Assembly: GCF_016432865.1 (NCBI RefSeq) | Contig: NC_067403.1 | Location: 255,998,001 to 256,062,000, forward strand | Reading direction: 5' to 3' | From: Antechinus flavipes | Lineage: Eukaryota | Length of the DNA stretch: 64,000 nt | In this document: positions 1 to 64,000 of the stretch, piece by piece | How positions within the stretch are numbered: the first letter of the stretch is position 1 | Layout: the number at the start of each line of letters is the position of its first letter | Notes under the pieces: generated by a model | Told to the model about the DNA's origin: nothing | The model's input: the letters and a program-made list of their open reading frames with translations, nothing else | The model's database searches: none | Position numbers and translations under genes: made by a program

Positions 1-3000
1 ATAAACTCAAATATTTTATATATAGTCAATCTTTGAAAGTGTTACTTCCACAGATTTCTTTAAATTAAAAAAAAGTTTGATTTTTAGAGTTTTATCCTGT
101 ATTTTGCTGAGGCCATTATAATCTAGATTAGTTTCTCTTTTGTGTTTTGAAAATATGGTGTATATTATTCATGGGCCACACTAAAGTCTCATCTAGGCTT
201 TGATTTGTCCCAGTATCAGAATCTAGATACCATAAACGCTCAGAATTATTGGAATTGGATTCCAGGAGATGACCCTAAGGACCGACTACCCCTTTGGAAT
301 ACTAAAGTCCACTTAGGGCTCTAGAATTCTATATATCGTTTCTGTACCTGTGTGTCTGTTTGTCTCAATAATGTAGTTCAAAGCCTTCTCTTCCCCTTCC
401 CCTCAGTAATCTGACGCCCTTTACAGCCCCAGCCACCTGAACTATGATAGGTCTCCCATATGCTGAGTTTTTCTCCCCTGAAAATTCTACTCTTTTCTTC
501 CTGGAGCTTTGTATGAATTCCAGCAGCCCCCCCACCCAATCCCTCCAGAGCTCCCCCACACAATGAACTTCCCTCCTGGACTGCTCCCCATCACTTGTAT
601 TTTCTCAGATGTTGTATATTGATTTTTTTTTTTAATTTCAGTTTCATTTTTGACAAACTAGACTGCAGAAATTCTCTGAGATGGTGACTTTAAGTATAAC
701 ACCAGAGCAGTGATTCTTTGGGGCAGTTTTTTATCTTAGGTGCTGACCTCGGCCATGTGCACTGTTTCCTTGTCTGAGTCTCTTTTCTAAATGGTAACTA
801 TAAATACTGTGTAAGTATATGTATGTGCACGTATGTGGATCAACGGCCAAATACTTCTGTGCAGATATTCTTATTTTAGTCACAAATCCTTCAGAAATGA
901 TAATTGTTCTGTGTCCAAGTATTTCTATCGTCGTTACCTCAAGACAATTTGAGGTGACGGTTGTAGGAGTCTTGAGTTACAGCCCTACCTAAGCCAGAAG
1001 TTCAAAGCCAATTTGGGGTTTCTATCCTGCTCTAAGTACAATAGACCAACTGTCACTAAACTACTCAATTCCTGCTAGGACTGTCCTCAGGTGGAAAGGG
1101 GGGCCTTCCAGTGATCAGTATCCTAATACTTGCCACGTGGATGAAAGGCCACTGGACTTGGATCAGGGAATAAGGAATGCTCCTAATTCCAAGGCACATT
1201 TTTGTTCTGTTTGTCTCTTTATTCACAGTTGTTCATTTTTCACATCCTTTTGTGAAGAGAGAAGGTCTGTGCAAGGTCTTAAATCAGAGTAATAATATTT
1301 CTTATTGTTTTTCCATTGAAACAGAAAGATTTTATGATTTGTATGCATCCAGTGACCGTATAGAAATGTTGATTTTATTTTTGTATTTACTTTACATTCC
1401 ATTTTCTAAAACTACTTATTGTTATAATTATACTCGAATAACCCCTTGGTTCTAGTCCCATGGCCATGGCCCATGATGGTAGCAACTAGATCTAAGCTGT
1501 CCCCCTTAACCTTCCTAAGCTCTCAGTGCAGAGTTCTGCAAGTAGATGGTTGATGATTGTTGTTTTTAAATGGAATGCCCCGTGGAAAAGGTAGCGTCCT
1601 GGTGTGCTGGGATAGTACTAACTAGGCTTTGTTTGGTTTGTGACTTCGGTGGTCATTTTAAGTTTTATTTCAGTGCTGATTTCAGATATTCCATATAAAT
1701 CCATTAAGTGCAATTTAATCAAACATATGTGTACATTATGCTTCATGGAGACTATTAGAGCCGTGCCGTGTAATATCAGAGAACTAGTATTACGCTTGTC
1801 TGAAGTGATCCTGTTCTTCCTAGAATTGCTCTGCATACAAGAGGAAAGCATCCAGTTACTGCTAAAAATGCAGGAGCCCTTTTTCTCTGCTCATTTTATG
1901 GATATTTGTTTCTTGAACCATATTCAGAAGCTCACATACCTTCCTGCTGCCCAGCAACCTTTCTCCCGAGACTTTGTACAACCAGATTCTTACCTCCCGT
2001 GTATTTTCCACAAAAGTTTAGAAATGTTTGGTGTCTCCCTGCAGCCCTCCCACTTCCTACCATCCAGGGGGTAGTGACCTTTCTCAGACCTCAAGTGGCA
2101 ACCCTTGATTTATAGCACCCTGATAGAATGGATGCTTGGTAATTTTAGGATAAAAGAAATTATACAAAATTTCAAACTCCACAAGACCTATTCATGTTAT
2201 GTTTTCATGACTTGAAGTAGTAGTAATGATTGTTTCCTGAACATTTCTGTGTCTTTGAGTGTTTCCTTTTATGTATTGTCAATATGACTTCGTTTATATT
2301 TCCCCCTTTTTTCCCAAGCAGCTTTTTTCCTGTTATGGGCCAGAACTCTACTTGAAGTCTGTCTTAGTCCCAGAACTTGTGCTCCAGCCTCCAGCTACTG
2401 TCTTCCTCCAGTCTATCTCCAAGCCCTTAATACCTTGTAAGAATCCTTGTTTCAGAGTTCTGGCCCATCCTACAATTCAAATATTATTCAAATGTTTAAG
2501 CTGTGCAGTCATTCTTTGCTTGTGGGACATGGGGATTGCTAGGGTTTTACTGTTTTGAATAATCTTGTTCCTACCAATGGATTTGCTTCAAGCACAGCAC
2601 TAATGGAGTCGGAAGCATTGGCAGTGCTGCCGAACTTTATTGAAGGGCATCATATTGTATTGAGATCATACTGATTTCTTACTGCCACTATGGCAGCACA
2701 TCGTGGCCATTTTGCCACAGCACAAACGGCAATTGAATATCGTCTTCCACAATATTGGCCAATTTGGCTTCACTGTATTATGCCAGTTTTTCTAGTTTGC
2801 TTTTCTCTTAGTTGTATTTCTTTTAAAAGCCATCCGAGTATATCCTAATCTTTTGGGAAAATGATCATTACTTATAGAGATTTTATACTTATATATAATA
2901 CATTTTAATATTTTGATTAATGGATTTTAGTTTTTCCCCCAAGAGTACCTCCTCCCCGGCCCTATATATTTGCTTGCCTTTTTCCCTTTGTTTTATAATT

Positions 3001-3057
3001 TGTCAGTATAGTACCTCCTTTACATGCCTAAAATGCATTTTTGTTCAATTCACTACT

Positions 3058-3446
3058 TGTTAGGGTCCCGAGCGTGGTATTCACGGCAAAAGCAGGTCTC
3101 CTTCCTCCGCACTCTAAGTCCGTCCTCTGCGGACTCAGCTTCGGGCGTCCCCGGATCCCTCGAAAGGGAAATGACTAGACAGGGAGCCGGAGTTAATGCA
3201 GCTTTTTATTCAAGGAGTAGCAAAAGAAAATGTTCCCCCTACAAGTCTGTGCTTCTTTTATCCCTCTAGGCTTCTCTTCCGGTATTTTGGTGGTCCCTCC
3301 TAGATCCTCCCCGAAGGTGGAGCTATGTTCCTCTTGTGCCTTCCCAGTGCCCTCGGTCTCTGCCTACGTGGCAGTTCTGGGTGGGCGGGTTCAGACATGG
3401 AACCGCTCACTTCCCATCCAGGAGGTCTATTCTGGAGCCCCTCACA
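3058..3446 (-). mobile_element. ERV solo LTR (389 bp, 6-bp TSD, ERV2-like)
   Basis: TG(3058)...CA(3446) termini; perfect TSD ACTACT at 3052-3057 and 3447-3452; minus-strand AATAAA (tttatt 3205-3210) and TATA-like GGGATAAAAG near 3256-3264; GC-richer than flanks. Confidence 0.85.
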
Positions 3447-5926
3447 ACTACTCAAATAGTGCAAGATTTCCTTTCACTCTTAATTCTTAATGATTTTATA
3501 ACTACATTTATATTACCTCTGTATTTGCAATATATCTGGCTAAATGATGTCAAAGTTTATTTTATTTTTCCCTTTGAAATAGAATTTTCCTTCTGTCCTA
3601 GCCTTTAGCTTTTGTATTTTATTAAGTTGTATATTGTATAAATAGAGTTTGTTGATCTTTTCTAACATCTAATATTAGATTTTGGAGTTACATATAAATC
3701 CATCTCCCTACTTTCATATAAGTAGCTTTTAAAATTTGTCACAAAAGTTTTTATTTAATCCTATAAAGTACTGATCTTGAGACATTGTGTAACACCAAAA
3801 ATCAATAAAATAGGTCAATTTTAATCATTTTTAGGGTATTGACTGAATCTAACTGTATCCGAATTCTCCAATTTCCTTATTCCTCAAAAAAAATCTTTTA
3901 TCATTGACTTAAGATATGTTTAATGAGGTCATCAGTCAGATATGATTGAAAAATAATAAAAGGGTATTTAGGATGACTATCTAAGTGTTCTGTTGATGCA
4001 ATGTGGTTCAGCTTAGCAATATGTTAAGCAATGTTTAGCTAATTGGTTTCTCTTTCCTCATCTGACATAGCAGTAAGTCCTAAGTCCTCAGTTCTTTACA
4101 ACTAAGTAAAAGGAATCACATTTACATTAGGTAGATTAAAAACAAAAAAAATTTAATTTTAACAAAGTATTGAAAAAATTGCTCTTGTTTTATATAACAC
4201 CTCCCCCTAAGAAACCAAGAACTTTTTGCTATCTTGGATGGTGTGCTGTGACTTCCATAATTATATTCAGTGTGAATATGCAGGTGTGTATAAATAGATA
4301 TTTCTAGCGCAGCTTTCTTCACGTTTCCTTCTTTCCTTGAGTCATTTCATTCAGCACGATCATGTGTCACTTATTTCCAGATTTACCCTTGTCCCCCATG
4401 AACCTTTCCTTGGAATCAATTAGAAAGCTCCTTAGAAGGAAGAAGTTCTTGTATCGAGTTGCATTTTTCTGATGTATATGTAAGTTTCCAATACATTTGG
4501 CAAAGATATTCTCTTTTACCCTGTTTCGTTTCTTGATTATTTTTACTCTGCTGCCTATAACGTGTCTTGGTTGAATACTTCAGAATTGTGTAGCAAAGTT
4601 AACTACAACATTCCTTTATCTCCTAATACTTATTATTTGGATTATTGAAATCATTGGAATTTCTGGCATAATGTAGAATATCCCTTCCTCGGTGTTTTCC
4701 ATGATCTTGGTTTTATCTAATATTAGTCTATCTGTTTGGTTCTGCGTTTCTGATTTATTTGATATCAGATACTTTGAAAAACATTTAAGGACACGTTATC
4801 AATGATTGATTTTCACTAAATTCTGTGAAAGTGCAAGACAGAAATCCTTTAAATGGATCTTTAAACTTTTCTTAGTTGCAGGGGGTTTTATTTAAGAAGT
4901 AGACATTAACAAGGTAATGGCATCATGCTCTTTTCCATGCCTTTCCGGTGTGGTTTGCTATTTATATTATATACTTGTTGCCAACCATACCCAACAGTTG
5001 AACAGATGGAGTGTTTCTGATTTTTCTAAGAATATTTTTGTACCAGGGAGAGCAAATGTGGACCTTTCAGAGCCAGACTGAAAATAGGGCTTCCTGGCAC
5101 TAAGGACAGGAGTCTCATCTGTTCCTCCTTGATTTCCCCTCAATATGGAAGCTATGAACAAGTTTATTTGAGTTTTGTCATATTCAAAAAAATGCCCTTG
5201 TTTATCTCGAGTCCTTCCAATTAGGGATTGCAAATATTTTAACTAAAGTCTTTGCCCTCTAAAATGTATAAGATAACATCCTGGTGCTTAAGTTACATTC
5301 TTCTTGCTAGAGGTTGAAAATTTTCATGTGGATTTTGATTTGTTTTCTCTTGGGAACTGCTTGTTCCCATTTGTCTCTTGTGTTGGTAGCTCATAATATC
5401 ACCATAAGCTTCAATGTCAGAATTATATCCAAAAACATTGATAAAGATTTTCCCTTAAATTCTTGGTTTTCTTGTACCTATTGAGGACACTAAGACACTT
5501 TGTAATCATTGTGGTAGTGGTATGATATTTAATTCTTAGCTTTTAAAAAAAATTGTATTTGCTATACTTTTTCACATGGTCTGTTTTTATTTAATATTTC
5601 TTCTCCTCAGTATTTGTGATCCTGGAGTAGTTATACATTTGATTCTAGCTCAAAATAACCTGTTCACATCAATGTCTTTTTCTGATTCATAACTAGCTCC
5701 AGATAGTTTTAGAAATGTTGCCATGCAAATACCTCTTTTTCCTTCCCATAATTTTCTTTGTTCTTCTGCAAATTCATTTTTACTTATTATTTTGAAATAG
5801 CCTATTGGTGGTATATAAGTAATACAATAGCAAACGAGTAGGTTTAATATATTAGCTCCATCTAGCCAAGCACATTGAATCTCTCAAGTTATTAGATCTT
5901 TGCTCTTTTTCTAAAATACATAAATA

Positions 5927-6042
5927 GAAGCAGCTAAATTGTACAGTGGATAGAGTTCCTCCTGGAATTAGAAGGACGTGAGCTCAAATTCCACCTCAGG
6001 CACTTTACATCCCATTTGGATCAAGAATTAAAAAAAAAAAAA
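5927..6042 (+). mobile_element. diverged tRNA-derived SINE (WSINE1/Mar-like)
   Basis: gcagctaaattgtacagtggatagag...gagctcaaattccacctcag...poly(A); resembles the intact copies at 13147 and 16774. Confidence 0.65.
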
Positions 6043-7924
6043 ACTGAAGTAGTATTAAATATTTATATTTAATCTTAATCTTAAGTAAATGCTTAAAATA
6101 CTTATACTTAAATATTAAAATAATTTTGTGATAGGTCTAATTACATCTTGGTGTATAAATGTATTTGCTAGATGGTCATTATCACCATTTAAATTTATTT
6201 TTTGTCTTTTGTGGCTTTATTTTAAGTATGAAAATTTGGGAGTGATTTATCTTGGTTTTAATTTTTTTTAAGTTGCATTTCTTGGTAATATGTTTCAGTG
6301 AAGCCATTTGCTTTTGTATCTTATCTTGTAACTTATTCCCTTCCCCTCCCATAATATGCCCTTTAAGATCCCTTACCCCGTCTTTGTTGTAATCAGCCCT
6401 TCCTCCTCCTTGCCAAGTGGATGCTTCCCATCCCTTCTCATCTCATCATGCTTAGATAATAAACCTGTCCATTTCCGTGGTCTCTCTATATTTGTCATTT
6501 TGTGTGGGACAATTGGATCCCTGAAGATCCATATAGGCTGACTTTTTTGCCCCCCCTGGTGGGCAGACACATGAGTTGTTCAGAGCTAAGAATATTAGGT
6601 AAAAAGGTTTCCTCGTTGATTGGTTACATTTTTAGTTCTAATCAATTGATGTGACATTGTCTTGAATAGAGATTGTGGCTGTCCACAGAAGTATTTGCTA
6701 CAAAGATTCCACTTTATGCCCCCATCTGTGGTTCATTTTGTTGTACTGTTAAATAATTATCTATTTGGATACCAAGAATTTTTTACCTCTTGGATATTAT
6801 AGTTCATTTTCTATTTCTTTATGATGCTTTAAATCTTTATTGACATAATTGGAATTGTGATGTGTGAGATGTGAATCTAAAACAGCATGACTAGAGTAAA
6901 ATTTAATTTTCTGGTTATTAAAAATTAATATCTCCCTAATATATTAACACTTCAGGTTAATCAGGCTGTTGTCTATCGTGCACACTTTGGTTTTGACCTA
7001 TTAAGCGAAATTATATACAGATTATTGCTTTTTTTATAGAGTATATTTTGATTTCCTTATATAAATCCTCCTTCCAAACACCGTCTTCCAATTTTCTTTG
7101 ATACTAGCCCTATGTTTTCTTCTAATTATTAAGTAATGAATTGATATTAAGGAACTGGGGTTATATTGGCATCTTGGCTGTAATTTATTGGTTTTTCTTC
7201 AACTTATTTGTACAAAAAATGTTTGTAATTTTTTAGGCTGTATGTCTTAATCGGTGAATACTTTTCCTCACTGCTCTGCTCTGACCATATTCTCAATGTC
7301 ACCAAGACTAGGGATGCAGCAGTTTTTGCCTGTAATTTCCTCCCCAAAAGACCACCCCTCATAGAGACGGCAGAATCCAGCAAACACTGGGCCCCGGGCC
7401 ACACCCCCAGATGTGTTGTAAGCATGTGACCTCTGACCCAAGGTGAGTGGTGGGTTTCATCTCGGTTTTCCATGCCGCGGCTCAGGATGCCGTCGGGTTT
7501 TCTTGGGCGCCACTGGTAAACGGTTCTTGGTTTGCGGGATCTCCGCTGTATCAGTTCCTACAAGTTTCCAGATATTTCTTGCAGGCCAATAATCTAATCA
7601 TAGACCCAAAGTGCTTAGTGTACTTGTTGGACACTAGAAAGGTTTTTGTACGTATGGTCCTTTTCCGCTTTTGTAACCTTTGCCCATCTGATGGACATAA
7701 AATAGAAACAAGTTGTTTTCATTTGCCTTTCTTGAAATATTAGTGATTTAGAGCATTTGTATGATTTTTTTGATGACCTGGCTACACGGTCATATGCTTG
7801 GATCACTTTTAATAGGGCTTTCAACCTAGTGCAAAATTCTCTTAGATCTAAATTATATATAAATACATACACACACGTATGTATGCACAGATACAGAAAT
7901 ATAGTTATTTTCTGTTTTTTAAAA

Positions 7925-8830
7925 AAAAAGTATCTTGGAAATGAGACCTTTATCAGAGAAGCTTAAGTGTTTTTGGTTTTTTCCATTAACCTATTCCCTC
8001 TGGCATTACTATATTACATTTGTTTGTGCAAAAACCTTCAACAATTTGATCCCAGTTGTTCCTTGGATGAGCTGTTTCATGTTCTGTTTATCCCAGACTT
8101 TCCTCTACCCCTAGATCTGAAAGGCAGAAATTTCCCTTTCCTCTGATTTGTCTGGCTCGTGTATCCCTCTGAGGAGGGATTTTGTGTGCGGTTTGCCCTG
8201 ACTTTCCTTCTCCCGCTGTTGGCTGCTGTGACCCTTGGACCAGAACTTCCCCAGACCCAACCCTGCTGCTGTATGGGGTAGGTCTGTCCTGCAGGCTCCA
8301 GCCTGGGCCGGCCTCTGTACTGTTCCCTCTGGGAGGTAAGACCGTGTTAACTTGTCCTAACCCCTTCTGTTCACATCTTTGATCCTTGAGTTGTTGGCCA
8401 CGGCCCATTGATACCTGTAGCTGTTGCTTCTGTGTCTTGGGTTTTATCGGCCGTTCGTTTGGATGAGGACTTCCAGCCTCGCCGCCATTTTGAATGGTCC
8501 GTGCTATTCTGACTCGGATCGTGGTTCCCTCATATTGAGCTCGTGTGGGACCTTCGGAGCGTGTGGTGTGAACTGCTGCTCCCACCCTGTTTTTCCCACA
8601 AATTGTTTTCCACGGTTTTGTGGACTTGGAATTGTTCTCCCAGCTTCCTGTGGCCCGGTGGCCTGGTAGCAGCTACTTCTGATAATTGCTTTGTAATGTA
8701 GCTTGAGATCTAACAGAAGCAAACCCCTGCATTCCCATTTGTTCATGATTGTCCTTGACCTTTTGTTCCTCCAAATGAAATCTGTCTCATTGTCTAGAGT
8801 GACCCCTTTAGAGAGTGTTATTTCACCTAA
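7925..8830 (-). mobile_element. old fragmented LINE-1 ORF2 remnant
   Basis: Minus-strand translation near 8690-8790, DFIWRNKRSRTIM...GLLLLDLKLHYKAII, resembles the L1 ORF2 motif KFIW..KR.RI......GG..LPD.KLYYKA; gagacctttatcagaga at ~7943 is also L1-antisense-like. Boundaries approximate and the middle may be unrelated sequence. Confidence 0.6.
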
Positions 8831-10149
8831 AATCTCCCAGACCTGCCCTGTTCTCCAAGGAAAATCCCTCCCTGCATCCAGGCCCCAAGCCTCTGGCTGT
8901 CCGAGCTTCCTAGACCCCCAGGGGCCTCCCTCTTCCTCCTCCTTTCCTGTAACAATCACTGTCCCTCCCATGAGCCCTCTCCCTCCCCCCCAATGGTGAC
9001 GGCCTCTTTGGTGACTGGGGGATGGTGGCTGTCTGAATCCCTCGGCTTTCTCAGTGCCCCCAACCCTTGACTCCAGCCCCTCACCCACTTGGAAAGTCTT
9101 CCCTCCCGGACTCCCGGGTCTTTGGGAAGGAGGCCGGGGAAGCCGGCCATGGACCGTGATATCAAGGGAGTGAGATGGGCCAAAGCTGGCCACTCCATGT
9201 GCAAGCAGATGGGAGACCCTCCTCCATCCTCTGGAAGCGAGCGAGCAGGAGCCACAGGGAAGCAGTGAGTGAGTGAGTGCCACAGGACGTGGGCCTGGGG
9301 GGAGGGGGCACGCCTGTGGATGACCTTGGAGGCAGCGGGGAGAAGCCCACGTTCAAATCCTGCTCTGTGACTTGTTGTGGGACCTTGGACGGGTCTCTCC
9401 ATCACCTTTTGTGTAAAGAGAGGAAGCTGGCTGTGGCCCCACGAGGGCTCCATCAGGAAGGTGGCTGCTGGGAGCAGGACGTTCTTGGTTGCTCAGTCTC
9501 CTTGGCTGGATTTTTTACCCCGTGGTCTTGGGCAGATGATGGGATAATGGAAGATGGGAGGAAGATGGCCAGCTGGGCTGGTGGCGGCTGCCATCCACAG
9601 AGACCCACTGTGTGATGTAGTGGGGGAAAGCATGGCTGTCAGGAGGGGGCGAGGGGTCTCTGCCATAAGGAAGGTGTGCTCAAAACCCCAAAAGGCTGAG
9701 AAGCTCTTGTCCTAGGACATCTGTGGAGGAGCTAGGGCAACGTCCAGGAGAGACCCAGGGGAAGGGGCAGAAGGAAGGTCAGCCCCAGGGGTTCCCCTCC
9801 CTCCATTCCCTTCCTTCCTAGGGTTCAGCAAGATTAAATGGAAAAAGAGGAGCAGCTCAAGGCAGGCTTGGTAAGATTTCCTTGGGGGCCTTCGAGTGGG
9901 AGGGATGGAGCAGCCAAGAGCCACGTCTGTGGGGAGGGGGGCGCCGGCCAAGGGCAAGGCCGGGCTCTGGTGGGCACTAACTTTACTCCTCTAGCAGCTC
10001 TGGAGGCCAGGCAGGAAGTCTCCTTTGTCCTCGGCTTGTCTTGTGAATGACCGCACTAGAACCATCTCGTCAGCAAAGAGCCAGCCCTGGGGAGCAGGAC
10101 GAGGGGGAGCAGTGGAGAGAAGTTACGGAAGGGACAGATGAGAACAGGC

Positions 10150-10960
10150 TTGGAGAGGAGGAAGGAAGAAGAGGGAATGGAGAGATGGAGAAGAGGGAAA
10201 GGAGAGTTGGAGAGATGGAGAAGAGGGAAAGGAGAGTTGGAGAGATGGAGAAGAGGGAAAGGAGAGAAGGAGAGAGAGAGAAGAGGGAAAGGAGAGATAG
10301 AGAGATGGAGAGTTGAAGAGGGAAAGGAGAGATAGAGAGATGGAGAGTTGAAGAGGGAAAGGAGAGATAGAGAGATGGAGAGTTGAAGAGGGAAAGGAGA
10401 GATGGAGAGATGGAGAGATGGAGAGTTGAAGAGGGAAAGGAGAGGAGAGAGAGAGAAGAGGGAAAGGAGAGGAGAGAGAGAAGATGGAGAAGAGGGAAAG
10501 GAGAGGAGAGAGAGAAGATGGAGAAGAGGGAAAGGAGAGGAGAGAGAGAAGATGGAGAAGAGGGAAAGGAGAGAAGAGAGAAGATGGAGAAGAGGGAAAG
10601 GAGAGAAGGAGAGATAGAGAAGAGGAAAGGAGAGAAGGAGAGAGAGAAGATGGAGAAGAGGGAAAGGAGAGAAGGAGAGATGGAGAAGAGGGAAAGGAGA
10701 GAAGGAGAGATGGAGAAGAGGGAAAGGAGAGAAGGAGAGTTGGAGAAGAGGGAAAGGAGAGTTGGAGAAGAGGGAAAGGAGAGATGGAGAAGAGGGAAAG
10801 AGAGATGGAGAGTTGAAGAGGGAATGGAGAGTTGGAGAAGAGGGAAAGGAGAGAAAGAGAGATGGAGAGTTGAAGAGGGAAAGGAGAGAAGGAGAGATAG
10901 AGAAGAGGGAAAGGAGAGATGGAGAGGTGGAAATGGAGGGGAGAGGAGGGAAAAGTCAGA
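10150..10960 (+). repeat. cytosine-free GA-rich tandem array (core GAAGAGGGAAAGGAGA, more than 20 copies, 20-35 nt period)
   Basis: Read directly: no C between about 10150 and 10956; recurring units such as GGAGAAGAGGGAAAGGAGAGATGGAGA and GTTGAAGAGGGAAAGGAGAGA. Confidence 0.95.
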
Positions 10961-11203
10961 TGGAACGAGGAGAGGAGGAAGGATCTTGGAGAGAAGATAA
11001 GTCAGGAGAGCAGGGGAAGCTCAGATGGACAGAAGAGAAAGGGAGAGGAAGGATCTTGGAGAAAAGAGGGAAGGTCAGTTGGAGAGAAGGGGAGATGAGG
11101 AGTCAGCAAAGGGAGGGCCAGAGCCTGTTCCTGGAGGCTGAAGGGGAAGGAGGCTCCTCCTCCCTGGCAGTTCTGGGGGACAATGGGGGGCAGCCCCGTC
11201 CGC

Positions 11204-11293
11204 GGGTGTTTCTTTTCCTGAGGCCGCCTGGCAGCCTCAGGTTTTGCTTTTCACCCTTAAAATGTGTGAGAGAGAAGGTGCCAAAAAGCAAAA
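11204..11293 (+). other. 3'-terminal RNA triple helix (ENE plus A-rich tract) of NEAT1_2
   Basis: Outer stem GGGTG(11204-08)/CACCC(11252-56); U-rich 1 TTTCTTTT(11209-16); inner stem CCTGAGGC(11217-24)/GCCTCAGG(11234-41); U-rich 2 TTTTGCTTTT(11242-51), perfectly complementary to AAAAGCAAAA(11284-93). Confidence 0.95.
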
Positions 11294-11346
11294 GGCACTG
11301 GTGGTGGCACGCCCAGTGGGCCGGGGTTCGAGTCCCCGCGGTGCCT
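11294..11346 (+). ncRNA. menRNA-like tRNA-mimic small RNA (RNase P/RNase Z substrate)
   Basis: Acceptor GGCACTG(11294-300)/CGGTGCC(11339-45); D-arm GTG-GTGG-CAC(11301-10); short arm GCCC-AGT-GGGC(11311-21); T-arm CGGGG-TTCGAGT-CCCCG(11322-38); begins exactly after the A-tract. Confidence 0.95.
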
Positions 11347-11649
11347 CTGCTGCTACTGGCTCCCTTCTCTCCCGTGAGGACTCCAGCTGGGGAGGGTCTG
11401 GGTTCCAGGATTGGGGAGGGGGCCAAAGTTGCTTCTCTTGGTTGTTCTGGGCCCTGAACGGGGCACCTGGCAGTGGGCAGGCCCGAGTCACAGAATCTGA
11501 GCCGGGCTGAGCTCAGACCATCAGGTTCCCTATATACCAGCCATAAGGACAAAAAGGAAAAGTCCCCACCTTCAAGGGGCTTGTATTTTGATGGGGGCAC
11601 TTACATGTGGGCATACAGTAGGTGACAAAAACAGCCCTTGGAGTTTTGC

Positions 11650-11785
11650 AAGTTCTATACGTGACCTTGTGAGTTTATATCCCCATTCTTACAGATGAGT
11701 AAACCGAGGCCCAGAGCTTAAGCCACTTGCTCAGGATCACGCAGCTTCATTAGGAAGTGGCTTTTGAGCCTGGAACATCATCCGA
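11650..11785 (-). mobile_element. MIR/CORE-SINE fragment
   Basis: ccccattcttacagatgagtaaaccgaggcccagag...cttgctcaggatcacgcagc is the CORE consensus in reverse. Similar fragments occur near 17500, 20390, 21280 and 23640. Confidence 0.75.
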
Positions 11786-12416
11786 GGAAGAGCAGGGAGG
11801 CCGGACCGAGCTGGAGAGAGGAACTTCTGAATGTCGGGCGGACTTTGTAGTTGGAAGCCCCAGAATAGCTGGAGTGTCTCCAACCGGAGTGGGGAGTCCC
11901 TGGCAGCCGCAGGGGGGAGAAGGGCAGGGGAGAGGCCAGAGCCGGGTGGCGTCAGTCTGCAGGACCCGATGAATGGGCCCGTGGGAGGAGGGTGGGAGAG
12001 CAGGAGAGTGACTCGGGGCGCTCAGCAGCTCCAGGAGGGCAGAGAAGGGGGAATGACAAGACTTGGCAACGTGTTTCTGCAGGAGAGGTGAGGGTGGGAG
12101 GCGGACCCAGAGTTGGGCAAAACGGGGAAAATGGGCAAGAGAGGATGGTTGGGGGTGAGAGGGAGAGACAGGGTGTCTACTGCCATTCAGTCAGGGTCCA
12201 AGAGTTAGCCACTGTGAGACCGAGGCCCGGAGAGATGTTGGGGCTGTTACACAGACCCAGGAGTTGTTGGCACAGAAGTGATTGGACCCGTGGGAGTTTG
12301 ACGTCACCAATTGATCAGAAGTATTGAGGGAGCCGTCTTGGGGGACTCGGGGATTGTTGAACTGGATGAAGATCTGGTGGAGGAGGCAGAGCAGGAGCCG
12401 TCTCCTAGCTACGGAA

Positions 12417-12545
12417 CAGAGAGAGAGAGAGAGAGAGGAGGGAGAGAGAGAGAAAGGGGGGAGAGAGGAGAGAGAGGGGAGAGAAAGGAGAAAGAGAGGG
12501 GAGAATGAGGAGGGAGAAGGCCTGAGGATTTAGAGAGGAGCAAGG
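12417..12545 (+). repeat. (GA)-rich simple repeat
   Basis: agagagagagagagagaggagggagagagag... purine tract. Confidence 0.85.
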
Positions 12546-13146
12546 GAAAGCAGGAGATAGAGTGCCAGAAGCTGCAGGGACAATGAGCCTGAACACCAGC
12601 CTGGGGGGGCCCGGCCACTCGGGATGCTGGGGGGAGCCCCGAGCTGGTCCCACAGCCCATCCGGGCTGCCTGCCTGTTCCAAGCTTTACGGGCGGAGTCA
12701 GTGACCCTGCACTTTCCAGAAGACTCCATGCTGCTGGCTGTGGCCCAAGCCCGAGTCTCCAGGCCAGGCCGGCTCTTCCACGGTTCCTGCCTTGGTCATG
12801 TTTGGTGAACCAGGATGTGAAATTCGAAAATGGAGGATAGATGTCTGACCTGCCTGTAATAGGGGCCACAGAATGACCCCAGAGAGTAGGCGTGATAGGG
12901 CACAGTCTTTAGGGACGTAACAACCCCCAGGTTAGCGGGAATCCCAACCGGAACAGACACCCCAGTGCTTGTCAAGGATCCCCCAAGCTGGGCCTTAGGA
13001 ACAGAAAATGTGCAAAAGAAAGGGAATTGGGCCTGGAAGCTTTCTTCAGTTACCCTTCAAGGACATCTGGGGTGTAGCCCAAAGTCTGGGCTGCTGATTC
13101 CCACTGACCCAAACTCTGAGCACTTCTCAGTGTAAGAAACATCCCT

Positions 13147-13290
13147 GGGGCAGCTGGGTGGCGCAATGGGTAGAGCACCAGCCCTGAGGTCAGCAGGACC
13201 CGAGTTCAAATCTGGCCTCAGACCCTTAAGGCTGTGTGACCCTGGGCAGGTCACTTAACCCCAATTGCCTTGCCAAAAAAAAAAAAAAAA
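13147..13290 (+). mobile_element. tRNA-derived SINE (WSINE1-like) with intact Pol III boxes
   Basis: A box TGGCGCAATGG (13159-69), B box GTTCAAATC (13204-12), CORE gctgtgtgaccctgggcaggtcacttaacc, poly(A) tail. Confidence 0.9.
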
Positions 13291-13316
13291 AGTGGGTTAG
13301 GGCAAGAACAAAAAGC

Positions 13317-13385
13317 CTTTTTTGTTGTTGAGGCAATCCGGATTAAGGGACTGGTGCTCTATCCACTGCATCACCTAGCTGCCCC
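13317..13385 (-). mobile_element. internally deleted SINE of the same family
   Basis: ctggtgctctatccactgcatcacctagctgcccc is the reverse complement of the SINE 5' end, joined to the T-rich tail end. Confidence 0.7.
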
Positions 13386-13779
13386 AGAAGGCTTTCTTAG
13401 GAAAGGAAATGCATTAAGGATGGAAACCATGAACCATGAACAACAAATCTCTTTTCTTATCGTCTTTGCCTTTCCCATCCCTTGAAGCAAACGGGCCACT
13501 GGTCCAGCTCTGGAGAGTCCGGGGCTCACCCAAAGGCCGACCCTGATCCCCGAGGGCCCGTTTTCAGTCCTTCAGAGGAACGGTCCAGGAAGGAAGCCCG
13601 GGATCCAGTTTGGGAACGTCACCCGGAAGCTGTCATTTCATCTTTGATCCTCGCTCCCTTGTTGGAAATTTCTATAAATGCTGTTTCAAATCCTCTTGGG
13701 GAAGGGGGAGAAACTAAGGTAGTTTGGACGTCTTTTGCTCTGGCTTAGAAACTCGCCTACATCAGGTTACGGATGGATT

Positions 13780-14070
13780 ACTGCGTGAAAGACATCACTG
13801 CGGGGAACGAGGCTGTGGGAGCGCGTCACTGGGCCTGTGCACGTCAGGCCTGTGCAGTCATAAACTCCCCACCTCGGGGAGCCCTAACAGGGCTCTGTGC
13901 GCTGGCTGAGGGAAATCCTATTCTGAGCCGCATGAATCAGCGGGGCATGCAGGGGGCGGAGAACAGGGCGGGTCTGGCTTCCAGTGTTTTTCCCTTGCCT
14001 CAACCCTGTATGTGTGCAAAGATGGCCGACCACGTGGCTGCCGCTGGGGAGCTGCGGTATTCGTCGTGTG
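13780..14070 (+). promoter_or_regulatory. CpG-rich promoter/enhancer-like element
   Basis: ACGTCA (CRE half-site), two GC boxes (GGGGCGGAG, AGGGCGGG at ~13950-13972), YY1-like AAGATGGCCG (14019-28), E-box CCACGTGG (14030-37). Confidence 0.45.
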
Positions 14071-14100
14071 TGTTGCCCACGATTTTGTTTTTAATCCGAG

Positions 14101-14362
14101 ACATTGTATGGATTGCGGTTCCTCTGGGTAAAACCTCCTTGAATTTAGGAATCACGTTTAGTGTTTCATTTGTCGTGCTCAGATAGGAAGATTTGTGAAA
14201 TGATTGCAGGATTCTGCGTTCCCGGGTACAAGATCTCAAAACCTGTCTGAATTTGTTCAAATTTAGAAAAATCACGTTTAGTGTTTCATTTGTCGTCGTC
14301 AGGAAGATTTGTGAAATCATTGCATGAATTCTGTGTTCCCCTGTGCAAGATCCCCAAACCTC
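14101..14362. repeat. local tandem duplication, 120-bp period, about 2.3 copies
   Basis: atcacgtttagtgtttcatttgtcgt at 14151 and 14271; ggaagatttgtgaaat and caagatc..aaacct also repeat at +120 offset. Confidence 0.85.
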
Positions 14363-14559
14363 TCCCATTGTTCCATGGAATTCAAAGGCAGAAACGTATT
14401 AAAAAGGGGGAGAAGGAAAAAGAATTTGGTAATGAGGCTGACGGGAGTTGGGCTTGAATGAAGAATGAAAACAGATTTAAGGAAAGGAGAAAGTTGAGAA
14501 ACAGTGCAAAGGGAAGGAGAGGTGGGGCAATAGTTAATGGTGGTGGATGGCTCAAGAGG

Positions 14560-14757
14560 GACCACTAGGTCAGAGTGCACAGAGCCCCAAGAGGATCCAA
14601 AGCTGGTCTCACTAGCCGGGTGACCCTGGCCAAGTCACTTAACTCCGTCTGCCTCCGGTTCCTCATCTTCAAACGGAGCCGGAGAAAGAAAAGGCAAACA
14701 GCTTCAATATTTTTGCCAAGAAAATCCCAAATGCGGTCGTGAAAACTCAACAAAAGT
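14560..14757 (+). mobile_element. MAR1-type SINE (CORE plus RTE-like tail)
   Basis: CORE gtgaccctggccaagtcacttaac followed by ggcaaac...atattttgccaagaaaatcccaaatgcggtcgtgaa, the RTE-derived tail. Confidence 0.75.
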
Positions 14758-16169
14758 CATGTCCCCGCCCCTCCCCACGTTGTATTGGGGAGATTGGTTT
14801 TTTTGAACTCAGGCCTAAGACTTCTTTCTAATTTATTTTTTCTTATTTTTAAAAACAAGGTTAAAAAAAAAAAAAACCCAAAAAATAAAATTTTCTGGGA
14901 CTAGTTGACTATCTCAAGGGGAAAGTATATTTTTCAGAAATAACCATGATGAAAAAACAAAAAAAAAATCAATAAAATATATGAGAGCCTAAAAATAAAA
15001 AAATAAATAACAAGTGTTCCTGTAGAATTCCATCCAGCTCAGGGCACAAGGGTGGTGCAGTGGGTAGACCTGGCCCGGAGTCAAATCAAGGGAGCTGGGT
15101 CCTAATCCCATGCTGTATTTCCAGGCTTGGCTTTCTCCAATCTGTCTCCCCAGAGCAGAAACCCTGAGGTGATCTTTGGTCCTTATGGAAGCAAGTGAAT
15201 CTCCCAAAAGTCCCCACCAAATTTTAAATCCCTCTCCAGTGCTTTTGTCAATGCGAGTGTTTCCTCAACAGTAAAATGAGTTCAGTTGTTTCACTACAGG
15301 GTTGTGTTGAAAGGAAGAGGAGCTCTTCCTCAGCAATCATTCAACAAGCACTTATTGAGCACCTACTGTGTACCAAGTGCTGAGGCAACAAACATGGCCA
15401 TAAAACCACATTCCAAGTTCTCTTTGGGGAGAAAATTTGCACACGGGAATAAATGTCAGACAGTTACCCACAGAGGGAATTTATTGAGGGGAAAGACAGA
15501 AGGAAGGGAAGGAAGGAGCAAGAACAGTCAGAAGTGGGGCCCAGAGAAGAATGAAAACAAGAGTGACCTGGACGTTTTCCTTAAATGGAGACTGTGGAGG
15601 AAGGGGCCAGAGTGGCCTTCAAGGCCAGAAGGTCAGGGGCGAGGAGGGGGCTGAATAAGGAGGGGCAGCCTCCAGGCTTGAGGAAGGAGTCCTAGTTTAA
15701 TGTCTGCCTGAGCTTCCCTTCCCCCATGAGCCTAGAAGCATTTCCTGTGAGCCAGGCCCCGTGGACACACCTTCCTGCCCACTTTGACCCACACACCTCC
15801 CCACCTCTGGGACTGCTCCAGCAACTCCAAACCAACTATTCTCAGCTTTCCCAGCCCCCACTCCCAGCATCTCTTTGGGCATCAGGATGGACGCCCCCCA
15901 GTGGGCAAGGCCTCTCTGCTTTGTTGGATTTCCAGCACTAGAGCTTAGCCTTCTACCAGGTACTTCAAAAGTGCTAAATAAATGCTCTTTCCACTTATTC
16001 ATTCACAAAAAAAGAAACTTAGCCTTAGCTGTGGTGGGTAGCGAGATAAGTGTGAGATAAAGCAGAGGCTGATGGGAATAAAAAGAGAAGGCAAAAGCGC
16101 TTCAGCAAAATCTGAGGAGAGAAAACTTTTAAATTCGAGGTAAATGGAGGCGGCTCCCGCCTGCTGAAA

Positions 16170-17385
16170 CCCACCGGAGAAACAATTTTTACAGCCAGCA
16201 TTTCTGCTAATTTTCTAAAACATACAGAGACCGAGTCAAAGGTAGAAGAATACAAGTCATTTCCCAGTAGAAAAATGGCCAAAGGATCCGAACAGGGAGG
16301 TTTCGGATGAAATCAAAGCCATATCCAGTCACATGAAAAGGTGCTCTAAGTCACCATGGATTAGACAAAAGCAAATTAAGACAACCCTGAGCTTGTACCT
16401 CGCACCTCTCAGACTGGCTGAGATGACAGGAAAGAAAAATAATAAATGTTGGAGGGGAGGCGGGAAAATCGGGATACTGCTCTGTGGGGAGTTGTGGGCC
16501 CATCCAACCATCCTGAAGAGCAATTTAGTCTGTGGCCAAAGCACTATAAAACTGCGTACCCCCCCCAAAAAAATTTAAAAATAAAAAAAAAAAACTGCGT
16601 ACCCTTTGACCCAGCAATATGGTATCCCAGAGAGATCTTAAAAGATGGGAAAGGACCCACATCTACAAAAATGTTTATGGCCCTCTTTGTGTGGTGGTGA
16701 CAATTTGGAAAACGAAGGAATGGCCACCAGCTGGGGAACGGCTGAGCAAGTTGTGGGGGGAAAATATAAGGGAGAGGCAGCTAGGTGGCACAGTGGGTAG
16801 AGCACCAGCCCTGAAGTCAGGAGGACCCGAGTTCTAATCTGGTCTCATTTAATACTTCCTGGCTGTGTGACCCTGGGCAAGTCATTTAACCCCAGTTGTC
16901 TCAGAGGGGAAAAAAGAATATAACAGAATATTATGGTTCTGTGAAAAATGAGTGGGTGGGTTTCAGGAAACCTGGACTTACACGAACCGATGCTGAGTGA
17001 AATAAACAGAACCAGGAGATGATGGTAACAACGGTAAGATTGTACCACGAGCAACTTTGACCCCCTCTTTGCTCTTCTTGCCAGATCTAAGCCAGTTCTA
17101 AAAGACTCGGGATGGAAGAAGCTGGCCAGAGAAACAACCCTGGCGTCTGAATGTAGCTTGAAGTGGACGGTTTTCTCTGTTATTGGGGTTTTTCTTCCTC
17201 GGGTTCTTTCCTTTTGTTCTGATCCTTTTTTCACGGCATGACTATTGTGTTTAATATGATTGTACACGTGTAAGCTACAGCAGACCGACTACCATCCTGC
17301 GGAGGGGAGAGGGGAGGTCAAAAGAAAAAAATGGAAATCAACATCTTCTGTCAAAAACTAACAAATAAATTAAAAATAAAAAAGA
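16170..17385 (+). mobile_element. 5'-truncated LINE-1 (ORF2 C-terminus plus 3'UTR), degraded, interrupted by a SINE
   Basis: ORF 16333-16578, MKRCSKSPWIRQKQIKTTLSLYLAPLRLAEMTGKKNNKCWRGGGKIGIL, matches the L1 ORF2 C-terminal domain; G-rich tract and A-rich tail at ~17300-17385. Confidence 0.85.
16774..16915 (+). mobile_element. WSINE1-like SINE nested in L1
   Basis: gaggcagctaggtggcacagtgggtagagcaccagccctgaagtcaggaggacccgagttc...gtgaccctgggcaagtcatttaacccc. Confidence 0.9.
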
Positions 17386-18141
17386 ATTCAAGTTCTGTGG
17401 ATATTTATCTCGATATAATTTTTAAAAACCCTGCGGCTGAGCCAGGAGCAGCCCTCAAACCCAGGACTTTGCCAATTCTGGGAGGCAGGAAATACAAAAG
17501 TTCCCATTTTATAAATGAAGAAACTGAGTCTCAGGAGGTCAGCAGGTCCTCTGGGGATGTGTCAAGAATCACACAGCTAGCCGAGGCCTCCAAGCTATTC
17601 TTTCCCATAAGCTACCCTGCCTCTGAGACTGAATGAGCATTTATGTTTGACCGTATGTATGCATTTGAGGGCGAATGAGCACATTTACCTTCCAAGGCAC
17701 TGCGTTTCAGGTTGGGCCTAAAAACAAAGAAAAAGGGCATTCTGGCTCCCCAGGGTATTCACCCCCAAGGGCTGACAGAGAGGGGGATGGGGAGATGCTT
17801 GATGGGCAAAAGCAGCGTGGGTGTGTCTGCTTCCATGTGGGACAGCGAGCTTCCCTTTGACTCGACCACGAGGCCATCTCGAACTGGAGACAATCCAATG
17901 GGCCGCGCTGGGCATCCCAGAGAACTGGCTCAGGAATGCTGGGAAGCCAGGGTGAGCCCGCTGGATAGGCAGGAAGAAGAAAAAAGGCCGCCAGACCGAT
18001 GGGAACATCCAGACAGCAGGCACCCGCAGAGAGCTGGGCCCCAGGAACCACGGTTCCTTGAGGGCCAACTCCTGGGTCCCATTACATTGTTGTACCGAGC
18101 TCGGGCCACGAGGGGGTGCAATGGTTCGATCTTTATAGCCC

Positions 18142-18240
18142 CAGTGCCTGGCATTCAGTAGGTGATTAATAAAGGAATGAATTCACTATGCCGTCAAATG
18201 GACAAGCATTTATTAAGCACTTACTGGGTTCCAGGCACTG
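18142..18240. repeat. tail-to-tail inverted pair of LINE-2 3' ends
   Basis: Arm 1 CAGTGCCTGGCATTCAGTAGGTGATTAATAAA (18142-73) and arm 2 TTTATTAAGCACTTACTGGGTTCCAGGCACTG (18209-40); both match the L2 3' terminus, in opposite orientations. Confidence 0.8.
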
Positions 18241-18690
18241 TGCTTGTAAATGTTGAAGATATAAATAATGTACAAGCCAAAAAAAAAAAAAAAAAAGTGC
18301 CTGTCCTCAGGGAGCTTATATTCTAAGGGAGAAGACAAAACCGAAAAGGGACATGAAAGGGGGGGAAGAGGGGGAGGAAGGGAGGGTCCCGGATGTGCTG
18401 GGGAAGTAGAGGCTGAAGAGCGACTGGTCCATCTAATGGAAGGTCTGGGAGGGCCTCAGCTTCTCTCTGTGGCAAGAGGGCACCAGGACAGCAGGAGCCA
18501 CACGGGCTTTCCCCTTCTGGCGACTTCCAAACAGTCCCAAGGCGCTGAATTGCTGGGTTTGCACGGTTTGCTTTCTCCTCACTGGCCCAGGGTCCGAGCT
18601 AGGGAGTGTCAGAGGTCGGATTTGAACTCACCAACACAGGGAGTCCAGGGAGTCCTGGGCGTCCCGGGCGTCCCGGCCCAGCGGTACCAC

Positions 18691-18709
18691 GACGCCCCCT
18701 AGCGGCCCA
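18691..18709 (-). promoter_or_regulatory. CTCF-like site (reverse orientation)
   Basis: Minus strand reads TGGGCCGCTAGGGGGCGTC; the core CCGCTAGGGGGC fits the consensus CC(A/G)C(C/T)AG(A/G)(G/T)GGC. Confidence 0.6.
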
Positions 18710-19079
18710 GACACACTACACACAACACTGGCTGCAGAGTTCCTGCACATAGTAGGCACTTTGTTGTCCTGGAAGGCATAAAGTCCTTGTTATTCCAGAA
18801 ACAAAGACGCCCCCAAGGGCGTTTCCCTCTGGTTTCTGAATCCCCTGACCCTTGCTGGGCACGCACCCAGGAGAAGCGCAGTGCCCTCGTCCCCTTGAAT
18901 TGGGGCTCCCTGAGGGATTCTGGCAGTTGGCACCTGGGCGCCCCTCGGGCATTTAATGGTCCACTGGGCTGGGCCGCAGCTCCCGCCCCCAGGAAGCTCC
19001 TGCTCTAACGCTGCCAGGTAAGGACGGGGACCAGAAGCCGAGGGCCATGAGCTGGCAGGAAAGGCGAGGACCGGAGCCC

Positions 19080-19345
19080 GGCAGGGACAGCCGGGAAGGG
19101 GGGGGGGGGGGGGGGGGGGCCACGGGCAGGGACAGCCGGGGGGCCGCCACGGGCAGGGACAGCCGGGGGGCGCCACGGGCAGGGACGGGGGGGGCGCCAC
19201 GGGCAGGGACGGGGGGGGCGCCACGGGCAGGGACGGGGGGGGCGCCACGGGCAGGGACGGGGGGGGCGCCACGGGCAGGGACGGGGGGGGCGCCACGGGC
19301 AGGGACAGCCGGGGGGCCGCGGGCAGGGACAGCCAGCGGGGCCGC
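19080..19345 (+). repeat. 24-bp G-rich VNTR (GGGGGGGGCGCCACGGGCAGGGAC)
   Basis: Five exact 24-mers at 19187-19306, nine GGGCAGGGAC cores in total, plus a 22-nt G run at 19098-19119. Confidence 0.95.
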
Positions 19346-19519
19346 GGAGCCCCCAGACCTTCCCTAGCTATCTGCTGCCCCCCAGGGAGGGGATGACAGA
19401 AGCAGGGAACATCTCATCCGAGGCCGTAACCGTGGCCGGGCTTTGGCCAAAGCCAGGCCCAAGGAGGCTGTCCCCTCTGATCCTGGCTGCTCGTGGGCGG
19501 GGCCGGGCCGACGCCGGTC

Positions 19520-19538
19520 TGGCCACCAGGGGGCCCTC
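19520..19538 (+). promoter_or_regulatory. CTCF-like site (forward orientation)
   Basis: TGGCCACCAGGGGGCCCTC versus consensus TGGCCACCAGGGGGCGCTA (17/19). Confidence 0.7.
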
Positions 19539-21589
19539 GCGGACAGCGAGTCCGTTCCAGAGCGGGGCGGGCCCCCCTCCCACCTGCCTGCACTGTGGCG
19601 GGCACTGCAGAGATGCGTCATGTCTGCGGGCAGAGCGCTGCCCCCCCCCCCCTCCGCAGGAGAGGGGGAGGGGTGGGGAGGCGGCCCAAATCTGGCCTCC
19701 AGGGCTCCCAGGTGGCAGGGCCTGGGCTTGGGGAGGGGGCCGAGCCTGGCAAGCCCCTTTTAATGGAAAAGGCAGCTGGGGCCTCGTGGGGGAGGGGCCG
19801 GGCCCAGGCTTCCCAAGTGTAGCGGGCGGGGCTTCCCGGAGCTCGCAGAACGGAGGCCCTGGAAGGGAGGGTCTCTTTTACAGAGGAGTAAACTGAGGCA
19901 CGGGCTAGGACCAACGCCCCCGTCAGTGATCCCAGCAGGACGTGACCAGTACAGACTTCCTGGCTGCCCACGTGGCACTGCCCATCCGGCGGCCCCAAGG
20001 CTTTCAGGCCACCCGCGGTGGATGACCAGCAATGTTTTGCTGGCTATATTTGGAACTCCCAGAAGCCCTCGGGGTATTTACAGGCTTGGCGGTGGCAATA
20101 ATAAGCTAAGCTGAGTCACCGGAGAGTGACAGAGAGCTAGTCCCCAAGGCCCGGGGGCTGTGACGCACTTCCTCTCCCTCCCGGGCCGGGCTCCCACTTT
20201 AATCTCTAAATTCCTGGTCCCCGGTTCTGCTCGGTGGGCACAAATCCTGTCGGCTGGTCCCACAGTCGTCTGAGCCCACGACCTCCTGGGCCCCGCCCTC
20301 TCTAAAAGCCAGTTATGCCCCTGGCTTTAAGTCTTGCCCTCCTCAGAGCTGAAAGGCTCAGGAAGCATCCCAGAAGGCTCCACCCCCATTTTACAGATAA
20401 GAACACTGAGGCCTAAGGTCACTTAGCTTCAGAGGGTAAGGAATCCAATCACCCAGACTTGAACCCTCAGGGTGGCTCTGATAAAGCAGAAAGAGCCCAG
20501 AGTCTGCAACCTGGCTCTGACGAGTGTTATCTGTGTGACCTTGTTCAAGTTATTGTCCCTCTGTGGACCTCAGTTTCCCCATCTATAAAATGTGGTGGTG
20601 GAATGGCACTAGCCCCTCCCCTTTCCTCCCCACCCTCACCAAACTAGTCAAGGAACCATCATGGCCTGCCTCCCCTTAGCTTCCTGCTCCCAGCTCCCCC
20701 CACCCGTGCCCCTGCTCCCTGGAGTCTTCCCTTCCCCAGTCTGCTCAGCCTTTCCTCCCATCTTTTGCAGACTCCTGGCTGAGGTGCAGGGCGGCCCCTG
20801 TTCCCCTGGGAGGCCGTTCCTCCCAGGCCAGAAGGCCTTGAATGTGCCAAACCCTCTGAAGCCGAAGCCCCGAGCCCAGGCCCCACCACCTGGCTCCCAC
20901 CTCCCACTGCTCCCCCGGCCTTCCTGGGGAGCGAGGGAGCCGTTCCTTTTCTGCTCTGGGACCTGCTTTTTTCCAGCTCTGGTCCGGGGTTCCTTGGTGC
21001 CCGCTTGTCTAGAGCACATCCCTCAAGTGGGTACCTTCTCTTCCTTCCTACCCAGTACCCCTCCTTCCAGCAGCCTTCCCTGTTCCCCTCCCCCCGGCTG
21101 AAAGTCTTCTTCCAGAAAAGTCAAAGGGTCAGAGGATCAAATGAGATGTTTGTAAAGCCCTTGGCTCAGGCCTGGCACCTTGGCTTCAATTGTTTTTCAC
21201 TCTGTCTGACTCTGTGTGACCCAGTTTGGAGTTTTCCTGACAGAGAGCCTGGTGTGCACTGCCATTTCCTTCTCTGGCTCATTTTACAGATGAGGAAACC
21301 GAGGCAAGCAAGGTGAAGTGACTTGCCCGGGGTCACACCGCTAGTAAGTGTCTGAGGCTGGATTTGACCCCAGGATGATAAGCCTTCCTGAATCCAGTCC
21401 TGGTGCTCTATCCCCTGCACCACCCAGCTGCCCCGTTTCAGCTTTGGGGAACATTTTCTGGCATTCTATCCATCGTGCCACCTAGATGTCCCTATGTGAC
21501 TGACGCATAGTAGGCACTTAATAAATGCTTGTTCTCTTTCCTTTGTGAGCTGGGATTGGAAGTGACCTCAGTCACCCGGCTTACGTGGC

Positions 21590-21956
21590 TCTCTCCCACA
21601 ATGAGATGAGTCAAACTAGTTCCGATTGTTCAGTGATGAAGAGAGCCATCTGCACCCAGAGGGGATTGTGGGAACTGAGTGTGGAGCACAACACAGCATT
21701 CTCACTCTTTCTGTTGTTGTTTGCTGGCATTTTATTGTGCTTTACTTTTTTTTTTAAACTAGTTTGATTTGATTTTTCTTGTTGATAACTTTATAAATAT
21801 GGATGCAAAGATTGGATTTAACAGATTTCTACCATGTTTAACATCTATTGGACAACCTGCCAGTCAGGGGAGGGCGTGGGGGAAGGGGGGGGAGGGAATT
21901 GGAACACAGGGTTCTGCAAGGGCTGATGTTGAAGAATTAGCCACTGTTTTGAAAAA
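21590..21956 (+). mobile_element. L1 3'UTR fragment running into an assembly gap
   Basis: gagccatctgcacccagag...cagcattctcactc...ggggaagggggggagggaatt; same family as the copies at 44775 and 46990. Confidence 0.7.
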
Positions 21957-22576
21957 NNNNNNNNNNNNNNNNNNNNNNNNNNNNNNNNNNNNNNNNNNNN
22001 NNNNNNNNNNNNNNNNNNNNNNNNNNNNNNNNNNNNNNNNNNNNNNNNNNNNNNNNNNNNNNNNNNNNNNNNNNNNNNNNNNNNNNNNNNNNNNNNNNNN
22101 NNNNNNNNNNNNNNNNNNNNNNNNNNNNNNNNNNNNNNNNNNNNNNNNNNNNNNNNNNNNNNNNNNNNNNNNNNNNNNNNNNNNNNNNNNNNNNNNNNNN
22201 NNNNNNNNNNNNNNNNNNNNNNNNNNNNNNNNNNNNNNNNNNNNNNNNNNNNNNNNNNNNNNNNNNNNNNNNNNNNNNNNNNNNNNNNNNNNNNNNNNNN
22301 NNNNNNNNNNNNNNNNNNNNNNNNNNNNNNNNNNNNNNNNNNNNNNNNNNNNNNNNNNNNNNNNNNNNNNNNNNNNNNNNNNNNNNNNNNNNNNNNNNNN
22401 NNNNNNNNNNNNNNNNNNNNNNNNNNNNNNNNNNNNNNNNNNNNNNNNNNNNNNNNNNNNNNNNNNNNNNNNNNNNNNNNNNNNNNNNNNNNNNNNNNNN
22501 NNNNNNNNNNNNNNNNNNNNNNNNNNNNNNNNNNNNNNNNNNNNNNNNNNNNNNNNNNNNNNNNNNNNNNNNNNNN
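21957..22576. other. assembly gap (620 N)
   Basis: N run, followed by GA/GAAA low-complexity sequence at 22577-22720. Confidence 1.
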
Positions 22577-25267
22577 GGAGAAGAAAGGAGGGAGGGGAAG
22601 AGAAAGAAAAAGAGCGTGAAAGAAAGAAAGAAAGAAAAGAGGGAGAGAGGGAAAGAAAGAAAGTACGGAAGAAGGGGGGAGGAAGAAAAAGGAAGGAAGA
22701 AAGAAAGATTGATCACAGATTAGGAACAAAAAGGGGCCTTGGAATCCATGCAGTCCCACCCCCTCTAACAGAGAAACAGTAAAGAGCCAAAATTCAGTTC
22801 CAAAGATCGTGACTCCAAATTTAGAATATCTTTACACTGCGTTTGACTCAGTTTCTCACTTTTGCTCTATCTTCCTTACAGGGGTTTCAGAGCTAGCTGC
22901 CTCACTTAAAAGGGCCACAGAAAAAGGTGAAGGGACTCCAGACTAAGAAGGACCTGAAGCCCCAGAGCTCACCTCTCTCATGTGAGGTCCCCCAGTTAAG
23001 CCAGAATTTAGCCGGGGTCTACCCAGCATCCTTTCTACTGAACTAAACTGAAATGACTTACATACGGGAAGGCCCCCTAAGCCTTGGGCTCAGAGGGGCT
23101 TCCCGGGTCGCGGGACCTCATTCCGGACCCCTCCCTGCCTGCCTTTGTCTGGCACCCTAGGCCACCTCTGCAGAGTCCTTCCCAGGCTCCTTCCGCAGCC
23201 CTGAGTCATGCCGCAGCACCAGGAGATTGGCAGGAAAGGACGCCCACGGGATTGATGCAGGCTGAGCTCATGCTGCGGCAAGCCGAGGCGGTGGCTGCTG
23301 GGAGCCCATCCTACCAGGGAAGTGCAAGCAGGGGAAGTTTGCAGAGTCTGAAATCGCTGACTCCTCTTCCCAGGATGCTTTGGTTCTGAGACAGAAAGCC
23401 AGCTCTGAAGCAGGAAGAAATGAAATGAGCCAGAAGATGGTTTCCACTCAGAAAGCCCCAGAGGGAGGCAGGCCAGCAGGGGTCAGGAGATTTCCTAAGC
23501 CCCCCTGAGTTTGTCCCCCGGGCCATGGAAAGTTTGGGGGCTTGTAGGGTCACAAAGGCAGAGGAGGCTTTTTCCACACTGGCCTCTCCCTAGCCCCGCC
23601 TCCACTGGGAGAACTAGTCTAGAATTACAGACTGATGATTACAGATGAGGAAACTGAGGTCAGACAGATGAAATGACTTCCCCCGTATTAATCAATAAGG
23701 ATCAGGGGTAGAATTTGGACCTGGGTCCAAAGCTAGTGTTCTGTCCAGTGCTGCCTCTCATAGGATTTCAAGTGACCCAGATTCTGGTCCCGGTTTTGTC
23801 ACTAACTTGCCGAGGAAGTATCCCAATTAGCCCCTCCTGCCCCAATGTCCAAACGAAGGAAAGCCTTGGGACCCTGGAGAATCCCACACCAGGGAGAGTC
23901 CTTGTTTTTAGGCCTCCAGGAAAATCCTGCAGGAAGCCTCGTGAAGGTTCCGCCACATCCCTGGATGTCAGGAGATCAGGAACCACTGTTTTCCAAAGCT
24001 GAGGCCCCGCAAGCCAGCTGAGGCCCGAGTTTGGCGGAACAACAATCCTTTGTGCTCCCCTTCTGGGTGATCTCACCCTCTGATAAAGTCACATAATAGT
24101 TGTACGGTCCATACCGGGTGCTCTCCGAGCTCCAACAAGTACTGCAGGATCACGTTCGGGTCATGAAGCCAGCTTGTCACATCGGCCCTGTGGCCCCTCC
24201 TTGTCAGGGCTAGAGTTCACTGCTTAGCCACTGATATAAGTCTTGAGATCTGCTCGGTCTAACTGGGGTCCCACCATCGGGTCCAGAGTCCCGGCACATG
24301 AGCCTCATCTGCCTCCTTGCAGCTTTCCCTCACTTTAAAAGTCTGACTTCCAACCTGCTCTGTTCGGCTCTGGCTGCCCACATGTTCCAGACCAGTCTGG
24401 TCCAGATGACCTAGATTTGAAGGGAGCACACAGGGCACTGCCCGGGCAAAATCACAGAGACGGGCCCCTTGGGGGCAGGGTCTTCCCTAGCACTTCGCTG
24501 GCACACAGTCGGTACTTCTTAAATGCTGCTGCCTCTGCAACATGAGGAGGCTGGACAGAGCACTTCCCCACGTACCACGCCCCATTCTGAATCTGCTTTT
24601 TGTGTGTTCTTATGCTCTCAAATTTGTCCAGAGCCATTATTTAAATGAATTTGGAACTTTTTAGGGCAGACTTCCTGCCTTTACTCTGTCATCTTGGCTC
24701 CATCTCCAGAATGCAGTATTTTTGAGGATGGTTATTAGCTCATTTTATTTGTTTTCCTCAAGCTAATCACACATGACATATTTTTAGCATAAAAATGCTC
24801 ATCGACTGAATCGTCCTCTATTTTACTGAAAGGTATAAATAATAAAACAACTAAGAGACTCTTGAAGAAAAGTAAGTGAATAAAAGATCCCTTTCAAACA
24901 CAGTTGCGATGGGATACTTCTCTTAGCATCTAAGGTTCTATGACCAAGAAAATTGGGAACATTTCCTATTATTTGATATTTGAGTCAAGAATGAGCTGGT
25001 TTGTCTGTGATTTTGATCAACTAAGGCTTCCCATAATCCAGTTTATGGAGTACAATATATATCCAGTTGCCTTGTTAATTTGGATAACTGTACCTCTATC
25101 TGGGAGCAGGGGGAGTAATAACCTGCATGTAAAAAGTTTTCTTAGGAAACTAAAGTTTTCTAAAGAAAACTTCTTTAGAACTAAAAAAATCTACTTCAAC
25201 ACTAAGGGATAATTAACGATGCAATTTCATTCATTTGATATTCTGGCTATGGAAAATTAACCTTTTC

Positions 25268-25538
25268 TTTTTTTTAATATTTTATTTTATTTTATAATAA
25301 CTTTATATTGACAGAATCCATGCCAGGGTAATTTTTTTTTTTTTAAACAACATTATCCCTTGCATTCGCTTCTGTTCCTATTTTTCCCCTCCCTCCCTTC
25401 ACCCCCTCCCCTAGATGGCAAGCAGTCCTATATATGTTAGATATGTTGCCATATATCCTAGATACAATATATGTTTGCAGAACCGAGCAGTTCTCTTGTT
25501 GCACAGGGAGAATTGGATTCAGAAGGTAAAAACAACTC
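25268..25538 (-). mobile_element. young 5'-truncated L1 3' end
   Basis: T-rich tail then aataactttatattgacagaatccatgccagggt...; 17-bp TSD GGAAAATTAACCTTTTC at 25251-67 and 25539-55. Confidence 0.85.
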
Positions 25539-25836
25539 GGAAAATTAACCTTTTCACTGTACGTGGACATTCAGAGGGTTTTGCTGTAGTATTTTTTCAG
25601 TGTAAAATGAGGTATGTTCCAGACCTGAAGGCTTATTCATACTGATTGCATTTATAAGGAAGAAGAGGATGTGGGAATTTATCAAAAATATCAGGGTTTA
25701 GGATGAATATAAGAACTGATGAGACTACTTCGTAAATGAATATAAAAGAACTGTATGTTTAAATATGTAAACAAAGAGGTTGAAGGAAAGTTTTTGACTT
25801 TGTTTAAAAGAGAAATACGTGAGAAACTTCATTAAC

Positions 25837-26162
25837 TGTAAAGGGTTGAAACTTTTGAGTTGATGCACTGAGGTTGGACAACCGAGAACTTAAGGTTAAT
25901 ACACTGTTAGCATATGCTTGGAAAATGGCCCTTCCCACTATCCTATGCTGGCTTGATCTGTTGGTGTATACAGAGAATTGTAGGAGGGATTAGGGGGTGG
26001 AGTAAGACTAGCCAGTGTCACTTCTGGGTGGGAGACGAAGAAGAAAGGTCATGGACATTCTATGTCCATCCAATTCAATCCTACCCCTAAAGACCAAGGA
26101 CTTTTGCTTATCCTGACTCAGGCTGATTCTAAGGTATCCAGGGTGCTAACGCGGTCATCACA
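25837..26162 (+). mobile_element. ERV solo LTR (326 bp)
   Basis: TGTAAAGGG...CATCACA termini; 6-bp TSD with one mismatch (ATTAAC/GTTAAC). Strand is tentative because no clear AATAAA is present. Confidence 0.7.
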
Positions 26163-26767
26163 GTTAACATTGGGGAAAATGAATAAACATTTTAAAGTAA
26201 ATAATAAATAATTTACAGAGAACATTGAATAGCAATGGGTTCTTTCTGAGATTGTAGAACCTAGCTTTTTACTAAATTAAAATGTGAATTTCAATGTAAC
26301 GATTAGGGACATTTTAAATCTAACAATAGACAGCACTTTGCCAGCAAATTATCTTAAATAGTAGAGCCCATAATATAAAATGCTTGGAATAACTGGCCCT
26401 TAAGAATATACTAATAAATAAAGTTATAATTAGGATTTTGTGTGATACCATTTGGGAAATTGAACCAGGTGTAATCCCCTTACATAGACTCTCTCTTAAA
26501 ACAATGTGTATGATATCAGAATTTGTTCTACCATTTGGCCTTGTGGTTGAATGTTAAGAAAATTCATGAATCAAAAAAAAATCTATTAACTGAAGGAGCT
26601 AAAATATTTCAAAGGAGGATGCGGAGAGTTGGTTGAGCTGGTATGTGATTATAATGAAATTCTTATGCAAAATGAAATCAGCAAAACCAAGAGAACACCA
26701 TACACAGTAAGAGTAATTGCTCCTGTAAGATCTATCTTGATTTTTGTTACAAAGGTACTTAACCCCA

Positions 26768-27095
26768 GCTACACCCAAAGAAAGAACACTGGGAAATGAA
26801 TGTAAACTATTTGCATTTTTGTTTTTCTTCCCAGGTTATTTCTACCTTCTGAATCCAGTTCTCCCTGGGCAACAAGAGAACTGTTTGGTTCTGCAAACAT
26901 ATATTGTATCTAGGATATACTGTAACCTATTTAACATGTAAAGGACTGCTTGCCATCTAGGGGAGGGGGTGGAGGGAGGGAGGGGAAAAATCAGAATAGA
27001 AGTGAATGCAAGGGATAACATTGTAAAAAAATTACCCTGGCATGGGTTCTGTCAATAAAAAGTTATTTTTTTAAAAAATGGGAAAAAAAAACAAC
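26768..27095 (+). mobile_element. young 5'-truncated L1 3' end
   Basis: Reverse complement of the family at 25268/30991/36735; 19-bp TSD ACAAAGGTA(C/T)TTAACCCCA at 26749-67 and 27096-114. Confidence 0.85.
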
Positions 27096-29606
27096 ACAAA
27101 GGTATTTAACCCCAATCCCCTCAACTTCTGGCATTTTGTTCTGCCTTTTTGTCAAGTCAAACCAGTCTCATTCCTCTTCTTTGTGACCTTTCAAAGATCT
27201 ATGGGCAGATATTACGTTATCCCCTTTGAATCTACCGACTATGATTTGTACTTGTCTACAAACATATTGTTTGCTACTGGTAGAATATAAGTACTTCAAA
27301 GAGGTCCTGGTTTTGTTTTTTTCCCCTTTGTATCTGCAACATCTAGGACAGTTTCGGGGATATTAAAGGTACTTGCTGAACACTTGTTGAGTTGCATTTA
27401 TTTTTTTTTTAATAGGAATTTATTTTTTTCGAATGACATCAAGACAATTTTTAGCATTTATTTTTACAAAATGTTGAGGTCCAAAATTGTCTTCCTTTCT
27501 CCTTCCCTCTTGTTTAAATGACGGGCAATCTGATATAAGCTGTATGTATGCTCAAATTTTACAAAAATGAAAATAGAAATCCATCATTTCATGTAATTGA
27601 AGAAATAATATACTATCAAAATAAAATGAAAAGAAATTGGAAGTTTTCTGAGAAAACAATAAACATTTCAGGAATGAGAGTTCAAAATGTCCTAAAGGGA
27701 GGGAAACCAGGAGGTTTAGAATAAAAGGCAATGCAGATAGACTCAATGTAAAACATACATAAAGTCTTTCAAATTTTAAAGTTCTATTCCAATGCTCAAA
27801 ATGACGATAATTGTTGTCATGAAAACCCCTTCTAGTTAAGTAGCTGCAAAATGCTAATGTTTGTTACCAGTTCTTATCAGCTACTTTTAATAGCTGATTT
27901 TGTAATCTTTTGTAAAGGTGGAAATAGAATGGTGGGCAGTGGGACATCCAGGGAAAAGAGTGTTCGGATCTCTTCTTTGTGCCAGAATGAAGGATAGAAA
28001 TGGAGACTTGGGAAATCGGAGCTAATAAGCACAAATGGACTGATGGCTGGGTAAGATACATTCAAGAAAGCTGCCGTGGGCATCGAACACTGATCATGTT
28101 TCTCAAAATTAAAGAGAGAAAATGGACTTGACCGAATAAACGGTGACACAGGTGCTCCCCAATACCAAGATGGGGTAAGGGGTTCTAGTCTCGGGGACCA
28201 TCTGGATAATTTGCTGGAACTGGGAATATGCTGGACTTATGGATGGTGTTTTTGCAGGAGAAGCACCAGGCAGCCACTGGCTACGCCCATAAATCCTACA
28301 CACAGGAAATCAGGAAGAGAGAACAAAATGACAAAGAGTGAGACTCTGAACGCCGCTGAAACAGATTCTGAAGAGTCCTGGATTCCATACCCTTGTGTTG
28401 TGACTACTTTTGTCATTGTTTGTATATACACAAATACATAGACATTCATCAGTATGGGTAGGCTCCAGCAGAAAAGGCACAATAGGAAAATGGATATTGA
28501 GGCTTGGGTTATGAATTCTGACCGTATGGAACAGGTAAAGAGCCTGATGGTGATAATCTAGAAAACCAAGGTAGCCATTGGTGACAGAGACTGCAGGCTG
28601 CCAAGGGCGGAAAACAAAGCCACAGCTGACTGGAGGCAGGAAATTTTCCAGCCCCAAACCAACCATAGTCTGAGGTATTCGCCTGGAAATGGGGGGTGGG
28701 GGTGGGCTGCTGCTGCCCGGCCCTGCAGGAGGCTCCTCCTCCTCCTCCTGCTGCTGCTGTTAGAAAAAATAGGATCCCATCCTTCTTGTGGGTCACAATC
28801 TATTGTTACTGGGATGACATTGAACCAATAACTATCGGCTTCATTTCTTCATATGAACATCAAATTCTGGCCTGAGTTTCTTCATATAAAACACACAATA
28901 GGTATTAGATCGATGTTCATTTCCATCTCCCATTTGTACTGACAAATTATGTCTCTACGGCATGCTGCTTTTTAGTTATCTTAGCCTCTGAGGGCTTGGG
29001 GTTTTTCCAAAGATCCTCATACGTCTCTACCTGCTCCGATCGGTATCATGAACTCAATAATCATTTAGCCAAGTCATTTCCTAAGAAGCTGTAGCATTAA
29101 TAACCAAAAGAAAGCAGGTTGTATTTTTACCTTTATCAAGGTTTTATTGACCTCAATGTCCCTGCTAATGACCCCAGGTGTAGCTGGAAACTCTGAAGGC
29201 TCCGATGGAACTTCCAGTTTACCTGACCATGGTTTTCTTGGACCTAAATACATGCAGATATACACGAGAGAAATTAAAGCCATATATGGTGACAGACACA
29301 TGCTGACTCATTGTGAAAAGGGCATCTTCTCTATATTTCCATTTCTGGCTTCTAAGAAGCTATGCCTCTATTATATATAAACAATGTTTTGCTTTAGCAA
29401 CTCCAATCAAGATCTCTGATAATTATTTAATCAATTAGGATAATTTGTAGAACGAGTACACAAACTAGAAATAAATTCCCCAAACCTCTACTTATTGATA
29501 CAGGGACACATAATATTTCAACGCACTTTCTCCATGACCCACGGGAAGAGAGATAGGCGAGTGTTCCCCAAAGATGTGGGTAGGAAAATTAGTTCTTACA
29601 CATTTT

Positions 29607-29746
29607 TTTTTTAGATTGATAAAAGAGGTTTATTATTGGGTAAGCAAAGTTAAAGTATAGGCGAAGGTAGAGATAAGGAGGGCACTGGACAGAGGGTCCA
29701 GTGGACAGAGGGTCCTCACATGGTAGCCATGTTTGGAATCTCTGCC
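29607..29746 (-). mobile_element. short polyadenylated retroposed fragment, possibly LTR U3-R derived
   Basis: T-run 29603-12, minus-strand AATAAA about 16 nt from it, TSD CACATTTT (29599-606 and 29747-54), internal repeat TGGACAGAGGGTCC twice. Confidence 0.55.
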
Positions 29747-30990
29747 CACATTTTCAATTGTTATTAAAATAATTGTGATGGGGAAAATAAAATAGCTTTG
29801 ATCTTAAAATATAAAAAGTTTTGGTCTATCCCTCATATTTACAATATGCTTTACTTGATCAATGACTCTATTTCTATTGAATAATTAGAATAATGTACCC
29901 CTCAATTTTAAGACAGGAAATATTTTTTATGTATAAAGTATTAGAATTTTGGAAATAGCAACATATTTAATTTTACATTAATATGTGTGTAAATATAACT
30001 ATACTCTTGTAAATGCTTATGTGAAATATTAATTCTTAGAAAAAAGAAGCAAGGAAGAATGAGGAAATAACAGGGAGACAATCTGGGTGTCTATTTGTAA
30101 ACAGCTTGCACTGTTTTCATTTTTTGAACTATTAGGAACGAGAATTATTGAATTAAAAATTGACTAAAATGTTTCCATTTATAAACATACTAAACCCTCT
30201 GAATTATAATTAGAGCATTTTACATTGAACAGACAATAAGTGAATCACGAAAAGTTGACATAATTTCCAAGGTCATACATCTCTACTGACATGGAAAATG
30301 GCTCTCACTGTGTATGTTTCTCTGTTTCTGTCTCTACCTGTTCCTGTATCTGTCTGTTTGTCTCTGTTTTTCTGTCTCTGGTCTAGTATTTTTGTCTTTC
30401 TCCTTTTTCCTCTTTCTGTCTCTACCCATTTCTCTCTCTGTATGTATGTATATATGATCTGTCATCTATCTTCTGCTCTCTTCTCCTCCCCTCTCTACCT
30501 ACATACTCCCCCGATGAAACTAGAAATAGAGATATCTTGAAATATTCCAAACTTTCATCTGATGAATTCTCTTTCTTTCCAACTTTTGTCTTTGGATGAT
30601 CAAATTTCAGTTAACACAAAGTCTATCAACAATACTATTCTAAAAATCCATCTCATTATAATCAAAGAAAAGCATAAAAAGAAACATAACCTGCACTCTC
30701 TAGAATCAGATGGCAGAAAATCTTTTCTAAGGGTTTAAAACCACCAAGTTCAACAACACTGTTGGAATTTAGAACCCCTCAACACATACCAGAAATAACA
30801 ACAATAGTAAAAACAGAAAAGATCACAGGAAACAGTTTCTTTAAAAAAAAAAAAAAAAAGAATGTCTCTAAATGAACCATCAATTTCTTTGGGGAGCTGT
30901 CTTTCTTTTTAAAAATAAACCTGTAAACAGATCAATTTATCCAATTGTAATGACCTACACCTTTCTAATGTCAAATTAAGTTATCCATGG

Positions 30991-31367
30991 GTTTTTTTTT
31001 AATAACTTTTTATTGACAGAATCCATGCCAGGGTAATTTTTTACAGCATTATCCCTTGCACTCACTTCTATTCCGATTTTTCCCCTCCTTCTCTCCACCC
31101 CCTCCCCCAGATGGCAAACAGTCCTTTACATGTTGAATAGTTACAGTATATCCTAGATACAATATATGTGTGTAGAACCGAACAGTTCTCTTGTTGCACA
31201 GGGAGAATTGGATTCAGAAGGTAGAAATAACCCGGGAAGAAAAAAAAATGCAAGCAGTTTCTATTCATTTCCCAGTGTTCTTTCTCTGGGTGTAGCTGCT
31301 TCTGTCCATCCTTGATCAATTGAAACTGGATTAGCTTTCTTTATCGAAGAGATCCACTTCCATCAGA
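30991..31367 (-). mobile_element. young 5'-truncated L1 3' end
   Basis: Same family; TSD TATCCATGG at 30982-90 and 31368-76. Confidence 0.85.
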
Positions 31368-31844
31368 TATCCATGGTTTTCTTAAACTATGTATAATGGA
31401 TGAAAGGTTCATAATTTATAGATGGTACCGGCCACAAAATTTCAGTAAAAATGTCAATGCACTTTCAGGGATGGGTTTACTCTTTCACTTGCTCATGAGA
31501 CCATTTAACCTCGGATTGTACCAGAGTCTGTTTGCAACCGTTACTTTAACCTTAGTCTAGTCTATCTTTGATATAGACTAGAGCCGCCAAAACAGGACCC
31601 TCTTAAAGCATTAATAAATCAAGTTCAAAAGAAAATCACCAGGCTTTTCCAGGAACCTGGAAGTCATTCTAGGAGTCAATCACTGCTCATATGACATAGG
31701 CAGATTTCTAGAATTCTGTCTCATTTACTTTGGATACAATTTGAGTTTGTAAAATTAAAAGTAGCATCACACAAGAGAAGAGGTTTTACAGGAAAAAACA
31801 CTACTCTAAAAGACTACGAGGCATCAGCCTGTGAAGGATGTATG

Positions 31845-32320
31845 AGACTCTAAGCCAACATGACTACTCAGAGTTCACTCTGTAGAAAGCAGAAAGATTG
31901 TTTGTTAAAAGCTCCAGAGGAGGAGCCCTTCTCTCAAGATAAGGCAAAGAGAAAGCTTGTGGTAGGAGGGCTAAAGTAGTAAAGATACACAGCCTTTATA
32001 CAAAAGATTACATCACAAGGAAGAGAGCATTGAGAAGGGGAGAGGGAGGCATCTAATTGGTTGTTGCTATCAGGAGAGATGGGAATGGAATTTTCCCCAA
32101 ATCCTCGGATTTCTAAAAAAACAGAAAAATCAGGCCATCAGGCTTCAGATATCGTGGCCAAGGCTCAAGCACATTTGGGCCTGCACGTAATCGAGCCGAT
32201 GGTGATCAAGCTCATAGACTCGATATCGATAGATGTCAAATACTGATAAATGGCATCAGCTCAGGTTAAGTAAATAGGTTTCTAGCTGGGCGAGGCTCAA
32301 GTAAACATGGGCCTACACAT
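31845..32320 (-). mobile_element. possible LTR remnant
   Basis: Starts TGTGAAGG, has minus-strand TATA-like ctttataca and CCAAT-like attggtt; no TSD found, boundaries uncertain. Confidence 0.35.
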
Positions 32321-32839
32321 GTGATACAGGTCAGAGGGGAAACGCAGAAATAATGAAAATACAGAAAAAGAATTCACACATTGCTGTAAGTTCTCTATTC
32401 CACAGTTTCCCTCTTGCTCATATTTCTATGATTTGCTCATATTTCAATGAACTCACACACTGTTCAAAGTCAGTTAACATATCTATACATCGTTTATCAA
32501 GTTCACCATCAAGATCATCCCTCTCTAATACATCCCAGCCTTTTCTCTGAAGAATCATCATTTTCATAGCATCTTCTGTGTGCTATATTTCGATAGGGAT
32601 CGTTGAACTATTCTGGTTACTAAGGTAATTATACAGAGCAGACATAGTGGCGACAGGATAATACCATTGATTGCAATAAGTCCATACCATAAAAATTGCT
32701 TCCACCAACTCTCTTGGAAGCAGTTATCACCCAACAGATTGGTGTTTAGCAGACATAAAAATACAAAGCTAAATGAACAAAGATGACAATCTAGAGAAAC
32801 TGAGGCATCATCACACACTCTCCTGAATAGTTGAATAAT

Positions 32840-33080
32840 TAATAATTAAAAATATTTATTAATATAATTAATATATAATATTAATATATCATTATAATGT
32901 ATATATAATTATATATAAACATCATAATATAATATATAATAATAAATAATTCACAATAATAAAATGAATAATTAATAATTATAATAATATTGATGATGAT
33001 TTAATATTAATTTGATAATAATTTAATATTAATAACTTGAATTAATTAACTCCATATAAGGATATTAATAATTAATTTGA
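32840..33080. repeat. AT-rich low-complexity (AAT/ATA) tract
   Basis: Almost exclusively A/T with repeated aat/tat units. Confidence 0.9.
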
Positions 33081-35224
33081 ATTACCTCCCCCGGATACCT
33101 GGGAGGTCTCAGCACTATAATTTTGACCAACCCAATGTGAAGCAAATAAATCAAAAATAAAACAAGAAAATCCAAGAACTTATAGCAAAGGCAAGTCTCT
33201 TCCTGACAACCCCAGGGTTATCAGCAGTCCAAAGGCCCTCATCTCAGCCAGAGAATCCAGTTTGAGATGGATGGTTCACTATGTTAGGGGGTCTGCAGTC
33301 ATTTGTGCACTTAACTCAGCTTCTGCTTATATAAGGAGTAGCAGGGCTTAAGATAGCCCCATGCTAGGAGGGGCACCCCAAGTCTGTCAGGGATTCCAAA
33401 GGAGGGAAAGAGTGGGGCCTGGAGTAGCTCTACCTGTCCCCTCTGATGGAACAGAAGAAGCTACGAGGATCCAGAAAGGATTTCTGAGCAGAATATGCAC
33501 AGTTAGACCACGAAGGCAGGCAAACCCCGAACTTAGAGGCTTGCTCTCCAAACTGCAGTGTCCTATGAGAATGCCGAGATCCCAATTAAGAAACTGGGGT
33601 TACAGGGCCAGAGACTGCCAGGCCCAAGATGGGTGTCTATATCTTGGAGATTTCTTAAAAACAGGCTGCCAGAGCAATCCCAACAGAGTAAGGGATTTCT
33701 AAGCTAAAGCATCAAATCATCATCCCCCATAGAAAGTTCCCATACATCCCTAACAGCAATAATTGCACAGTTTAACAGTTTCCATCCCAAATCTTAAACG
33801 CACACCTGACCTCTCTATTCCACACAAACCGAAGCAGGGAAGTCTGATAGGAAGAAAAAACCTTACCTTTGCGATTCCACTCCAATGTGCTGCTTTCATT
33901 TCCATCACTCTGGGACTTCAGGAAAGTTAGAGTCGTCTCATTTCTAAATTTTTGGAGAAACTTTCATTATAGTTCCAGGAGAAACAAGGTAGAATCTGGT
34001 CCATTCATTCAATCTCCTAACCGAGAGTGAATAATTTCAGAAATTAACTGAAAAGAAAACCACTTGAAACTACTTGGGGTGTCCCTCACTAGGAAATGAC
34101 TTTCTGTTGGAATACACAGGAGCCACCTGACAGCGGCTGCTGGAAATCCAACATAGAATGGATCTCTTCTTGTCACAGGATGAAACTAGGAGACTGAAAC
34201 AGTCACTGTTCTTTGACGGAGAGGCCGCTGCCTCGTCGAACCTCTCTCCTCCTCCCTCTGCCTCCAATTTATCTCATGCCCAATCTGCAACACCTGTGTC
34301 AGAAAAGGCTGCCTGCGACTCCTTTATCTGCTATGATCCACAGCTGTGGAGGCTTTCGGAGAATTGACCTGTCCCGTAACAACTTTCCAATCCAAGAATA
34401 TTTCTTTAAGTAGAAATGGGGCCCCAATAATCAACCTTTTCAGAGGAAGATACATAGACAATGAGCAGTATTATATAAAGATTCTATTCCAATACTAATA
34501 TCTTTCAAAATAGGGAAAACCAAAGTGGGGGAAGGTTTTAGCCAGCCATTTGGTGTTCAGAAAGCAAAATGATACCTCCAAGAAATACAATAATCTTTGT
34601 TTAAAGAAAGAAAAGGAAAAGTGAACATTTAGAAAGTTTTATGCTTGTTGCAGATGCTATCTACTCAAGAACTGCAGACATAAGTTATAGATTCAAGATT
34701 CTCTCTTCCCTTAGAGATGTGATTGTCATGTCAGTAATAAGACAAGTAGTGTTGACTTCACACAATCTCAAGAGTATCACCAAAGGCTTGAAATTTGTTC
34801 CACATAGAAAATATCAGCCGCTATTTTTATTGATTGGTGATGATACACCTATCAAAAATTACTAATTAATAATGATTATGAATTAAAATAATTTTTAAAA
34901 AATATATTTATGAGCTACTTGAGAAACTTTTGCAGGTTACCAAGAATGGAGGGATGTGAAATTTAAACAATATCCTTGGAGGATGGAGATAAGAAAGAAC
35001 AGCTGAGGAGTGTTGAGTTTGTTTTTTTTTTTTTTTTTTAAGCTGGCCTGGTTTTTCAAGCTTTGTTCTGGATTTTAACTAAAAAGAATCTTTTCTCGTA
35101 TTCATTTCTTTAGGTTAGTCACTGATTATGATTTTCTGCATAAAGACAACATTGTTAAAATATTTTATATTCTCATCTGTCCATAGAACTTATCAAATTT
35201 ATAAGTTTTCAAAGCTTCTTCTTC

Positions 35225-35289
35225 CAATCTCTATCTCTCTTTCTTTTTCTCTGTTTCTCACTGTTTGTCTCTGTCTCTGTCTCTGTGTG

Positions 35290-35334
<45 letters not shown>

Positions 35335-35337
35335 GAC
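35225..35337. repeat. compound microsatellite (TC)/(TG)/(CA)
   Basis: ctctgtgtgtgtgtgtgtctctctctctctctctctctcacacacacacacac. Confidence 0.9.
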
Positions 35338-36734
35338 AAAAACTATTGAATACCTACAACAAATTAAGGGAATGGATTGTAGTTGCAGAAGAGAAGAAGA
35401 GATCCAATCCAACAATAACAATTTTTTTTTTTAATGAAGAAATCTTCAATGCAAAGATTCTTGAAATTGGAAGCACTATGTACTAATTCCAGCTCTGAAA
35501 CTTAGTAGTTTCATGATCCTGTCTGAGGCAACAAATATGAATGTCATTTTTCTTTTTAATAAAATTTTTTAAAAAATTTTTTAATTATTTAAAAAATTAA
35601 AAATTTTATTAAATTATTAAAAGAAGGTTTAGCTGAGATAGCTCATAATAAAAACATGGTGAGAAGGTATTAAGTGTTGTTTATAATGAGAATTCACATC
35701 CTAGGTTCACATCCTTCTTCTGTTATTTGTGACCCGAGTGACCATTTTTATAGCACTCAAGTTTCTTCATCAACAAACCTAACTCTCTAGATTTTTTCCC
35801 TTTCTCCATAACCGTTTGGCTCACCTTGGTCACCTCTCCACTCCTTCTTCTAGGGCCTTTTTTATGTTTTGAATTCCTTATTAGAATGTAAGTTCTCTGA
35901 GGCCAGAAATTGCCTCGATGAGGTTTATATAAAAACCTCAGACGGGGCTTGGGTCATATGATCCTCGGAAGTTACAAACATCTTCTCAATTTGGAAATAA
36001 AAGAAACGAACACCAAATCAAATGAGAAAATATTTGCAAAGTGCTTCGAAAAGTGCTTGCCATATACTTAATGCTACATAAAATCCAATTATTATTACTG
36101 TTCTTATTCTTTTGTTGTTGTAAGAGAAGTACTCAGATGGGGAAACTGATGTCTTGCCTGTTTTTTATAAGGCAGTTGACTTTTGAGGAACTCTCCAGAG
36201 AAAATAAAGAAAAAAAGGGACAGGTGGCAACAGGTTAACCATCAAGCAGCGTCTGAAACATCTACAGTTTCTGTCTTCCAGACCATGAGTTTTGACTCCT
36301 AAATGATGAATTCTAGATGTATATGCTTGTAGCAGAAACATGAAAGAAAAAAGACAAGAAGAATGGGCAGCCTTTGTTCTGGCCCTGACTTGTGTCTATT
36401 TAATTATGGGTGTTTTAATCCCGTTCAAACGTGTTTGTAAATTTTTTCATGAATACCCATGGATCATCATCACCTTAAGAAGACTGGATTGAGGAGGTTG
36501 TGAATAATGCACTGAAAAGGAAAACAAGTCAACAAAAAATGACAAGTCAAGGCAGTTTATTAGGAATGGATACTCAAGTGTGAGTCCCTGTAGTCTTTCA
36601 ATGAACAAGCACACGTAGTGGGGTGGGCTTCTGCAGGAAGGCAAACCCAGATGGAGAAGCCAAAGCTCAGTTTCTGTCCTTATCTGACATAAGAGGCTGG
36701 TGGATTCGCAGGCACTATGAATGAGGGGAATCTT

Positions 36735-37139
36735 TTTATTTATTTATTTATTTTACTTTTTTTTTTTTAATAACTGTTTATTGACAGAACCCATGCCAGG
36801 GTAATTTTTTACATTATCTCTTGTACTCACTTCTGTTCCGATTTTTCCCCTCCCTTACTCCACCCCCTCCCCCAGATGGCAAGTAGTCCTATACATGTTA
36901 AATAGGTTACAGTATATCCTAGATACAATCTATGTGTGCAGAACCGAACAGTTTTCTTGTTGCACAGGGAGAATTGGATTCAGAAGGTAGAAATAACCCG
37001 GGAAGAAAAACAAAAATGCAAGCAGTTTACATTCATTTCCCAGTGTTCTTTCTTTGGGTGTAGCTGCTTCTGTCCATCCTTGATCCATTGAAACTGAGTT
37101 AGATCTCTTTGTCGAAGAAATCCACTTCCATCAGAATAC
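36735..37139 (-). mobile_element. young 5'-truncated L1 3' end
   Basis: Perfect 18-bp TSD ATGAATGAGGGGAATCTT at 36717-34 and 37140-57. Confidence 0.9.
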
Positions 37140-38720
37140 ATGAATGAGGGGAATCTTAAAAAGAGTCGATGAACCCGGTGAAAATTCAACATGATGATTT
37201 TGGATCCAGGCTGTTTTGGGAGTCTGAGGTAATGAGAAGTTGGTTGGATCCTCAATGAGAAATAATATACATGTCTGAAGATGTTATTTTCCCTTTTTAA
37301 CACTTTTAAGCATGCTTTTCTCCCTAAAATGTTCTGTTGTAACTCTCTACAGAAAAGCGGTATTATCAACCAACAATAGATAAAAAAAAAAAAAAAGACT
37401 GAAAGTGTTTTGTTTGTTTTGCTTTCCTTTGCTTGTATTCTTTTCTCATATTCCAAGATTAGCTTTCTCCAAACTTGATACAACGTAGGGTATAGTTCTG
37501 GATTTCTTGGGAGTGTGAGCTAAAGGACCAGAATATAACATAAGTAGCGAAAAGTACATATATTCAACTGTTGCGATGGGAGGCATAAAAGAGGCCTCAC
37601 ACACATTTTGCCAATGTTGCTTTTTATTGCAATCAAAGAGATTTCAGAAATGTGAGGATGGCAAAATAGGAAGAAAAGTATGTTAAGACTTTTGGGCAAT
37701 TTTTGAAGGTCTGATGACTTTTATTTGTTAGCTAATTTGTTGCGATGATACGAGAGAATCAATAATAACTATATCTAAGGCTACCTTGGAGAGGTATGAA
37801 GAGTGAGCCTTGCTATGTGAGAAAATCAACTCAGGGGAATAGAATCAAATTGTCTGAGTTTTGCTTTCAGATTTTTTTTGTGTGTCCTTGAACTAATGTT
37901 TCATGAGTTCAAGAAAAATGCCCAGCTTAACGGGAATGAGGCCGGTGGATCTCTGTCCACATGAAAAACGTTGGAAGGGAGAGCTGGAGAAGGCCAAATT
38001 AATATTTCCTGACTTAGTTTCCCCTGCAAGAATTTTTTCACCTGGTTATATTTGAGTCTGGTTGAGGTATCCTGTCATACACTTGACTTCTTTTTCTAAC
38101 CTTTTTGAAATCATTTGGATCTGAGGTGCTTTATCTAATTAAACACATGCTAAATCATTTTGGGTCCTTGGACGTAGGACTCGTGAACTAATATCGATGT
38201 TGTTATAATCATGTCTGTTCTTTATTTTCAAACAAATCTCTTTTACTAAGGTAAAGTTGATATGATATGACATACTGTAGCTTGTTGATATGATATGAAA
38301 CACTGTATCTTATCAGTACTATATTTTGTCACTTCTATATTGCTTTAAGATAAAGAAAGTGAAGATTTTATGCTTTTCAATCTGAGATGATAATCATTTC
38401 CATACTGAGATTTGTAAATGACCTGTTCATAGTCATGTATTCCTGCATAAAATATGGTCCTTGAAATTTCTAAAAATATCAAGTCAGTCGGACCAAAGTA
38501 TAAATCAATGGCTTGGTTTAAGTTGAAAACAGAAACTTTTCCAGTTTGCTCAGGAAGAAAATAATTTGAGGGAAATCAGTTTTCTTAGAGGAGTAACTTA
38601 TGGAATACCTTATGTTATTCAAAAGAAAAGTCAGTTTGACTTAGGTCTGTTATTTAATGTGAATTAATATCTCTTTGTAGATAATGTCCTGAAATATAAA
38701 CATGTCTTACTAGCAGGCAA

Positions 38721-39404
38721 TGTTGTGCCACAATTCCCATTTAATGTCCTGACCCAGTTTCCCTAATTGTTCTATTTAGTTACTCTGCCTCAGGTTATAA
38801 CCGTTCCCTCTTAATGTTTGATAGGATAAAGGTCTTCTATCTTAGACCTTAGGCCAGTGGTCCTCAAACTTTTGTTCTCAATATCTTCATCTTATTAAAA
38901 ATGATTGAGGATCTGTCCCAAGAGTTTTTGTTTATGTGGTTTATAGTTATAGATATTGATCACATTAAAAATAAAAACTAATTATGAATTTGTGGACTCT
39001 CTGAAAGGATTTCAGAGATTCCCAGGATGCTCTGGACCAGACTTTGAGAACCATTGCCTTAGGCTATACTCATTCCCTCTTAATGTTTAATGGGATAAAG
39101 GTCTTTTTCCATTTTAGACATCATTAGGATATCAGGAGCCTCTTCAGTATCTCCCATTATGTCATCCTAGGTGCCTCCCCCCATTAGGTCATCTCCATCC
39201 AGGTACCTCCTCCATTATGTCATTGTTCTTGTTATTCTATAAAAGAGTCTTGTGTCTGATACTCGGGGCTGGATTCTTTGAGACCATAGTCTCATTCAGC
39301 CCTGGGACCAAACATGGATCCATTTGGTCCCACTAATCTCTCCATTTAATAAACTATTAAATTGTTCTCTGATCTCTGTCTTGCTCAGTTTCTCCAGCGT
39401 TACA
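38721..39404 (+). mobile_element. ERV solo LTR (4-bp TSD, ERV1-like) interrupted by a MITE
   Basis: TGTTGTGCC...CGTTACA termini; TSD GCAA at 38717-20 and 39405-08; TATAAAA at 39238-44; AATAAA at 39348-53. Confidence 0.8.
38855..39056. mobile_element. hAT-Charlie-type MITE (202 bp)
   Basis: Imperfect TIRs CAGTGGTCCTCAAACT / ACTTTGAGAACCATTG; perfect 8-bp TSD CCTTAGGC at 38847-54 and 39057-64. Confidence 0.85.
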
Positions 39405-39659
39405 GCAACTCATTTGATATATACTCAAAACATGTATACAATTTGGAATTAAATACTTAGTTTGCTTGCTCATCCCATCCCAGGATTTTTTTAAAAATTA
39501 TATATGAATGAAATTTATACATGTAAGTAAATGCAGTGTGTATTCCTATTTCCTATAAGGCTAAGATCCTTAAAAGCCTCTACTCTTCCTAAGGAAAAAA
39601 TTATGTCAGAATACATTGTAATTCTAAAAGGAAAAACATTGAATTGAAAAAATGGGTCA

Positions 39660-39803
39660 CTTTTTTCCCTGATGCAGTTGGGGTTAAGTGACTTGCCCAG
39701 GGTCACACAACTAGGAAGTATTAAGTGTCTGAGAGCACATTTGAACTCAGGTCCTCCTGACTTCAGGGCCGGTGCTCAATTCACCGTTTTACCGAGCTTC
39801 TCT
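39660..39803 (-). mobile_element. WSINE1-like SINE
   Basis: ggggttaagtgacttgcccagggtcacacaactaggaagt...tttgaactcaggtcctcctgacttcagggccggtgctc is the reverse complement of the family. Confidence 0.85.
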
Positions 39804-40499
39804 GAAAAAATCATTTTAAAAAATTATTCTTATAGCATTATTTTATTTAGCACATTTATATCAATTAAAGAGTTTGAAAAAAAGCAAGGGTATTTAAAAA
39901 CTGAAATACTTTGAAAGTTAAAGAAAACTGTAGATTGTTAATGATTTTCTCATCACTATTATTGATCATTTTAGAACCATAAAGTCTGATCTGAGTTTAA
40001 GGGATTATTAGAGAAGTAAAATTTAAGAGTATTTACTAAAATTGCTTTGAGATACATTTTAGAAAAAAGGTTATAAAAAGAACCCCTAATGATCTGTAAA
40101 ATATATAAAATTAGTCAGCCAACTCTACTAAAGAGGATCCCCATTCAGAGTGACCCTGAGGATGAGAACAATTCCAGAATGTCCAAGAGAACTGCTAACA
40201 GAGAATCGGTCAAAAGAGTGGGACATTTGGAATTCAAGAAAAAATCTGCTGATTAAACGTTCACTGGGTGTGGGATACAAGAAGATAATTAATGTTGATC
40301 ATCATTCTATAATTTGGGCTTTTAGTTCACAGTTATCGAGGTTTGCAGAGTTTTCTCAGTTGCCAGGAGACATGCAAATCTCCTTTCAGAATTTATTTTA
40401 TGATTTCAGATGTTATTATGGTTTGCATTGTAATTAATCAACATTGCAATTACAAGAAAACTTTGCATTAGTTAATCTTTTCAACTCAGTTTTGAATAA

Positions 40500-41024
40500 A
40501 GGGAGAATTTAAAATCATGATTATAATTCTGTAGCATTTTCCTATAGATCCTGTTTAGAAGTACTTAATCTTGTCCTATAATTGCTTTTGTTCTGTAACT
40601 CCCTAAGTCATGATTCTTTGTCAATAAATTTTGTTTAGAATTCAGCTGGCTCCCAATGGATCTCATCTTCTCTATTCTTGCCTAAACGAACTTAACTGAC
40701 CTGAGGGGATGATTGTGAACTCACCAGGTCTAAAGTCTTCAGACCACCAACCTTTCCTTCAAGGATTTCTGGTTGGTTTTTATGCATTTGGACTCTCAGA
40801 AGTGAAGGACGGAGGTTGCTGCTGTTTTACCAAACAGCAATTGCCAAACTTCCAATCAATCATAAGAAGCCCCAGCTCTGCAAGCAGTTATGTTGCTATA
40901 AACTATATGAAGTCTCCTGTCATGTTCTGTTCTTTCTTTTGAACTCTTCCAAACCAATAAAAGCAAAAATGTCTTTGCTCTGAAGTTTTGGCATAATTGG
41001 AGGCAAGCCGTTGACCTATTTCAC
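40500..41024 (+). mobile_element. probable LTR 3' portion
   Basis: ctataaac TATA-like (~40897), AATAAA (~40957), ends TTCACA; 5' boundary and TSD not found. Confidence 0.4.
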
Positions 41025-41039
41025 AAGCAGCATACCCCC

Positions 41040-42260
41040 TTTTTATTATTAAAGTCTTTTATTTTCAAAACACTTGCATAGATAATTTTTATCATTTACT
41101 CTTTTTCTTTTCTTTTTTTTTTAATATAGCTTTTTATTTACAAGATATATGCATGGGTAATTTTTCAGCATTGACAATTGCCAGACCTTTTGTTCTAATT
41201 TTTCCCCTCCTTCTCCCCACCTTCTCCTCCACATGGCAGATTGACCAATACATGTAAAATATGTTAACGTATACATTAAATATAATATACATATACATGT
41301 TATTTTGCTGTACAAAAAGAATCGGACTTTTCATCATTTACTCTTGCAAAACTTTGTGTTCCAAATTTTTTCCCTCCCTTCCCCTAATCCTCCCCTAGAT
41401 GGCAAATAATCCAATATATGTGAAACACGTGAAATTCTTCTATACATATTTCCACCATTATCATGCTTTACAAGAAAAATGAGATCAAAAAGGAACCAAA
41501 TGAGAAAGAAAACAAAATGAAAACAGATAACAATAAAAAAAGTGAAAATACTATGTTGTGATCCAAACTCAGTCTCCGCAGTCTCTCTCTGGATACAGAT
41601 GGCTCTCTTTATCACAAGACCATTGGAACTGGCCTGAATCATGTCACTGTTAAAAAGAGCCGTGTCTGTCAGAATTGATCATGACATCATCTTGCTGTTG
41701 CCGGGTACAATGATCTGGTTCTGCTCACTTCAGCATCAGTTCCTGTCAGTCTCCCCAGTCTCTCTGAAATCCTCCTGCTGGTCATTTCTTACAGAACAAT
41801 AATATTCCATAACATTCATATACCACAATTTACCCAGCCATTCTCCAACTGATGGGCATCCACTCAGTTTCCAGTTTCTTGCTACCACAAACATTTTTGC
41901 ACATGTGGGTCCTTTTCCCCTCCTTTAGATCTCTTGGGGATATAAGCCCTACAGTAAAGCCACTGCTGAAACAAAGGATATGCACAGTCTGAGAACCATT
42001 TGGGTATAGTTCTCAATTGCTCTCCAGAATTATTGAATCAGTTTACAACTCGACCCACAATGTATTAGTCATCCAGTTTTCCCATATCCTCTCTGACATT
42101 CATCATTATCTTTTCCTCTTGTGTTAACCTACCTGAGAGGTGGGTAGTGGTACCTTAGTTTGCATTTCTCTGATCAATAGTGATTTAGAGCCCCTTTTCA
42201 TATGACTACAAATGGTTTTCAATATTTCATCTGAAAATTGTTCTTATCATTTGGCCATTT
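41040..42260 (-). mobile_element. L1 3' end (ORF2 end plus 3'UTR) with a second L1 tail nested at about 41110-41330
   Basis: Two T-rich tails; cagaacaataatattccataacattcatataccacaat...ttgcatttctctgatcaatagtgatttagag is L1 ORF2 C-terminus antisense. Confidence 0.85.
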
Positions 42261-42262
42261 TC

Positions 42263-42751
42263 TGTAATGTTCTCTTCTCTAAAGTATAATGTTCTCTGCG
42301 AGCAGGTTTCTTGGGGAGGTTTCTGGAGGCAGCCTTAGTTTCAGTTCAGAGTAATAATCACCTCAGATGTAGCCAGGACTTAAAGGCCAGCTCCTTTATT
42401 GTCTCCTTCCTTGGGCCCAGTTAGCTTTCTTAGAGGCCTATCTCTCTCCTTGGTTCTGAGAGCTCTTGCCGCTGGTCCTTTGTCTCTTCCAGCTTCAGCC
42501 TCCAGCCAGCACAAAGGTGGAAGATGGAATGATTCTGACTCCGCCTCCGAGAGTGGGCTTGCGGGTTAGAATCTCCTGGACTCCATCCTGGTTGAGGCTC
42601 CTAACTTATATATGCCCCCTTAAAGGTGTGAATCTTAAAGGTGTGAACGCTAATAAGTACTAAGTACCCCTAGAGAACTGTTAAGCACCCTGCTAAACAA
42701 CCATTGTCTCTATCAATTCCACTGACTTAGCCCCTTGTAAGAATTCTAACA
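42263..42751 (-). mobile_element. probable solo LTR
   Basis: TGTAATG...TCTAACA termini; minus-strand AATAAA (tttatt ~42395) and TATATAAG (~42605); no matching TSD seen. Confidence 0.6.
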
Positions 42752-44774
42752 CTCCCGCCCCAAATGCTCCAGGTGACTTATTACCCTCCCCTCACCCCCT
42801 CCACCTCCATGGGTCTGTTTGTTGCCTCTTGGGTGAGCTGGACCTTTAATTTTCCAGAAAACGATTGGAAGCCATAGAACATTATGGGAAAGATTTTTCC
42901 AGAGACTTAGGATTCACTCAAAATACTTCCCAGTGTTCCAAAAGACCCAGGATGTTCTTCTCCATTTCTTTACTTCTGGGCCCACAGCACTGTCCACCTG
43001 CTAAAACTTTCCAGGAAAGCTACCCTGATATAGGACCAGTTCTAGGGCTTGCTCATCCCCTTCCTAACATAGTCCGCACCTTAACAAGCACTGTGCATCC
43101 ACTTTGTTTTTCAGATGTGGATGATCAGGCCGAGTTCCTGGGAGTGATCATGAGCCTAAGTTCTGCTGTGTTCTTGGCCTTGATACAGTGTCATGGCCAC
43201 CTCATTCCCTTTATCCTGCCCTTTGGCTGGACAGTTTTCCCACTGTGCCTGATAGTTTTTGGCTTCTCCTTTCCTGGCCCTTTTTGTTTCTTCTGCCTGG
43301 ATTACATCCTTGCTCCTCTTCCTACCCCGTCCTCCCTCATTGAAATCCTGCCCATTTCTGAAGCCTTCTGGGATTCCCTCCGGTGCCCAGACCTCTCCTC
43401 TCGCTCTCATTGGCGCTCCGGTTCGCCCTCGGGTTTCTACCCATCTCCAGAGCCTCATGTTCTCCTTCCCCACTAAAAGGGACACCTGAAGCCAGGCAGG
43501 GATGGCTGTTAAGGTAGCCCACCGAGGGGCCACTTGGGAATCTCGAGGGGAGCAGAAGAAGGCCCAAGGCTGGCCCAGATGCTCTCTTCAGAGAGAGAGG
43601 AGTATTTGAGAACAGCATCTACTGCCCTTAAATACTATTGCTCTAGAGGCATGATTGAGCTGAACAACATGCCCACAGCTGCCCAGGTGCCCAAGCCTGG
43701 GCCCTGACCAGCAAAACCTGGCTTCACAAGAGAGAACAAAACAGAACTGGGGCCGTTTCCTTCTTGTGCAGCGTCTGCCAGGTCTGGCTCAGAGCTGTGT
43801 GCTCTCTAGTTGGAAAAGGGGCTTCCAGGATGAAGGGGTCCAGGCCAGTTAAGCCCCCATGGCAGGATGGGAGTGAAACGTGGTCCGAAGGCAAGTAGGG
43901 AGACATGGGTTGGGATGAACTGCCCACCCGGTGAAGAAAGGCCATGGGAAATGTTCCTGGGCCTCAGTTTCCCCTCGGTAAAATCTGGGGGTTGGTCTGG
44001 ATGATCTGTACTGCCCGGCCCTCCTGGCCAGCTCAGGATCTCCTGATCCTTATTTATCTTTGTGTGACTGGGTAGAAGAAACTGGCTGTAAACACTAATT
44101 GGATGAGCTCATCTTTCCTTTCTGATCCTTTCATCCTCCTCTCCCTTCAGGCCCTCCCGGGGAGGGGAGGAGGGGGGGAGCTGGGGATGGGGACAGTGTC
44201 CCTCCCTAGCCTTTTCAGGTGAAATCAGAGAAAAATCAGCCTCCAGGGCGGCCTTAGATCGGGGAGGAGGCACCGGCCCCATCTTGAAAGAGGCTGGGGC
44301 TGGGCCTGGGTGGGAAGGGAGGGTCCCTGGGGAGCCAGGGCCTTTGTTTATGGGAGAGGTTGTTTGGATTTTGTTTTTCTTACTCAGGTCTCTTTCTCCT
44401 GAGGCTTCCCAGCTAATCATTGGGGAGGTGGCCAGGAGGCTCAGAGAAGGGGGAGGGTGTGTCCAAGCCAAGGCTGGGCACTGCCCTAGTTCCCGGCCTT
44501 GTTCTCCAGGGCTCTTGCCCTTGGGACACGCCCTTGCCCTTGGGACAGGACAACGTGAGCTAGGGACTCTGGCTGCCTCAGAAGGGGAATAACTGGGTCT
44601 TCCTGGGGGCCACACCATCCCCAAGTCCAACTCCTCTGCCCTTTGGCCTTCTGGGACGGAGCCAGGACATCAGCCCTTCTTAACTAGGGGACCCTGACCA
44701 TATTCTTGAAATGTATTGTTCCCTGTATTTCTGTATCATTGGCTTCCTTCCTCGTCCTGTATATTTTACCCTTA

Positions 44775-45135
44775 AGACCTTAAAATGCGATTGTGTAGTC
44801 TTGTGATGGCGAGAGCCGTCCGGACCCAGAGAGGACTGTGGGAGCTGAGTGTGGACCACAACAGACCATTTCCACTCTTGTTTTCTTTCTCATTTTTTCT
44901 TTGTGATCGGATTTTTTCTTGTACAATAAGAGAAGTGTATAAATAAACATATATTGGATTTAACAGACTTTTACCATGTTTAACATATATTGGATTACTT
45001 GCCATTTGGGGAGGGGGGTGGGGAAGGAGGGGAAAATTTGGGGCACAAGATTTTGCAGGGGTTAATGTTGAAAAAATAATCCTTGGGCATATTTTGAGAA
45101 TAAAAAAAAAAACTTCAATTAAAAACAACAACAAC
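44775..45135 (+). mobile_element. L1 3'UTR fragment
   Basis: Same family as 21590; G-rich tract and A-rich/(AAC)n tail. Confidence 0.7.
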
Positions 45136-46989
45136 AACAAACATAACTGTGACAAGGAGGCCACAGCTACCAGAGGGTTTGGGCCCCCAAACCAGAGAAC
45201 AACCTCTGGCCTGGCCCACCCACACCAGCTAGACCAGAGGGAGGAGTCCAGAAATAGGTAATATTGGGGCCATGCAACTCAGGGAGGATTCACCAAAGGC
45301 CTGCACTTGCTGGGGGGCTTAGGGACCCTGATGAAATCAGCCAGCATTGTTCCTGCATGGGGCAGGTCCATCTCTCCAGCTCCACTTGTCACCAGATTGC
45401 CTCCTGGGATTGTCTTCCCCTTTTGAAAGTAGGGGCAGGGCCCGAGTTGTATTTGTGTCTCATACTTAGCACAGTGCTGGGCACACATGAAGCTCCTTCA
45501 ATCACTGAATGGATTAATGATTCATCCATCTAGTGCATTACCACCTCCTCTCAGCTAGCCCACAAATGCCTTGGCCCTCTCTGGGTAGCTCGGGCCCCTT
45601 GGGGCATTTCTTCGGCCTCAGTTTACCTCACAGGATCCGACCCCCCGGGGTCTCTTTTTCTCTCTCCGCCCTTTACTTGGGCTTTCCTCTCCTAGTCTGG
45701 CTTCTGACCTCATCCCCCCAGCCAAAGTTCCCAGTTCATCCCCACGGCTGAAGGTCTTCCCTCCGTCCTCCTCCTCCTCACCTTGGATACTGTCATCTGG
45801 CTTCCCTCCGTCTGAGGGGAGAAGTCAGTGTCCAAAGGGGGCCCAACCTCCTTATTCCTGCCACAAGTGTAGCCCAACTGCGGTCAATGAGCCAGACCCC
45901 TGGGCCTCCTTCCAGCTCAGCCCCCAGCCCCGTCTGTGACCCTGAGCCAGAGACAAGAGGCAGCGGGTTCCAGGAAAGTCTGACCCCAGGGCCCTGAGGA
46001 TAAATGGCCGCCCCTCGGGCCAGCTCTCTCCTGTGGAGCCAGAAGGAGGGAAGGGCAAGCCCTTGGCCCTGCCAAGAGGTTCTCCTTCAAGGTCTGATCA
46101 GAAAGAGCAGCCTCCCCCCTTGCTGGGCTGATGCCCTCTGGGACCCTGGGGCTCTTGTGATTTGTGGATAAAACCTTCCCTTGGTTGTCTCTCCCATAGA
46201 ATATGAGCCACAGTCCTTAGCACTTAGTAGGGCTTAGTAGATTCCCTCATCCATTTAATCAATCAAAACATCCAATCAACCAACCAATCAACCACTCTTC
46301 TGGACAGTTTTTTGTGAGCATGGGGCGGATGTTTTGGACTTTGTTTCCCCAGGATTTCATCACGCAGTAGGCACTTAATGCACACTTGTTGAGTTCTTTT
46401 TGTGGGACCTCCTCTGCTGGTACCCTGCCTCACCTCCCTGGCCCCCTCCTCAGTCTCCTGTGCTGGATCTTCTCTAGATCATACCCATTATCCCTGGGGG
46501 GTCCTGAGGCTCTGGCCTGGGCCCTCTTTTCCCTGCAGTCTCTGGAGTGACCACCTCATCAGCTCCCGGGGTTCAGTTCCCCCTCCCCCAAATGATGCCT
46601 TTCAGACTGGCCGTCTCACAGACATCTCAAATTCAGTGAGTTCCCAATGGAGTCTTCATTGTTCCCCTACATCCTGTCACCAGAGCCAACCCAGACAGAT
46701 ACGCCCTCCCCCCAACCCAAATAGCTGTCACCCTCCTACGGGGTAAACCAACTCCAGCTGCTCCCTCGACCCCAGGAACCAAACACGAAATCCTCTAGTG
46801 GGCGATGAAAGCCCTTCCTTCCCAGTCTGGCTCCCCACGTTCCCAGTCTCACGCCTCACCCCCCCCCCAGCCTACCACCCCCCACAGATCTTACTGTTCT
46901 TGAACCCCAACAATCCACTCAAAGCTCCTCCCTATCTCCCTGACCTTGTCCAGCCTCTGCCTTCTGACTCCCCGGCCTTCCCTGAGACT

Positions 46990-47330
46990 CAAATCCCACT
47001 GTGATCATCCACCGAGATCTGGGATTCAAGGCAATTCCAATAGACTTGGGATGGAAAATTCCAGCTGCCTCCGAGAACCGGGGACAGTGAGGGATGGAAG
47101 CGGGGCCTTTTCACCTTTTTTATTTGTTTTTCGTGGGTTTTTTCCCTTTGGTCGGATTTTTCTTGTACATGACAGATCTGTTTCAAAGCATTGCACCAAT
47201 TTACCCGCATCAGGCTGGGAGAGGAGGGAGGGGGGGAAGAGAGGGAGAAAATTGGGGAACACAAAGTCCTACAAAAGTGGATGCTGAAAACTCTCTTTAC
47301 ATGTACTCGGGAAAGAAAAAGTTGGGGAAA
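46990..47330 (+). mobile_element. older L1 3'UTR fragment
   Basis: caattccaatagacttgggatggaaaatt...ggagagggagaaaattggggaacacaaag...gatgctgaaaactc; L1 tail pattern. Confidence 0.6.
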
Positions 47331-47849
47331 GCTGTTTTTAAAAGGAGCCAATCCTGTCTTTTCCAGAGGCGTTTCCCAGCCCCCCCTTCTCCCCTTCATG
47401 GCCAGCGGTTCCCATTTAGCTTATCTACTTATACATATATACACACACCTATAGAAACACGCCCCTCCCCCCACTGACCGACACGTGCCTTCTGCTTGGG
47501 TTCTTCCGGGTGAAACCATCCCCTCCACAGACGCGTGTTTACATGTGCGTATACATGTACCTGGAGGCTCCCATATATGTACAGGCATGTGTATGTTTTA
47601 TTGGAAGTGAGCTGCTTTTCCTGAGGGACAGACTGTGTTTTTCAACAATAAATCAATTTTTAAGCAGCTCCTACCCGGTCGCTAAGAGCGGACCCTGCCC
47701 TACCCCCATCCTCAGTCTCCCTTTCTGTCACAAAGGATGACCTCCGGCCTTCCTGCCCGCTCCAAAGTCTCCGGCGAGGCTGCCCTGCCCCCACCTCGCT
47801 TTGGAAGGTAGAAAGGAAAGGGAGATGTTCTCTCTCCCGGCCAGAAATA

Positions 47850-48140
47850 GAGCGAGAGCTGTTGCCACGGCAACCGGGGAGGGAGGAAGGAAAGGCGGCC
47901 AGGGACCACCCACTCTCCTCCCGCGTTCCCGAGGCTGAAAGTCGGGCTCCAGCCTAGCAACAAGCCCGGGCCAATCTCCGGCCAGGATTCTGCGGGCCTG
48001 GGAAGGGAGAGCCAATGAGCGCGCCGCTCTGCCTCGGGAGCTGGGGAAACAGCCAGGAGCCGTCACGTGGCCCGTTTCCATGGCGACGGTCCCTCGGCAG
48101 GCGAAATTCAGGCTTGTTATTGAGTTCTGGGAAATTCCAC
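47850..48140 (+). promoter_or_regulatory. dense promoter-like motif cluster in a CpG island
   Basis: RFX X-boxes GTTGCCACGGCAAC (47861-74) and GTTTCCATGGCGAC (48074-87); CCAAT at 47971 and 48012; GTCACGTGG (48062-70); TTCTGGGAA (48125-33) overlapping GGGAAATTCC (48129-38). Confidence 0.6.
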
Positions 48141-48619
48141 TCGGAGGAGTGGGAGGATGGGTAGGAAGGAAGGAAGGGAGGAAGGGAACGCGCATTTTTA
48201 CATGTCGCCCACTGTGTGTCCGGCCCTGTGAGAGGCGCTTTACTGATGGATGGGGGGGGAGGGGCACGCCTCTTTCCCTGCGGTGTGACCCTGGGTCAGG
48301 ACCTGCCCATCTCCCGGCCTCAGTTTCCTCCTCTGTGGAATGGGAGATCTGGCCGGAAGGGGCTCTGGCCTTCTAGCCCTGGGGGTCACAGTCCCTGTTG
48401 CTCACAGTCATGCTTATATTTAGGACGCCATGCCCCGGCGAAGAACCCTGGTTTTAGTCACGTTTGGGGTTCCTTAGAGAAAAGAGAAAGGCCCAGGAAG
48501 GAGCCCAGAAAGTCACCCCCGGAGAGAAGGGCAAGGTGGGGAGGGTCGCCCCTGCTCTGCCGCGGCCCAGTCTCCAGGCCCCTCACTCCACTGTCCTTCC
48601 CCCGCCGCTGGGCCCCCTG

Positions 48620-49080
48620 AAATCCGATGCCGGTCCAGAAGGGAGCCGCCTTGTTACACATTCCAGCTGTCAGCAGGGCTCGGGGGCCAGGAATTCACAC
48701 CGGGCGGCGGAGGCTGGGAATGCGGCCCCCGGCCTCCGCCCGCCCCCCTTCCTGTGAGAGAGGCCCGGGCTGTGTAAGGGGGAAGGGAATGGGAGAGAGC
48801 CTGTGGTGGGTCGGGCGTCCACAACTGCTTACACAACAGAGACAAGATCGGAACCTCGAGTCCAGCATCCAGGGCGGGACCGCGGAGGTCAGAGGCCCAG
48901 GAATGCGGATGTTATGCCCAGGCTGCCCTTCTCGGCCTCCTGGCTCTAGGCCAGAGCCCAAGGGAGGTCAGGAGGCAGAGCAGGAGCTTCTGCAGGGCCT
49001 GGTCAGCCGAAGGCTGCTCCCGGGGTGACTCAGGTCCCAAGAAATGCCATCCCCTTATCAAGGTCTCTCAGCTGACTCAA
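48620..49080. promoter_or_regulatory. enhancer-like TEAD/AP-1 cluster
   Basis: ACATTCCA (48658-65), GGAATG (48717-22 and 48900-05), TGACTCA (49026-32 and 49073-79). Confidence 0.35.
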
Positions 49081-49156
49081 AGGAGGAAATTTTCAAGAGA
49101 TCTCATCTGACAGCTATGGAAACCCTCTGTGGAATGCTAGGGCTCGAAAGACTTAT

Positions 49157-49337
49157 CAGTGGGTCCAAATGAGCCCAAATAGGGGCCAGACAGACGCCCA
49201 AAGGGCCCCAGACACCCAAGTGGGCCCAAACAGACACCAAATGGGCCCAAATGGCTCCAGACACCAAATGGGCCCAAATGGGTCCAAACAGATGCCCAAA
49301 TGGGCCTAACTGGGTCCAAATGAGTCCAGACAGACCC
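49157..49337. repeat. degenerate ~10-bp minisatellite (TGGGCCCAAA / CAGACAC units)
   Basis: gggtccaaat gagcccaaat ... gggcccaaac agacaccaaa tgggcccaaa repeated about 15 times with variation. Confidence 0.75.
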
Positions 49338-52300
49338 ATCTCAGCAACAAGCTCCACCTTGAAATTTTACAGAAAAAAAGGTTTCACAACTTTCTGTATA
49401 GTCTGGGGTCTAGTGAGAGGAAACCATTATTTTTATCAAGCTAAATATCTTAAAATACTTAACTGAGCTCCGTGGTGTATGAAGAACTGGCTGCCATCCC
49501 CCCAATTCATTCATTCTTTTGTTCATCCATCCATAACCATTTATGAAATATCTACTGTTTACCACCATCCATGCAATGAATGCAAATCAATTAAAATGTC
49601 GCTTGGTCATCTATACTCAAGGAACACAAATGCAAAGGGTGGGCTTTGCTTATTGTCGGGTAGGGAGAATCAGGGGCCTACATAAGGATTGTACAGTGCA
49701 AACGTCCACACTCTTGGGGTCCAGACAGAATCTTCTGGGAAGTTGGAGGGAAGAGCTCGATGGCAGCTGAGGGGAGGAAGGGCATCTTAGAGGAAGGGCA
49801 CCTGAGCTAGAAGGAGATTTCCAGAGGCAGGGAAGGGACTGGGGCCAGCCCCGGGCAAAGGCCTGTTGGCAAGAGAAGAGAGGAAGAAATCGGGGAATGG
49901 GAGGGAGTTCAGTCGGGTGTGGGCACGGAGCCCGCCCCTGAAGGGAGTGGAGTAAAATAAAACTGAAAGGACCAGTTGGAGCTGAGGAAGGCCAGGGCCT
50001 GACTGACAAGGAGCCAACATTTTATCCCATGGACTATGGGGAGCCTTGGAAAGGTTTTGGGCAGGGGGTGAAGGGTCTCATGGGAGCCCTAGGAGACAGT
50101 CAGGCATGTGGGTTCCTCCAGTATGTAGGGTGGCCTGCAGCTCACCAGAAGCCGCCAGCTCCACAGTTGGGTCTGTGGCCTAGGGAGTCCTGGGGACCCA
50201 ATGCCTGGCCCTGTGGCTTGGACCTGGGGTCTTGTGGCTCCTTAGGCGGCAGCCCCTTTAGGAATGATGGGCACCTGCTTCTGGGCCCTCGAGGGAACCT
50301 TGAGTACACACAGATCAACCCTCAGAACTGCCCCACCCAAGGGGAAAGTCCTTGAGTTTGACACAGCTGGGAGTCCATTGCTAAGCTGCTCTTGGTTCGG
50401 ACAGAGGGGCCTGGGCTTCTCTGGCCCATGGGAAAGCTCCTTCCACACAGGGGCTGGCAGGTCCAGAATAGAACCTCGAGAGCCAAGCCCTTTGGCCCAG
50501 GGTCCCACAACCTCCTCCCGGCTCCCTCACACCCGCACCAACTGCCTCTGGAAATATCCCGGGGAGGGCAGAGCCAAAGCCAGTCCCTTAAGAGTCAGGG
50601 CCGGCTCTCCCAGGGCATTCTCTCCACTCCCCAGATCCGGGGTTCTGAATCTTTTCTGGGGCACAGCCCCACAGCAGATGAAGCCTCTGGATTTTTCAGA
50701 ATAATGTTTTAGTTTTCAGAATAATGTAATGTTTAATAATGTTTCATAACCGAAGGAAATGGGCTATTTCACTTTGAGGTCCGTGAAAATCAAGATTTTT
50801 TTCCAGCCACATTTCTGGAGTCCTTGCAATCTGCCCTTGGATGCCCCAGTCTCAATGCCAGGGGGCCAAGCTCTCAATCCCAGAATCCTTTGGGGGTACG
50901 AGACCTCTCAGTCTGGGGAGCCAGGACCCTTGTTCTCCGCCCCTCCCTAGGGAGCTTCCACCTTCTATTTGAAGGACCTCAGTTTCCCTGGAGACTGGGC
51001 TGGGGGGAGGGGCTGATTTTGCCTTCCCCGAGATGTCCCTTTTTGTCTGAGCTGGGGATGATCTCAGCCTCTTCACTTGCTTCACTTTGGGGACCTGCGT
51101 CACCATGCAGGCAAAAGCTTCCGAGCCGCAGAGGCTGCCGCAGAGGCTGCCGCAGAGATGGGGGAGGGGAAGGCTTGTGCCTCGTCAGAGCCCGCAGAGT
51201 TCTGGGTGGGAGGGGAGCTGGGAGGGAGCCCGCCCGGAGCCAGAATGGAGGAAACGCTCCATCTCAGCTAGCTGTCATTGTTCCTTTCTGGGCCGGGAGA
51301 CAGAGTCAGCAGCCCCAGAGCCCTCTGATTCATCCTTCCCCTCCTCCCCCCTCCACCCCAGGGCAGCTAGGAGCTGGCAGGACTAGGCAGAGGCACGGTG
51401 GGCTTGGCCCTGTGGGGGATTGAGCCTCAGTTTCCCCGTCTATAAAGGAAGTAGTAGAGTAGCTGCCACTCTTGTCTATGGAGGAGGGCATGCCCCCTCC
51501 CTTCCCTTCTGCCTGCCACCCAGGGCCCTTCTCCTCTGCTGATCGACCAGGAACAAAACCAAAGGACTTGAGAGATGGGCCCCGAAAAGCTCGAAATCTC
51601 TCCTTGTTCTTCAGAGGAACGGGCTCCCCAAACTCTGGGCTGGAGCCTGAGAGAGGGGCTGAGGTGGGCAGAGGGCGGAAGCGGGTCCTGGCAGACGCGG
51701 GGGCATCCACAAAGGCTCCATTGTAGGGGCCCAGGCCAGCGAACACTTGACTTTTCATCACTTGCAGCTGCGCCTTGGGTGGGAGGCAGCGGCATCCATG
51801 GCCCACTTCCTGCTCCCTGATGGGCCACCTGTGGGCTACCCCTCCCCCACCACGGTCCTTCTCAGAGCGGCCCTTACTCCCAGGCCCCCCTTCAGCCTCC
51901 TTTTTAGCCGAAGAACTGGAGTGAAGCCTTGCAGAGATTCCCAGACACCCCAGATCCAGAGACTCAGTGTGGGAAAGGGCCCCCGCCTTCCCCAGAATGC
52001 TCTGGAAAACGAACCCACCAAGTCCTCCAAGCTCTACTTGGAGACTCATTGCCCATTCCCCTGTGGGGGCAAGCTCTGAATTCTGGAAAAGCTCTTTTCC
52101 TCTTGGAGAATGACTGGGAAGAATGAGAGGGAGGGCTAGAAACAACTAACCTGAATTTTGTTTCCTGAGTCTATGAGAATATAAGTTCTTTCTGTAAAGA
52201 GACAATAAACTCCTAAGTGGGCAAGACAGCATTGAATTAAACTTTTGAGACTAAAAGGTTTTTTTGTTTTTGTTTTGAATCAGATCTTGTATGAACCGAT

Positions 52301-54289
52301 TGGGATTGGACTAGGTTCCCTGAAGGGCCCCTATAAACGCCCTGGGGGACATGAGGCCTTAAGGATAGAAGACAAGAGTTCGAAAAAGTGAGATCAGCGC
52401 CTGAAATAGGTCGTGGTAAAGGGGGATGAGGAGATGGACTTTAGGGGGGCATAAAAGGGAGGATTAGTGAGGTTAAAGCCATCCCAAGGTGAATGGGAAA
52501 GGCCTCGGTTGTGCTTCTGGTGCCCATTGACTGAGGAATGGTTAACCAAATATTGGTCTAGGAATGTCCCGGAATTTTCCTGGGCTCTGGGAAGTGATAG
52601 ATGGGATGAATCTAAGTCGGCCGAGCCCAGAAAATATTAAGACATTCTATTTGTGATGAGGTGAATGCAAATGGAAAGAACCAGAGAGCCCCGTGAATGC
52701 AAACTGTAATGAGGCCAAAACATGGACTGTGAAAAAAGATGGGAGAGCAGGCGCCTGCTCAGCCCTTTGAAGGAGTCTGGAGGTCAACAATTATCGTGCA
52801 GTGCATCCTGATGAATTATCAGCCATACTGATCCCCCCCCCCCCTCTTTTTTTGGTCTTTAATAATACTAGTTGTTAAATGGGATGAGCTTTGGGAAGGA
52901 TTAAGGGAAGGGCTAACTGGGGTATTCTAGAAGGATATTTTAAAAAAGATATTAATAAAAACTAATTTTTAAAAAAGTAGCTTCTGAAACATAATTGAAA
53001 GCCCCCTTGAGGAGAGAGGGATATAATAATATAAGTATAATATAAAAGGAATGCAACGATGAGCGTGGGTCCAGCTAATTCAGACAAGGAAATCCTGAGA
53101 GGGCCCCATGATGCAATCCGAGAAGAGCAACTGGAGAGCATTCCGATATGAGAAAGACAAAGATGGTGATTCAGTGATGGCGTTTTCTGAGGTTCTCATC
53201 AAAATTAGCCTCAGCAGAGAAAGCTCCATTCCATGGGGCGGCCTCTTTCAGGCAGCTGTCAGGGCCGATAAGCCCTTTGGGTGCCAGAGGACATTTCTGA
53301 GCCTCTCCCCAATGCAGCAAAGGGACAGCTGGATCTGTGCTCTCCTAGAAAACTGAGCTCCAGTGTCTGGCCGCTCCTAGAACAGTGACTGACTGTCAGC
53401 AAGGGCCAGTTGCCCATGGGCTCCAGCTGGCTCTTATCTCTAAAGTGGGGGCTGCTCTTTTCTACTCCCCCCAGGGCTAATTACAAGAGTCCAGACCACA
53501 ACAGGACTCAGAGTCCTTGTTATTGTTAATTCTAGGACGGTCAGAAGGGAGGAGGGGCAGGGTGACAAAAGGGGGCAGAATGAGAGCAATGTGACCCACG
53601 GGAAGGCTCTGGGCCTCAGGTTGGGGGGTGACTAACTGGAAGCCCGGACCTCATTCTCTGGCTCGCCTGCTTCACTGCTGGGGGACCCCTCATTTCCCAA
53701 GGGCCCCAGAACTGCAGCTGCTGCTCCCCTTACCCCCCATTTACTTTTCCTACCAAGAGAAAGAGAATTCAGTAGGACACAAGCAAAGCTGGCAGCCCCC
53801 AGGGGCTGGTCTGGGCGATGTGGCGGGGTGTGGCCACCTGTGTGATGGGGCTCTGGCTAGGCTACGGAGGGAGGCCCCAGCCGTGAGGGATTGGGACCCT
53901 GGCCGGCCCTGGCTTCCTTCTAAGCCGAAGGGGCAGCGCTGCATGGCCTTAAAAGGATCCCCAGCCCTGCCCCCTTCACCCTCAAACAGGCAAACAGGTT
54001 TGTGTTCTTCTCCCTTGTGCCCCTCAAACTCCCCTTTCTACCGTGGGATGGAGGGGGGGGAGAGGAGACTGTCTGCCCAGCCCGGATTCTTTCTGTGAGA
54101 GGGAACCCACCCCCTCCCACGGGTTCACAGGATTCCCCACAACCTCCCCTTGCCCCATTAAACGCTCTTTTTTTCTGCCCGGACTCGTGGTCCCTTCACA
54201 TCCTGGGTCTCAGTTTCCCCATCCTGTAAAATTTGGGGGTTGGGCTAAATGGACTCAAGGGGATCACCCCCCCCCCCCAATCGTTCTCT

Positions 54290-55090
54290 GGGCCTCAGGA
54301 CGCCACAGAAAAGGGAGAGAGGACATCATCTTCTTCCCTTCCCCCACGAAAAGCAGAAAAAGGCCGCAGTAAGAAGATGGGGGCGGGGGGGGGGGGAAGA
54401 AAAGAGCAACGCATGCGCAGTGACTCACTGCACCAATTCACGCCGCACCCGCGGGCGGCCAGGGGCGGTTGCAGCCGGTTAGAACCGGCCGAGGCCGCAC
54501 GCGCGAGCTGAGCAAGACACAAAGGGAGGGGGAACCATCTCACCCTCTGCAGCGATATCCCTGCGCCCGTCGCCCCACCTCTTCTCTGCGCATGCTCGTT
54601 TCTCTTCTCTCGCCTCTGTCTCCTTCCTCTCCCTCCCCCCCTCCCCCAACCCAGGGAGCCGAGCTTGCTCTGACCCCCAGAAGGACTTTAGCGAAGGGGA
54701 ACTATTAGAATGGGGAAAGACCCCGGATGGGCCGTAGCTGTTCCAGAATCTTTAGAATCTGGCCCCGTAGGCCCCGTGGTACTTGAGTAAATACGGGCCC
54801 GGAAGCCTCCTTGACCTTGGGAAAGGAAGGAGACTTCCCAGTGTGGGGGCGCACCCGGGGAGGGAGGGGGTTGCAGATTCCCGCCTTTGAGCCCCTCCGG
54901 ATCCTGCGTCCGGCCTCTGCCTCCTCACAGCCGACCTCGGTCCTCAAAACCCTAAAAGCGAGTCTGGTCATGTCCCCCCCTCCCCCTCCCGTGTGCCAAG
55001 CTCCCTTCGTAGCACATAATACTGAAGCCTGCCATTTTGTGGGGCCCGAAGGGGAAAACCAGGTTCCAACGTTGCAGACGCTATTTCATT
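54290..55090 (+). promoter_or_regulatory. CpG island upstream of MALAT1 (candidate distal promoter)
   Basis: CpG-dense; NRF1-like CGCATGCGCA (54410-19) and TGCGCATGC (54587-95); YY1-like GCCATTTT (55031-38). Confidence 0.55.
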
Positions 55091-57239
55091 CTGCTTGAGA
55101 CGATTGATTGTTAAACCAACAAAAGTAAATCAGGCTTTTCAAGGTTCTGCACAATTTAACTGATGTCTTTAAGCCAGCTCCCTCCCACCTGAAGGGCAAA
55201 CAAGTAAAAGTTTAAGTCGTGCTTTGCCAAATGAGATTATCAGCATTGTTAGGAAAAGTGCAGTAGGAGAAAGGGGAAAAGGGGAAAAGGTCATTTCCAT
55301 TTTTCTTAAACTTCTTAAATCTTGTTTTGATATCAGCGTTTTCAAAAACTCCCCTCAGTGTCCCCTTGAGCTCCTTCCCTAAATAGATATTAAAATAATC
55401 AGATTTGTATTGTGAAAATCCTGTGTCATTAGTCATTTTTGGAATGGTTAACCTCTCCCGAAGATGTTATCCGGGAATTGCACAAATCATGAAAGGCTAC
55501 AGATTGGACTGGAATGGAGTGGGGAGCTCCAAATGACTTCCAAAAATCATTTCTATCCTGGCAAATGGAGGCTTAAAGTGTTTTATCTACATGACCTTGG
55601 GCCAACATCCCCAGTCTCTGGGCTAGCCTGTAAATTAAGGATATTGCATTATGGAAAGTTAAATTTCTCTAGGATCTGTGCCTCAGTTTCCTGATTTGTT
55701 CATCTTGATCTAGATTCTAAGTCAGAGATTCTTCTGTGTGTAAATCTACGAATAGATATTTCTTCAGTATATTTTCAAATGCATAAAATACAGAGATTAC
55801 AAGGGAAACCAATTATGTTGAAATAACAGCGACATATATATGTTGACATCTGCACATATTCATACAGATAGTTAAGTTCATGGGCTTCTAAGGTTTTTCT
55901 CAATCTGCAAATTCAATAAAATGCCTTCCTGGGCCATCCTTTCCTCATCTATAAAATGGAGGAGGTGAAGTAGAAGGAGGCTTTTTAATGTTCCTGCATT
56001 TCTGACCGTTAGTTCAGGAACGGGGAGAACAAAGCGTCTGGAATTAGTTAAAAGCCAGCCTCTGGTCTGAAAACCAAAAAAAAAAAAAAAATTAAGATTT
56101 TCACTGATGGGAAACATTTAAAAAAAAGCTGAGTTTGTGGAGGGACAAAATGGAGACAGGCCTTTTGTGATGCATCAATCTTGCATTGCTGAGTTTTAGA
56201 AAATGCAGAAACTTCAAGTAGGAAAACTAGACAAATTTTCCTAAAAATCAAAGGAACATGAAGTTGTCCTGAGTATAGAATGTTGGAACCAATTTTGCAG
56301 CCATCTGGCCTTTATTTGCAGCCATTTTCTTTTTTTTTTTCCTAAATAGTATTTTATTTTTCCAAAATCCCTATATAGTTTTCTACATTTTTAAAAAAGC
56401 TTTTTACTTTTCCAAAACAGTGGACAATTCTTCAACATTAGCCTTTGCAAAACCGCGTTCCGATCTTCCCCTTCCCCCCACGCCCTCCCCCAGATGGCGA
56501 GTAGTCCGATACATGTGCAAGCATTTTCAAGACAAGACCTGGAATAGAAAGCTAATAAGGACTTTTGGGGACTCCTTCCCTTCCCCATCCCCACGGGGCA
56601 GGAGAAAGGGGGGTGCTTTTTAGTAGCTCCGAGGGAAAGTGGCCGCAGGGCAGGGGTCCCGCAGTAGGCCCGAGAATTGAGAGACAGAGAGAACACGGAG
56701 AGAAACAGAGAGAAGAGAGAAAGGGCCAGACAGGGCCGAGGCGGGTGGGAAAAAGCAGAAGGAAATCGGCCCGCAGCCTAGGGAGGCCCGGGGCTTACTA
56801 CAGAGTTGCCCCTGGCCATTGTTCTCAGTTCTTCCCCTTCCCCCACACTCCCCTTGTTCTTTTGTAAATCTCCCCTTTGCTGCGCTTCTCTCCCCTCCCC
56901 CTCCTTGTTCACGTCCCGGCTCTGGGGCTTTTCCAAAGCCCGGGGCGGTGGGGACCTGGAAAGCCCGAGGTTTTAGGCTTCGGGGTGGGGGCTCCCCGCT
57001 AGGGCCTTTCCAGAGGATGCCCCTACCTCCGTTTTCCTAGGTCTAAGCTGGCAGTCAAATGGCTTTGCGGGACCTTAGATTTTTCTAGAACTTCGTTCTC
57101 TATTTAATGCAGAAAATTAGCTGGCACTATCTCCTCCGCATAAAACTCACTTTCGGCCCGAGTTTGAGAAGGGGGGGAGGTGAAAGGAAGTAAAATTTGG
57201 CTTGCCGGGTGGGGGGGATCCTGCTAGGGACTATTTTTG

Positions 57240-57330
57240 CTTGCCTAACAAAGGGGGCGGAGGGTTATGTGTTCTTGGCGGTGAGGCTGTCCGTGGTGTA
57301 TAAATACAGCTCCTCCCAACGCCCTCTCAG
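57240..57330 (+). promoter_or_regulatory. MALAT1 core promoter (GC box plus TATA)
   Basis: GGGGGCGGAG (57253-62) and TATAAATA (57299-306); resembles the human MALAT1 major-TSS context as I recall it (caaaggcggcggaagg...tataaatac). Confidence 0.75.
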
Positions 57331-60300
57331 GCAGACGGCAGGCAGAGCAGCTAGGCGCTAGACCAGGTAGGACGAGGGAGCTGCAAGGGAGGCCTTTTGA
57401 GGCATTTTAAGTCGGAAGTTGTTTACTGTTTTGAGGTAGGAGAGCTGAGGCTTGCGTAGGTGAAATGGCTTTTAGCTAGCTTTAATTCTTAATCTCAATT
57501 TGAGGCATTTTACGCTTTTATGTAATGAAAATTGTTTTAGGAAGCCAGATGGAGGTTATTGGTTTAAAAGACTATCGGAAGGAGGCAGATAGGAGAAATG
57601 AGCTAATTTTAAAAGGAGAAGGTTGAAGCCAGATCAGGAAAAATAATTGGAAAAAACTCCCAGGGAAGGAATCTTTTATCTCAATTTAAAGCCGAGACTT
57701 CTTTTGTGAAGGGCAAAATCGGCCATATTTGAGCTCATTTGGAATGGGAAGGAAATTGGAATTTGAGTGATTTGTATAAAATAGGCGCCAGTCTTAGGTC
57801 TAAGCAGCAAAGCGAGAGCCTTAGCGAATGTATTGAAGATGGGAAATTTCACAAAAAGATCAAACAGAAAACAATAGAAAATAGAAGAAAAGAGGGAGAG
57901 GAACAAAAACTTTTAAAATGGCAGCTTTAGAGAGAAGATAGCAAGACAGAACTTTTTCAGCATCTGAACGGCAGGAACAAGCAAAGAGAAAAAACAGGAA
58001 ACTACAGAAATAGATCCAAAATCAGCGAGGGAGAGGGGGAGGGAAAACTGCGAGAGAACGTTTAGAAGAAAAACGTAGGGAAGATAGCAAGAACAATTTG
58101 AAGAAAATTGAGAAATAAACAAGATTGAAAGAGGAAGATTTAGAAGTAAGGAAAAGATAGCAACATTTTGAAGAAGGAAAATAGGAACAATTAGAAGAAA
58201 GAAAATAGAAGTTAGAAAATTGAAGAATAGAAAATTAGAAAAATAGCAAGAGGTTTGAAGAAAAATAGGATTGAAAGAAATGGAACAATTTGAAGAAGGA
58301 AAATAGAAGTTAGAAAAGCAATTTGAAGAATAGAAAATAGAAAATAGCCGAAGAAGGAAGATAGGATTTAAAAAAATAGCAAGTGAACAATTTTGAAGAA
58401 TGAAAATAGAAGTTAGAAAAAAACAAGATTGAAGAGGATACTAGAAGTTAGAAAAAATAGCAAGAGGACAAATTGGAAGAACAAAATAGAACAAATTGGC
58501 ATTGAAAGAAAGAAAAAAAAACTTAGAATCAACTTAGGATGAGTAAAGAATTTGAGGACAGGCTACTAAATGAATTAGCAGAGCATTTTTGGAATGGTCA
58601 TTTTGACAGAAAAAAAACTAGAAAAATGGTAGCCATAGAATTTTCAAGAAAAACCCAATAGAAGAAATTCTAGGAAATTTGACAAGATAAAATTAGCTAA
58701 AGGAATAGGGAAAAAATAGAAAAACCACGGAAGAAAATAGTTAATTAGTCAAAAATAGGAAAATAGAAGAAAAGAAGACAAAAATGGAAGAAAATTAGGC
58801 AAAAATTAGCTTAGTAAATTAATCTTTTATTAGAGCCAAATTTGAAGATAGAAAAAATAGCTTAAAAAAGAGCTCTTTAGGAGGAACTAAAAATTGCACC
58901 CTCCTAAGCTAAATGTAGTTGGTAAATCAGGTTAAGATTGGAAGCTACAGAAGAGGAGGCAGCCAGCGTAGAAGAGGAGCGATTTAGGATTCCAGGAAGA
59001 GGGCACTCCCTCGGGCAAGGGCCCTTTGAAAGCTAGTTGACGTAGCTGCTGTTAGGGCCATGGACTTAATTTTAAAAGGCCAGCGTTTTTGAAGATGATT
59101 AAGCTAGAAACCTGCGTAGGGGCCACTAGCTATTTAAAGCTAACTTATTTTAAGATGATTAAATATGGGACTTTAAAAAAAAAAAAAAAGCCCTTGCCCA
59201 TTGGACTGAGCTATTTTGCAAGAGTAATTGAGGGAGTGCCCGGCGGCCGGAGCGGCCGCGAAGCCAGCTAGAAAGGAGAAGCGGCAGCGGCAGACAGGAC
59301 CAGGACCAGGACTCTGGACAGGGCCAGCCCGCGAGGACAGGAGGAAGGAGCAGAAGCAGCAGCCACAGCAGCAGCAGCAGCAGCCAGGCTGGTTGAAGCT
59401 AGGAAGGAGGCCCCCCCCACCCCCGCCCTGACAGGAGAGAGCAGCGTGCGCCCCCCCTAGGCGAGCCAGGACCTCAGAGCAGAGCAGAGAGCCGCGCGGC
59501 GGAGGACAGGAAGGCAGGGCCAAGGAGGGCGCAGCTAGCGCGGTGCCGAGACGCGGTCGGTGCAGCTGGGAGCCAGCGTGGCCACAGTAGGGCCCTTAGA
59601 GGCTGCGGCAGGGCCCTGAGCGAGCGGTGGTAAATCGGGAAGCTTTGGTTTGTTTCTCTGCTTGATAAGCCAGTAATGAATGCCTCTGAATGTGGGGACG
59701 GGGGGAGTACGGTGTGGCCTCGGTAGCTCAGGCACGGTACTCGGGCAGCCTAGCTGTGGATTTGTATGTAACGAGTTTCTCTCGGGGATGTCTGTCTGTT
59801 GGTCGGTTTTGGGGTGTTTGTAGGGTTTCTCTCTTTTCAGTGCCTCTGTCTTGTCTGAAGCTTTTGGGGGCAGTCTGCCAAGCTGGAGTGTTAACTGTCT
59901 GCCCAATTAGGATGCCTGCAGGTTTCCTTTCAAATAAGAATGAATGGTAGCTAGCCATTATTGCCATAATTTAAAAAACAAAGCAAATTGAGGGCAATCA
60001 ATCGAGTGAGCCTGAAGAGAGCTGGACACCCCTGCACCTTGTGAGGAAGTGTAAGCAACTGGATTGCAAGCAGTTAAGTTAATCTTTCAGCTTGGACAAA
60101 TTTTGAGTATTTTTATTTTATGCCTAAACTTCTTTTTCCTTCCCTCCCACCCCTCAAATTTTAATTTTCGTAGTAAGAATGTTTTAAACTGTTTTTTGGG
60201 GGTCTTTAAAACGGGTAGGAATTGGGGAGGGCAAAATTTTGTTCAGTTCTTTTCCCCCCAGGTGTTTTCTAGAGCGCAAGGTCAGATGACTCGAATAACA

Positions 60301-63300
60301 AAGAAAAGACGCCAGTATCAGGATAAACATCACAAACGAGGTTTTACAGTTTGTAGAAAAAAAAAACCTAAAAGCTTAAGTTAAGCTCTCAATTAAGGTG
60401 TGATGAAGCTGGGCAGCCCTTTGGAAAAGATGGCGGTAGTTATATTGTTTTTTTTCCAACGGACTTTAAAGATTTGCAGATAATGTACTTTTGGGGAGTA
60501 TTAAAGTTTTTTACTGAGTTTTTTGGGTGGGGGTAGATGACTATGAGCTTGTTTCTAAGACTTTCCCCCCCACAGATAACTAGTCAAAATGGGTAGAAGC
60601 ATTGATTGCACTGCAGTGCTGTTGGCAAGAAAAACGCCAGAGATGGCGCAGCTGGCTTTTTTACATTGGAAGAATTGGAAAATGCAGCATGTTGATAACA
60701 TTTCAGTCTTCTCCCTGGAGAGTCTCAGAAGAGCGATAGGCCATGAAGTGTTAAGGAGGTTCGGGGGCCCAAAAACAGTCTGGAGTGAGTCGTAGATGTT
60801 GGAATTGTGGCGGGCTTGGGGCTTGGGTAGGTAATTGTTTATATTTTCAGATTACTGAAAGCCAGAGTCTAATAACTTAGACTGAAAAAAAAAAGAAAAG
60901 CAATTTTCAGGAACTTCCAGAAAGTTGGCAAGTAATTCCCCAAATGTGGTAAATCGTCCATTTAAAAAGTTTGGCAATTGGGGAAAAAATACCTTTTAAG
61001 ACCTTTGGGTCCCTGGAAAAAGTTACAATTCAAGGAGAGAGGAGGAGGAGGAGGAGGAAGGAGGAGAGGTAAAAAGTTCCTAATTGAATCTTTTAAAGTG
61101 GCTGTTCCTAAAAAGTTAAGGAAAGGAAAAGGAAAAAGTGCAATCCATCCATTCATCCATCCATCCATTCCTAAAGTGAAAGGTAAAAAAAATTGGGGTT
61201 TTGAAGGGTTTGTGATGTTACTGTGCTTTTTTTGGCTGAGTGTGTGTGCGTGTGTGTGGGTGGTTTTTTTCTCTTGGCATTTTTTTCAGGTGCTTAATTA
61301 ATTAATAATAGAACTTCAGAGGAAAGGCATTGCTAATGATCCTGAGGGATTCCTTCTCATTCATGGTAGCTTTATATCAAGTAAGATTCTGTTTTCGGTT
61401 GTTAAACAAAGTCTCTTCTTAGTGGAGGAATAAATAAGATGCTTTTCTTTTTGTATGACTGCAACAAGATGTTAAGGTATGCTCTTTTAAGTTCTGTACA
61501 TTTTGAAATTCAAGTAAAAGTTTAAAAATGAATCTTTAACCAAAGTAATTGATTAAAAAAAGTAAGAACTCTATACTCTTTTGGTGAGCTTAAGCTCCAA
61601 ATGTGTTGTCTTTTCTTGTGCGTTTGCGGTGGGGAGGGGAAATCTTTTTTTTTTTTCTGTAGACTCTTTTCAGATAACTTCATCTGATTCATAACCAGCT
61701 TGGCAAAATGGCGGCCTAAATGGAGAGAGAGGGACCAAGCTCCTTGGTGAATGATAAGTAAAAGGCAGAAAAGATTCTAAAATAATCATACCTCATGGGA
61801 GGGAAAAATAACATGCCCTAATAACCTGAGAATGATGCTAACTCCTGGTCAACCACAGAGAATCCATTATCTATCTGCAAATGCAAAAAAAAAAAAAAAA
61901 AAAAAAAGGAAAAATTAAAAAGCGCTAAGCAAGGAAAAAGCTTGTCAATTTTTAAAAAGCTATATGGCTTGACAAATGAGAGAGATCAAAATGGCAAAAA
62001 TCTTTTAAGAACATTATTTATTTACAATGAAGAGAAATGTCACGTTGAAATGCTGCTTTTACAAAAGCAGAATAAGAAAAAAATGAGAGAATTTATTACT
62101 ACATACGAATCATACACGTATACTAAAAATTCCCGGCCTTAGAAGAAGCGAAATGATAATGCAAAGATGAGTGGGAAATGGAGTTGCACAGTTTGGATTT
62201 GAAAGGAGCCTGTGTGCTGTCTGTGTCCGTTTCGTTTGCCTCAGACAGGTGTCTCTGTTGAAGAGTTCATTTCATCTGGGAAGCAGAAAACAGCAGGCAT
62301 CTCTTAACAGATAAGTTTAATTTGCCTTAGCAGTTAATTGCATGTCAGGGATAATAAGTAAATGCTTTTTAAGTCATGTTTCAGGTCTGAGGCCTCTGTA
62401 AAGTAGCCCTTTTTCTGCAAAAATAACCAGTAGCTTTTCTGTTCTGTAGATGCTGCACTGGGGAGAACTCCCCCCTAATCTTTAGAAATAGATGAAATCT
62501 AGTTTTATTTTCTCTGCCAGAGTTGGCTTTTCTGAAGCTGGGATGGATCTGTGTTCCTCCCGGTAACTGCAGTTTAGCTAAAAATAGCAAATGTTCTTTA
62601 AGAGTAGGATTGTTATTTTTGTAAAGTCTCTAATAATTGCCTATTTAAGTAGAACTTTAATCGACTTTTGTAGGCTGTCTGTTTTGTGGTTGGTGTCGGG
62701 CAATCTTGGGGGGGGATTCTTCTCTAATCTTTCAGAACTCTGCGAACAAACTTTAATGGACAAGATCAGGATTGAGCTGAAGATGGAAATTGAACTTAAT
62801 ACAGGCAGGAAAGACTTAAAAAGAAACTTTTAAATCCACCCCTCGGCAATGTAGAGCTAAATGACCAGCACTAATAATCCAGGCACTTTGGGCAGTAGAG
62901 GCCCTCTAAATAAGGAGTAAAAAAACCAAAACAAAACCAAAAAAAACCTCTTAGACAGTTGGGACACATGTGCAGGTAATCGCTTAAATCATCCAGCAGC
63001 GGTAAGGGCTTCTATATCCAGAACAGGTGATTGTGGTGATTCGGCAGCAGCCAGGCTTGAAGATTTGAACTCAGGAAGAAAGCTCAGGCAGTTTGCACAC
63101 TCCCGAGAGACTGCATGCCGATGTGGAATGCTGACGCCATCTCATGTAGCCTGTTATTCTGGGGCCGGGGCATGTGGGGGGGGGGGGCTCTTTTTTGTTT
63201 CTAGACTTTTCCTTTGCAGAGAGGCTTCATTTCACCCTTCATGAAGCTGCTCAGGATTTGACATGCATAATAAGCAAGCGCTTGGCTCTGCTCTTCTAGT

Positions 63301-64000
63301 GTGTGAGTCCCCGCAGTGATGAGTAAATCCTTGGTCTCTTGGAAACTCTGCTCCTTTTGTTCTGAGGGAAAGGGCGGCTCAGGCCGGGCGGGGGGCTTAC
63401 TTGTTTTGTAGCTTTTCTTTTTACAGACTTCACCCAGAATGAATGCAGTGTCTTGACAGCAGGTCTGGTCTGTTGGCAAGTAATGGGCCGTGTGCTTGGT
63501 CTGCTGGGTGTAATAGAGCGCATTTTGAAGCGACTGGAGTATGAGTTATTAAAAATGGTTCCCAATGCTTGGAGTAGTGATTGTGGATGGAGAATCCAGC
63601 TGATGAGTGGTTATTTATTTAAAAAAAAACATGCTGAGTGTTGAAAGGAAATTTCTGCAGCTTTAAGCAGCCGTGTTTGTGATTTGAACCCCCTCAGTCT
63701 GGCAAGTTGTGCTTACTTCCTTTTGGTAAAGATGCTTTTTTTGTTCCCTTTTCTGTCGGGGCGGTGGGGGGGCACTGAAGCCTTTAGTCTTTTCCAGATG
63801 GAGTCATTAAAAAATCAGTTCAAGAAATTACATTGCAAACAAGCAGAAAATGTTGAAGACACTTAATGGCAAGTGAAAATCCAAAATTGCAGCAGTTCAG
63901 TAGCAGTGCATATTGTCCAAGTCTCTCTCTTTTTTCCCTCGCTTGTCTTAACTGTCATATGCAGGAACACACAAAACTCGCTTCTCCCTTGTGATGGGCC
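57329..64000 (+). ncRNA. MALAT1: MALAT1 (NEAT2) orthologue, 3' end beyond the window
   Basis: Collinear blocks I recognise from eutherian MALAT1: tcttgtctgaagctttt (59849), tatcaggataa (60316), aatgatcctga...atggtagcttt...tcaagtaagattct (61336-61390), cataaccagc...ctccttggtgaatgataagtaaaaggcagaaaagatt (61690-61776), gtttcgtttgcctcagacaggt (62229), ggcaatcttgggggggattcttctctaatctttcagaa (62699), agaggccctctaaataagga (62897), cccaatgcttggagtagtgattgt (63561), tgaagcctttagtcttttccagatg (63776). TSS estimated from the TATA box. Confidence 0.95.
57850..58900 (+). repeat. A/G-rich degenerate repeat domain within the MALAT1 5' region
   Basis: Recurring AACAATTTGAAGAA(G)GAAAATAGAAGTTAGAAAA-like units (e.g. 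~58285, ~58387) with strong purine bias. Confidence 0.8.

What the first reader, a model, noticed from the sequence alone, without database searches (positions are those of the whole stretch)
11204..11346. Complete poly(A)-independent 3'-end formation system: triple helix plus tRNA mimic (marsupial NEAT1/MEN-beta)
Seen: a U-rich internal loop closed by two stems, a genomically encoded AAAAAGCAAAA tract perfectly complementary to TTTTGCTTTT, and a cloverleaf starting at the very next base. Established for human/mouse MALAT1 and MEN-beta: RNase P cuts at the 5' edge of the tRNA-like fold, the upstream lncRNA is protected by a U-A.U triple helix instead of a poly(A) tail, and RNase Z plus the CCA-adding enzyme mature the small RNA. 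Prediction here: cleavage between 11293 and 11294, giving a non-polyadenylated nuclear lncRNA and a 53-nt RNA (56 with CCA). The mechanism is known in eutherians and NEAT1 has been reported in opossum, so the novelty is this species' instance, which the ORF track cannot show.
Basis: partly seen in the sequence, partly recalled or inferred. Interest (0 to 1): 0.9.

Follow-up and report, generated by a model that had tools for sequence, protein, structure and literature searches.

The report
Antechinus NEAT1 triple-helix and menRNA end

Summary
Window 11294-11345 (+) matches Rfam RF01684 (mascRNA-menRNA) at 68.5 bits (gathering 42.5, E 3e-12). Directly upstream lie U-rich motif 1 (11209-11216), an 8-bp hairpin (11217-11241), U-rich motif 2 (11242-11251), a 31-nt linker and the A-tract AAAAAGCAAAA (11283-11293).

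The NEAT1 and marsupial reading is also supported:
- All motif variants are NEAT1-type, not MALAT1-type.
- A TATA box (57299-57306) and a sub-threshold Rfam MALAT1 hit (62005-62094) lie downstream on the same strand.
- The 86-nt triple-helix string and the 61-nt tRNA-like string read letter for letter as those tabulated for Antechinus flavipes NEAT1 in the supplement of Mol Biol Evol 2025 (PMC12941219).
- That paper's NEAT1-to-MALAT1 spacing of 46,034 nt places the MALAT1 start 22-23 nt after the TATA box ends.

This species' instance is therefore already in print, so the finding is ordinary: score low. Cleavage, triplex formation and absence of poly(A) remain inferred for this species.

One small untested point remains. 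The acceptor stem here is nearly perfect (6 Watson-Crick pairs plus 1 G-U), so this menRNA may escape CCACCA tagging and be stable.

The parts
1..11293 (+). Last ~11.3 kb of the NEAT1 long isoform (NEAT1_2/MEN-beta) body. The transcription start is predicted about 21.2 kb upstream of the window.
   Evidence: Published A. flavipes NEAT1 length of 32,485 nt and its coordinates, mapped onto the window. Inferred; transcription was not tested.
11204..11208 (+). 5' strand of the ENE lower stem (GGGUG).
   Evidence: Complementary to CACCC 11252-11256. Conservation in other species could not be checked because the published strings start at motif 1.
11209..11216 (+). U-rich motif 1 (UUUCUUUU), the predicted Hoogsteen strand of the triple helix.
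   Evidence: Identical to the NEAT1-type motif in every tabulated NEAT1 row seen.
11217..11241 (+). Hairpin I: an 8-bp upper stem closing the U-rich loop, 25 nt in all.
   Evidence: Minimum-free-energy folds. The same 25-nt length is seen in all tabulated marsupials.
11242..11251 (+). U-rich motif 2 (UUUUGCUUUU), the Watson-Crick partner of the A-tract.
   Evidence: Exact reverse complement of 11284-11293. The pairing appears in the minimum-free-energy fold.
11252..11282 (+). 31-nt linker. Its first 5 nt (CACCC) form the 3' strand of the lower stem, or alternatively pair with GGUG 11277-11280 ('hairpin II').
   Evidence: the two alternatives are of similar energy (-22.5 against -24.3 kcal/mol, without counting triplex energy). 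The length is NEAT1-like.
11283..11293 (+). Genomically encoded A-rich tract AAAAAGCAAAA, the predicted mature 3' end of NEAT1_2 at A11293.
   Evidence: It abuts model position 1 of RF01684.
11294..11346 (+). menRNA-type tRNA-like fold (52 nt) plus the discriminator U11346. RNase P is predicted to cut 5' of G11294 and RNase Z after U11346.
   Evidence: RF01684 at 68.5 bits; cloverleaf minimum-free-energy fold. The D and T arms are identical to those of human menRNA, whose crystal structure is L-shaped. ARAGORN finds no true tRNA.
11347..11351 (+). 3' trailer (CUGCU) that can pair with AGCA of the A-tract in the precursor, extending the acceptor stem.
   Evidence: Minimum-free-energy fold of 11280-11356. 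The mechanism was shown for MALAT1 and predicted for MEN-beta in PMC8457004. The trailer is conserved in the tabulated marsupials.
57299..57306 (+). TATAAATA box of the downstream MALAT1 gene (synteny anchor).
   Evidence: The published spacing puts the MALAT1 start at 57327-57328, which is 22-23 nt after the box ends.
57328..64000 (+). 5' 6.7 kb of MALAT1. Its own triple helix and mascRNA are predicted at about 65.5 kb, outside the window.
   Evidence: RF01871 hit at 62005-62094, 50.6 bits, below the gathering score of 70, E 1.5e-4 in the 8-kb search. Coordinate arithmetic.

Best explanation
Window 11204-11351 (+) is the 3'-end maturation module of the NEAT1 long isoform (NEAT1_2/MEN-beta) of Antechinus flavipes or a near-identical dasyurid.

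Steps taken from eutherian work and inferred here:
1. Pol II reads through the module. The nascent RNA folds the tRNA-like cloverleaf 11294-11345, whose acceptor stem is extended by pairing of the A-tract with the trailer (AGCA 11287-11290 with UGCU 11348-11351).
2. RNase P recognises the acceptor/T-arm stack and the elbow formed by the D-loop GG and the T-loop. It cuts between A11293 and G11294.
3. The freed A-tract enters the U-rich internal loop.
 - Watson-Crick pairs form between A11284-A11293 and U11251-U11242.
 - Hoogsteen contacts come from motif 1: U11213-U11216 on A11290-A11293, C11212 (protonated) on G11288, and U11209-U11211 on A11285-A11287.
 - C11289-G11246 remains a doublet.
 - The result is 7 U.A-U triples plus 1 C+.G-C triple, with the 3' end blunt against the upper stem. 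This shields the RNA from 3' exonucleases without a poly(A) tail.
4. RNase Z cuts after U11346 and the CCA-adding enzyme tails the 53-nt RNA.

Shown here: the presence of the sequence, the fit to the covariance model, the complementarities, the synteny and the identity to a published orthologue.
For: - RF01684 hit at 68.5 bits against a gathering score of 42.5.
- Motif layout and exact complementarity.
- The arrangement is unique in the window and absent from 100 shuffles.
- Folding recovers hairpin I, the motif 2:A-tract duplex, the cloverleaf and the leader-trailer extension.
- Both published strings for A. flavipes NEAT1 read identically to the window: four substrings matched by the tool, the remainder compared by eye.
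- The published NEAT1-to-MALAT1 spacing lands 22-23 nt downstream of a TATA box.
- An RF01871 MALAT1 hit lies downstream on the same strand.
- Literature on the mechanism: PMC12941219, PMC8457004, PMC11693755.
Against: - No expression or 3'-end data for this species could be examined, so cleavage, triplex formation and lack of poly(A) are all inferred.
- Folding-energy z-scores are only about -1.
- The lower stem competes with an alternative 'hairpin II' pairing of similar energy, and its conservation could not be checked.
- The RF01871 hit is below its gathering score.
Confidence: 0.93

Rival explanations
1. It is the 3' end of MALAT1, not of NEAT1.
For: RF01684 covers both mascRNA and menRNA. 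The two modules are homologous.
Against: - The tabulated A. flavipes MALAT1 module differs throughout: TTTTTCTTTT, 13 A's before GCAAAA, and a tRNA-like fold starting GATAC.
- MALAT1-specific sequence and a TATA box lie 46-51 kb downstream.
- The predicted MALAT1 3' end falls outside the window.
Confidence: 0.01
2. It is a dispersed or duplicated MALAT1-like triple-helix/tRNA-like element, of the kind described in lizards and fish, and is not attached to a NEAT1 transcript.
For: Such dispersed copies exist in some vertebrates (Zhang et al. 2017, as cited in PMC10869381).
Against: - The position is syntenic, upstream of MALAT1 on the same strand.
- The sequence is identical to the element that ends the annotated 32.5-kb NEAT1 of A. 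flavipes.
- There is only one such element in the window.
Confidence: 0.02
3. The module is conserved in sequence but is little or never used in this species: the long isoform is rare, or ends are made elsewhere.
For: There are no expression data here. In eutherians NEAT1_2 is cell-type restricted (abstract listed).
Against: - The triplex-forming motifs show no mismatches across 545 mammals.
- There is only one substitution between two Antechinus species over 147 nt, and it keeps a pair (G-C to G-U).
- Paraspeckles and NEAT1 are reported in opossum (Cornelis 2016, as cited).
Confidence: 0.04

Closest known systems
Antechinus flavipes NEAT1 3' end as tabulated in PMC12941219 (GCA_016432865.2, CM028222.1:255976810-256009294, plus strand)
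   Same: The 86-nt triple-helix string and the 61-nt tRNA-like string read identically. The distance to MALAT1 and the strand are the same.
   Different: Nothing detectable. Dasyurid species not in that table could share the same 147 nt, so the species call is 'A. flavipes or very near'. A. stuartii differs by one C-to-T change in the 3' acceptor strand (window 11339).
Human/mouse NEAT1_2 (MEN-beta) ENE+A triple helix with menRNA
   Same: - Identical triplex-forming motifs (TTTCTTTT, TTTTGCTTTT, AAAAAGCAAAA).
- The A-tract abuts the tRNA-like 5' end.
- The D arm (GUGGUGGCAC) and T arm (CGGGGUUCGAGUCCCCG) are identical to those of human menRNA.
   Different: - Hairpin I is 25 nt, against a NEAT1 mean of 28.7.
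- The anticodon-like arm is 11 nt, against 17 nt in human, giving a 53-nt rather than a 59-nt RNA.
- The acceptor stem has 6 Watson-Crick pairs and 1 G-U, against three G-U pairs at positions 1, 2 and 4 in human (by inspection).
MALAT1 ENE+A triple helix with mascRNA
   Same: Same architecture, the same processing enzymes and the same leader-trailer principle.
   Different: - MALAT1 has two more U's in motif 1, one more in motif 2 and a longer A-tract, giving 9 U.A-U triples against 7 predicted here.
- Its linker is shorter.
- mascRNA starts GAU and carries a longer anticodon-like stem.
Monodelphis domestica NEAT1 3' end (opossum reference)
   Same: Same motifs, the same CC after motif 1, the same 25-nt hairpin I length, and identical acceptor stem and trailer.
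   Different: Substitutions in the hairpin loop, the linker, and the D and anticodon-like arms.

Membership tests
NEAT1/MEN-beta 3'-end module (ENE+A triple helix plus menRNA) | tRNA-like fold matching the mascRNA-menRNA covariance model above its curated threshold | tested here: met
   RF01684 at 68.5 bits against a gathering score of 42.5, full length, E 3.2e-12.
NEAT1/MEN-beta 3'-end module (ENE+A triple helix plus menRNA) | U-rich internal loop (motifs 1 and 2) flanked by stems, and an A-rich tract with an internal GC that fixes the register | tested here: met
   Motifs at 11209-11216, 11242-11251 and 11283-11293. Upper stem of 8 bp and lower stem of 5 bp. Exact complementarity over 10 nt. 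The motifs are those reported with no mismatches across mammals.
NEAT1/MEN-beta 3'-end module (ENE+A triple helix plus menRNA) | A-tract ends exactly at the 5' edge of the tRNA-like fold (the RNase P site) | tested here: met
   A11293 is followed by G11294, which is model position 1.
NEAT1/MEN-beta 3'-end module (ENE+A triple helix plus menRNA) | NEAT1-type rather than MALAT1-type sequence variants | tested here: met
   TTTCTTTT, A5GCA4, a GGC start and a 31-nt linker, compared with the tabulated NEAT1 and MALAT1 rows.
NEAT1/MEN-beta 3'-end module (ENE+A triple helix plus menRNA) | Synteny: upstream of MALAT1 on the same strand | tested here: met
   RF01871 hit at 62005-62094 (+), below threshold at 50.6 of 70 bits. 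TATA box at 57299. The spacing equals the published 46,034 nt.
NEAT1/MEN-beta 3'-end module (ENE+A triple helix plus menRNA) | Leader-trailer complementarity extending the acceptor stem in the precursor | tested here: met
   AGCA 11287-11290 pairs with UGCU 11348-11351, and A11293 with U11346, in the minimum-free-energy fold. The principle comes from PMC8457004. The pairing is weaker than in MALAT1, with a 2x1 internal loop.
NEAT1/MEN-beta 3'-end module (ENE+A triple helix plus menRNA) | RNase P cleavage, a non-polyadenylated 3' end and triplex formation in vivo | not testable with these tools
NEAT1/MEN-beta 3'-end module (ENE+A triple helix plus menRNA) | Belongs to a long (>20 kb) paraspeckle-scaffolding transcript with an upstream short polyadenylated isoform | not testable with these tools
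   The published start and the NEAT1_1 poly(A) sites lie about 21 kb and about 18 kb upstream of the window.
MALAT1 3'-end module | TTTTTCTTTT / TTTTGCTTTTT / A(7-13)GCAAAA motifs and a mascRNA starting GAU | tested here: not met
   The window carries the shorter NEAT1 variants and a GGC start.
Canonical tRNA gene | Cloverleaf with a 7-nt anticodon loop and normal D arm, detectable by a tRNA finder | tested here: not met
   ARAGORN finds no tRNA in the window. The anticodon-like arm is a 4-bp stem with a 3-nt loop.

The most novel reading that the evidence does not exclude
In A. flavipes (and Monodelphis, which has the same acceptor stem) the menRNA may receive a single CCA rather than CCACCA and accumulate as a stable small RNA like mascRNA. 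The CCACCA degradation tag is reported to need both a 5' GG and an unstable acceptor stem. Here the GG is kept, but the stem is 6 Watson-Crick pairs plus 1 G-U. Human menRNA has three G-U pairs. Among the tabulated rows, koala has one mismatch and echidna two. If true, the instability of menRNA is lineage-specific rather than a fixed property of NEAT1.
Probability: 0.3. Interest if true: 0.35.

Novelty: already known. Interest (0 to 1): 0.12.

Why it matters
The mechanism itself is textbook lncRNA biology: a poly(A)-independent 3' end made by RNase P and capped by a triple helix. It is shared only by NEAT1 and MALAT1.

This instance adds nothing new. NEAT1 has been functionally shown in opossum. 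Its 3' module has been catalogued in 545 mammals, including this species, with coordinates and sequence (PMC12941219).

Its practical value is as a precise annotation anchor. It gives the NEAT1_2 end at 11293 and the MALAT1 start near 57328, in a genome where ORF-based annotation sees nothing.

It also yields one small testable question: whether menRNA is stable in species with a well-paired acceptor stem.

Tried and rejected
- ARAGORN on the whole window found no tRNA. The fold is a mimic, not a tRNA gene.
- A permissive Rfam scan found no NEAT1_1/2/3 conserved-region hits in 1-11293 and no second mascRNA-menRNA hit. This is consistent with poor NEAT1 body conservation and with the MALAT1 3' end lying beyond the window. 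It is not evidence against NEAT1.
- Folding-energy z-scores were uninformative, at about -1.
- The primary papers could not be read: Wilusz 2011 (PMID 22076379 / PMC3273417), Brown 2012 (PMC3511071) and Cornelis 2016 (PMC5014006) are not held. The CCACCA rule and the opossum data are therefore cited second-hand from PMC10275265 and PMC12941219.
- I did not build an alignment or covariation test from the supplementary-table sequences. That would have required pasting many sequences by hand, so comparisons with other marsupials were made by inspection.
- I did not send human sequences to any tool.
- The MALAT1 and dispersed-copy readings were considered and rejected (see rivals).

Full report
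**1. Observation**

The stretch 11204-11346 reads as follows:
- GGGUG (11204-11208)
- UUUCUUUU (motif 1, 11209-11216)
- a 25-nt hairpin whose stem is CCUGAGGC/GCCUCAGG (11217-11241)
- UUUUGCUUUU (motif 2, 11242-11251)
- CACCC (11252-11256), complementary to 11204-11208
- a linker running to 11282
- AAAAAGCAAAA (11283-11293)
- a cloverleaf (11294-11345) followed by U11346

The last ten bases of the A-tract are the exact reverse complement of motif 2. The motif 2 ... A-tract arrangement occurs once in the window and in none of 100 shuffles.

A gathering-threshold Rfam scan of the whole window gives a single hit. It is RF01684 mascRNA-menRNA at 11294-11345 (+), 68.5 bits against 42.5, E 3.2e-12, over the full model length. 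The minimum-free-energy fold of 11294-11346 is the same cloverleaf. The fold of 11204-11293 recovers hairpin I and the motif 2:A-tract duplex. ARAGORN finds no true tRNA.

**2. Which gene and which organism**

A permissive Rfam scan adds a sub-threshold MALAT1 (RF01871) hit at 62005-62094 on the same strand. It scores 50.6 bits against a gathering score of 70, E 1.5e-4 in an 8-kb search, and contains a 23-nt perfectly conserved core.

The literature search found a 2025 Mol Biol Evol survey of NEAT1 and MALAT1 in 545 mammals (PMC12941219). [quoted passage not shown] Four substrings of the window were searched in that table:
- 22 nt of the linker: found in Antechinus flavipes and A. stuartii only.
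- 29 nt of the 5' part of the tRNA-like fold: found in the same two rows only.
- 33 nt spanning motif 1 and hairpin I: found in the same two rows only.
- 31 nt of the 3' part of the tRNA-like fold plus trailer: three occurrences, two of them shown (A. flavipes and Monodelphis). The printed A. stuartii string does not contain it.

Only the A. flavipes NEAT1 row carries all four. Read, the full 86-nt and 61-nt published strings are identical to window 11209-11294 and 11294-11354. A. stuartii differs by one C-to-T change (window 11339), which turns the G7-C pair of the acceptor stem into G-U.

The A. flavipes MALAT1 strings in the same row are clearly different: TTTTTCTTTT, 13 A's before GCAAAA, and a tRNA-like fold starting GATAC. 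The element is therefore NEAT1-type.

The published coordinates are NEAT1 CM028222.1:255976810-256009294 and MALAT1 256055328-256063536, both on the plus strand. They give a spacing of 46,034 nt. Anchoring the NEAT1 end at 11293/11294 has these consequences:
- The MALAT1 start falls at 57327/57328, which is 22-23 nt after the end of the TATAAATA box at 57299-57306.
- The MALAT1 end falls at about 65,535, outside the window. This explains the absence of a second RF01684 hit.
- The NEAT1 start falls about 21.2 kb upstream of the window.
- With the 11294 anchor, the window starts at 255,998,001.

I conclude that the window is A. flavipes, or a dasyurid indistinguishable over this module, and that 1-11293 is the distal part of NEAT1_2.

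**3. Anatomy and likely mechanism**

Established from eutherian work:
- RNase P cuts at the 5' edge of the tRNA-like fold.
- The freed A-tract forms a triple helix with the U-rich loop.
- RNase Z and the CCA-adding enzyme finish the small RNA.
- RNase P and RNase Z recognise the elbow built by the T-loop and two D-loop guanosines.
- In MALAT1, pairing between the A-tract and the 3' trailer promotes cleavage. The same was predicted for MEN-beta.

Seen in the window:
- The D arm (GUGGUGGCAC) and T arm (CGGGGUUCGAGUCCCCG) are identical to those of human menRNA. Its crystal structure (8K1E) is L-shaped.
- The trailer can pair with the A-tract: UGCU 11348-11351 with AGCA 11287-11290, and U11346 with A11293.

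Inferred triplex register, following the MALAT1 layout of two stacks of U.A-U triples separated by a C+.G-C triple and a C-G doublet:
- U11213-U11216 on A11290-A11293 paired with U11245-U11242
- the doublet C11289-G11246
- C11212 on G11288-C11247
- U11209-U11211 on A11285-A11287 paired with U11250-U11248
- A11284-U11251 as Watson-Crick only
- A11283 free

That makes 7 U.A-U triples plus 1 C+.G-C triple, against 9 U.A-U in MALAT1. The 3' end is blunt against the upper stem.

One ambiguity remains. CACC(C) 11252-11256 can close the ENE lower stem with 11204-11208, or it can form 'hairpin II' with GGUG 11277-11280. The energies are similar. The GGUG is not conserved in the other marsupial rows, which mildly favours the lower stem. 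The upstream flank of other species was not available to test this.

**4. Differences from the eutherian module**

- Hairpin I is 25 nt in all tabulated marsupials, against a NEAT1 mean of 28.7.
- The anticodon-like arm is 11 nt, against 17 nt in human, giving a 53-nt RNA instead of 59 nt. The survey already calls this arm highly variable.
- The acceptor stem is G-C, G-C, C-G, A-U, C-G, U-G, G-C. Human has G-U at positions 1, 2 and 4. Among the tabulated rows, koala has one mismatch and echidna two.

CCACCA tagging is reported to need a 5' GG together with an unstable acceptor stem. This menRNA may therefore receive a single CCA and be stable. That is an inference, and it is the only untested idea of any novelty here.

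**5. Novelty and verdict**

The mechanism is known. NEAT1 in marsupials is known: opossum functionally, and koala and others computationally. This exact instance is tabulated in a 2025 paper. The finding is correct and well read by the first stage, but it is already known. Processing in this species remains inferred. Interest is low.

Other notes of this scan on the same window agree with what I found independently: the menRNA acceptor stem (s1-183216), MALAT1 at 57329-64000 (s1-183248) and the GA array (s1-183247).

Noticed in passing
window 10150-11067: Purine-only tandem array inside NEAT1, ending about 140 nt before the ENE. TRF reports a 30-nt period, about 24 copies and 83% matches. Positions 10150-10960 hold 395 G, 361 A, 54 T and a single C. 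GC skew is +0.52 for 10-12 kb. It is possibly a protein-binding or triplex-prone GA block of the NEAT1 3' domain.
   Followed up: partly
window 18125-18260: Very stable 136-nt hairpin (-53.9 kcal/mol, z = -6.7). It hits several miRNA families (mir-1271, mir-325, mir-493 and others) on both strands, far below their thresholds. From memory, the arms look like the conserved core of MIR-type SINEs, so this is probably two inverted SINE copies rather than a curated miRNA. Not verified against a repeat library.
   Followed up: partly
window 19080-19330: G-rich minisatellite with a 24-nt unit (GGGGGGGGCGCCACGGGCAGGGAC), about 9 copies at 92% matches. It sits in a 77% G+C block about 8 kb downstream of the NEAT1 end. 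CpG observed/expected is only about 0.6. It has G-quadruplex potential; function unknown.
   Followed up: no
window 21957-22576: A run of 620 N's (assembly gap or mask) in the NEAT1-MALAT1 intergenic region. The published spacing still matches, so the gap is counted the same way in the published coordinates.
   Followed up: no
window 11217 (compared with the table in PMC12941219): The first base after motif 1 is C in Antechinus, Monodelphis, echidna and the tabulated eutherian NEAT1 rows seen. It is A (TTTCTTTTAC) in all tabulated diprotodonts and in Dromiciops. That change replaces the stem pair next to the triplex (C11217-G11241 here) with an A/G mismatch. It is a lineage marker within Australidelphia that the paper's 'no mismatches' statement does not cover.
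   Followed up: partly
window 57299-57340: A canonical TATAAATA box lies 22-23 nt before the published MALAT1 start position. This agrees with the TATA-to-start distance of 25-35 bp described for avian MALAT1 in PMC10869381.
   Followed up: partly

What the first reader, a model, noticed from the sequence alone, without database searches (positions are those of the whole stretch)
11294..11346. menRNA variant with a near-perfect acceptor stem and a shrunken anticodon arm
Seen: the acceptor GGCACUG/CGGUGCC has six Watson-Crick pairs and one G-U, and the anticodon-equivalent arm is only GCCC-AGU-GGGC (4 bp, 3-nt loop). Established: CCACCA marking for decay needs a 5' GG start plus an unstable acceptor stem, and this explains why mouse menRNA is unstable. 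Inference: this RNA keeps the GG start but has a stable stem, so it should receive a single CCA and may accumulate like mascRNA. It would also be a very small natural RNase P/Z substrate.
Basis: partly seen in the sequence, partly recalled or inferred. Interest (0 to 1): 0.7.

Follow-up and report, generated by a model that had tools for sequence, protein, structure and literature searches.

The report
Marsupial NEAT1 tRNA-like end piece (menRNA)

Summary
Window 11294-11346 (+) is a 53-nt cloverleaf with acceptor GGCACUG/CGGUGCC (six Watson-Crick pairs, one U-G) and an 11-nt anticodon-like arm (4 bp, 3-nt loop). It scores 68.5 bits on Rfam mascRNA-menRNA. It directly follows a NEAT1-type triple-helix element.

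It is not a special variant. The triple helix plus tRNA-like stretch is letter-identical to the Antechinus flavipes row of a published table of about 506 mammalian NEAT1 genes. The 11-nt arm occurs in at least 15 of 16 marsupial rows. In 49 species read by eye, 38 have fully paired acceptor stems and 15 have at least six Watson-Crick pairs. Thirteen combine a GG start, G-C at pairs 1 and 2, and no mismatch. The mouse C-A mismatch looks mainly a muroid-rodent trait.

The single-CCA prediction is plausible but untested. Shifting into the register needed for a second CCA costs about +5.6 kcal/mol here, against +1.9 for a mouse-type stem and +0.8 for a human-type stem.

The scan noted this same stretch once more (s1-183201), on this genome, not on other DNA. 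The window is not human. Verdict: already known, low interest.

The parts
11209..11293 (+). NEAT1 (MEN-beta) triple-helix element. U-rich motif 1 is at 11209-11216, the hairpin at 11217-11241, U-rich motif 2 at 11242-11251, then a linker, then the A-rich tract AAAAAGCAAAA at 11283-11293. The predicted mature 3' end of the long NEAT1 isoform is at 11293.
   Evidence: Read. It is letter-identical to the NEAT1_Triplex entry of Antechinus flavipes in the PMC12941219 supplementary table. The hairpin forms in the precursor fold.
11294..11346 (+). menRNA, 53 nt before CCA addition. 5' acceptor strand 11294-11300, D arm 11301-11310, anticodon-like arm 11311-11321, T arm 11322-11338, 3' acceptor strand 11339-11345, discriminator U 11346.
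   Evidence: Rfam RF01684 at 68.5 bits. Cloverleaf minimum-free-energy fold. Identical to the published A. flavipes NEAT1 tRNA-like entry.
11347..11354 (+). 3' trailer CUGCUGCU, removed by RNase Z. UGCU at 11348-11351 can pair with leader AGCA at 11287-11290, which extends the acceptor helix in the precursor.
   Evidence: Precursor fold. The trailer is nearly invariant in marsupial rows. The same kind of leader-trailer pairing was shown for MALAT1 and predicted for MEN-beta (PMC8457004).

Best explanation
This is the tRNA-like 3' module (menRNA) of the long isoform of NEAT1 in a dasyurid marsupial, Antechinus flavipes or a very close relative.

Inferred mechanism, by homology with the mouse and human system:
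- The nascent transcript folds into the cloverleaf, with its acceptor helix extended by leader-trailer pairing.
- RNase P cuts between 11293 and 11294. The freed A-rich 3' end of NEAT1 is then tucked into the upstream U-rich triple helix.
- RNase Z cuts after U11346, and the CCA-adding enzyme makes a 56-nt RNA.

The main job of the module is to make the NEAT1 3' end. The processing enzymes read the acceptor/T-arm stack and the D/T elbow. Those parts are identical to human menRNA here, so the anticodon-like arm is free to vary, and it was shortened to 11 nt in marsupials.

Pairs 1:72 and 2:71 are G-C and the stem has no mismatch. The RNA should therefore resist the refolding that leads to CCACCA, and is more likely than mouse or human menRNA to carry a single CCA. 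That property is shared by roughly a quarter of the mammals sampled, so it is not peculiar to this species.
For: - Identity: Rfam hit; cloverleaf fold; NEAT1-type triplex directly upstream.
- The 147-nt triplex plus tRNA-like stretch is identical to the A. flavipes row. Of two diagnostic substrings, one hits 2 rows and the other 3, and only A. flavipes has both.
- The published NEAT1-end to MALAT1-start spacing is 46,034 nt. An earlier scan note puts the MALAT1 start at window 57329, about 46,036 nt after 11293.
- The D arm and T arm equal those of human menRNA in the table. They hold the tertiary contacts seen in the crystal structure: the G8-C17 pair, the D-loop GG and the T loop (PMC11693755).
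- RNase P and the CCA-adding enzyme measure the T-arm/acceptor stack from the elbow (PMC4919913).
- NEAT1 hairpin II is reported as highly variable (PMC12941219).
- Leader-trailer helix (PMC8457004).
- Energy proxy for the shifted minus the native register: +5.6 kcal/mol here, +3.3 with G2.U71, +1.9 with a mouse-type stem, +0.8 with a human-type stem.
Against: - No expression, cleavage-site or 3'-tail data exist for any marsupial menRNA.
- The energy proxy ignores the enzyme. The real check is mechanical, done on the enzyme.
- U73 is a weakly stacking discriminator that the CCA-adding enzyme disfavours (PMC4477674), and U6.G remains in the stem.
- The primary papers on the CCACCA rule (Wilusz 2011, Kuhn 2015) could not be read. 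The rule is taken from reviews.
- The MALAT1 position was not verified independently.
Confidence: 0.85

Rival explanations
1. One reading: an exceptional menRNA that receives a single CCA and accumulates as a stable cytoplasmic small RNA with a role of its own, like mascRNA.
For: GG start with a stable stem. The register shift has the highest cost of all stems tested (+5.6 kcal/mol). mascRNA with a single CCA is stable (PMC9777231).
Against: It is not exceptional. The loop of the short arm drifts among marsupials (AGU, AUC, ACU) and the acceptor varies within Antechinus, which suggests little constraint on the small RNA itself. Steady-state level also depends on NEAT1 long-isoform output and on other decay routes. 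There are no data.
Confidence: 0.3
2. It is a processing by-product that is degraded quickly whatever the stem stability, through CCACCA or another route. The stem differences between species are neutral drift.
For: Acceptor stems range from perfect to doubly mismatched across mammals with no clear pattern. menRNA is very scarce in human cells (PMC9777231). Selection is reported as strongest on hairpin III, the T arm (PMC12941219).
Against: By my recollection of Wilusz 2011, which I could not re-read, stabilising the stem of mouse menRNA switches it to CCA and lets it accumulate. By that rule this RNA should not be tagged.
Confidence: 0.4
3. It is not menRNA but the MALAT1 mascRNA, a tRNA gene or pseudogene, or a chance fold.
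For: The fold energy is no better than that of shuffled sequence.
Against: ARAGORN finds no tRNA. The upstream triplex has the NEAT1-type hairpin and linker and a 5-A tract. The D loop has 4 nt, not the 5 of mascRNA. The A. flavipes mascRNA is a different sequence in the same table, and it would lie beyond the end of the window.
Confidence: 0.02

Closest known systems
Antechinus flavipes NEAT1 tRNA-like structure (supplementary table of Arkhipova and Drukker, Mol Biol Evol 2025, PMC12941219)
   Same: Letter-identical triplex and tRNA-like sequence, and the same spacing to MALAT1.
   Different: Nothing in the sequence. The paper does not discuss acceptor stability, CCA fate or the short marsupial arm. 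The words 'acceptor' and 'anticodon' do not occur in its main text.
Opossum (Monodelphis domestica) NEAT1 tRNA-like RNA
   Same: Identical acceptor GGCACUG/CGGUGCC, identical T arm, the same 11-nt arm with a GCCC/GGGC stem, and the same trailer.
   Different: The arm loop is AUC instead of AGU. The D stem is GCA/UGC instead of GUG/CAC, which is two compensatory pair changes.
Human menRNA (crystal structure, PMC11693755)
   Same: Identical D arm and T arm, GG start, 7-bp acceptor, same position after the A-rich tract.
   Different: The human anticodon-like arm is 17 nt, against 11 nt here. The human acceptor has three G.U pairs, including 1:72 and 2:71.
Mouse menRNA (the CCACCA paradigm)
   Same: Same 5' acceptor strand GGCACUG, and G-C at 1:72 and 2:71.
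   Different: Mouse has a C3.A70 mismatch, shared with other muroids (at least 43 table rows carry that 3' strand). Its arm is 15 nt.
mascRNA (MALAT1)
   Same: Same Rfam family and the same processing logic. Both have a U discriminator.
   Different: mascRNA starts GA, has a 5-nt D loop and a 15-nt arm, and follows a longer A tract.

Membership tests
mascRNA-menRNA (Rfam RF01684) | Covariance-model score at or above the gathering score. | tested here: met
   68.5 bits against 42.5, over the full model length.
mascRNA-menRNA (Rfam RF01684) | Cloverleaf without linker residues: 7-bp acceptor, 3-bp D stem with GG in the loop, 5-bp T stem with a 7-nt loop. | tested here: met
   The minimum-free-energy structure is this cloverleaf. 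The D and T arms are identical to human menRNA.
mascRNA-menRNA (Rfam RF01684) | Lies directly 3' of the A-rich tract of a triple-helix element. | tested here: met
   AAAAAGCAAAA ends at 11293, and the U-rich motifs lie at 11209-11251.
mascRNA-menRNA (Rfam RF01684) | Cut by RNase P and RNase Z, then CCA-added. | not testable with these tools
   No expression or end-mapping data are available.
menRNA (NEAT1) rather than mascRNA (MALAT1) | NEAT1-type triplex hairpin and linker, short A tract, 4-nt D loop. | tested here: met
   Identical to the NEAT1 column and unlike the MALAT1 column of the same species.
menRNA (NEAT1) rather than mascRNA (MALAT1) | Lies upstream of MALAT1 on the same strand. 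| tested here: inconclusive
   The published spacing of 46,034 nt fits an earlier unchecked note that puts MALAT1 at 57329. I did not verify MALAT1 myself.
CCACCA-tagged decay substrates | 5' end starts with GG. | tested here: met
   G11294 and G11295.
CCACCA-tagged decay substrates | Destabilised acceptor stem. | tested here: not met
   Six Watson-Crick pairs, one wobble, no mismatch. The register shift costs +5.6 kcal/mol, against +1.9 for a mouse-type stem and +0.8 for a human-type stem.
CCACCA-tagged decay substrates | CCACCA tail observed on the RNA. | not testable with these tools
   Needs 3' RACE or tRNA sequencing.

The most novel reading that the evidence does not exclude
menRNA instability is a lineage trait, not a mammalian rule. 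In this dasyurid, in opossums and in about a quarter of mammals (GG start, G-C at pairs 1 and 2, no mismatch), menRNA escapes CCACCA tagging and persists as a stable small RNA of about 56-62 nt. Its fate in mouse and human would then be the exception.
Probability: 0.3. Interest if true: 0.45.

Novelty: already known. Interest (0 to 1): 0.2.

Why it matters
The element itself is catalogued and ordinary. The useful by-product is a comparative point. The published table shows that menRNA acceptor stems range from perfect (gundi, jerboa; hippopotamus has even lost the GG start) to doubly mismatched (echidna). The CCA-versus-CCACCA fate studied in mouse and human may therefore differ between species. 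Opossum, a laboratory animal, has the same acceptor stem as this window and would allow a direct test.

Tried and rejected
- ARAGORN found no tRNA.
- The fold z-score is not significant, so the energy alone is no evidence.
- A permissive Rfam scan of 10800-11800 gave only chance-level extras: PreQ1-III, an enterovirus cloverleaf on the minus strand, and sX11, all far below their gathering scores.
- My first energy evaluation forced a non-standard C.A pair and gave unreliable values. I replaced it with constrained ensemble energies.
- These papers were not held: Wilusz 2011, Kuhn 2015, Sunwoo 2009, Cornelis 2016, Wilusz 2016. The CCACCA rule is therefore cited from reviews.
- A literature search for menRNA in marsupials found nothing relevant.
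I read stems by eye for 49 species instead.
- The stem variants are point changes on the window's own RNA that copy only the 7+7 acceptor letters of other species.
- I ran no scans of the viral, metagenome or microbial genome collections, because they do not hold mammalian genomes.
- The window is not human, and I handled no human contig.

Full report
WHAT IS THERE

Window 11294-11346 (+) reads as a 53-nt cloverleaf.
- The acceptor GGCACUG/CGGUGCC has six Watson-Crick pairs and one U6.G wobble.
- The D arm is GUG-GUGG-CAC.
- The anticodon-like arm is GCCC-AGU-GGGC (4 bp, 3-nt loop, 11 nt).
- The T arm is CGGGG-UUCGAGU-CCCCG.
- The discriminator is U at 11346.

The minimum-free-energy fold is exactly this cloverleaf and holds 82% of the ensemble. 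Its energy is not better than that of shuffled sequence (z -0.83). The evidence against chance is the Rfam hit. RF01684 mascRNA-menRNA matches at 68.5 bits against a gathering score of 42.5, over the full model length, with a 4-nt deletion in the anticodon-like arm. ARAGORN calls no tRNA.

IDENTITY AND CONTEXT

Directly upstream, 11209-11293 holds two U-rich motifs around a hairpin, a linker, and the tract AAAAAGCAAAA ending at 11293. This is the NEAT1/MEN-beta triple-helix layout.

The supplementary table of Arkhipova and Drukker (Mol Biol Evol 2025, PMC12941219) lists the triplex and tRNA-like sequences of about 506 mammalian NEAT1 genes. The window's 147-nt triplex plus tRNA-like stretch is letter-identical to the Antechinus flavipes row. 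Of two diagnostic substrings, one occurs in 2 rows and the other in 3, and only A. flavipes has both. A. stuartii differs by one base.

The published distance from the NEAT1 end to the MALAT1 start in that assembly is 46,034 nt. An earlier, unchecked scan note puts the MALAT1 start at window 57329, about 46,036 nt after 11293. The published NEAT1 length (32,485 nt) and MALAT1 length (8,209 nt) also explain two absences: neither the NEAT1 5' end nor the mascRNA falls inside the window. The window is therefore a dasyurid marsupial, A. flavipes or a near relative, and not human. The element is already catalogued.

HOW UNUSUAL ARE THE TWO FEATURES?

I read the NEAT1 tRNA-like entries of 49 species by eye.

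Arm length:
- All 11 marsupials read have an 11-nt arm with a GCCC/GGGC stem and loops AGU, AUC or ACU.
- By substring counts, at least 15 of the 16 marsupial rows have it.
- Echidna has 15 nt, mouse 15, human 17, and most placentals 16-17. Rattus rattus has 12 and squirrels 14.
- The short arm is therefore a marsupial-wide trait, and the shortest seen in this sample, but not a property of this species alone.

Acceptor stem:
- The identical stem occurs in Monodelphis and Gracilinanus.
- A. stuartii and the quoll have two wobbles.
- Most of the diprotodonts read and Dromiciops have G2.U71.
- Koala has a G.G mismatch, and echidna has two mismatches.
- Among all 49 species, 11 have a mismatch. 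Nine of them are rodents, mostly muroids with C3.A70. At least 43 rows in the whole table carry that 3' strand.
- 38 of 49 are fully paired, and 15 of 49 have at least six Watson-Crick pairs.
- Gundi and jerboa have seven Watson-Crick pairs with a GG start. Hippopotamus has seven and starts GA.
- 13 of 49 combine a GG start, G-C at 1:72 and 2:71, and no mismatch. Examples are elephant, otter, fur seal, hyrax, capybara and guinea pig.

The arm is standard in marsupials, and the stem type is common in mammals.

HOW IT MOST LIKELY WORKS

The processing pathway is inferred by homology. RNase P cuts 5' of G11294 and frees the A-rich 3' end for the triple helix. RNase Z then cuts after the discriminator, and CCA is added (PMC11693755; PMC8457004).

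In the precursor fold, leader AGCA (11287-11290) pairs with trailer UGCU (11348-11351), and A11293 pairs with U11346. This matches the extended acceptor helix shown to aid MALAT1 processing and predicted for MEN-beta. The trailer UCUGCUGCU is nearly invariant in marsupials.

The D and T arms are identical to those of human menRNA. They carry the contacts seen in its crystal structure: the G8-C17 pair, the D-loop GG and the T loop. RNase P and the CCA-adding enzyme read the elbow and the T-arm/acceptor stack, not the anticodon limb (PMC4919913). That fits the reported high variability of NEAT1 hairpin II and explains why a 6-nt loss there is tolerated.

CCA OR CCACCA?

Reviews state that CCACCA addition needs a GG start and an unstable acceptor stem. 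After the first CCA, the RNA refolds on the enzyme so that C74 and C75 pair with G2 and G1 and three residues loop out (PMC10275265; PMC4307339).

As a proxy I compared constrained ensemble energies of the native and the shifted register, on the window RNA plus CCA and on acceptor point variants of it. The costs of the shift are:
- +5.6 kcal/mol for this RNA
- +3.3 kcal/mol with G2.U71
- +1.9 kcal/mol with a mouse-type stem
- +0.8 kcal/mol with a human-type stem

It is only an equilibrium estimate made off the enzyme. U73 is also a poor discriminator for the CCA-adding enzyme (PMC4477674). Whether the RNA accumulates is unknown.

SIZE CLAIM

At 53 nt (56 nt with CCA) it is 5-6 nt shorter than human menRNA and mascRNA. 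Functional mitochondrial tRNAs of 45 nt exist (PMC12013499). It is therefore small for a nuclear substrate, but not a record.

VERDICT

The element is known and its exact sequence is published. The two features are clade-typical or common. What remains is a modest, testable idea: the fate of menRNA may differ among mammals. Opossum is a practical test system for it.

LIMITS

- The primary CCACCA papers and the opossum NEAT1 paper were not available.
- The species census is a by-eye sample of 49 of about 506 rows.
- I ran no alignment-based covariation statistics.
- By eye, the D stem shows two compensatory pair changes between this window (GUG/CAC) and opossum (GCA/UGC).

Noticed in passing
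window 10171-10931: A purine-rich (GA) tandem array with period about 30, 23.6 copies and 83% matches. It ends roughly 280 nt before the NEAT1 triple helix. An earlier scan entry (s1-183247) also noted it.
   Followed up: partly
window 11287-11290 with 11348-11351: Leader AGCA and trailer UGCU can pair and extend the acceptor helix in the precursor. The trailer is nearly invariant across marsupial rows of the published table.
   Followed up: partly
window 21957-22576: A run of 620 N. I left it as it is.
   Followed up: no
window 18001-20000: A GC-rich block (GC 0.65, CpG observed/expected 0.51) in the stretch between NEAT1 and MALAT1. It could be a CpG island of an unannotated promoter.
   Followed up: no
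   Followed up: no
published table PMC12941219 (no locus held): Hippopotamus menRNA starts GA and has a seven-pair Watson-Crick acceptor like that of mascRNA. Gundi and Gobi jerboa have perfect seven-pair stems with a GG start. Rattus rattus has a 12-nt anticodon-like arm.
   Followed up: partly
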